From: Rhodospirillaceae bacterium
GTDB lineage: Bacteria; Pseudomonadota; Alphaproteobacteria; CADEGL01
Length of the DNA stretch: 37,039 nt
Direction of reading: 5' to 3'
Assembly (NCBI GenBank): GCA_018699755.1
Contig: JABIRQ010000113.1
Span: 1-37,039, forward strand
The notes beneath the pieces were generated by a model. It was not told the origin of the DNA. It searched no databases and was given only the letters and a program-made list of their open reading frames with translations. This document shows positions 1 to 37,039 of the stretch, in pieces; position 1 is the stretch's first letter, and each line of letters opens with the position of its first letter. The translations under genes and the position numbers were made by a program.

Positions 1-933
<933 letters not shown>

Positions 934-1281
934 GAGCTGAGAATTTCCTACGGAATTTAACAAACCAACACAGAACAGCTCGGCTATCTTCCCATATGTG
1001 GAGGCCTTAGAAAATTTGGGATGTGCCGTGCCGCAAACGCCCTATTGGATTGAGGTTGGACCATGTAGCTGATTTTGCCGAAAAGTTGAACCTTGCGCGC
1101 AAACAGCAGTTGAACAACCGAGTCCAAGATGTTCTGATTTAGCTGTCGGCGTTCGCAAGTTCTTGGAAATTTGATAAATACCGTTGATGGTTGAAAAGTT
1201 CACAGAATGGTAGTAGCCGTACAAAAGCATTAAGTTAGATAAATTCTTATGTGAAGTGAGAAAACATACACAAGATCACAC

Positions 1282-2535
1282 ATGGATAAAGAAACAAAAG
1301 GCGCTTGGATAATACATCACGGTCGGAAGATTGCGCTTCACATTGGCGCGGCATCAGACTATCCAGCCCTTGATGAATCCTCTAAAGCAGCCGAACTTTT
1401 GATGAGGTTAGGCCAGACTGATCAGTCAGTTCTGACGAAACCTCAAGCAGTAGCTGTGGCTAGAGCAGCAAATCTCAATCACCGTACCGAACTTCCCCAC
1501 TATTTGAATATATTGGAGAAACGAAAGCTAATTGATATTTCTGGCGAAAATATTGCAATTTTAGGTGTCACCACAAGAAGTGTCTTAGCTCACGCAAATG
1601 ATATTTTAGAAGATGGTGAGCCAAATGAATACGAGCAGGCTTCACTTGGTTTAGCAGAGTTAACATCCTCTGAGCTGCAAGAAAAGAAAAAATCTCTCGA
1701 ATATATTAGCGATACTTATCATATAAGCAACCCAGATGTTAAAGATTTTGTAAATCAATCTATTGAGCTTGGATTTGTAGATTTTGAAGGTGATGGGGAA
1801 GACGGTTTATTATTCAATGGAAACTTATTTAAACGAAAGACTATTGTAAAAACGGGGAAAGTTCTTTCGTCATTATCATCAGAAGAAGAGGAAAGGGTGG
1901 TTGAATTTTCCCAGACACTACAGAGGTTGGGGTGTGTCCATTCGCGAACTGCTGATCGTATCTTAGGAGAGACGTTGTTCGAAAAATTAAAAGCGGCTGG
2001 ATTTTTTGAAGTTAATATTGTGTCAAATGAACATGGAGAGCATGCATTTGTAAATTCTCCAGGGGCATTTCATAAGTTCGTAAATCCTTTTATTGATGAT
2101 AGTTTTGATATGGCAAAATCGTTAGTGGCCGCGCTCAAGTACGGGATGACTTTGCGTAATCCTGCACAGGGTCGGATAATTAGTGTCGATTGGATACTGG
2201 GTGCCTTGATCAAGGGGCGCACAATCGGACCTGCGACGGCGATTGGCAATGACTATAGAGTTCTAGAAAACAATAGAGTGGTGCAATTGTCTCATGCTGG
2301 CGGCGGTATGTTTTCGATGAGGTTGTTGAAGCGCGAGATTGGCGAGCTCGCACTTGAGGTCCTTACGACTGGCGATGCGAACGCAGAGGCGATCAATGCC
2401 CCGCCAGGTTCCCCGATGACTGGATATATCGGTCCAGAAGAGAGTCGAACATTGCTTCGTCGCCGACAAAAGCCGCAGAGTAAGCGCGCAACTCGCGATA
2501 TCCTGAGTTCGCTTAGGGGGGGAAGGTCGATCTAG
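1282..2535 (+). CDS. Hypothetical protein, 417 aa (islet gene A); possible multi-winged-helix DNA-binding or sensor protein
   Basis: Long ORF in low-GC DNA. Its TAG stop (2533-2535) overlaps the GTG start of gene B by 1 nt. I see no P-loop, HNH, TIR or SIR2 motif by eye. Recurrent helix + Gly-rich hairpin segments (LPHYLNILEKRKLIDISGENIAILG; FVNQSIELGFVDFEGDGEDGLLFNG; LFEKLKAAGFFEVNIVSNEHGEHAFV) hint at winged-helix modules. The C-terminal tail is basic (RRRQKPQSKRATR). The function call is inference only. Confidence 0.75.
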   Translation: MDKETKGAWIIHHGRKIALHIGAASDYPALDESSKAAELLMRLGQTDQSVLTKPQAVAVARAANLNHRTELPHYLNILEKRKLIDISGENIAILGVTTRSVLAHANDILEDGEPNEYEQASLGLAELTSSELQEKKKSLEYISDTYHISNPDVKDFVNQSIELGFVDFEGDGEDGLLFNGNLFKRKTIVKTGKVLSSLSSEEEERVVEFSQTLQRLGCVHSRTADRILGETLFEKLKAAGFFEVNIVSNEHGEHAFVNSPGAFHKFVNPFIDDSFDMAKSLVAALKYGMTLRNPAQGRIISVDWILGALIKGRTIGPATAIGNDYRVLENNRVVQLSHAGGGMFSMRLLKREIGELALEVLTTGDANAEAINAPPGSPMTGYIGPEESRTLLRRRQKPQSKRATRDILSSLRGGRSI

Positions 2536-3683
2536 TGGCCAAAAACGCTAAGGATACCAAAGGCCCAGCTCTCGAAGAGCTGCTTAGAGCATATTTTCTA
2601 AGGGGCGGGTTTTTCGCTGTGCGGGCAGTTCCTTTTCAGCATTTTGGCGAGGATTTAACCGACGTCGATATTTGGCTCTATGAAAGACCGACGGGTTCAT
2701 CCCGGCGGAGGCTGATTGTCGACGCAAAATCGAAGACCAAACCGAAGGCGATTGAGCGGCTCTTTTGGACAAAAGGGCTTGCTGAGCTGTTGGACGTAGA
2801 TGGCGCCTACATTGCCACAACCGATGCTAGGCCATTGTTGCGAGAATTCGGAAGAAAGCTCGGTCTCCTCGTTCTCGATGGCGCGGATTTGAAGCGGATT
2901 CAGAGAAGTGAAAAAATAATATTTCCAGAGAGATTATCGGAGGAGCAGTTTATTGATAAGATAAAATCTATTGATAAAATCAGAAGAAATAAAAATATAG
3001 AAGCTGTATTTCATGACATTAAAGCATCATTGTTAGATCAGTTCGGTCCGGCAACCGTCAATCGATCGCTAGAATATTTCTCTTTTTGTGCGGAGCAACT
3101 TACTCTGGTTCATCTAAATTCAAATTCAGCAGAAGTATTTGTTAGATTGAGCTATTTATCTGCGGCGATTGTTGCGCTATCGCTTGATTTTATTGGTTCG
3201 GAAATTTCCTTTCGAACAGCAGATGAGCGACGGTCTGCGTTTGAGAATGTAATCCGTTTTGGAAATTTGGATGAAGACTCTGGGTTGGCGCAGGTGCGAT
3301 TGGCGACGGCTCTAATAGAAAAATATGTTCCTAATGGAGAGGCGATTTCAAGTTCTGTAACAGTGGGCTTGAAAAAGGATTTATCTATTATACCTGCGGA
3401 TATTATTGGAGAATATATAGTAAATCATATGAAATTAGATGATTTGTTTAAAATGGCGAAAAAAATGGAATTTAGCAGTTACCTAAGAGAAATTCGATCA
3501 TTTGATGAGCTTGATATTGATGCTCGTTCATTCTTAGCAGTATTGCTAGATTTCTCTCGTGTTGATCGAATGAAATTCGCAAAGTCTTGGACTGGTGTTA
3601 GTGCTGAACGTGATTATGATAAAAGCAATCACACGGACCTAAATGATGGTCCATTATTTCAAGAAAAAAGAGAAAAAAAATGA
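2535..3683 (+). CDS. Predicted PD-(D/E)xK (Hjc/Mrr-like) nuclease with a C-terminal helical domain of unknown function, 382 aa (islet gene B)
   Basis: GTG start is preceded by the purine-rich run AGGGGGGGGAAGG (2514-2526). The N-terminus reads GPALEELLRAYFLRGGFFAVRAVPF...LTDVDIWLYERP...RRLIVDAKSK. This fits helix-E (E14/E15), D43-x-D45 (nt 2661-2669) and D63-A-K65 (nt 2721-2729), which is the order and spacing of Hjc/Mrr-type nuclease cores. Residues ~120-382 look all-helical and carry no motif I recognise. Confidence 0.72.
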   Translation: MAKNAKDTKGPALEELLRAYFLRGGFFAVRAVPFQHFGEDLTDVDIWLYERPTGSSRRRLIVDAKSKTKPKAIERLFWTKGLAELLDVDGAYIATTDARPLLREFGRKLGLLVLDGADLKRIQRSEKIIFPERLSEEQFIDKIKSIDKIRRNKNIEAVFHDIKASLLDQFGPATVNRSLEYFSFCAEQLTLVHLNSNSAEVFVRLSYLSAAIVALSLDFIGSEISFRTADERRSAFENVIRFGNLDEDSGLAQVRLATALIEKYVPNGEAISSSVTVGLKKDLSIIPADIIGEYIVNHMKLDDLFKMAKKMEFSSYLREIRSFDELDIDARSFLAVLLDFSRVDRMKFAKSWTGVSAERDYDKSNHTDLNDGPLFQEKREKK

Positions 3684-3799
3684 AATCGGAAATTATGTTT
3701 ATTTCGATTAAATTGATATTCTTGGTAACAACGACATATTGCCGACGCTGAGAGCTTTTTATTTGAGAACTTCTAGTTTTGTGTGAGGGGATACACTAC

Positions 3800-5074
3800 A
3801 TGACCACCGCCGACCACGCCGCTCTGCGGCAACAAATCCTCGACTGGATCGAAGCCGATCGCGAGGCGCTGATCGCGTTCTTCTCGGGCTTCGTCGCGGC
3901 GGCCTCGCCCAATCCGCCGGGGGATACCACGGTGGCGGTGAAGCATTTGACGGATTTCCTCGACGGCGAGGGGTTGCCCTACCGGATCGTCGATCCGGAG
4001 CCGACCATGGCGAATATCGTCGGCTCGTTCGACGGCGGGGCGGGGCCGGGGCGGCATCTGGTGCTGAACGGGCATATCGACTGCTTCCCGGTCGATCCGG
4101 ACGACGACCGCTGGACCCAGCCGCCCTGGAGCGGCGCCATCGCCGACGGCAAGGTCTGGGGCCGGGGCGCCGCCGATATGAAATGCGGCACCACGGCCGG
4201 GGTCATGACCTATCGCTATCTCCACCGCCTGAAGGACCATCTGAAGGGCAAGCTGACCCTGACCTGCGTCTCGGACGAGGAGACCTTCGGGCCCTGGGGC
4301 GCGCGCTGGCTGATCGAGAACGAGCCCGAGGTGCTGGGCGATGTCTGCCTGAACGGCGAGCCATCGAGCCCCTACACCATCCGCTTCGGCGAGAAGGGGC
4401 CGCTCTGGCTGCTCATCGAGGTCCGGACGCGCGGCGCGCACGGCGCCTATCCCCACCAGACCGACAGCGCCAGCAAGATCGCCGCCGTCCTCGTGGGCGA
4501 GCTGGAGAAGGTGACGGAGATCGAGGCCAACATGCCCGACAACGTCTTCCGCGCCCTGGGCCAGGCCCATGAGGCGATGGACAAGGCAATGGAGCCCGGC
4601 GCGGCGGAGATCGTGCCCAAGGTCACCCTGAACATCGGCATCGTCCAGGGCGGGCTGAAGGTCAACATGGTGCCCGATCATGTGCGGATGGAGGCCGATA
4701 TCCGCGTGCCCGTGGGCATCGAGAAGGAACAGGTGCTGGCCGTCGTCGACGAGATCATGGCCCGCTATCCCCAGGCCAGCTACGAGGAGATGAACTACAC
4801 CCCGCCGAGCTGGTGCGAGCCCTATCACGAGATGGTCGAGATCCTGCAGAAGAACGCCAAGGAGAGCGGCGGCTACGACCCCGTGCCGATCGTCGGCCTG
4901 GGCGGCACCGACGCGCGCCTGTGGCGGCACAAGAACATCCCGGCCTATGTCTACGGCCCGCCGCCCACGGGCATGGGCACGGCGAACGAGCATGTCGAGA
5001 TCGAGACCTTCCTGCACATCGTCCGCACCCATGCCCTGAGCGCGCTGGACTACATGGTCAAGGCGGCGGAGTAG
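3800..5074 (+). CDS. M20 family metallopeptidase (ArgE/DapE/ACY1/CPG2-like)
   Basis: Motifs LVLNGHIDCFPV, WGRGAADMKCG and SDEETFG are present. ATG 3800 lies 9 nt after GAGGGG and is preferred over the TTG at 3779 used in the ORF track. Confidence 0.9.
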   Translation: MTTADHAALRQQILDWIEADREALIAFFSGFVAAASPNPPGDTTVAVKHLTDFLDGEGLPYRIVDPEPTMANIVGSFDGGAGPGRHLVLNGHIDCFPVDPDDDRWTQPPWSGAIADGKVWGRGAADMKCGTTAGVMTYRYLHRLKDHLKGKLTLTCVSDEETFGPWGARWLIENEPEVLGDVCLNGEPSSPYTIRFGEKGPLWLLIEVRTRGAHGAYPHQTDSASKIAAVLVGELEKVTEIEANMPDNVFRALGQAHEAMDKAMEPGAAEIVPKVTLNIGIVQGGLKVNMVPDHVRMEADIRVPVGIEKEQVLAVVDEIMARYPQASYEEMNYTPPSWCEPYHEMVEILQKNAKESGGYDPVPIVGLGGTDARLWRHKNIPAYVYGPPPTGMGTANEHVEIETFLHIVRTHALSALDYMVKAAE

Positions 5075-5100
5075 GGGGGTGGGCACGGTTGCGGCTCCCC

Positions 5101-5490
5101 GGCGTCACCCTTCGAGACGCGGCCTTGCGGCCGCTCCTCAGGGTGAGGACGTGCGGGTCGGCGCGCATCTGCCCTTCGCATCCCGGCGTCACCCTTCGAG
5201 ACACGGCCTTGCGGCCGCTCCTCAGGGTGAGGATGTGCGGGTCGGCGCGCATGTGCCCTTCGCATCCCGGCGTCACCCTTCGAGACGCGGCCTTGCGGCC
5301 GCTCCTCAGGGTGAGGCTGTGCGGGTCGGCGCGCATCTGCCCTTCGCATCCCGGCGTCACCCTTCGAGACGCGGCCTCGCAGCCGCTCCTCAGGGTGAGG
5401 TTGTGCGGGTCGGCGCGCATCTGCCCTTCGCATCCTGGCGTCACCCTTCGAGACGCGGCCTCGCAGCCGCTCCTCAGGGTGAGGATGTGC
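5101..5490 (+). repeat. Tandem array: 84-bp unit x ~4.6 copies, ~95% identical; each unit contains a REP-like hairpin core
   Basis: Units begin with GGCGTCACCC at 5101, 5185, 5269, 5353 and 5437. The core is TCACCCTtcgagacGCGGCCttgcGGCCGCtcctcAGGGTGA, an imperfect hairpin. Confidence 0.95.
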
Positions 5491-5516
5491 TGATTTTCGA
5501 GTTCCTTCCTTCGTGT

Positions 5517-5558
5517 CCTCATCCTGAGGAGGCCGCGCAGCGGCCGTCTCGAAGGGTG
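5517..5558 (-). repeat. Inverted copy of the REP-like core, closing the array
   Basis: CCTCATCCTGAGGAGGCCGCGCAGCGGCCGTCTCGAAGGGTG is the reverse complement of the core CACCCTTCGAGACG...CTCCTCAGGATGAGG. Confidence 0.9.
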
Positions 5559-5590
5559 GGGGCACGTCGCACCGTGTTTGGAGCCGCTCC

Positions 5591-6388
5591 ATGACCATGC
5601 CGCGCGCCTATTGGGCGGAGATGACGACCGAGGAGGTCGCGGGGCTGGAAGGCGCCGGGCTGGTGGCGATCCTGCCCCTGGCGGCGATCGAGCAGCACGG
5701 GCCGCATCTGCCGCTCTCGACCGATGCCGATATCTGCGCCGGGATTCTCGCCGCCGCGATGGCGCGCCGGTCGCCGGGCCTGCCGGCGACGGCCCTGCCG
5801 CCGATCCTGGTGACCAAGAGCGACGAGCATGCCGGCTTTCCCGGCACCTTGAGCCTGACGGCGGAGACCCTGGTCGATGCGATCTGCCAGACGGCGGCGG
5901 GTCTGGCTCGGCTCGGGCTGCGCAAGCTGGTCCTGCTCAACGGCCATGGCGGCAACCGCGACATCATGGGCCTGGCTGCCGGGCGGCTGCGGGCCGAGCA
6001 CGGCATGCTGGTCGCCAAGGCCAACACGTCTGATCTCTACGACGCGGGTACCGCCGTGGGCGGGGAGGAGGCCAGGCTGGGCATCCATGGCGGCGCGGTC
6101 GAGACCGCCCTGATGCTGCATCTCAAGCCGGACCTGGTGCGCAAGGACAGGATCGCGCGGTTCGAGTCCCTGACCGCCGCGATGCGGGAAGAGGGCTACG
6201 AGAAGCTCTCGCCCCAGGGGCCGCACGGCTTCTACTGGCATGCCGGGGACCTGAACCCCGCCGGGGTCGTGGGCGACGCGACGAAAGCCACGGCGGCCCT
6301 GGGCAAGGCCCTGACCGGGCAGGCCGCCGACTCGCTGATCGCCCTGCTGGAAGAGGTCCACCGCTTCGATGTCTCGCGCCTGGTTTAA
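5591..6388 (+). CDS. Creatininase (creatinine amidohydrolase) family protein
   Basis: Family signatures AAIEQHGPHLPLSTD, SDEHAGFPGT, NGHGGN and IHGGAVETA are present. GGAG lies 7 nt upstream of the ATG. Confidence 0.88.
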   Translation: MTMPRAYWAEMTTEEVAGLEGAGLVAILPLAAIEQHGPHLPLSTDADICAGILAAAMARRSPGLPATALPPILVTKSDEHAGFPGTLSLTAETLVDAICQTAAGLARLGLRKLVLLNGHGGNRDIMGLAAGRLRAEHGMLVAKANTSDLYDAGTAVGGEEARLGIHGGAVETALMLHLKPDLVRKDRIARFESLTAAMREEGYEKLSPQGPHGFYWHAGDLNPAGVVGDATKATAALGKALTGQAADSLIALLEEVHRFDVSRLV

Positions 6389-6535
6389 GCGTAGACCTGA
6401 CCGCGCGCCCTTCGATCTCGCTCGCGAAACATTGAAGCCTGTTGAGCCCTATCGAACCCTGGGGAGCCGAGACAGGCGGGGCCGAGCATCGTATAAGGGC
6501 GGTCAGCCGTTTTCATGAATTCCGCCGGAGCCGCC

Positions 6536-6994
6536 ATGCGTTTCGCCGCCCTCGTTTCCGCCGCCCTGCTTCTTGCGCTGCCGCCCGCCGCGGGCGCGCT
6601 GGCCCAGGGGGTGGGCCTCCTGGACCAGTTCGCGGCGATCGACGCGAACGGCGACGGCGCGCTGGTTCCCGAGGAGACCCTCGCCTTCGAGCGCAAGGTC
6701 TTCGCCCAGTTGGACGAGGACGGCGACGGCGCCTTCAGCCGCGCCGAGTTCGTCGCCATCCTGGAGCGCCAGGCGGAAGCGGCGGGGGGCGACAAGGCCC
6801 AGGCGGACCAGCGCCGCGCGATCTGGACCCAGCGCTTCGACGGGGTGGATTTCGATCAGGACGGCATCGTCACGGCGGCCGAGTTCGATCAGGCCCACGC
6901 GTTCCGCTTCGCCTCCAAGGACACGGACGGCGACGGCCGCCTGTCCTTCGCCGAATTCGGCGCCGTCCCCGCCCTGCCCAAGCCGGGGGGATGA
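6536..6994 (+). CDS. Secreted EF-hand calcium-binding protein (4 EF-hand loops)
   Basis: Signal peptide MRFAALVSAALLLALPPAAGALAQG. Loops DANGDGALVPEE, DEDGDGAFSRAE, DFDQDGIVTAAE and DTDGDGRLSFAE. ATG 6536 has GGAG 5 nt upstream, so it is preferred over 6515. Confidence 0.85.
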   Translation: MRFAALVSAALLLALPPAAGALAQGVGLLDQFAAIDANGDGALVPEETLAFERKVFAQLDEDGDGAFSRAEFVAILERQAEAAGGDKAQADQRRAIWTQRFDGVDFDQDGIVTAAEFDQAHAFRFASKDTDGDGRLSFAEFGAVPALPKPGG

Positions 6995-7031
6995 GCCTGT
7001 CCCGCGCGGGCTGAAGACCGCATCGCGCCCG

Positions 7032-7092
7032 CCATCCTTCGAGACGCGCGCTTGCGCGCGCTCCTCAGGATGAAGGGGCCGTCTCGAAGGGT
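7032..7092. repeat. REP-like palindromic element between convergent genes
   Basis: CCATCCTTCGAGACGCGCGCTTGCGCGCGCTCCTCAGGATGAAGG is followed by GTCTCGAAGGGT, a partial inverted arm. It has the same core as the 5101-5558 and 23993-24104 copies. Confidence 0.85.
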
Positions 7093-7132
7093 CCGGTCGC
7101 GCTTTTCGGGGGACGACGAAAGCTAGGCCGCG

Positions 7133-7804
7133 CTACCCCACATGCTCGGCGAAGAAGGCCAGGGTGCGGTCCAGGGCCGTCGCGGCGCAGCTTTCGTCGT
7201 AATCGCCGCGCTGGTCGCAGTTGAAGCCGTGGCCGGCGTCGTAGACGTGGACGGTGGAATCGGGCCGGGCGGCCTTGACCGCCTCGACATCGGCCATGGG
7301 GATGCCGCCGTCCTTCTCGCCGAAATGCATCATGACCGGGCAGTGGGGTTTCTCGTCCTTGTGTTGGGCGATCTGGCCGCCGTAATAGCAGACCGTCGCC
7401 GCCGGGTTGAGGCGGGTGGCGGAGAGAAAGGCGACCGAGCCGCCCCAGCAATAGCCGACCGTGCCGGTCTTGCCCGCTTTTGCGGCTTCCTTCATCGCCG
7501 CCGCCACGTCCATCAGCGGGCCGTCCCAGCCGACGGCCGCCCGGTGGTCTCGGCCCTTCTCGATATCCGCCGGCGTGTAGCCCAGCTCGATGCCCGGCCG
7601 GTCGCGGTCGAACAGGGCGGGGGCAATGGCGAGGTAGCCGGCTTCCGCGAAGCGGTCCGCGACCCCGCGCATGTGGTCGTTGACCCCGAAGATCTCCTGG
7701 ATCACCACCAGTCCGCCCTTGGGCGTCCCCGAGGGCTCAGCCCGGTAGGCCGCGCAGGCGAACCCGTCCTCGGCCGTGAGCTTGATCGTCTCGCCCATCG
7801 TCAC
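7133..7804 (-). CDS. Dienelactone hydrolase family protein (carboxymethylenebutenolidase-like)
   Basis: GLVVIQEIFGVNDHMRGVADRFAEAGYLAIAPALFDR and the nucleophile-elbow-like GYCWGG are typical of the DLH family. Confidence 0.85.
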   Translation of the reverse strand: MTMGETIKLTAEDGFACAAYRAEPSGTPKGGLVVIQEIFGVNDHMRGVADRFAEAGYLAIAPALFDRDRPGIELGYTPADIEKGRDHRAAVGWDGPLMDVAAAMKEAAKAGKTGTVGYCWGGSVAFLSATRLNPAATVCYYGGQIAQHKDEKPHCPVMMHFGEKDGGIPMADVEAVKAARPDSTVHVYDAGHGFNCDQRGDYDESCAATALDRTLAFFAEHVG

Positions 7805-7887
7805 TCTCCCTCTCGCGCCGCTTCGCTCGGCAGCGATCCTAGAGGCGCGGGCAGGCGCGGCGCAACGCCGCCTCGGACCCGACCGCG

Positions 7888-8988
7888 CTATACGTTGAAG
7901 CGGAAGAGGATGACGTCGCCGTCCTGGACCGTGTAGTCGCGGCCCTCCAGGTGCATCTTGCCGGCGGCCTTGGCGCCCTGCTCGCCGCCGCAGGCGACGA
8001 AATCGTCGTAGGCGATGGTTTCGGCGGCGATGAAGCCGCGTTCGAAATCCGTGTGGATCGCGCCGGCCGCGCCCGGCGCCTTGGTGCCGCGCGCCACGGT
8101 CCAGGCGCGGCTCTCCTTGGGCCCCGAGGTGAAATAGGTGATGAGGTCGAGCAAGCCGTAGCCGGTTCGGATGAAGCGGTGCAGGCCCGGTTCCTCCAAC
8201 CCCATGGAGGTCAGGTATTCCGTCCGCTCCGCCGGATCGGAGAGCAAGGACAACTCGGCCTCGATGGCTGCGGAGATGACGACGTATTCCGCGCCCTCGG
8301 CGGCGGCGCGAGCGGCCACCGCCTCGGTGTGGCGGTTGCCCGCCGCGGCGTCTTCTTCCGAAACATTGGCGACGTAGAGCACGGGCTTGGCGGTCAGCAA
8401 CTGCAGGGCGCGAAACTCGCGCCGGTCGGCCGGGTCGACTTTCGCCGTCCGCGCCGGCCGCCCCTCGTGCAGCGCCTCCTGGGCCAGCCGCATCAGCGCA
8501 AGGCTCCGCGCCGCTTCCTTGTCGCCGGACTTGGTGCGTTTTTCCGCCTGATCCGCGCGCCGCTCCAGGCTTTCCAGATCGGCCAGCATCAGTTCCGTTT
8601 CCACGGTTTCCGCGTCGCGCAGCGGATCGACGTCGCCCTCGACATGGGTGACGTTGTCGTCCTCGAAGCAGCGCAGGACATGGGCCACCGCCTCGACCGC
8701 GCGGATATGGCCCAGGAACTGGTTGCCGAGTCCCTCGCCCTGGCTCGCTCCGCGCACCAGGCCGGCGATGTCCGTGAACTCGATCTGGGTCGGCACGACG
8801 GCCTTGGACTTGGACAGTTCGGCGATGCGGGCCAGGCGCGGGTCGGGCACCGGCACCCGGCCGACATTCGGCTCGATCGTGCAGAAGGGATAGTTCGCGG
8901 CCTCGGCCGTGGCATTGGCCGTCAGCGCGTTGAACAGGGTCGACTTGCCGACATTGGGCAGGCCGACGATGCCGCAGTTAAAGCCCAT
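7888..8988 (-). CDS. ychF: Redox-regulated ribosome-binding ATPase YchF
   Basis: [23 protein letters not shown]...; the C-terminal end ...[11 protein letters not shown] is characteristic. Confidence 0.95.
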
Positions 8989-9661
8989 CTTCGTTTCCCG
9001 TGCCTTCGTCCGTTTCGTTCGGCTTCTTCTCGTCCGGCGATGCCTGGGCGGCGGGCCGGGGCGGTTTGGGCGGTTTCGCCTCCACCGATTTCGGGGGGGC
9101 GGTCAGCATGGCGATGCGGCTCATGAAATCGGAGTCCCGGCGCTGGACCAGCAGGGCGATGCTGTCGGCCACCGCGTCCAGGAGGGTTTCGAGCCAGGGG
9201 CCGTCGGCCTTGGCGAAATCGCCCAGCACATGGCCGTACACCCGGTCCTTCTCGCCCGGATGGCCGATCCCCAGGCGCACGCGCCAGAAGTCCGGCCCGA
9301 TATGGCTGATGATGCTGCGGATGCCGTTATGACCGGCCGCGCCGCCGCCCAGCTTCACCTTGACCTTGCCCGGGCGGAGATCGATCTCATCGTAGAGCAC
9401 ATAGGCGTCGCCCGGCGCCATCTTGAAAAAGCGCAGGGCCTCGCCGACGGCCTGGCCGGACTCGTTCATGAAGGTCTGGGGTTTGAGCGCGAGGATCTTC
9501 TCGCCGTCGATCTTGCCCTCAGCGGCCAGGCCACCATGGCGCGCGCGCCAGGGGCCGAGGTCGTGGCGCCGATGAATCGCGTCCAGGACCATGAAGCCGA
9601 TGTTGTGGCGGTTGCGTTCGTAGCGCGGGCCCGGATTGCCCAGCCCGGCGAGCAGAAACAT
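8978..9661 (-). CDS. pth: Peptidyl-tRNA hydrolase, with a ~35-aa Pro/Lys-rich C-terminal extension
   Basis: [27 protein letters not shown]...GHNGIRSI. It overlaps the ychF start by 11 nt. Confidence 0.93.
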
Positions 9662-9688
9662 GAGCGCGTTCCGGCGCCTGGAGGAGGA

Positions 9689-10378
9689 CTAGTCCTCCTT
9701 GCCGCCGTCCTTCTCGCCTTCGCCCTCTTCGCCTTCGCTCTCCTCGCCCTCTTCGCCTTCGCCCTCTTCGCCCTCTTCGCCTTCGGCGTCCTCGGGCTCT
9801 TCGGGTTCGACTTCGATGGTCGGGGCAACGAGGGTCGCAACCGTGAAGTCGCGGTCCTCGGCGGGGCGCACGCCGTCGGGAAGGGGCACGGCGCTGATAT
9901 GGATCGAATCGCCGACCTCGGTGCCGGTCAGGTCGACCACCAGATTCTCGGGGATGCTGCCGGCGCGGCAAATGACCTCGACTTCGAAGCGCACGACGTT
10001 CAGCACGCCGCCGCCCACCAGCCCCGGGCTCTGTTCTTCGTTGATGAATTCGACCGCCACGTCGACGTTGATCTGGGTGTTCTCGGTCACCCGTAGGAAA
10101 TCGACATGCAGGGGCGCGTCCGTGACCGGATGATGCTGCACGTCGCGGGGCAGGACCCGCGTCTTCGCCCCCTCGATCTCGACATCCAGCAGGGTGCCGA
10201 AGAAGGACGGCTTGCGCAGTTCGCGGTCCAGCAGGTTCGCCTCGATGGCGATCGATTCGGCGTCGCCGTCGCCGCCGTAGATGATCGCGGGCACACGGCC
10301 CTCGCGTCGCGTGGCGCGTGCGGCGCCGGTGCCCGATCCGCTGCGCTTGGTTGCAGCAAGTCCGTGTGTCTCAGCCAT
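9689..10378 (-). CDS. rplY: 50S ribosomal protein L25 / general stress protein Ctc, with an acidic Glu/Gly-rich tail
   Basis: RREGRVPAIIYGG...LHVDFLRV; position between pth and prs; the tail is EEPEDAEGEEGEEGEGEEGEESEGEEGEGEKDGGKED. Confidence 0.9.
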   Translation of the reverse strand: MAETHGLAATKRSGSGTGAARATRREGRVPAIIYGGDGDAESIAIEANLLDRELRKPSFFGTLLDVEIEGAKTRVLPRDVQHHPVTDAPLHVDFLRVTENTQINVDVAVEFINEEQSPGLVGGGVLNVVRFEVEVICRAGSIPENLVVDLTGTEVGDSIHISAVPLPDGVRPAEDRDFTVATLVAPTIEVEPEEPEDAEGEEGEEGEGEEGEESEGEEGEGEKDGGKED

Positions 10379-10426
10379 CGTCTTCTCTCCTGTCCGCGGG
10401 CCGCTCCGGGCGGCCGTGCGGAATTC

Positions 10427-11359
10427 CTAATCGAACAGGCTGGATACCGAGGATTCCTCGCTTATCCGCCTGATAGCTTCGCCCAGCAGCGGTGCCACGG
10501 TGAGCTGCCGGATACGGCTCGAAACGCGGACCGCCTCCGTCGCCGTGATCGAATCGGTGATCACCATCTGCTCGATCGGCGAAGCGGCGATCCGGCCCAC
10601 CGCACCGCCGCTCAACACGCCGTGCGAGACGTAGGCATGGACCGAAACGGCCCCGCGATCCATCAGCGCGACGGCGGCGTTGCACAGGGTGCCTGCCGAA
10701 TCGACGATGTCATCCACCAGGATGCAGCGCCGGTTCTCGATGTCGCCGATGATGTTCATAACCTCGGATTCACCGGCGCGTTCGCGGCGCTTATCTATGA
10801 TTGCGAGGTCCGCGTCAAGGCGGCGCGCGATGATGCGCGCGCGCACCACGCCGCCCACGTCGGGCGACACGATGACCAGGTCGTCGCCGTTGAACTGCTC
10901 CTTGATGTCTTCGACGAAGACCGGGGCGGCGAAGAGGTTGTCGGTCGGGATGTCGAAGAAGCCCTGGATCTGGCCCGCATGCAAATCCATGGTCAGAACC
11001 CGGTTGGCCCCGGCCGTGGTGACGATATCGGCGACCAGCTTGGCCGATATCGGCGTTCGCGGCCCGGTCTTGCGGTCCTGCCGGGCATAGCCGTAATAAG
11101 GGATGACGGCCGTGATGCGCCGGGCCGAGGCACGCTTGAGCGCGTCGAGGCAGACCAGCAGCTCCATCAAATGGTCGTTGGCGGGATAACTCGTCGACTG
11201 GATGATGAAGACGTCCTCGCCTCGGATATTATCGAGCAGTTCGACGAATATCTCCATGTCGGAGAAGCGCCGAATGCTGACTCCGGTGAGGGAGACGTCG
11301 AGATAAGCGGAAATCGCCTCGGCCAACGGCCGATTGCTGTTGCCGGCGATGATTTTCAT
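10427..11359 (-). CDS. prs: Ribose-phosphate pyrophosphokinase
   Basis: [17 protein letters not shown]...[10 protein letters not shown]...[11 protein letters not shown]. Confidence 0.95.
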
Positions 11360-11506
11360 GCGCGCCGCGATCCGTTCGATTCGTGAGCTGATTCGCTGGA
11401 AATTACGCTACGGACCTCCCCCGGCCCGACAGGCGCGGCAATCTAACAACCCTCGGCGGGGCTGTAAACGACCGAACGCCAGGCGGATGCCCGCCGCGCG
11501 ATTCGG

Positions 11507-11989
11507 TCAATAGAGGGCGAGGATGAGCAGGGCCGATGCGGTGAGACAGCCGACCACCCGGCCATGGTTCCAGGCCGTCCAGATCGAGAGGTATCGGCGC
11601 CACAACGCGGCGTCCTCGGCCCTCTCGGCGCTGCTCGCGGCGGCCAGCGCCCGGTTCAGCGGCACGTTGAAGGCCATCGTCACCAGGATGCCGCCGACCA
11701 GATACAGCGCGCCGCCGGCTGCGAGCCAGGGCGCATGGGGCGCGCTCCAATCCGCCAGCGAAAGGGCGAGGAGCACGGCGCAGAGGGCGCCCGTCCCGAA
11801 GAAGACGGCAAAGAACAGCGGGTTGAGAATGGCGAGGTTGATCGACTGCATCGCGGCCATGCCCCGATGCGCGGGCAAACGGTCGAGTGCGGGCATCACG
11901 CAGACGGAAAACGCGAAGAAAAGGCCGCCGATCAGGGCACTGCCGAGCGCCGCCGGCAAAGCGAGGACGAACAGGAGCGTGGCAGTCAT
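11507..11989 (-). CDS. DUF1772 (anthrone oxygenase-like) family membrane protein
   Basis: Four predicted TM segments. FFAFSVCVMPALDRLP...AMQSINLAILNPLFF matches my recollection of DUF1772 proteins. Confidence 0.7.
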   Translation of the reverse strand: MTATLLFVLALPAALGSALIGGLFFAFSVCVMPALDRLPAHRGMAAMQSINLAILNPLFFAVFFGTGALCAVLLALSLADWSAPHAPWLAAGGALYLVGGILVTMAFNVPLNRALAAASSAERAEDAALWRRYLSIWTAWNHGRVVGCLTASALLILALY

Positions 11990-12082
11990 CGCACTCCGTT
12001 TCGGATGCGGGCGGTTTCCGCATCCCGCCTGCCGCGGGGCTGCCGCCTTAGACGGCCCAGGGGCCGAGGGACGCGCCCGACG

Positions 12083-12247
12083 CTAGGCTTGGTCTTCGGA
12101 GTCGGCCGCGGGCGGTGCGTCCGGGTTGCTTTCTTCCTTACGCATCTCGGCCTCGATCCGCTTGGCCTCAGCCTTGGCGGCCTTCTTTTCCTTCTTGCGG
12201 AGCTCGCGCTGGTGCTTCTCGAAGCTGTAATTGGGTTTACGGGCCAT
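12083..12247 (-). CDS. Small basic Lys/Glu-rich protein, 54 aa (not in the ORF track)
   Basis: Minus strand has GGAAGGAACC then ATG, encoding MARKPNYSFEKHQRELRKKEKKAAKAEAKRIEAEMRKEESNPDAPPAADSEDQA followed by TAG. The SD is good and third positions are GC-rich. It lies directly downstream of the DEAD-box helicase on the same strand. Confidence 0.6.
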   Translation of the reverse strand: MARKPNYSFEKHQRELRKKEKKAAKAEAKRIEAEMRKEESNPDAPPAADSEDQA

Positions 12248-12308
12248 GGTTCCTTCCTGGTCGGATCGGTGGTGGGAATTCTAGGGTCGCGCGCCGCAGG
12301 CGCAAGGC

Positions 12309-13544
12309 TCAGGCGGCGCGGTTCGCATGATCGCCGCGGCGGCGCGGACGGTTGTTCCGCCGGCGCGGCCCTGCGGGCTTGCCGCCGCGTGGGCTCTCCG
12401 GCGCGGCGACCCGGGGCGGCATCGTGCCGCCTTCCACCGCGATCGGCTTGCGGATCAGCGCGTTGATGGCACGCAGATAGTCGCGTTCGCTGGAATCGCA
12501 GAACGATATCGCCGCGCCGCCGGCACCCGCCCGGGCGGTCCGCCCGATCCGGTGGACATAGACCTCGGCCTCGTTCGGCAAGTCGAAGTTGACGACGTGG
12601 CTCACCCCGGTGACGTCGATGCCGCGGGCGGCGATATCGGTCGCCACCAGCACACGGACGCGGCCCTGGCGAAAGCTTTCCAACGCGCGCTGGCGCGCGT
12701 TCTGGGCCTTGTCGCCGTGGATGGCCTCGCAAGCGATTCCGGCCTTGGCGAGCTGCTTCGCGACCCGGTCGGCGCGCCGCTTCGTGCGGGTGAAGGCGAT
12801 GACGCGCGAGAAGCTCTCATCGGCCATCAGATCGCATAGCAAGCCGAATTTCCCCGGCCCTTCGACGAAATGCACGGTCTGGCGAATCGCAGCGACCGTG
12901 ACGGCCTTGGGCGCGATGTCGATGCGTGTCGGCTCGTGCAGGATCTCGCGGGCGAGACGCGTCACCTCCGGCGGCATGGTCGCCGAGAACAGGAGCGATT
13001 GCCTGTCGCGGGGCAGGGCCCTGATGATCTTCCGCACGTCCGGGATGAAACCCATGTCGAGCATGCGGTCCGCTTCATCGAGCACTAGATGCTCGACGAA
13101 GCCGAGATCGAGATGGCCCTGGGCCACGAGATCGAGTAGCCGGCCCGGGGTGGCGACGACGATGTCGACGCCGCGCCGCAGGCGGTCGGTCTGGCGGCGT
13201 TGCGGGACGCCGCCGAAAATCACCGAGACCCGCAGGCCGGAATTCTTGCCGTAGGCGGCGAAGCTGTCGGCGATCTGGGCCGCCAATTCGCGCGTCGGCG
13301 CGAGGATAAGGGCGCGCGCCTCGCGCCGGCGCTGCCCCAAGCTCAACTGCTGCACGATGGGCAGGGCGAAGGCCGCGGTCTTGCCGGTGCCCGTCTGGGC
13401 AATGCCGATCACGTCCTCGCCGTCGAGCAGCAAGGGGATGGCGCGGACCTGAATGGGGGTGGGGGTGTCGTAACCCCTGGCGGCGAGCACGCGGCGAATG
13501 GGCTCGTCCACGCCAAGGTCGGTAAAGGTCGATAGGTTGGTCAA
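12309..13544 (-). CDS. rhlE: DEAD-box ATP-dependent RNA helicase (RhlE-like) with a basic C-terminal tail
   Basis: Q-motif F..LG...GYDTPTPIQ, AQTGTGKTAAF, DEADRMLDMGF, SAT and HRIGRTARAG are present. The start is TTG (complement of 13542-13544). Confidence 0.92.
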   Translation of the reverse strand: MTNLSTFTDLGVDEPIRRVLAARGYDTPTPIQVRAIPLLLDGEDVIGIAQTGTGKTAAFALPIVQQLSLGQRRREARALILAPTRELAAQIADSFAAYGKNSGLRVSVIFGGVPQRRQTDRLRRGVDIVVATPGRLLDLVAQGHLDLGFVEHLVLDEADRMLDMGFIPDVRKIIRALPRDRQSLLFSATMPPEVTRLAREILHEPTRIDIAPKAVTVAAIRQTVHFVEGPGKFGLLCDLMADESFSRVIAFTRTKRRADRVAKQLAKAGIACEAIHGDKAQNARQRALESFRQGRVRVLVATDIAARGIDVTGVSHVVNFDLPNEAEVYVHRIGRTARAGAGGAAISFCDSSERDYLRAINALIRKPIAVEGGTMPPRVAAPESPRGGKPAGPRRRNNRPRRRGDHANRAA

Positions 13545-13793
13545 GAGAGTGGATCTTTCTGTTGTCTCTATACGGGCGCGCTTATGGCCCCGCTGGGTCG
13601 CCGGCCAACAAGAATGCGGGCCGGCGGGCCCATAGGTTACGGGCGCCCGTCGGATGTTTCGCGTCCACGCGCGTCTGGAGGCGTTGAGGAGTAAAGGAAT
13701 AAATCCCGCGATGGGACCGTTCGAACGGAACGGAATTTGCGCGATCGCGGGCTCTTCGAGCGTATCCCGAAGAAAAGGAAACGGCCTGCGGCG

Positions 13794-14003
13794 CTATTCC
13801 GCCTGCAGGTTCACGGCCTTGGGGCCACGCGTGTCCGGCTGGATCTCGAAGGTCAGCTTCTGGCCTTCCTGAAGGTCGGACATGCCGGCGGCCTCGACGG
13901 CGGAGATATGGACGAACACGTCCTTGGATCCGTCATCGGGGGCGATGAAGCCGTAGCCCCGGGCATTGTTGAAGAATTTTACGGTACCTGTGGTCATCGT
14001 CAT
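13794..14003 (-). CDS. cspA: Cold-shock protein, CspA family
   Basis: GTVKFFNNARGYGFIAPDDGSKDVFVHISAV contains the RNP1/RNP2 motifs. The start is ATG 14003 or ATG 13997. Confidence 0.93.
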   Translation of the reverse strand: MTMTTGTVKFFNNARGYGFIAPDDGSKDVFVHISAVEAAGMSDLQEGQKLTFEIQPDTRGPKAVNLQAE

Positions 14004-14433
14004 GCTTTCACTTGAAGGTTGTCCGGGCGGAATTGGTTCCGTCCGGGGCGCGTGTCCATACAGATTTTTGAGGGAGCAATGGCCCGCCGCATGGCGGCGG
14101 ATTGGTCACAGAAAAGACTGTCGAACCGTCACGGACCTCATATGCCCACAATGGCGCGGATTTGCAAGCAATTTTCGAATGGCCAAAAATTCGCGCCGGT
14201 CGATGGTAAATGAAGTCCAATAGAAACGCTTTTCTCGATTTCAAAATCCTTGCGCTCATGAAACGAATACTTACCGGGTGCCGGCGGCGCCCGCGGCGTG
14301 GCGCGGGCGCCCCGGCCGGCCTGCCAATTTTGTCGTCTCGGGCACGTGGATTCCGTGGCGTATGCGCTATGATGCGAAACCGGGTGCGGTGGCAATTGCC
14401 GCCGCGGCTTTCGTGAATGAGGGAGAGGCGAAG

Positions 14434-16722
14434 ATGGATGCAAGCGGTGGTGCGGAGCTGAAATCGGTCGGCAAGCGGCCGATCCGTCCCGACGGCTGGG
14501 ACAAGGTCACGGGTCGTGCGGAGTTCGGCGCCGATCTCTCTGCCCCCGGCATGCTGGTCGGCAGGATTCTGCGTAGCCCCCATGCCCATGCCCGCATCAA
14601 ATCCATCGACACTTCGAAGGCGGAAGCGTTGCCGGGCGTGAAATCGGTGGTCACGGCCGCCGACATGCCGGTGGTGAGTTGGGAGCCCGACGTCATGGGA
14701 TACGTCCCCGCCAACTACGGGCACATCTCCGAGAACACCATAGCGCGTGACAAGGTGCTCTACGACGGGCACGCCATCGCCGCCGTCGCCGCGACCAGCG
14801 CGCGGATCGCCGAGAAGGCGCTCGGCCTGATCAAGGTCGAATACGAAATCCTGCCTCATGTCCTCGACGTGTCCGAAGCGATGCGGCCCGATGCGCCGAT
14901 CCTGCACGAGCGGCTGCGCACCGAGGGCTTGGGCAAGAAGACGCGCAAGGCTTCGAACACCGCTCTGCGGGTCGAGTATTCGATCGGCGATGTCGATGCC
15001 GGCTTCGCCAAGGCCGATGTGATCGTCGAGCGGACTTTCCGCACCAAGCCCGTCCACCAGGGCTATATCGAGCCCCAGGCGGTCCTCGCCAGTGCGTCCC
15101 ACGACGGCCATGTGGACATCTGGTGTTCGACCCAGTCCCAATTCGTCGTGCGCACGGTCTGTTCCAAGATCCTGGGCATGAAGACCTCGCAGATCCGGGT
15201 CTATCCGACCGAGATCGGCGGGGGGTTCGGCGGCAAGATCATTCCGTTGATCGAGCCGGTCGCGGCCCTGCTGTCGCGCAAGTCCGGGCGGCCGGTGAAG
15301 ATGGTCGCCAGCCGCGAGGAAGTGTTCCGCGCGATGGGCAACGCCCCGGGCAGCCACAGCAAGGTCAGGATGGGGGCGATGCGCGACGGCAGGATCGTCG
15401 CGGCCGATATCGAGGTGAAGCTCCAGGCCGGCGCCTATCCCGGCGCGCCGATCCAGTCGGGCGCGGGCCGCGCCTTCGGCTTCTACTACATCGAGAACGC
15501 GCGCGCGGTCGGCTACGACGTCGTGGTCAACCAACCGAAAACCAGCGCCTATCGGGCGCCGGGCGCGCCTTGCGCCCTGTTCGCGGTGGAGAGCGTCGTC
15601 GACGATCTCGCCAAGAAACTGGAGATGGACCCGCTCGAGCTGCGCATCATCAACGAGGCGCGCGAGGGCACGAGCACGGTCATGGGGCCGCCCTTCAACG
15701 TCATCGGTTGCGACGAGGTGCTGCGCACGGCCAAGGCCCATCCGCACTATTCCGCACCGCTCAAGAAGGGGCAGGGGCGCGGCGTGGCTTGCGGCTTCTG
15801 GTTCAACAGCGGCGGCGAGTCGAGCGCGACCCTGACGATCAATGAGGACGGCACGGCGGCCCTGGTCTCGGGCAGCCCGGACCTGAGCGGTACGCGCATT
15901 TCCCTGGCCCAGATGGCGGCCGAGGAATTGGGCATCGACGTCTCGCTGATCACGCCCACGGTCGGCGATACCGGTTCCGTCGGCTACACCTTCCTGACCG
16001 GCGGCAGCCGCGTCACCTTCGCCACCGGCATCGCAGTGGTCGAGGCCTCGCGCGATGTCGTCCGCCAAGCCTGCGAGCGGGCCGCCAAGCAGTGGGATAT
16101 TCCGGCCGAGGCGGTGAAATGGGAAGACGGCCACGCCCTGCCGGTCAGCCCGAACGCGGGCGATTTCCCGCCGATGAGCCTGGCCGAGATCGCCGCGAGC
16201 ACGACCAAGACCGGCGGCCCGATCGCGGTCAGCAAATCGGTCGATGCGCCGCATCTCGTCGGGCCCGGCTTCGGCACCCATATCTGTGACGTCGATGTCG
16301 ATCGCGACACCGGCCGGGTGACGGTCCTGCGCTACACGGTGGTCCAGGATGTCGGACGGGCGATCCATCCGTCCTATGTCGAGGGCCAGCTCCAGGGCGG
16401 CGCTTCGCAAGGTATCGGCTGGGCGCTGAACGAGGAGATGTTCCACGGCGCGGACGGACGGCTGCAGAATGCGGGCTTCCTGGATTACCGTATTCCGCTG
16501 ACCTCCGATCTGCCGATGATCGACACGGCCCTGGTGGAAGTGCCGAACATTCATCACCCCTACGGCGTGCGCGGCGTCGGCGAAACGGCGATCTGTCCGC
16601 CGGCCGCGGCGGTGGCCTTGGCCGTCAGCAACGCCATCGGCATCCGCATGACCGAGCTGCCGCTCTCCCCGACCCGCATCCTCGCGGCCCTCAAGGCGAA
16701 GGACGCGAACGGCGCGGGCTGA
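14434..16722 (+). CDS. Xanthine dehydrogenase / aldehyde oxidase / CO dehydrogenase family molybdopterin-binding large subunit
   Basis: KRPIRPDGWDKVTGRAEFGADL...LRSPHAHARIKSID...EIGGGFGGK...YRAPG...VQDVGRAIHP. ATG 14434 follows GAGGGAGAGG, so the track's 14278 start is judged a 5' extension. Confidence 0.9.
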   Translation: MDASGGAELKSVGKRPIRPDGWDKVTGRAEFGADLSAPGMLVGRILRSPHAHARIKSIDTSKAEALPGVKSVVTAADMPVVSWEPDVMGYVPANYGHISENTIARDKVLYDGHAIAAVAATSARIAEKALGLIKVEYEILPHVLDVSEAMRPDAPILHERLRTEGLGKKTRKASNTALRVEYSIGDVDAGFAKADVIVERTFRTKPVHQGYIEPQAVLASASHDGHVDIWCSTQSQFVVRTVCSKILGMKTSQIRVYPTEIGGGFGGKIIPLIEPVAALLSRKSGRPVKMVASREEVFRAMGNAPGSHSKVRMGAMRDGRIVAADIEVKLQAGAYPGAPIQSGAGRAFGFYYIENARAVGYDVVVNQPKTSAYRAPGAPCALFAVESVVDDLAKKLEMDPLELRIINEAREGTSTVMGPPFNVIGCDEVLRTAKAHPHYSAPLKKGQGRGVACGFWFNSGGESSATLTINEDGTAALVSGSPDLSGTRISLAQMAAEELGIDVSLITPTVGDTGSVGYTFLTGGSRVTFATGIAVVEASRDVVRQACERAAKQWDIPAEAVKWEDGHALPVSPNAGDFPPMSLAEIAASTTKTGGPIAVSKSVDAPHLVGPGFGTHICDVDVDRDTGRVTVLRYTVVQDVGRAIHPSYVEGQLQGGASQGIGWALNEEMFHGADGRLQNAGFLDYRIPLTSDLPMIDTALVEVPNIHHPYGVRGVGETAICPPAAAVALAVSNAIGIRMTELPLSPTRILAALKAKDANGAG

Positions 16723-16773
16723 GGACGGGAAGAACCGCCGCTTCCCTTCTCCTGACGGGGAGGGGAGGCGGCC

Positions 16774-17676
16774 CTAGAACTTCGGGTTCGGCTCGCTGAG
16801 GCGCTCCAGGATGGCGGTGATGCCTTCGGCGGCGCCGCCCGCGGCGGCATAGGCCGTTTCGCCCCAATGGCCGTCGAGCGCGCCCTCGGGCACCACGTTC
16901 TCCAGATTGACCACGCCGACCTCCTCGCCGCCGGGGGTCATCACGCTCCAGCTCATCGCCACTTTCTGGGCTCCCGAGCGGGGCGTGCCGGCCTCGACGG
17001 TGCCCATGATGACGGCCGTCGCCTCGGTCAGGTCGTTGGTCACCTCGTAGCCGGCTTGTTCGAGGAAATAGCGGATGGCCCGGGGAAGCTGCTGGTCGCC
17101 GTCGCCGGGCGCACCTTTCACCGGCATGATCGCCACGACAGCGCGCGCGCGCGATCCCGTTCCGACGCCGGGCAGTTCCTCCTGGATGAAAGACGCGACC
17201 TGGGGCGCCGCGCCGCCCGTGATCTGTTCGACGGTGGTGTCCTGGCCCTGCTCCCAGGCCTGTTGCGCGACCGTCTCATGCTGCAGGTGGCTGCCGACCA
17301 GGCCGCCTTCATGGTCGCGCAACTCCCACAGCACCAGAAGTTTGCTTTGGCTTTCGTCGATCGGCGACGCGGCGATCCGCGCCGTTAGGAAATAACTGGC
17401 GGCGTTCCGGATGGTGGTGCTCGCGGGCACGTTGGCCTCGGCCAGGGCTTCCGCCATCGCCTCGGCCAGCTTGTCCGCTGTCTCCGCGTCCACGCCCTCG
17501 ATCTTGCTGACCAGGATGCCCTGGCTGTCGGGCATGGCGAGCAGGGCCTGCTCTTCCTCCCCGACCCGGCCGCCATGGGCGAAGGGCTGGGGCGGCGGCG
17601 GGCAGGCCGCGAGCGCGGGCAGCAGGGCGAGGAACAGGCCGCTGCGCAACGCTCGGCGCAGGTGGCTAGAGAACAC
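16774..17676 (-). CDS. Hypothetical lipoprotein, 300 aa
   Basis: Signal peptide with lipobox LLPALAAC. GC3-rich frame. No family recognised. Confidence 0.7.
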   Translation of the reverse strand: MFSSHLRRALRSGLFLALLPALAACPPPPQPFAHGGRVGEEEQALLAMPDSQGILVSKIEGVDAETADKLAEAMAEALAEANVPASTTIRNAASYFLTARIAASPIDESQSKLLVLWELRDHEGGLVGSHLQHETVAQQAWEQGQDTTVEQITGGAAPQVASFIQEELPGVGTGSRARAVVAIMPVKGAPGDGDQQLPRAIRYFLEQAGYEVTNDLTEATAVIMGTVEAGTPRSGAQKVAMSWSVMTPGGEEVGVVNLENVVPEGALDGHWGETAYAAAGGAAEGITAILERLSEPNPKF

Positions 17677-17733
17677 AGCTCACCACCAGGCCCAGCAGGC
17701 AAACCAGCAGGAAGACGATCAGGTGCGGCACGG

Positions 17734-18555
17734 CTAGTCGACGAGGGCGATGGCCGAAAGGCCGCTGCCGAAACGGCGGTCGCCTTCCAGGCAGGCCCGG
17801 CGATAGCTGAAAAAACTCTCCGCCTCGGCGCAGGTGTCGCGGGCGACCGCCGCGACGGCGGCGAGCCCGGCCCGTTCCAGCCGCGCCGCGAGATAGCCGG
17901 GTAAGTCGAACAGGAAATGCCCCGCGCGCGCCGCCGGACGGAAGAAGCGCAGATTGGCCTGGTCCTGGTCTCGGAAGAGTTGGGGGAATTCGGGTCCGAC
18001 CTCGTAGGACTCCTGCTGGATGCAAGGTCCGATCGCCGCGACGGTGCGGCCGGCCTCCGCGCCCAGCCCGGCCATCGCATCGAGGGTCGCCTCGGCCACG
18101 CCGTCGAGCGCGCCGCGCCAGCCGGCATGGGCGGCGCCCACCACTCCGGCCTCGGCATCGGCGAACAACAAGGGCGCGCAATCGGCCGTCAGCACGCCCA
18201 GCACGACCCCCGGGCGGTCCGTCACCAGGGCGTCGGCCTCCGGGCCTTCTCCGACCGCCCAAGGAGCGTCGACCCGGGCGACCGTCCGGCCATGGACCTG
18301 GCGCAGGGTGCACAGGGCCTCGCCCGCCAGGCCGAAGGCGGCGGCGGCACGGCGCCGGTTTTCCAGCACATTGGCGCGCGGCTCGCCGTCGCGAAACCCG
18401 CAGTTGAGGCTGTCGAACGGGGCGGGGCTGACTCCGCCCTTGCGGGTGAAGAAGGCATGGCGCAGGCCGGCGGCCGAGGCCAGGACCGGCTCGCTCACAT
18501 GGTCCGGCGCAGGGTCCGAAACGCCGTCCGACAAGCTGTCCGCTCTAGTGCTCAC
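17734..18555 (-). CDS. pgeF: Peptidoglycan editing factor PgeF (YfiH/DUF152 laccase-domain protein)
   Basis: LRHAFFTRKGGVS...SLNCG...LRQVHG...ADALVT...LTADCAPLLF...GAAHAGWRG. Confidence 0.9.
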   Translation of the reverse strand: MSTRADSLSDGVSDPAPDHVSEPVLASAAGLRHAFFTRKGGVSPAPFDSLNCGFRDGEPRANVLENRRRAAAAFGLAGEALCTLRQVHGRTVARVDAPWAVGEGPEADALVTDRPGVVLGVLTADCAPLLFADAEAGVVGAAHAGWRGALDGVAEATLDAMAGLGAEAGRTVAAIGPCIQQESYEVGPEFPQLFRDQDQANLRFFRPAARAGHFLFDLPGYLAARLERAGLAAVAAVARDTCAEAESFFSYRRACLEGDRRFGSGLSAIALVD

Positions 18556-18570
18556 GCCGCGCCATCGCCC

Positions 18571-19731
18571 TCAACCGTTCGCCACCAGATCCATCGGCAT
18601 CTTGGAGAGGCATTCGCCGCCCCTCTCCGTCACGATGTAGGTCTGGCCGGGGCATTGGGCATGGGTGCCGTCCTTCGTGCGCACGACGGTATGGATGAAC
18701 AGCACCATACCCGGCCGGACCTCCTGATCGTTGCCGGGCCAGAACATGGGCCAGTCCATCCAGGTCGGCGGGAAGGTCGCGCCCAGGCTGTAGCCGGTTG
18801 CGCCCATCGGCTCGTAGCCCCCGCGCCGGACCACCTCGGCATGGGCGTCGTAGACCTCACCGAAGCTGTTGCCGGGCTTGAGCTGGGCGGCCGAGGCCCG
18901 ATGCGCGTCGACGGCCACTTTGTGGATGTCCTTCTGTTTGGCCGTCGGCTTGCCGGTCAGGATCGTGCGCATCATCGCCGCGTGGTAGTAGCGGTAGGCG
19001 CCGGCCCATTCGATCGTCATCTGGTCTTTCTTGGCGAGGCGGCGGCGGCCGGTGACGTAGCGCCCGACGACCGCGCGCTCGCCCGAATTGATGATGAACT
19101 CGTTGCCGGAATAGTCGCCGTCGCCCTTGAAGACGGCGCCCTGCATCGCGGCCAGGATATCGCCCTCCCAGGCGCCCGGGATGGACAGGCGGTTGGCCTC
19201 GGCCAGGGCGGCGTCGGCCAGGGCGCCTGCCCTGCGGCAATAGTCCAGTTCCGCCGGGCTCTTGATCACGCGCAGGCGGGTGACGAGGTCGGACGCGTCC
19301 TCGAGATTGCAGAAGCCGGTCATCGCGGCCTGGACCTGCCCGTGCAGCAGGCCGGTCAGGCCGTAGGCGTCGAGTTCGATCCCCAGGCGCTTGCCGCGGC
19401 AGCCATGCTCCTCCAGCACCGCGCGCAGGTCGAGGGCCGGGTTGGCGTCGGGCAGATTGTGCCAGGGCCGGATGTCGTCGAGCACGGAGACGAGCCGGGC
19501 GATCAGCACGTCGGGCATGCGCGTCAGCAGGGTCATCTTGCCGTCCGCGCCCATGTAGAGGCACTGGAAGAAGCAGTAGCCGAAGCTGGCATAGCCGGAG
19601 AGGTAATACATGCTCTCCTGTCGGAACATCAGCAGGCCGTCGAGTTTGCGTTCGGCCAGAGCCTTGCGGGCGCGCTTCTGACGCTCCGCATACTCCTTTT
19701 TGGTGAAGTGCAGATCCATTTCCATCCCCAT
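18571..19731 (-). CDS. M24 family metallopeptidase (Xaa-Pro peptidase / creatinase-like)
   Basis: MGMEMDLHFTKKEYAERQKRARKALAERKLDGLLMF...VIKSPAELDYCRRAG... Starts are possible at 19731, 19725 or 19719. The 734-aa ORF in the track is a 5' extension through non-coding and antisense DNA. Confidence 0.85.
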   Translation of the reverse strand: MGMEMDLHFTKKEYAERQKRARKALAERKLDGLLMFRQESMYYLSGYASFGYCFFQCLYMGADGKMTLLTRMPDVLIARLVSVLDDIRPWHNLPDANPALDLRAVLEEHGCRGKRLGIELDAYGLTGLLHGQVQAAMTGFCNLEDASDLVTRLRVIKSPAELDYCRRAGALADAALAEANRLSIPGAWEGDILAAMQGAVFKGDGDYSGNEFIINSGERAVVGRYVTGRRRLAKKDQMTIEWAGAYRYYHAAMMRTILTGKPTAKQKDIHKVAVDAHRASAAQLKPGNSFGEVYDAHAEVVRRGGYEPMGATGYSLGATFPPTWMDWPMFWPGNDQEVRPGMVLFIHTVVRTKDGTHAQCPGQTYIVTERGGECLSKMPMDLVANG

Positions 19732-19889
19732 TCCAAGGGCCGGCGGAGGCCGAATGGAGCGGCGCGTCCGGCGCGCGCGAAGACTACCGCCCGAAGCCCG
19801 GCCCCGGCAACGGGCGATGTCCCTGCGGGCGGGCCGGTTTTGATATTTTCTTGCGGGGTGAGGTGGGGTTTGCACCCCGCTGGCTTGCT

Positions 19890-20966
19890 CTATCCGAATC
19901 CCGCCGGCACGGGGCCATCGGGGGCGGCGAGGGCCATCGCCTTGAACAGGCGGCCCATGCGGGCCGGGCTGCACAAGCGGTCGAGGGCCGCATCGACCTC
20001 GCCCGCGCGCTTCGGCCCGCTTGCGCGGCTCAAGGCCTCGGCCCGGGCGCCGATGCCCAGGGCGGCGAGGAACTCGGCCTGGGCGACCGGGCCGTGGACA
20101 GCCGCGCCGGCCGCGCGCGCGGTGCGGGCGAAAGCGGCGAAATCGACATGGGCGGTCAGGTCGGCCTCGCCCGGATCGGTCAACGGGTCCGCGTAAACGT
20201 GGCTCCGCACCGCTTGCAAGGTTTCGCCGGGCGCGCTTTCCAGATGGCCGTAATCGATGAAGAGGGCGGCCCCGCCGTGGCGCAGCAGGCGCGCGGTGAC
20301 GGCGGCGGCGACCTCGTCGGCGGCGGGGCGCAGCTCGACCAGACCGCCGATCGGGGCGTCGGCGGCGAAAGCGGGCGCCTCGACCGGGGCCGCGCCGGGA
20401 ACGAAGGCCAGGCCGCCATCCGCCACCGCCACCATGCGTTCGCGCCAGCCTGCCGCGGTGCGCAGGATCTGGCGGACGGGCAGAGCGTCCAGCAACTCGT
20501 TGGCGATCAGCAGGAGCGGACCGCCCGGCACCGTCCCGATATCGTCGTGCCAGACCGGGGCGGCCCCGGTTTCGAGACCGGCCAGGGCCTCGGCCTGGCG
20601 CGCGCGCAGGACTGGGCTGGTCTCGACCAGATGCAACCGAATCGCGTCGCGAAAGCCGGGCAGGGCGGCGGCGGCGCGCAAGGCGTCGGCCATCAGGGTG
20701 CCCCGGCCCGGCCCCATCTCGACCAGCAGCACCGGATCGGGCCGTGCCATGCGGTCCCACAGATCGGCGCACCATAGGCCGATCAATTCACCGAACATCT
20801 GGCTGATTTCGGGCGCGGTGACGAAATCGCCGGCCGCGCCCAGGGGGTCGCGGGTGATGTAGTAGCCGTGGTCGGGATGGCCCAGGCATTCGGCCATATA
20901 GCGGAGGACCGGGATCGGCCCCTCGGCCGCGATGACGGCGCGCAGGTGCCGTTCGAGCGGGGTCAC
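19890..20966 (-). CDS. Class I SAM-dependent methyltransferase, NDUFAF7/MidA (DUF185) family
   Basis: RYMAECLGHPDHGYYITRDPLGAAGDFVTAPEISQMFGELIG...LVEMGPGRGTLMAD...IANELLDALP. The GTG start overlaps the lgt stop (GTGA). Confidence 0.87.
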   Translation of the reverse strand: MTPLERHLRAVIAAEGPIPVLRYMAECLGHPDHGYYITRDPLGAAGDFVTAPEISQMFGELIGLWCADLWDRMARPDPVLLVEMGPGRGTLMADALRAAAALPGFRDAIRLHLVETSPVLRARQAEALAGLETGAAPVWHDDIGTVPGGPLLLIANELLDALPVRQILRTAAGWRERMVAVADGGLAFVPGAAPVEAPAFAADAPIGGLVELRPAADEVAAAVTARLLRHGGAALFIDYGHLESAPGETLQAVRSHVYADPLTDPGEADLTAHVDFAAFARTARAAGAAVHGPVAQAEFLAALGIGARAEALSRASGPKRAGEVDAALDRLCSPARMGRLFKAMALAAPDGPVPAGFG

Positions 20967-21763
20967 GCCCGCTTGCGCGCCCAGATGAAGATGGCGAGGC
21001 CGATCAGCACCATGGGCACGGAGAGGATCTGGCCCATCGTCACCGGCCCGATCAGGAAGCCGAGATGGGCGTCCGGCTCGCGAAAGAATTCGGCGGTCGT
21101 GCGCGCCAGGCCGTAGCCCATGACGAAACAGCCCATCAGGGCGCCAGGGGTGTCCTTGAGGCGGGTCAGGCTGAACAGCAGGTGCATGATCAGGAACAGG
21201 ACGAGTCCCTCCAGCGCGGCTTCGTAGAGCTGGCTGGGATGGCGCGGCGCTTGGAGCGGATCGGTCGGGAAGACCATTGCCCAGGGGACCTCGGTCGCCC
21301 GGCCGTAGAGTTCGCCGTTCACGAAATTCGCGAGGCGGCCGAAGAACAGGCCGATCGGCGCGGCCACGCCCAGCAGGTCGCCCAGGCGCAGATAGGCGAT
21401 GTCGTTCTTGCGGCAGAACAGGATGGCGGCGATCACGACCCCCAGGAAGCCGCCATGGAAGGACATGCCGCCCTGCCAGACCGCCAGCGCCTCGGCGGGG
21501 TTCTCGAGGTAGTAGCCGGGCCGATAGAACAGGACATAGCCCAGCCGCCCGCCCAGCACGACGGCGATGGTCGCCCAGGCCAGGAAATCGTCGATCTTGA
21601 CCGGGTTCGGCCCGCCCGGTTGGCGCACCGTGGCCCAGCGCATATAGCGCCAAGCCAGGATCAGCCCGGCGATATAGGACAGGGCGTACCAGCGGATCGC
21701 CAGGGGCCCGATCTCGATCAGCACCGGATCGATAGCCGGGTAGGGCAGGGTCAGCAGGCTCAC
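20963..21763 (-). CDS. lgt: Prolipoprotein diacylglyceryl transferase
   Basis: IGPLAIRWYALSYIAGL...GGRLGYVLFY...GGMSFHGGFLG...GRLANFVNGELYGR. Confidence 0.95.
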   Translation of the reverse strand: MSLLTLPYPAIDPVLIEIGPLAIRWYALSYIAGLILAWRYMRWATVRQPGGPNPVKIDDFLAWATIAVVLGGRLGYVLFYRPGYYLENPAEALAVWQGGMSFHGGFLGVVIAAILFCRKNDIAYLRLGDLLGVAAPIGLFFGRLANFVNGELYGRATEVPWAMVFPTDPLQAPRHPSQLYEAALEGLVLFLIMHLLFSLTRLKDTPGALMGCFVMGYGLARTTAEFFREPDAHLGFLIGPVTMGQILSVPMVLIGLAIFIWARKRA

Positions 21764-21778
21764 GGCGTGGGGTCCGGC

Positions 21779-22765
21779 CTAGAAATAGGGGTCCTCGGCG
21801 GAGAGATAGCCGCCGATATAGGCGGCCACCCCGTCTTCCAAGGTGGTGAAGGGGGCGTCGTAGCCGGCGTCGCGCAGGCGGTCCATGCGCGCTTCGGTGA
21901 AATACTGGTATTTGGCGCGGATCGCCTCGGGCGTGTCGATATAGCGGATCTTCGGCTCCCGCCCCAGGGCGGCGAAGACCGCGCGGGCCAGGTCGCCGAA
22001 GCTGCGCGCCTTGCCCGTGCCCAGGTTGAACAGGCCCGAGACCTCCGGATGGTCGAGCAGCCAGAGCACGACCGCCGCGCAATCCCCGACCCAGACGAAA
22101 TCGCGCATCTGCCCGCCGTCCGGATAGTCCGGGTTGTGCGAGCGGAAGAGTGTCGCCGGTTCGCCCGCCGCGATCTGTTCGTGGAGCTGCTCGACGACGC
22201 TGCGCATGCCGTCCTTGTGATACTCGTTCGGCCCGTAGACGTTGAAGAATTTGAGGCTGGCCCATTGCGGCGGCACCCGGCCGCCCTCAGCGACCACACG
22301 GGCGATGCGCCGGTCGACGACATGCTTGCTCCAGCCATAGGCGTTGAGGGGGCGGAGGGCCGCCAGGCCTTCGGGCGAGCCGTCGTCGTCGAAGCCGGCC
22401 GCGCCGTCGCCGTAGGTCGCCGCCGAGGAGGCATGGATCAACGGCACGCCATGCGCCGCGCACCAGTCCCACAGGTCCAGGGTGAAGCGCACGTTCTCGC
22501 GCACCAGCAGGTCGGCGTTGGTCTCGGTCGTCGCCGAGATTGCGCCCATATGGAGGATTGCCGAGACTCGGTAGCCATGGGCTTTGAGGAAGTCGAACAG
22601 GGCCTCAGGGGCGACGATATCCGCCAGCTCTCGCTTGGCGATATTGCGCCATTTCCCGTCCGTGCCCAGGCGGTCGCAAACGACGATTTCCCCATCGCCG
22701 CGCGCCTCGAGGGCCGCGACAAGGTTGGAGCCGATGAATCCGGCGCCGCCGGTGACGATGATCAT
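21779..22765 (-). CDS. hldD: ADP-L-glycero-D-manno-heptose 6-epimerase
   Basis: MIIVTGGAGFIGSNLV...ASSAATYG...YGWSK...FFNVYGPNEYHK...FNLGTG is collinear with E. coli HldD as I recall it. ATG 22765 is preferred over 22837. Confidence 0.92.
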   Translation of the reverse strand: MIIVTGGAGFIGSNLVAALEARGDGEIVVCDRLGTDGKWRNIAKRELADIVAPEALFDFLKAHGYRVSAILHMGAISATTETNADLLVRENVRFTLDLWDWCAAHGVPLIHASSAATYGDGAAGFDDDGSPEGLAALRPLNAYGWSKHVVDRRIARVVAEGGRVPPQWASLKFFNVYGPNEYHKDGMRSVVEQLHEQIAAGEPATLFRSHNPDYPDGGQMRDFVWVGDCAAVVLWLLDHPEVSGLFNLGTGKARSFGDLARAVFAALGREPKIRYIDTPEAIRAKYQYFTEARMDRLRDAGYDAPFTTLEDGVAAYIGGYLSAEDPYF

Positions 22766-22913
22766 GCCGCCTTCGTAAAACTCCACGGGGGTCGCCAAAG
22801 ACCGTCCGTTATAGGCGCGGGGCCGCCGCGGCGGCAAGCCGGCGCGGTTGCGGGCGGCCCCCGCGCGGCTTCATACTTCACCCGACCCATTCCTCCGGCG
22901 GAAGCGAGAGACG

Positions 22914-23195
22914 ATGCAGACGCGCAACCCCATCCTCGACGATCTGGCCCGCGTGGCGAGCGGCGGCCTCGGCGTGCTCGCCGGCCTGCGCGACGAGATC
23001 GACGGCCTGATCCGCCAGCAGCTTCAGCGCCGCATGGACGGCATGGAACTGGTGAACCGCGAGGAATTCGAGGCGGTCAAGGCCATGGCGTCCAAAGCGC
23101 GGGAAGAGCAGGAGCGCCTGACCGCCCGCATCGAAGCTTTGGAAGCGGCGCTGGCCGAAGCCAAACCCGCCAAGCCGCGCGCCAAAACGAAATAG
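22914..23195 (+). CDS. ubiK: UbiK/YqiC (BMFP) family accessory protein
   Basis: MQTRNPILDDLARVASGG...LVNREEFEAVKAMASKAREEQERL forms a coiled coil. ATG 22914 follows GGAAGCGAGAG. Confidence 0.8.
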   Translation: MQTRNPILDDLARVASGGLGVLAGLRDEIDGLIRQQLQRRMDGMELVNREEFEAVKAMASKAREEQERLTARIEALEAALAEAKPAKPRAKTK

Positions 23196-23464
23196 GCCGG
23201 CGGGCGGGGTCGGCTTCGGGGCCGCGCCATCCGCCGTCGACCCGGTTTCTATCCACAGCCCGTTCCGAAAAATTCCGCATTCGGCCCGTTTCGGGGGTTG
23301 ATGGGCGATTCGATCCCGACTAGCCTACATCTAGTGGTCATATTGGGGGTCGCGACACAGGATATGCCGATTCGACCGGCCATCTCGTCTTCCCGCGGCG
23401 CCTCCGCCCCACCCGCCTTCCTTCGTCCAGAGACGCGCCCCTTCGGCGCGTAAGGAGCACCGTC

Positions 23465-23968
23465 ATGGCCGGCCTGTCCCTCGAAGACGACCTGCACGCC
23501 CACAACCCCGTCGATCTGTTGGAAGAGATCGTCAGCGCCAACGAGTGGAGTTTCGAACGGATGGGCGAGCATGAGATCGCCGTCTCCTTCGCCGGGCGCT
23601 GGTGCGACTACCAGATGCATTTCGCCTATGCCGAGGAGGTCAGCGCGCTGCAATACACCTGCGCCCTGGACATGCGCGTGCCCAAGGGCAAGAACGCGCC
23701 CCTGGCGGAACTGCTGGCCCTGATCAACGGCAAGATGTGGATCGGCCATTTCGACGTGCTGTGCGACGACGGCATGCCCTGCTTCCGCCAGACCGTGCTG
23801 CTGCGCGGCGCTTCGGGCATGGCGGTCGAACAGGTCGAGGACCTGCTGGATATCGGCGTCAGCGAATGCGAACGCTTCTATCCCGCCTTCCAGTTCGTCA
23901 TCTGGGGCGGGCGCAGCCCGGAGGAAGCGGTCGAGGCCGCCCTGCTGGAGACCGTCGGCGAGGCCTAG
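23465..23968 (+). CDS. YbjN domain-containing protein
   Basis: NPVDLLEEIVSANEWSFERMGEHEIAVSFAGRWCDYQMHF... Its position directly upstream of proC is common in alphaproteobacteria. The SD is AAGGAG. Confidence 0.75.
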   Translation: MAGLSLEDDLHAHNPVDLLEEIVSANEWSFERMGEHEIAVSFAGRWCDYQMHFAYAEEVSALQYTCALDMRVPKGKNAPLAELLALINGKMWIGHFDVLCDDGMPCFRQTVLLRGASGMAVEQVEDLLDIGVSECERFYPAFQFVIWGGRSPEEAVEAALLETVGEA

Positions 23969-23992
23969 GCGCCGGTCTTCGCCAGCGGCGCT

Positions 23993-24104
23993 CGCCCTTC
24001 GAGACGCTCCTGCGGGGCTCTTCAGGGTGAGGACCTAAGGATGGGGTCGGTCCAAGCTCTATCCTCATCCTGAGGAGCGCGCGCAGCGCGCGTCTCGAAG
24101 GATG
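23993..24104. repeat. REP-like element: forward core, ~30-bp spacer, inverted core
   Basis: The forward core is CGCCCTTCGAGACGCTCCTGCGGGGCTCTTCAGGGTGAGG (23993-24032). The inverted core is CCTCATCCTGAGGAGCGCGCGCAGCGCGCGTCTCGAAGGATG (24063-24104). Confidence 0.88.
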
Positions 24105-24211
24105 ATTGGCACGACATCCCTGCCCTCCGCACGCATCGAATCGCCACCGGCGTGGCAAATCCATTAGGATGCTGCCGAACCGAATCCCACGAACGCGGGA
24201 GAGTGCGAATC

Positions 24212-25027
24212 ATGGACGGAACCCTGCTTTTGATCGGCGGCGGCAAGATGGGCGGCGCGATGCTGGAGGGCTGGATCGCCCGTGGCCTGCGCCCGGACCA
24301 GGCCATCGTCGTCGAGCCCGACGCCGCCCGTGGCAAGGCCCTGGCCGGGCAGACCGGCGCCAAAACCGCAACCGGCGCCGAGGATCTGCCGGGCGATCTC
24401 TCGCCCGAGGTCGTCGTCGTCGCCGTCAAGCCACAGATGATGGGCGATGTGGTGCCCCATTACCGCCGTTTCGTGCGGCCGGGCTGCGTCTTCCTGTCGA
24501 TCGCGGCGGGCACGACCATCGGCTATTTCGAGACGGTCCTGGGGGCCGAGGCGCGCATCGTTCGCGCCATGCCCAACACCCCGGCGGCGGTCGGCCGGGG
24601 CATGACCGTGGGCTGCCCCAACCGCCATGTCGACGAGACCCAGCGCAAGGCCTGCGACGAATTGCTCCAGGCCATCGGCAAGACCGCCTGGGTCGAGGAC
24701 GAGGCCCTGATGGACGCGGTGACCGGCGTCTCCGGCAGCGGTCCGGCCTATATCTTCCTGCTCGCGGAAAGCCTGGCCAAGGCGGGCGAGGCGGCGGGCC
24801 TGCCGGCGGAACTCGCCAAGACCTTGGCGCGCCAGACCGTGGCCGGGGCGGGCGAACTGCTCTACCAGTCGCCGGAAGAGGCCGCGACCCTGCGCCAGAA
24901 TGTGACCAGCCCGGGCGGCACGACCGCCGAGGCGCTGAAGGTGCTGATGGGCCCTTGGGGCTGGCAGGGGGTGATCGACCGCGCAGTCGCGGCGGCGACC
25001 GAGCGGTCGAAGGAATTGTCCAGCTAG
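24212..25027 (+). CDS. proC: Pyrroline-5-carboxylate reductase
   Basis: LLLIGGGKMGGAML...AVKPQ...MPNTPAAVG...SGSGPAY...VTSPGGTT. ATG 24212 follows GGGAGAG. Confidence 0.93.
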   Translation: MDGTLLLIGGGKMGGAMLEGWIARGLRPDQAIVVEPDAARGKALAGQTGAKTATGAEDLPGDLSPEVVVVAVKPQMMGDVVPHYRRFVRPGCVFLSIAAGTTIGYFETVLGAEARIVRAMPNTPAAVGRGMTVGCPNRHVDETQRKACDELLQAIGKTAWVEDEALMDAVTGVSGSGPAYIFLLAESLAKAGEAAGLPAELAKTLARQTVAGAGELLYQSPEEAATLRQNVTSPGGTTAEALKVLMGPWGWQGVIDRAVAAATERSKELSS

Positions 25028-25042
25028 GGCGGAAGCCAGGGT

Positions 25043-25522
25043 GTGGCGGAAGAACTGAGCGACGGCGCGCAACGGGTCCAGGCGGCCTTGGCCGGTTTCG
25101 GCCTGGGTTTCGAAGTGGTGGAGTTCGGCCAATCGACCCGGACCTCGGTCGAGGCCGCGGCGGCGATCGGCTGCGCGGTCGCCCAGATCGCCAAATCCAT
25201 CGTCTTCCGCATCAAGAGCCAGGACCGCCCGCTGATGGTGGTCGCCAGCGGAAGCAATCGGATCGACGAGAAGAAGCTCCGCGACCTAATCGGCGAGAAG
25301 CCGGGCAAGGCCGATGCCGATTTCGTGCGCGCCCGCACCGGCTATGTCATCGGCGGGGTGCCGCCGCTCGGCCATCGCGAGACGATCGAGACCCTGGTCG
25401 ACGAGGACCTGTTCCGCTTCGAGGAGATCTGGGCCGCCGCCGGCACGCCCCGCGCCGTCTTCCGCCTGACCCCGGCGCAGCTTTTGCGCATCACCGGCGG
25501 GCGCAAGGTGCCGGTCGCCTGA
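25043..25522 (+). CDS. YbaK/EbsC/ProX-family aminoacyl-tRNA deacylase domain protein
   Basis: TRTSVEAAAAIGCAVAQIAKSIVF...VVASGSNRIDEKKL...GGVPPLGH. The start is GTG. Confidence 0.78.
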   Translation: MAEELSDGAQRVQAALAGFGLGFEVVEFGQSTRTSVEAAAAIGCAVAQIAKSIVFRIKSQDRPLMVVASGSNRIDEKKLRDLIGEKPGKADADFVRARTGYVIGGVPPLGHRETIETLVDEDLFRFEEIWAAAGTPRAVFRLTPAQLLRITGGRKVPVA

Positions 25523-25588
25523 GAGGCTTTTCCCCGGTTGCGCGCCGAATCGGAACGGGCGATAGTTTCGCCTTCGGAATCAACAACG

Positions 25589-25605
25589 GAAAGGAGGTGA
25601 TCCAG
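25589..25605 (+). promoter_or_regulatory. Extended Shine-Dalgarno: 17-nt perfect complement to the 16S rRNA 3' tail
   Basis: GAAAGGAGGTGATCCAG is the reverse complement of CTGGATCACCTCCTTTC, the canonical bacterial 16S 3' end (compare universal primer AAGGAGGTGATCCAGCC). GGAGG lies 7 nt upstream of a GTG. Confidence 0.6.
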
Positions 25606-25679
25606 TGTCTCATTGTCACAAGCGGTCTTCCAACCACAGGGCCTGGATTGTCACCGCCGCGGAGATTCGCTCCGCCTGA
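25605..25679 (+). CDS. Candidate 24-codon sORF (MSHCHKRSSNHRAWIVTAAEIRSA)
   Basis: GTG 25605 is optimally spaced from the extended SD, and the stop is TGA 25677-25679. A strong intrinsic terminator lies 47 nt downstream. I recognise no homology. Confidence 0.35.
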   Translation: MSHCHKRSSNHRAWIVTAAEIRSA

Positions 25680-25725
25680 CGTGATTGTTCCGGTCCCCCG
25701 CGAGGACCGAGGTCTGACAATGGAA

Positions 25726-25772
25726 GGGCCGTCCCCCCGAGCGATACGGGTGGGCGGCCCTTCTTTCTTTTT
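25726..25772 (+). terminator. Rho-independent terminator (plus-strand orientation; could also serve rpoH weakly)
   Basis: GGGCCGTCCCCC...GGGTGGGCGGCCC forms a stem of ~12 bp with one bulge, followed by TTCTTTCTTTTT. Confidence 0.75.
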
Positions 25773-25795
25773 ATGTCGCGTTGCGACGGCTCGCG

Positions 25796-26674
25796 TCAGA
25801 GGCCGATGCCGGAGCCGAACCGGGGCATCAGGGCGCCGCGCAGCTTGTCCAGGGCGATCGCTTCGAGCTGACGCACCCGCTCCTTCGACAGGCCGAGCTC
25901 GGCCGCGAGGGCAGCAAAGGTGGTCTTGGCCTCGTCCATATATCGGCGTCGGATGATGACCTGTTCGCGGGCGTCCAGCGCCTGCATCGCCCGCCCGATC
26001 GCGTCGCGGAAGAAATGCGCCTCGCTGGCTTGGGCGACTGCCTCTTCCGGCGTCGGGCGTTCGTCGCGGACATGGTCGATCCAGTCCTCGCGCACTTCCT
26101 CGCCCTGGCCCCGCGCCCCGGCCGGGGCGTTGAGCGACCAGTCGGACCGGGCCACGCGCCCGGCCGTCGAAAGGACGTCGCGCAGGGGCAGGCCGAAATG
26201 GCGCGACAGGTTGTGGGCGACTTCGTCGCCCAGGGCGTCGGCGCCCTCGGCGATATCCGCACGGAACTTGCGCAGGTGCAGGAACAGGGCCTTCTGCGCC
26301 GCCGTCGTGCTGACCCGCACGACCGACCAGGAGCGCACGACGTGTTCCTGGATCGAGGCGCGGATCCACCACATGGCATAGGTCGAGAGGCGGGTGTCGC
26401 GCTCCGGATTGAAGCGGCGGACGGCCTGGATCAGCCCGACCGTGCCGGCCTGGACCAGATCGGCCATGGGCAGGCCGAAGCTGCGATAGGTGCGTGCGAT
26501 CTTGATGACGAAGCGCAGATGGCTCAGCACCAGGCGGTTGGAGGCGGCATGATCGCCCGCGCGGCTGCGCGCGGCGAGGGCCCGTTCCTCCTCGCGGCTC
26601 AACATCGGTTGGCGGCGCACTTCGCGCAGATAGTTCGCCGCCAGACTGAAGCGGCTTTCCCGCCCCTTTTTCAT
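25796..26674 (-). CDS. rpoH: RNA polymerase sigma-32 (heat-shock) factor RpoH
   Basis: Region 2 is LVLSHLRFVIKIARTY...GLIQAVRRFNPERDTRLSTYAMWWIRASI. The RpoH-box-like sequence is AQKALFLHLRKF. ATG 26674 (MKKGRESRF...) is preferred over 26758. Confidence 0.93.
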   Translation of the reverse strand: MKKGRESRFSLAANYLREVRRQPMLSREEERALAARSRAGDHAASNRLVLSHLRFVIKIARTYRSFGLPMADLVQAGTVGLIQAVRRFNPERDTRLSTYAMWWIRASIQEHVVRSWSVVRVSTTAAQKALFLHLRKFRADIAEGADALGDEVAHNLSRHFGLPLRDVLSTAGRVARSDWSLNAPAGARGQGEEVREDWIDHVRDERPTPEEAVAQASEAHFFRDAIGRAMQALDAREQVIIRRRYMDEAKTTFAALAAELGLSKERVRQLEAIALDKLRGALMPRFGSGIGL

Positions 26675-26879
26675 ACGGTTTTCCCGGCGTTCCGGTCCCA
26701 AAACTCTATAGGGAATTCCATGGGCGCGCAGCATCGCACAGGCGGCGGACGAGGCCAATGGGTTCCTTGGGCGTCCCGGCGAGACTCCCTTTTTCGGCGC
26801 CTTCGCCCTGCGTCTTTCGCTTGTTCGGTCGGGGCGACGAACCTATTTCTGGGTGAGGACAATGCGAAGGAGCCGGACC

Positions 26880-27506
26880 ATGGCGACCGAAACCTCCACC
26901 GAAGACCGCGTCATCGACGCGGCGCTCGATCTCGCGGCCTCCCAGGGCTGGCGCGGCCTCGGGTTGCGCGAGATTGCCGCCGCGGCGGGGGTCGGCTTGG
27001 CTGAGCTATATGACGCTTTCCCGGGCAAGGATGCGATCCTCGACGGCTATGCCCGCCGGCTCGACCGGGCGGCCCTGGCGGGCGAGGGCCTGGACATGGC
27101 CGGGGAGCCGGCCCGCGATCGCCTGTTCGATACCGTCATGCGCCGCCTGGACCTGATGGAACCGCACAAGGCGGCCATCGCCGCCATCCTCCACGACGTC
27201 ACCCGCGATCCGCTCTGGGCCGCATGCCATGCCCCCGGTTTCCTGCGTTCGATCGACTGGCTGCTCGAGGCGGCCGATCTGCGCGCGGCGCGCTGCCGGG
27301 GCGCGCTGCGCCGGGCCGGCCTCGCCGCCATCTATCTCGATACGATCCGGGTCTGGCTGCGAGACGACAGCCCGGACCTGGCCCGCACCATGGCGGCGCT
27401 CGACCGCCGCTTGCGTCAGGCTGACGGCGCCATGCGCTTTCTGGCGCGCGGGCCGCGCCGTCCCGATACCTGGACGGATGAGGCGGAATCTCCCGCAGCG
27501 CGCTGA
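26880..27506 (+). CDS. TetR/AcrR family transcriptional regulator
   Basis: The N-terminal HTH is RVIDAALDLAASQGWRGLGLREIAAAAGVGLAELYDAFPGKDAIL. GAAGGAG lies 7 nt before ATG 26880. Confidence 0.85.
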   Translation: MATETSTEDRVIDAALDLAASQGWRGLGLREIAAAAGVGLAELYDAFPGKDAILDGYARRLDRAALAGEGLDMAGEPARDRLFDTVMRRLDLMEPHKAAIAAILHDVTRDPLWAACHAPGFLRSIDWLLEAADLRAARCRGALRRAGLAAIYLDTIRVWLRDDSPDLARTMAALDRRLRQADGAMRFLARGPRRPDTWTDEAESPAAR

Positions 27507-27602
27507 GGGTATTCGTTTTTTTGTTGGGAATCTCATAAAAATTCGCAGAATATATGGGAATTAGGCGCTTCAGTAATTTATGGTGCAGTGCAAAATAATC
27601 CA

Positions 27603-27655
27603 TTGACATCGGCCGGGCCGGGGATCATATTGCCTATCACATGCTGCAGTGCAGC
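27603..27655 (+). promoter_or_regulatory. Putative sigma70-type promoter plus palindromic operator upstream of the phasin gene
   Basis: TTGACA (27603-27608), 17 nt, then CATATT (27626-27631). The perfect palindrome GCTGCAGTGCAGC (27643-27655) contains CTGC-N3-GCAG. A half-related TGCAGTGCA sits at 27584-27592. Confidence 0.5.
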
Positions 27656-27693
27656 AACTGATATTCGACACACCGCCCGCAATGGAGATGACA

Positions 27694-28152
27694 ATGGCCA
27701 AGACTGGCACCGACTTCGCCAACTTCGATTTCAGCAAGGTCATGGGTGATTTCCGCATGCCCAATGTGGATTTCGACGCCCTGATGGCTTACCACCGCAA
27801 GAACTTCGAGGCCGTCGCGACCGCGAACAAGCTCGCCGTCGAAGGCTTCCAGAAGATGGCCCTGCGTCAGGGCGAGCTCGCCCGCGCCGCCGCCGAGAAG
27901 GCCGGCAAGGACGCCCAGGCGCTCTTCACCGCCGGTACGCCGGAGGAGACGGTCGCGAAGCAGGCCGCTTCCGCGAAGGAAGGCCTCGACACCGCCCTCG
28001 CCGGCTATCGCGAGATGAGCGGCATGGTCGCCGAGACCACCGACAAGACCGTCGACGTCGTCACCAAGCGGATGACCGCTGGCATGGACGAGGTCAAGGG
28101 CCTGTTCGGCAAGAATGGCGCGACTGCCAAGAACGGCGCGGCCGCGAAGTAA
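27694..28152 (+). CDS. phaP: Phasin family protein (PHA granule-associated)
   Basis: MAKTGTDFANFDFSKVMGDFRMPNVDFDALMAYHRKNFEAVATANKLAVEGFQ... This is an Ala-rich helical protein typical of alphaproteobacterial phasins. GGAG lies 6 nt before the ATG. Confidence 0.85.
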   Translation: MAKTGTDFANFDFSKVMGDFRMPNVDFDALMAYHRKNFEAVATANKLAVEGFQKMALRQGELARAAAEKAGKDAQALFTAGTPEETVAKQAASAKEGLDTALAGYREMSGMVAETTDKTVDVVTKRMTAGMDEVKGLFGKNGATAKNGAAAK

Positions 28153-28176
28153 CGCGCTCGCCGTATCGTTGCGGAA

Positions 28177-28210
28177 GGGGCCGTCCGAGAGGACGGCCCC
28201 TTTCTCTTTC
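28177..28210 (+). terminator. Rho-independent terminator of the phasin gene
   Basis: GGGGCCGTCC-gaga-GGACGGCCCC is a perfect 10-bp stem, followed by TTTCTCTTTC. Confidence 0.9.
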
Positions 28211-28303
28211 GGCTGTCCTTTCCCCGGGTCTCGCCGGTTGTCCCGTGCGCGGCGCGGGTGCTAGCGTCCGTCGCCGTCAACAGCCGGGAAACTTGGGGAC
28301 ACC

Positions 28304-28639
28304 ATGACCATCGGATTCGACGACTTCCTGAAGGTCGATATCCGCGTCGGCACGATCGTCGATGCCCAGCCCTTCCCCGAGGCGCGGCGCCCGGCCTGTC
28401 GCCTTTGGGTCGATTTCGGTGCGGAGCTGGGGATCAAGAAGACCTCGGCCCAGGTCACCAAACACTACGAGTTGGATTCGCTGCCGGGGCGCCAGGTCGC
28501 CGCGGTGGTGAACTTCCCGCCCAAGCAGATCGGCCCGGTCATGTCGGAAGTCCTGGTTCTGGGCTTTCCCGACGAGGACGGCGAGGTCGTCATGGTCGGG
28601 GTCGACCGCCCGGTCCCGAACGGCGGCCGGCTCTTCTAG
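28304..28639 (+). CDS. csaA: tRNA-binding protein CsaA (EMAP/OB-fold domain)
   Basis: FLKVDIRVGTIVDAQPFPEARRPACRLWVDFG...KKTSAQVT...VVNFPPKQIGPVMSEVLVLG. Confidence 0.88.
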   Translation: MTIGFDDFLKVDIRVGTIVDAQPFPEARRPACRLWVDFGAELGIKKTSAQVTKHYELDSLPGRQVAAVVNFPPKQIGPVMSEVLVLGFPDEDGEVVMVGVDRPVPNGGRLF

Positions 28640-28654
28640 CCTCGATCCGTTTCC

Positions 28655-30001
28655 CTATAGAGGCAGGCGGACGGTGGCCAGCAGGCCACCCATCTCGGAT
28701 GTCCCCAGGCTGATTTCGCCGCCATGGCGGCGCACCGTGTCGCGGGCGATGGCCAAGCCGAGGCCGACGCCGCCGGTTTCCGGGTTGCGCGACCGCTCGA
28801 TCCGGTAGAAGGGTCGGAAGACCTCCGTGCGCTGTTCCTCCGGGATGCCCGGGCCGTCGTCCTCGACCGCGACTTCCACGGCCTTGCGGTCGCGTTGGGC
28901 GGTAATCCGGATATGGTCGCCATGGCGCGCCGCGTTCTCGACCAGGTTGGTCAGGGCGCGTTTCATGGCGGTCGGCCGGACCGTCAGGCGCAGCGCTTCC
29001 TCCGCCTTCAGGGTCACATCCTCGCCGTTGCGCCGGGCGGCCGATGCGACCTCGCCGAGCAGCGCCCCCAGATCGATCTCGACCGCGCTTTCCTCGTCCT
29101 CGCCCCGGGCGAAGGCGAGATAGCCGTCGATCATTCTTTCCATCTCGGCGATGTCCGAGCGCAGTTCGGCGATGCCGTCGGATTGGGGCAGCAGGGCGAG
29201 TTGCAGGCGCATGCGGGTCAGCGGCGTGCGCAGATCGTGGCTGACCCCGGACAGCATGTCGGTGCGCTGGCTGATCTGGCGCTGGATGCGGTCGCGCATG
29301 TCCAGGAAGGCGGCCGAGGCTTGGCGCACCTCCGTCGCGCCCGCCGGTTTGAACTCCGGATGGTCGCGCCCCTTGCCGAAATCGTCGGCGGCGATCGCCA
29401 GCCGCCGGATCGGGCGCACCTGGTTGCGCATGAACAGGGTGGCGACGGCGAAGAGGATGAGCGAAGAGCCGACCATCCACATCACGAAGATGTAGGTCGT
29501 CGAACTGAACAGCCGCTTGCGGGGCACGAAGATCTGCAACACCGCGTCCGGCAGTTGGACATTGACCTCGATCAGGCGTTCGTAGGACGCGGTGTCGAAG
29601 GTCACCGGGCGGCGCACCCGGTCGTTGAACTGGTGGACCAGGGTGCGTTCGAGGATTCCGTCGCCGGTCACCGTGGGCATGTCGGGCGACAGGACTTCGC
29701 CGGGCTTGATGGTGATCTGAAGGTTCAGGTTGTTGCGCGCCAGCTCGACGATGTCCGCCTGGCCTTCCGGCGTCGGGTTCTCGTCCAGCAGCCGGATGAG
29801 GGCCGAAACCTCGCCGGTGAATCCGCCGACCAGGCGCCGCGTGACCGTATCCCAATGGCGATCGTAGAAGATGATCGTCGAGATCACCTGCAGCAGGATC
29901 AGTGGGGTGACGATGATCAGCAGCGAACGGCCGAGCAAGGAGCGCGGCAGCAGGTGCTTGGCGGCGGCAAAGGTGCGGTTCACGGCGAGCGGGGCTCGCA
30001 T
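28655..30001 (-). CDS. Two-component sensor histidine kinase (EnvZ-like)
   Basis: Two TM segments. The H-box is SGVSHDLRTPLTRMRL, with an N-box NLVENAARHG and G-boxes DDGPGIP and GGVGLGLAI. Confidence 0.9.
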   Translation of the reverse strand: MRAPLAVNRTFAAAKHLLPRSLLGRSLLIIVTPLILLQVISTIIFYDRHWDTVTRRLVGGFTGEVSALIRLLDENPTPEGQADIVELARNNLNLQITIKPGEVLSPDMPTVTGDGILERTLVHQFNDRVRRPVTFDTASYERLIEVNVQLPDAVLQIFVPRKRLFSSTTYIFVMWMVGSSLILFAVATLFMRNQVRPIRRLAIAADDFGKGRDHPEFKPAGATEVRQASAAFLDMRDRIQRQISQRTDMLSGVSHDLRTPLTRMRLQLALLPQSDGIAELRSDIAEMERMIDGYLAFARGEDEESAVEIDLGALLGEVASAARRNGEDVTLKAEEALRLTVRPTAMKRALTNLVENAARHGDHIRITAQRDRKAVEVAVEDDGPGIPEEQRTEVFRPFYRIERSRNPETGGVGLGLAIARDTVRRHGGEISLGTSEMGGLLATVRLPL

Positions 30002-30014
30002 GGCGGGGCCGCTC

Positions 30015-30710
30015 TCAATCCGGCCGCAGAACGTAACCGGCCCCGCGCACGGTCTGGAGGTAGCGGGGAATCTTCGGGTCCGGCTCGATCTTGCGGCGCA
30101 GGCGCGTGACTTGGACGTCGATCGTCCGGCTGGCCGCGTCGCCGTCGCCGACCTCCACCCGCAGCTCTTCGCGCGAAAAGGTGCGCCCGGCTTGGCGGGC
30201 CAGGGTCGCCAGCAGCCTGGCTTCGGTCTCGGTCAGCTTCACCGGCATGCCCTCGCGGCTCAACTCGGCCCGGTCGATGTCGAACCGGAGGGCGCCGAAC
30301 GCGACCTCGCCGCCCGGCTCCTGCTCGAACGGCGCGGCCGGCGCGCGCCGCAGGACGCTGCGGATGCGCGCCACGAGTTCGCGCGGTTCGAACGGCTTGG
30401 GCAGATAGTCGTCGGCCCCCAGTTCTAGCCCGGCGATGCGGTCCTCGGGCTCGCCCATGGCGGTCAGCATCAGGATCGGCACCGCGCTGTTCTTGCGCAG
30501 GGCGCCGGCCAGGTCCAGGCCGCTCTCGCCCGGCATCATGACGTCGAGGATCAACAGATCGAAGGCGATATGGCCCATCTGCCCCCGAGCTTCCGCGGAG
30601 TCCGCGGCCGTGGTCACGCGGAAGCCGTTCTCGCTGAGGAACTTGCGCAACAGCTCGCGAAGCCGGTTGTCGTCGTCCACCACCAGGATATGCGGCCGTT
30701 CCTCCTGCAT
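30015..30710 (-). CDS. ompR: OmpR-family response regulator
   Basis: The receiver is ILVVDDD...DLLILDVMMPG...LTA. The winged-helix output is ...LTETEARLL...RTIDVQVTRLRRKIE...IQTVRGAGYVL. Confidence 0.92.
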   Translation of the reverse strand: MQEERPHILVVDDDNRLRELLRKFLSENGFRVTTAADSAEARGQMGHIAFDLLILDVMMPGESGLDLAGALRKNSAVPILMLTAMGEPEDRIAGLELGADDYLPKPFEPRELVARIRSVLRRAPAAPFEQEPGGEVAFGALRFDIDRAELSREGMPVKLTETEARLLATLARQAGRTFSREELRVEVGDGDAASRTIDVQVTRLRRKIEPDPKIPRYLQTVRGAGYVLRPD

Positions 30711-30717
30711 GGCCGGA

Positions 30718-31215
30718 CTATATCGCCGGCCGCCGCCCGCTCCTAGGCGCGCGGCTCTCCTCGGGGTCGGCCATGCGCGCCAGCACTTCGCGGAAGGCGG
30801 TCACGGCTTCGGGCCCGGCATCGCTATAGGCCCGTTGGACCCGGCAGCGCTGGCATTCGAACAGCTCGGCCTCGAGCGCCATGCCCGCCTCTGTCAGGGC
30901 CAGCAGGCGTTGGCGCCGGTCGTTGGGCCCGGGGCGCTGGCGCACCAGATCGGCCTGGACCAGTTCGGCCAGGACCCGGCTCAGACTCTGCTTGGTGATG
31001 CGCAGGATCGCGAGCAATCCGCCCACCGTGATGTCGGGATTCCCGCCGATGAAATGGAGCGCGCGATGATGGGCATGGCCCAGGCCGGCCCGGTACAAGC
31101 AGCCCTCCAGATCGCGCGCCAGATCGCGCTGGACGAAGAACAGCAGGTCGAGCCCCAGGCGCAGCTCGTCCTCGCGCAGGTAGAGCAGCCTTGCGCCGGG
31201 ATGCTGGTCCGCCAT
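30718..31215 (-). CDS. MarR family transcriptional regulator
   Basis: HHRALHFIGGNPDITVGGLLAILRITKQSLSRVLAELVQADLVRQRPGPNDRRQRLLALTEAG. ATG 31215. The 543-aa ORF in the track is a 5' extension antisense to ilvE. Confidence 0.87.
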   Translation of the reverse strand: MADQHPGARLLYLREDELRLGLDLLFFVQRDLARDLEGCLYRAGLGHAHHRALHFIGGNPDITVGGLLAILRITKQSLSRVLAELVQADLVRQRPGPNDRRQRLLALTEAGMALEAELFECQRCRVQRAYSDAGPEAVTAFREVLARMADPEESRAPRSGRRPAI

Positions 31216-31290
31216 GTTGACACCCCCATAGGCCGGTGATAGCAACGATTCCTTGCGTTTCTTACAGCAATTCAGTGCAGGACGGGACCG

Positions 31291-32190
31291 ATGTCTCTGC
31301 TTCCCTATGACGACCGCGACGGCGTGATCTGGTTCGACGGCGAATTCGTGCCCTGGCGCGAGGCCAAGCTGCACGTCCTGTCCCACGGGCTGCACTACGC
31401 GAGCTGCGTGTTCGAAGGCGAACGGGTCTACAACGGCCACACCTTCAAGCTGACCCCCCATACCGAGCGGCTGCACCATTCCGCCAAGGTCCTGGGCTTC
31501 GAAATTCCCTATTCGGTCGCCGAGATCGACGAAGCTTGCCGCGGCCTGATCCGCGAGAACAAGCTGGTCGACGGCTATATCCGCCCGGTCGCCTGGCGCG
31601 GCAGCGAGATGATGGGCGTCTCGGCCCAGCAGTCGAAGATTCATCTCGCCATCGCGTCCTGGGAATGGCCGGCCTATTTCTCGCCCGAGGCGCGGATGGA
31701 AGGCATCCGCATGAAGATTTCGCCCTGGCGGCGGCCCGGCCCGGACACCGCGCCGACCGACAGCAAGGCCGCCGGCCTCTATATGATCTGCACCCTGTCC
31801 AAGCACATGGCCGAGGCCGAGGGCTACAACGACGCACTGATGTTCGACTATCGCGGCCGCATCGCCGAGGCGACGGGCGCCAACATCTTCTTCGTGCGCG
31901 ACGGTGAACTGCACACGCCGGACCCGGACTGCTTCCTCAACGGCATCACCCGGCGCACCGTGATGGATCTGGCCCGCAAGCGCGGCTACGTCATCCACGA
32001 GCGCGCGATCATGCCCGATGAGCTGCCCAGCTTCTCCGAGGCATTTATCGTCGGCACGGCCGTCGAAGTGACCCCGGTGCGCGAGATCGACGAGCACAGG
32101 TTCAAGGCGGGCGAAATGACCGTGAACCTGCTCAAGGACTACGACGCCCTGGTCCGCGAGGCCGGCGCCCAATCTGCCGCCGCCGAATAG
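31291..32190 (+). CDS. ilvE: Branched-chain amino acid aminotransferase
   Basis: IWFDGEFVPWREAKLHVLSHGLHYASCVFEGERVY...YIRP...DSKAAGLYM...EATGANIFFV...GITR. Confidence 0.93.
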   Translation: MSLLPYDDRDGVIWFDGEFVPWREAKLHVLSHGLHYASCVFEGERVYNGHTFKLTPHTERLHHSAKVLGFEIPYSVAEIDEACRGLIRENKLVDGYIRPVAWRGSEMMGVSAQQSKIHLAIASWEWPAYFSPEARMEGIRMKISPWRRPGPDTAPTDSKAAGLYMICTLSKHMAEAEGYNDALMFDYRGRIAEATGANIFFVRDGELHTPDPDCFLNGITRRTVMDLARKRGYVIHERAIMPDELPSFSEAFIVGTAVEVTPVREIDEHRFKAGEMTVNLLKDYDALVREAGAQSAAAE

Positions 32191-32213
32191 CGCGGCGAGC
32201 GCGAACAACGAGA

Positions 32214-32246
32214 CGGCGGGACCTGCGGGCCCCGCCGTTTTCTTTT
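32214..32246 (+). terminator. Rho-independent terminator of ilvE
   Basis: CGGCGGG...CCCGCCG stem followed by TTTTCTTTT. Confidence 0.8.
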
Positions 32247-32305
32247 GGAACCGTTTTCTTTTAGAAGTGGCCAGGCGCCTGCGTTGGGTCGAAAGAGGCG
32301 GGAAC

Positions 32306-33007
32306 ATGAAAAAGATCGGCGTAATCGGCGGCTTGAGCTGGGTTTCCACCGCGGAATACTACCGCCGGATCAACGAGATGGTTCAGGAGCGCCTGGGCGG
32401 GGTGCATTCCGCCGATCTGGTCATGGCCAGTGTGGACCGGCAGGACTATGTCGATGCCGTGATCGAACGGCGGGACGAGGCCGCCGCCGGCGATGTCGTC
32501 CTGAACGCGGCCCGGTCGCTGGAGGCCGCCGGCGTCGATTTCATCGTGATCAGCTGCAACGACGCCCATCGCTTCGTGCCGCGCATGGAAGGCGAGGTAT
32601 CGATTCCCTTCCTGCACATCGCCGACGCGACGGCCGGCGCGATTCGCGAGCGGGGCCAGAAGACCGTCGCCCTGATCGGCGTGCGCAAGACGATGGAGGG
32701 CGGATTCTACGCCGACCGTCTGTCGGCTCATGGCATTGCCACCATCCTGCCGGAGGAGGACGAGAAGGCGTATCTGCACGCCTCCATCTTCGACGAACTG
32801 GTGAAGGACGTCTTCCTGGACACGACCCGCGCGCGCTATGTCGATCTGGTCGGCAGCCTCCATGATCGGGGCGCGGAGGGGGTCGTCCTCGGCTGCACGG
32901 AAATCCCTCTGCTGATCGTCGAGACGGATACCGAAGTGCCCCTCTACGCGACGACCGAGATCCACTGCCGCGCGGCCGTGGACATGGCGCTGGCGGAAAC
33001 TTCCTAG
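32306..33007 (+). CDS. Aspartate/glutamate racemase family protein
   Basis: MKKIGVIGGLSWVSTAEYYRRIN...VISCNDAH...LGCTEIPLL contains the two Cys motifs. ATG 32306 is preferred. Confidence 0.85.
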   Translation: MKKIGVIGGLSWVSTAEYYRRINEMVQERLGGVHSADLVMASVDRQDYVDAVIERRDEAAAGDVVLNAARSLEAAGVDFIVISCNDAHRFVPRMEGEVSIPFLHIADATAGAIRERGQKTVALIGVRKTMEGGFYADRLSAHGIATILPEEDEKAYLHASIFDELVKDVFLDTTRARYVDLVGSLHDRGAEGVVLGCTEIPLLIVETDTEVPLYATTEIHCRAAVDMALAETS

Positions 33008-33066
33008 GGTGCCGCGAGCTTTCCGGAGCATTTGGAACCGGCTCTGCGATGCGGCCAGTCTTGGTC

Positions 33067-33269
33067 GCCCACCCTCACCCAGCTTCGGGTAGGGCTTGGC
33101 TTCGCTGCGCCGACCCCGCGCAACCCTCTTCCCTCGATCCCGGGTGGAGAGGGGAGAATTTGTGTCCTTGAATATCGAAAGCAGCTTCTTCTTGTCCCTC
33201 GCCCCCTACCAGGGGGAGAGGGTTGCGCAGCCTTGGCGCTTTCGCGCCTAGGCGAAGCTGGGTGAGGGG
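33067..33269. repeat. 203-bp nested palindromic MITE-like / intergenic mosaic element
   Basis: The outer inverted repeat is 16 bp and perfect: CCCTCACCCAGCTTCG (left) with CGAAGCTGGGTGAGGG (right). The inner inverted repeat is GCGCAACCCTCTTCCC (33117-33132) with GGGAGAGGGTTGCGC (33213-33227), differing by one indel. It lies between convergent genes. Confidence 0.85.
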
Positions 33270-33331
33270 GATGGAGCCGGGAAGCTGCAGTATCGAATAC
33301 CCGGAGTGGACCACCCAGAACTGAATTTGAT

Positions 33332-33790
33332 TCAGCCGTCCTCGGCCCAACGGGCGGCGGCTTCGTCGTCGGCCTCTCGGGCGTCGGCCCATTGCTCGCC
33401 CTCGACGCCCTCTTCCAGCTTCCAGAAGGGCGCCTTGGTCTTGAGCCAGTCGATCAGGAAGGCGCAGGCTTCCAGGGCGGCCTTGCGGTGGGACGAGGCG
33501 GCGGCGACGAAGACGATGCGCTCTCCCGGCTCCAGCCGGCCGTAGCGATGGACGATCAGGCTGGCCTCGAGCGGCCAGCGCCGGTGCGCCTCGGCCTCGA
33601 TCTCTTCCAGCTTGCGTTCCGTCATGCCGGGATAATGTTCGAGGGTCATGGCGCGGATTCCCCCGGCGCCCTTTTCATCGCGCACGATGCCGGTGAAACT
33701 GGCCACCGCGCCGATATCCCGCCGGCCCTCGCTGAGGGCCTCCATCTCGCGGCCCGGATCGAAATCCTCGCGCTGGACCCGCACCGCCAT
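33332..33790 (-). CDS. moaE: Molybdopterin synthase catalytic subunit MoaE
   Basis: GAVASFTGIVRD...LEHYPGMTE...IVHRYGRLEPGERIVFVAAASSHRKAA...LKTKAPFWK. Confidence 0.93.
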   Translation of the reverse strand: MAVRVQREDFDPGREMEALSEGRRDIGAVASFTGIVRDEKGAGGIRAMTLEHYPGMTERKLEEIEAEAHRRWPLEASLIVHRYGRLEPGERIVFVAAASSHRKAALEACAFLIDWLKTKAPFWKLEEGVEGEQWADAREADDEAAARWAEDG

Positions 33791-33804
33791 CTCAGCCGCC
33801 CGTC

Positions 33805-34065
33805 TCAGCCACCGGTCACCGGCGGGAAGAAGGCGACTTCGTCGCCCTCGGCGACCGGATGATCGGGATCGACATAGTCCTGGTTGACGGCGATCCGCAC
33901 CGCCTCGCGCCGGGCGAAGGCCTTGGCATGGCCCGGCCCGCGCGCTTCCAGCCAGTCCATCAGGCCGGCGACATCGCGCACCGTGTCCGGAGCCTCGACG
34001 GCCTCGGCCCCGGTGCCGACGCGGGTGCGCATCCAGGCGAAATAGCGAATCTGCAGGGTCGTCAT
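33805..34065 (-). CDS. moaD: Molybdopterin synthase sulfur carrier subunit MoaD
   Basis: 86 aa, ending in EVAFFPPVTGG (C-terminal GG), directly upstream of moaE. Confidence 0.9.
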   Translation of the reverse strand: MTTLQIRYFAWMRTRVGTGAEAVEAPDTVRDVAGLMDWLEARGPGHAKAFARREAVRIAVNQDYVDPDHPVAEGDEVAFFPPVTGG

Positions 34066-34086
34066 GGCAGTGGGGTCATGGGCGGC

Positions 34087-35358
34087 TCAGCTCACCTCGG
34101 AAAAGGGCAGGAAGTCTACCATGTCCCCAGGAGCGACGGCCGTCACCGCCTCGCCCAGCTCGACCAGGCCGTCGGAGCCGACCAGGGAGCTGAGAATGCC
34201 GGCGCCGTCGCGCGGGAACTTGGCGGCCAGGGGCGCGCCGTCCGGCCCGTTGCGCAGGCTCGCGCGCACCCATTCCCGCCGTCCCGCCTTCTTGCGGTGG
34301 GTGAAATCGGCGCGCACGGGATAGAGGCGCGGCTCGGTCTCGGTGCAGCCGGCGAGGCCGAGCAGCAACGGGCGGGCGAAGCGCAGATAGGTCACCATCA
34401 CGGCGACCGGATTGCCGGGCAGGCCGATGAAGGCGGCGCGCCCGATGCGGCCCAGGCCGACAGGCCGTCCCGGCTTCACCGCCAGGCGCCAGAAGTCGAG
34501 CCGCCCCAGGGCCTCGACGGCGGCGTGCACATGGTCCTCCTCGCCCGTCGACATGCCGCCCGAAGTGATGACGGCGTCGTGCCCCTCGGCAGCCTCGGCC
34601 AAGGCGTCGCGGATCGTCGCGGCCCGGTCGGGCAGGATGCCGAGATCGGTGACCGCCATGCCGGCCTGGGCGAGCAGGGCGGCGACGGTGGCCCGGTTGG
34701 CGTCGTAGACCGCGCCGAGGGGCGCGGCCTGGCCGGGATCGCGCAACTCGTCCCCAGTGGAGAACAGCGCGACACGCAAAGGTTTGCGCAAGGGCAGGGC
34801 GGTCAGGCCGAGCGAGGCGGCGAGGCCGATATCCTGGGGCCGCAGCCGCCGTCCGGCGGCAAGCGCCCGGTCACCCGCGGCGATGTCCTCGCCCGCCTTG
34901 CGCCGGTTCGCGCCGCGCGCGATGCCGGGCGGCACGACGACCCGGCCGTTCTCCTCGCGGCAATCCTCCTGCATCAGCACGGTGTCCGGCGCCTCGCCCT
35001 CGCCTGCGCCTTGGGGCATAGGGGCGCCGGTGAAGATGCGCAGCGCCGTGCCCTGGCGCAGGGGTTGTTCAAAGGAATGGCCGGCGGCGGCGCGACCGGC
35101 GATGGGCAGGACCGTCTCGCCGTCCGACGCAAGATTGTCGAAATAGAGCGCGTAGCCGTCGACGGCCGAATTGTCGTGGGGCGGCACGCTGCGCCCGGCG
35201 ATCACATCCTCGGCCAGGATGCGCCCCAGGCAGGCGGCCAGGGGCACGGATTCCGTTTCGGTCACGGGCACGGCGACCGCCCGCAGGCGGGCCAAGGCCT
35301 CCTCCGCCGACATCAGGTCGCCGCCGAAGGCGAAGCAGTCGTCGGTCAACTGGGCCAC
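34087..35358 (-). CDS. moeA: Molybdopterin molybdotransferase MoeA
   Basis: SVPPHDNSAVDGYAL...TGAPMP...GDELR...ITSGGMSTGEEDH...GLPGNPVA. The GTG start at 35358 (VAQLTDDCFAFGG...) lies 13 nt after the mobB stop and is preferred over 35427. Confidence 0.9.
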   Translation of the reverse strand: MAQLTDDCFAFGGDLMSAEEALARLRAVAVPVTETESVPLAACLGRILAEDVIAGRSVPPHDNSAVDGYALYFDNLASDGETVLPIAGRAAAGHSFEQPLRQGTALRIFTGAPMPQGAGEGEAPDTVLMQEDCREENGRVVVPPGIARGANRRKAGEDIAAGDRALAAGRRLRPQDIGLAASLGLTALPLRKPLRVALFSTGDELRDPGQAAPLGAVYDANRATVAALLAQAGMAVTDLGILPDRAATIRDALAEAAEGHDAVITSGGMSTGEEDHVHAAVEALGRLDFWRLAVKPGRPVGLGRIGRAAFIGLPGNPVAVMVTYLRFARPLLLGLAGCTETEPRLYPVRADFTHRKKAGRREWVRASLRNGPDGAPLAAKFPRDGAGILSSLVGSDGLVELGEAVTAVAPGDMVDFLPFSEVS

Positions 35359-35371
35359 GCGCCGCCCCGCC

Positions 35372-35875
35372 TCAGGCCGCCGCCAGGCGGCAATGGCCCA
35401 GGACGAAATCCGCGATCGCCGAGGCATCGTCCAGGGGCAGGACCGGCAGGTTGGCGTTCGGAACCGGCGCGTCGCCGGCGATGGCGACGATATGCGGGTC
35501 CTCGGGATGCAGGAAAGGCTTGGCGTTGGCCTCGCGCCAGACTTCGAGCTTGGGGATCGGCGCGCGCTTGAAGCCCTCGACCAGCAACAGGTCGGCGGGG
35601 CTCATGCGCGCGATCAACTCGTCGAGAGATAGTTCGTTCGCGCCGGTCAGCTCGTGGATCAGCGCCCAGCGCCGGGCCGAGGAGACCATGACCTCTCGCG
35701 CGCCCGCCATGCGGTGGGCGTGGCTGTCCTTGCCGGGCTTGTCAGGGTCGAATTCGTGATGGGCGTGCTTGACGGTCGAGACCGTCAGGCCGCGCGCCGC
35801 GATCTCGGGGATCAGCCGCGCAATCAGGGCCGTCTTGCCACTGCCGCTCCAGCCCGCGAGTCCGAAGACCTTCAT
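35372..35875 (-). CDS. mobB: Molybdopterin-guanine dinucleotide biosynthesis adaptor protein MobB
   Basis: MKVFGLAGWSGSGKTALIARLI...TVKHAHHEFDPDKPGKDS... contains a Walker A motif. The 337-aa ORF in the track is a 5' extension. Confidence 0.9.
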   Translation of the reverse strand: MKVFGLAGWSGSGKTALIARLIPEIAARGLTVSTVKHAHHEFDPDKPGKDSHAHRMAGAREVMVSSARRWALIHELTGANELSLDELIARMSPADLLLVEGFKRAPIPKLEVWREANAKPFLHPEDPHIVAIAGDAPVPNANLPVLPLDDASAIADFVLGHCRLAAA

Positions 35876-35937
35876 GCCGGTCCGCGCGTCGTTTTCCTGC
35901 CCGCCACGGTGCTTGCCTCCGTTCCTGCTCCGGGCCG

Positions 35938-36555
35938 TCAGCTCGGGCGCGCCGCAGGTCTGCCGCCCGTCTCCTCCTCGCCCTCTTCGCCGTCCCCCGT
36001 GCCCGTGCCGCGCATATGGCCCACCGCGCCGCGCAGATAGGCATAGCCGGTGATCAGGGTCAGCGCGGCGGCGGCGGTCAGGCCGATCTCGCCGAGCAAC
36101 CGGGCCTGCGCCCAGGGTGCGGCGTCGCCGACGATGAGGAAGCCCATGGCCAGCATCTGGATCGCGGTTTTCCACTTGGCAAGCGTGCTGACCGGCACCT
36201 CGACGGAGAACTGGGCAAGGTATTCCCGTAGGCCCGAGATCAGGATTTCGCGGCACAGGATGACCAGGGCCATCACGATCGCGAAGCCGCCGATCCGGTC
36301 GAAGGCGGCCAGCAGGAAGACGAGGGCGCCGATCAGCAGCTTGTCGGCAATCGGGTCGAGGAATTGGCCGAGCTTGGACTGCCATTGGCGCGTCCGGGCC
36401 AGGTGGCCGTCGAAATAGTCGGTCGCGGCCGCCAGGGCGAAGACGACGAGGGCAGCCCAGCGCGCGCCGTCTCCCTCGACGAAGAACAGGGCGGTGAGAA
36501 CCGGGATCGCGGCGATGCGAGAGGCGGTCAGGATATTGGGCAGATTGGCCGTCAT
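35938..36555 (-). CDS. pgsA: CDP-diacylglycerol--glycerol-3-phosphate 3-phosphatidyltransferase
   Basis: The CDP-alcohol phosphatidyltransferase motif is DYFDGHLAR...G..LDPIADK. It is a multi-TM protein and lies between uvrC and the moa genes. Confidence 0.92.
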   Translation of the reverse strand: MTANLPNILTASRIAAIPVLTALFFVEGDGARWAALVVFALAAATDYFDGHLARTRQWQSKLGQFLDPIADKLLIGALVFLLAAFDRIGGFAIVMALVILCREILISGLREYLAQFSVEVPVSTLAKWKTAIQMLAMGFLIVGDAAPWAQARLLGEIGLTAAAALTLITGYAYLRGAVGHMRGTGTGDGEEGEEETGGRPAARPS

Positions 36556-36660
36556 GACGCTCCGTTGCGTGGTCCCGCCGGACGAAACGGTCGCGGGGGC
36601 AGCCGACTCATGCCCGACTCACGCCAGAACCATGGCCAAAACCATACATGATCCGCGAGT

Positions 36661-37039
36661 TTAGCCGTCCTCGTGGAAATGGTCATAGATTTTTCGGGCC
36701 ACGGCGGCGCTGATCCCCCCGACGGCCTCGAGATCGGCCAATCCGGCCTGCCGGACCCCCCGGGCCGAGCCGAAATGGTGCAGCAGCGCCCGTTTGCGGC
36801 GAGGGCCGATGCCGGGCACCTCGTCGAGCGGCGAGGTGCCGATCGCCTTCGAGCGGCGCGCCCGGTGGGTGCCGATGGCGAAGCGGTGGGCCTCGTCGCG
36901 CAGGCGCTGGAGGAAATAGAGCACGGGATCGCGCGGCTCCAGCCCGCGCGGCGACTTGCCCGGCCGAAAGAACCGCTCGCGCCCGGCATTGCGATCCGGG
37001 CCCTTGGCGATGGCCAGGAGTTCGACATCCTCGATCCCC
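36661..37039 (-). CDS. uvrC: Excinuclease ABC subunit C, C-terminal part (5' part runs off the window)
   Basis: ...[25 protein letters not shown]...[21 protein letters not shown]...I, containing the (HhH)2 domain. Confidence 0.92.

Follow-up and report, generated by a model that had tools for sequence, protein, structure and literature searches.

We lean towards reading a low-GC islet in a Rhodospirillaceae bacterium as a horizontally acquired, previously unnamed, two-component nuclease system free of NTPases, most likely directed against phages or other invading DNA. The islet lies in the window, by which we mean the whole stretch of 37,039 nt analysed here (contig JABIRQ010000113.1, positions 1 to 37,039). 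Its two genes, A and B, probably constitute an unnamed anti-phage or anti-plasmid system, a role in defence that we infer from association only.

The islet (913..3799, unstranded, 2,887 bp) was delimited by its GC profile and by breaks in homology to L029, a contig from a close relative. GC content is 0.69-0.71 up to about position 900, 0.33-0.57 from about 900 to 3800 and 0.66-0.72 beyond, and all other 1-kb bins of the 37-kb window lie at or above 0.62. Positions 1-912 correspond to L029 1634-2545 at 91% nucleotide identity and positions 3800-5166 to L029 2834-4202 at 93%; between these two homology blocks, no DNA of the window (913-3799) can be aligned with L029. The composition edges are also the homology breakpoints (912/3800), bearing out the low-GC islet of about 2.9 kb described in the initial annotation. 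Where the window has 2,887 bases, L029 (94% related) has a GC-rich 288-bp spacer between recQ and an M20 peptidase gene. On sequence comparison, L029 is the empty site of the islet, which that annotation had proposed to look for in close relatives. Given a GC content of 0.41-0.48 against 0.68-0.70 in the host, and an empty site in a 94%-related contig, the islet appears to be foreign in origin.

The islet takes the place of the native recQ-M20 spacer. To its left lies the 5' part of the host gene recQ (1..933, - strand; Pfam DEAD, Helicase_C, RecQ_Zn_bind, RQC and HRDC), whose first ~6 codons (about 916-933) consist of islet DNA: the RecQ product is 94% identical to that of L029 from residue 6 on (tblastn) and begins with LEIRTNQSLPP, against MMSDNTSLPP in L029. 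To the right is the host gene for the M20 peptidase (3800..5074, + strand; Pfam Peptidase_M20 and M20_dimer), with 93% nucleotide identity to L029. An insertion exactly into the recQ/M20 spacer had been claimed; the site holds, but the insertion was not a clean one. The islet is a replacement in which the first ~6 recQ codons were lost together with the native spacer of 288 bp. Scans for ORFs, tRNAs and repeats confirmed that the islet (913-3799) has no integrase or transposase ORF and no direct repeat at its flanks, and that the whole window has no tRNA. The islet thus bears no mark of an integrase-mediated genomic island, whether an integrase, a transposase, a tRNA target or direct repeats, and the spacer was replaced, not duplicated.

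Two genes occupy the + strand of the islet, with no further ORF of 60 aa or more. Gene A (1282..2535, ATG start) encodes 417 aa comprising four winged-helix units and a basic C-terminal helical tail, and its product is the proposed sensor or regulatory subunit. Gene B (2535..3683, GTG start) encodes 382 aa; in its product a predicted PD-(D/E)xK (Mrr-like) nuclease domain is followed by a helical domain and then by a disordered tail. Both genes, and all features within them described below, are on the + strand. They meet in the sequence TAGTG, one base being common to both, and a purine-rich Shine-Dalgarno-like run for B, GGGGGGGAAGG (2515..2525), lies 10-20 nt 5' of the GTG, where A codes for its conserved LRGGR end. 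ORF coordinates and sequence thus agree with the initial description of two + strand ORFs joined by TAGTG with a purine-rich Shine-Dalgarno sequence inside A. Across 24 loci the junctions are overlaps (TAATG, TGATG, ATGA, TAGTG) or 2-6-nt spacers, with equivalent purine runs. Upstream of A, a 369-bp non-coding leader (913..1281, unstranded; no + strand ORF > 39 aa) is where the promoters of A-B (+) and recQ (-) would be expected. It has a 17-nt inverted repeat (922-938/1158-1174), no iterons and no consensus sigma-70 site, and a promoter scan did not rise above its shuffles. No DNA or RNA element upstream of A is conserved, and the leader has no similar DNA in the other loci compared. At the other end, an AT-rich non-coding segment (3684..3799, unstranded) runs to the M20 start codon and contains no convincing terminator, the terminator scan also not exceeding shuffles.

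AlphaFold models protein A as four tandem winged-helix units (pLDDT 78.5). By DSSP, unit 1 spans aa 28-93 (1363..1560; H28-45, E50-52, H53-62, H70-80, E84-87, E90-93), unit 2 aa 116-178 (1627..1815; acidic, net charge -11), unit 3 aa 200-258 (1879..2055; acidic, net charge -5) and unit 4 aa 269-348 (2086..2325; basic, pI 10). Alignment and DSSP further define C-terminal basic helices at aa 385-412 (2434..2517), with invariant P385, E386, R389, R393, Q396, D406 and R412. As units 2 and 3 are both acidic, they are unlikely to bind nucleic acid, and sensing of nucleic acid is one possible function of A among others. The protein has no NTPase motif, as had been noted from the sequence, and no Pfam family above threshold, while Foldseek searches of PDB and BFVD matched only generic tandem winged-helix arrays. 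Two weaker Pfam signals were judged to be chance matches: Abi_alpha (E = 0.054, 1/54 members) and RRM_3 (11/54 members, all sub-threshold). More than 800 homologs of A exist, all of about 411-437 aa, and none of the 150 best family representatives is fused to another domain.

Protein B was modelled with a pLDDT of 85.4 and a pTM of 0.84. AlphaFold and DSSP, together with sub-threshold Mrr_cat and weak Foldseek matches, delimit a basic (pI 9.7) nuclease domain at aa 1-130 (2535..2924), whose core is predicted to follow an alpha-beta-beta-beta-alpha-beta order (H11-23, E27-36, E39-53, E56-65, H70-86, E90-94). The family alignment places invariant E14 and E15 (2574..2579) in the first helix of this core, invariant D45, the 'D' of PD (2667..2669; TDID in the most distant homologs), in the second strand, and invariant D63-A64-K65, the (D/E)xK element (2721..2729; D-C-K in the most distant homologs), in the third. 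The AlphaFold model thus presents PD-(D/E)xK residues on the expected core, and the nuclease signature first spotted by eye is borne out, with D63-x-K65 invariant on the predicted third strand. The N-terminus of B is, according to this model, a restriction-endonuclease-like PD-(D/E)xK nuclease domain. By Foldseek the core gives weak matches to the restriction-endonuclease fold of BamHI, VC1899 and Can2, none of the hits of B in the PDB having E < 0.3. The domain that follows (aa 131-352, 2925..3590) is all-helical and confidently modelled (pLDDT 90-98); it has no match by sequence or structure other than Foldseek hits to designed bundles and TetR-like proteins. The remaining tail (3591..3683) is predicted to be disordered (pLDDT < 50) and includes a GPLF motif (aa 373-376) that most but not all B homologs have.

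These features raise the possibility that the pair is a split, modification-dependent type IV enzyme of the Mrr kind, with A as reader and B as nuclease cutting foreign-modified DNA. This would be a special case of defence, and we consider it improbable. In E. coli, Mrr joins a winged-helix DNA reader and an Mrr_cat nuclease in one chain. Mrr_cat is the sole recurring Pfam match in the B family (15/49 members, best E = 0.014), one homolog is named 'Restriction endonuclease type IV Mrr domain' in UniRef, A is built of winged helices, and the conserved pair includes no methyltransferase, as expected of a type IV system. However, every one of these Mrr_cat matches is sub-threshold, B itself matches neither Mrr_cat at E <= 1 nor Mrr_N, the 220-residue helical domain of B is missing from Mrr, two of the four winged helices of A are strongly acidic, and nothing in the sequence bears on modification dependence.

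We then return to the pair as a defence system and to its family. Gene A lies directly 5' of B in 30/30 loci examined, including pairs less than 30% identical. This order is seen in the 26 loci collected first, on Vibrio and Mesorhizobium plasmids and with the two most distant A homologs. In the plasmid pairs, A is 41-51% and B 32-40% identical. Next to the two most distant A homologs are proteins of 469 and 487 aa that match the B profile (hhalign probability 97.8 and 96.9). Over 22 loci the pairwise identities of A and B are strongly correlated (r = 0.987), with mean identities of 55% for A and 47% for B. Since searches returned 822 homologs of A but 233 of B, we considered whether A is also paired with other effectors; this was rejected, as a B-family protein follows even the most distant A. 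We also rejected a third conserved gene, since the small ORFs found upstream, one with HTH_3 in P. aeruginosa and one of 150 aa in L023, are lineage-specific. Linkage in other genomes was one of the checks suggested at the outset, and A and B proved adjacent and coupled in every locus, the most distant included. The comparison shows A and B to be an obligate, translationally coupled pair inherited as a unit.

The family is rare and patchily spread: a pattern scan of 185,579 species genomes found 18 loci, and there are 593 clusters at 50% identity among 1.84 billion representatives. Hosts are alpha-, beta- and gammaproteobacteria and at least one Binataceae genome; no homolog of B was found in the phage collection searched, from which the family is absent. 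In 15 other loci examined, the GC content of the pair is equal to or below that of its flanks. In Caballeronia the pair sits in a P2-like prophage between gpA and the portal gene gpQ, an interval documented in P2 as an anti-phage hotspot (PMC9122126). In P. aeruginosa it is on an ICE near an OLD-TOPRIM and UvrD pair, in Ralstonia it lies in an island with AAA_21, HNH and CTD12/MC8/DUF2326 genes, and in Rhodobacter it adjoins an OLD-like gene, IS66, an integrase and a prophage. Elsewhere its neighbours are a DRT UG5-nitrilase (L018), a type I REase (L023) and, on the Mesorhizobium plasmid, a nearby Eco57I-like R-M system; across loci, the defence types that adjoin it are DRT, type I R-M, Gabija-like, OLD-like and ABC-3C. 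The 148 ORFs neighbouring the pair matched 233 PADLOC families, the strongest at E = 0, 4e-230 and 6e-227. The 145 control ORFs around the housekeeping M20 gene matched 51, with 2.7e-35 as the best E-value, and every one of these was a generic cross-hit to an ATPase or helicase. Proximity to defence or mobile genes, another of the checks proposed, is thus far greater for the pair than for the M20 control, this being a qualitative comparison. About half of the loci, the window among them, have housekeeping surroundings with no known defence gene close by. Taken together, the loci show that the pair travels as cargo: prophages, ICEs, plasmids and small islets carry it from one unrelated genome to another.

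Such carriage would also suit a mobile-element stabilisation module of the toxin-antitoxin or addiction type, in which B is a toxic nuclease, A a DNA-binding antitoxin and autorepressor, and any effect on phages secondary (abortive infection on loss of A). We rate this slightly below the type IV alternative. The putative antitoxin gene comes first, coupling is tight, A contains winged helices, and the pair occurs on plasmids, an ICE and prophages. Yet A and B are each about four times larger than classical toxin-antitoxin partners, A is the better conserved of the two, and no operator-like DNA is conserved 5' of A across loci. Moreover, at least three genomes combine an intact B ORF with an inactivated A, which is cut short by a nonsense codon in L001 (Xanthomonas), interrupted by a DDE transposase in L009 and replaced in its 5' half by an IS3-like element in L014; this should be lethal if A neutralises B. 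This last argument is weakened by coupling, since loss of A translation should also lower that of B. A role outside defence, as a recQ-linked accessory of repair or recombination or in the service of mobile elements (replication, exclusion, anti-defence), is very unlikely: the pair does adjoin recQ in the window, and replication initiators and SMC-associated KITE proteins (ScpB, Nse1/3) likewise have winged helices in tandem, but recQ adjacency is unique to the window with different neighbours in 20 other distinct contexts, L029 carries recQ but not the pair, the conserved surroundings include no SMC, kleisin or replication gene, the leader lacks iterons, the spread is rare and patchy, and the composition is consistently foreign.

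The computational checks described above support the defence-like interpretation of the initial annotation. For the favoured reading, a two-component nuclease system acting against invading DNA, we propose the following mechanism. A and B would form a complex, as suggested by gene coupling only, in which the predicted Mrr-like PD-(D/E)xK domain of B (E14/E15, D45, D63-x-K65) would be the DNA-cutting effector and its helical domain a docking or regulatory module. With its four winged-helix units and basic tail, A would act as the sensing or licensing subunit, which, on recognising either a phage protein or some feature of foreign nucleic acid, would direct or release the nuclease. As neither protein has an NTPase motif, the system would presumably work without ATP or GTP hydrolysis. 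Cutting may be aimed at invader DNA alone (restriction-like) or at host DNA too (abortive infection). A bolder version, which we put forward as speculative and rather doubtful, is that A-B founds a new class of innate-immune nuclease needing neither NTPase nor methyltransferase. Here A, resembling a fused KITE dimer, would restrain the Mrr-like B through its acidic middle domains, and its basic winged helix and tail would meet a specific phage-derived nucleic-acid structure or protein, whereupon B is released or aimed. If true, this scheme of acidic restraint and basic sensing would represent a sensing principle that has yet to be described in bacterial defence.

If confirmed, the system adds a compact defence family with about 2.4 kb of coding sequence whose members are all called 'hypothetical protein' in current annotation pipelines, although it is one further candidate among many defence systems already predicted. 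A-B is unusual among nuclease systems in having no ATPase, helicase or methylase, so how it discriminates self from non-self would be informative. The natural material is favourable, with a clean contrast of filled and empty sites, a copy in a P2-type hotspot, plasmid and ICE copies and natural A-null alleles; both proteins are small, and the predicted catalytic residues of B are obvious targets for mutation.

Finally, we compared the pair with known families and systems. Neither A nor B gave a match above threshold in Pfam, NCBIfam, PHROGs or PADLOC-DB v2.0.0 (single-sequence and per-member scans), nor any match in the PDB by sequence or profile; for PADLOC-DB v2.0.0, which covers named and candidate systems, zero families were found even at E <= 1. 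These searches support the earlier impression that the pair corresponds to no named system, and a literature search by accession numbers and keywords found no description of it. The conserved unit is A and B only, with no cognate methyltransferase as in classical R-M; methyltransferases occur near the pair in a few loci, only as parts of separate neighbouring R-M systems. Nor does the two-gene islet, which has no ATPase match, contain the SMC-type ATPase partner of Lamassu and Wadjet or the kleisin of Wadjet.

Compared with Mrr and other type IV enzymes (Mrr_cat, PF04471), B likewise has an acidic residue in helix 1, a D in strand 2 and DxK in strand 3, and winged-helix modules serve as the partner element with no methyltransferase. 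In contrast, the four winged helices of A-B are on a separate 417-aa protein, B has neither a winged helix nor Mrr_N and carries its extra 220-residue helical domain, and the family never reaches the Pfam Mrr_cat threshold. The best Foldseek matches of A are strings of 2-4 winged helices in RPC62/RPC34, UFL1, STK19, the SelB C-terminus and KITE proteins (ScpB, Nse1/3/MAGE). With E-values of 1e-3 to 0.3, identities of 6-16% and TM-scores of 0.1-0.25, this is, as judged from the model, a likeness of architecture and not demonstrable homology; A has no SMC or kleisin genes in its company.

Gabija (GajA/GajB), PARIS (AriA/AriB), Septu (PtuA/PtuB), Hachiman (HamA/HamB) and Lamassu (LmuA/LmuB) are, like A-B, compact operons of a sensor or regulator and a nuclease effector, found in the same kinds of hotspot, and several adjoin A-B directly. 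All of them have an ATPase or helicase partner whereas A has no NTPase motif, and none of their PADLOC models matches A or B even at E <= 1. Nearer in design is GAPS4 (GAPS4a/GAPS4b), a two-gene, NTPase-free defence system with an N-terminal PD-(D/E)xK domain in one subunit, whose genes are both needed and whose proteins form a complex; in that system the first gene encodes the nuclease, which carries an HGxD-SxK motif, and some forms are fused into a single gene (bioRxiv 10.1101/2025.09.07.674715). In A-B it is the second gene that encodes the nuclease, here with a D...DxK motif, and no fusion was seen among the 150 best representatives of the family. As GAPS4 is a two-gene PD-(D/E)xK system from Vibrio, we considered identity with it and rejected this: the hhalign probability of GAPS4a, the subunit compared, is 0.06 with A and with B, and six accessions of pair members are absent from the supplements of the GAPS4 paper. 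By analogy of layout, GAPS4 is nevertheless the closest known working counterpart of A-B.

Base composition changes abruptly at both ends of the islet: in 200-nt windows, GC content is 0.69–0.71 up to ~900, 0.33–0.57 across ~900–3800 and 0.66–0.72 thereafter, and all remaining 1-kb bins of the 37 kb have at least 0.62. Within the islet GC is uneven, at 0.49–0.57 over 2200–2900 (the 3' end of gene A and the 5' third of gene B) and 0.32–0.44 elsewhere; positions 2200–2900 hold the most conserved parts of A and B, the only parts of the islet that can still be aligned as DNA with other loci. Gene A (1282–2535, + strand, ATG start) encodes 417 aa and gene B (2535–3683, + strand, GTG start) 382 aa; they meet at TAGTG with one base in common, and GGGGGGGAAGG lies 10–20 nt 5' of the GTG. 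The exact B protein is also recorded on a 176-kb JGI metagenome contig, with the gene order recQ (–), 417-aa gene, 382-aa gene, M20 peptidase gene (+). The recQ product carries DEAD, Helicase_C, RecQ_Zn_bind, RQC and HRDC domains. Scans detected no tRNA gene in the whole window, no integrase or transposase ORF in the islet, no direct repeats flanking it and no Rfam match in 700–6000. The initial annotation, which had reported the GC drop and rise, two coupled + strand ORFs in the recQ/M20 gap and the absence of integrase, transposase, flanking tRNA and direct repeat, thus holds on all these points. At the left edge of the islet is a 17-nt inverted repeat (922–938 and 1158–1174, 88% complementary, arms 219 nt apart); neither it nor the remaining leader has a further copy in the window or among the other loci retrieved. 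Beyond the islet, the M20 stop codon (5074) is directly followed by a tandem array of an 84-bp unit (5098–5490; 4.7 repeats at 96% identity, no Rfam match).

Scanning metagenomes with the M20 protein yielded a related contig without the pair (Ga0114999_10004998, here L029), whose M20 and RecQ proteins are each 94% identical to those of the window. Window 1–912 corresponds to L029 1634–2545 (91% nucleotide identity) and window 3800–5166 to L029 2834–4202 (93%), while window 913–3799 does not align to L029. Since the recQ–M20 spacer is a GC-rich 288 bp in L029 and a low-GC 2,887 bp in the window, acquired DNA has replaced the native spacer. The first ~6 recQ codons were likewise replaced: RecQ has MMSDNTSLPP as its N-terminus in L029 but LEIRTNQSLPP in the window, where JGI called the start as TTG at 931–933. 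The recQ start thus lies inside acquired low-GC DNA (913–933, – strand), native start codon and promoter region having been replaced, and recQ expression must now come from signals in the islet's 369-bp leader. The composition edges, which coincide with the ends of homology to L029, are true recombination breakpoints. Because there are no repeats and no recombinase, acquisition probably went by illegitimate or flank-homology recombination. The initial annotation had spoken of an insertion and proposed looking for an empty recQ–M20 site in relatives. L029 provides that site and confirms the DNA as foreign, but with the native spacer replaced the event was not a simple insertion. The 84-bp unit is present in L029 as one copy (4134–4202). 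Taken together, the islet is a genuine two-gene module with clean boundaries, acquired horizontally.

The initial tblastn collection comprised 26 loci, every one with A directly 5' of B. These come from Xanthomonas, Ralstonia, Rhodobacter, P. aeruginosa and other Pseudomonas, Caballeronia, Nitratireductor, Pararhizobium and MAGs (Rhodobacteraceae, Cardiobacteriaceae, Burkholderiales, Steroidobacteraceae, Binataceae). The same arrangement is found on V. parahaemolyticus plasmids (identity 41% for A, 32% for B) and on Mesorhizobium amorphae pM0123a (51% and 40%). An exhaustive profile search of 1.84 billion representatives gave 593 A clusters at 50% identity; among the 150 of these that were listed, full-length members have 411–437 aa and no domain fusion. 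For the two most distant full-length A homologs looked up, the next gene overlaps A by 4 nt and encodes a protein of 469 or 487 aa; both proteins fit the B profile (hhalign probabilities of 97.8 and 96.9) and retain TDID...D-C-K. Linkage, which the initial annotation had left to be checked, therefore extends through all loci examined, the most distant homologs included. At 24 loci the junctions are overlaps or 2–6-nt spacers, and ahead of each the conserved LRGGR end of A encodes a run of purines. Between pairs of loci, identity in A closely tracks identity in B (r = 0.987, 22 loci), with A more conserved than B (55% vs 47%). Judging by sequence comparison, A and B are evidently inherited as a single unit.

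Some loci depart from the basic layout. Three carry natural knock-outs of A with B intact: an in-frame stop at about codon 198 in Xanthomonas campestris (L001, 8741–9994), a DDE_Tnp_1 transposase within A in an alphaproteobacterial MAG (L009, 8832–9617), and IS3-like sequence in place of the 5' half of A in a Cardiobacteriaceae MAG (L014, 8586–9200). The chromosome bearing this last locus, OZ255837.1, has a second copy of the pair (L013) ~220 kb away; both share a downstream flank (ORFs of 508, 318, 396, 290 and ~540 aa), so that the pair travels there inside a larger repeated element. ICE copies from P. aeruginosa have an additional 107-aa HTH_3 (XRE-type) gene that overlaps the A start (L005, 8416–8739), and a Burkholderiales MAG has at that place a 150-aa ORF with no Pfam hit (L023, 8287–8739); both are lineage-specific additions, absent from the window.

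The pair recurs beside defence and mobile genes. Caballeronia DA-9 carries it in a P2-like prophage, where it lies between the replication gene gpA and the portal gene, beside an AAA_15/AAA_21 pair; this is the cos-proximal P2 hotspot shown to carry anti-phage systems (Rousset et al., PMC9122126). In P. aeruginosa it is cargo of an ICE with ParA, RPA, DUF2958, DUF736 and ParB_N, with an IS adjoining and an OLD-TOPRIM + UvrD pair a few kb off. It directly follows CTD12/MC8/DUF2326 in Ralstonia 25C, in an island with AAA_21, HNH_5 and H-NS genes, and in Rhodobacter capsulatus it separates an OLD-like gene, SRAP and IS66 from an integrase and prophage genes. An Eco57I-like R-M system lies beside it on the Mesorhizobium plasmid, a DRT UG5-nitrilase adjoins it in Pseudomonas fragariae, and a type I REase in a Burkholderiales MAG. 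Pooled over 15 further loci, 148 ORFs within 5.5 kb of the pair matched 233 PADLOC families, with matches of full-length strength (E 0 to 1e-80) to DRT, type I M and S subunits, GajB, PD-T4-3, type II MTase and LeoA/LeoBC. The housekeeping M20 gene served as the control: in its surroundings at 15 metagenome loci, 145 ORFs called identically matched 51 families (best E 2.7e-35), all generic ATPase/helicase cross-hits. In this qualitative comparison the pair has the defence and mobile neighbours that the initial annotation would expect of a defence module. About half of the pair loci, the window included, are small islets amid housekeeping genes, and pair GC is at or below flank GC in 15 of the 15 loci examined.

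Each protein has many full-length homologs (50–71% identity), labelled 'hypothetical protein' in all sources; neither reached the threshold of any family in Pfam, NCBIfam, PHROGs or PADLOC-DB v2.0.0, nor a match to PDB sequences as single sequence or profile. In protein B, E14, E15, D45, E50 and D63-A-K65 are invariant in the homolog alignment. Its AlphaFold model (pLDDT 85.4, pTM 0.84) runs H11–23, E27–36, E39–53, E56–65, H70–86, E90–94, and alpha-beta-beta-beta-alpha-beta is the core of PD-(D/E)xK nucleases. These N-terminal elements are a predicted core of this type, in which helix 1 and strands 2 and 3 bear the invariant acidic and Lys residues, a mapping we take from the established fold. 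The nuclease-type signature initially read by eye is substantiated by these residues and this predicted core. Mrr_cat is the sole Pfam family recurring among B homologs (15 of 49, best E = 0.014, all below threshold), and Foldseek gave weak restriction-fold matches only (BamHI, probability 0.75; VC1899; Can2). The nuclease domain is basic (pI 9.7). Residues 131–352 are predicted with very high confidence (pLDDT 90–98) to be a helical domain, which has no match. The tail (aa 353–382, window 3591–3683) is disordered and bears a short conserved motif (GPLF, GSLF or QLF), which most aligned homologs have and several of the shorter homologs lack; it may serve as a docking peptide.

The AlphaFold model of protein A (pLDDT 78.5, pTM 0.52) consists of four successive helix-strand-helix-helix-strand-strand units (~aa 28–93, 116–178, 200–258, 269–348) followed by basic helices (385–412). 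All of its top Foldseek matches have multiple winged helices (RPC62, RPC34 at probability 0.99, UFL1, STK19, SelB C-terminus, ScpB, Nse1/3, MAGE), with E-values of 1.6e-3 at best and otherwise weaker; a viral structure library gave TrmB-, Z-binding- and cullin-type winged helices. Charge varies along the chain, which is acidic in units 2 and 3 (net –11 and –5) and basic in unit 4 and the tail. Family scans found no NTPase, methylase, HNH, TIR or SIR2 signal in A, as first noted.

The likeliest reading, to which we give slightly better than an even chance, is a complex of A and B in which the Mrr-like domain of B cleaves DNA. The pair would then combine a sensor or regulator with a nuclease effector, lacking an energy-consuming component, and A would target B or keep it inactive until an invader signal; we infer the complex, substrate, trigger and outcome (restriction or abortive infection) alike. 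More speculatively, the acidic middle units of A could mask B's basic DNA-binding face and its basic fourth unit and tail could contact nucleic acid, as would be consistent with the charge pattern of both proteins. A split type IV (modification-dependent) enzyme would be a specific sub-case of this complex and nuclease. In a toxin–antitoxin module B would be toxic and A needed to neutralise it; the intact B ORF beside a disrupted A in L001, L009 and L014 argues against B being lethal in the absence of A, although lost translational coupling could explain it equally well. A recQ-linked repair role is unlikely, since recQ adjacency is peculiar to this window and L029 has recQ without the pair.

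On the comparative evidence, which is strong, we regard the pair as well supported as a candidate for a new nuclease-based defence family: one more in a crowded field, with an easy route to experiment. We found no description of it in the literature. Gabija, PARIS, Septu, Hachiman and Lamassu each depend on a partner that is an ATPase or helicase; their PADLOC-DB v2.0.0 models matched neither A nor B. The initial view that the pair fits no named system holds for that database, very recent naming being possible. By domain, the closest family is Mrr_cat, with B homologs under its threshold and of different architecture. GAPS4 differs from the pair in both gene order and motif, and profile comparison, made for GAPS4a, indicated no relationship to A or B (probability 0.06). 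GAPS4, a two-gene system free of NTPases in which a subunit with an N-terminal PD-(D/E)xK domain forms a complex with its partner, is nonetheless the closest analogy by mechanism.
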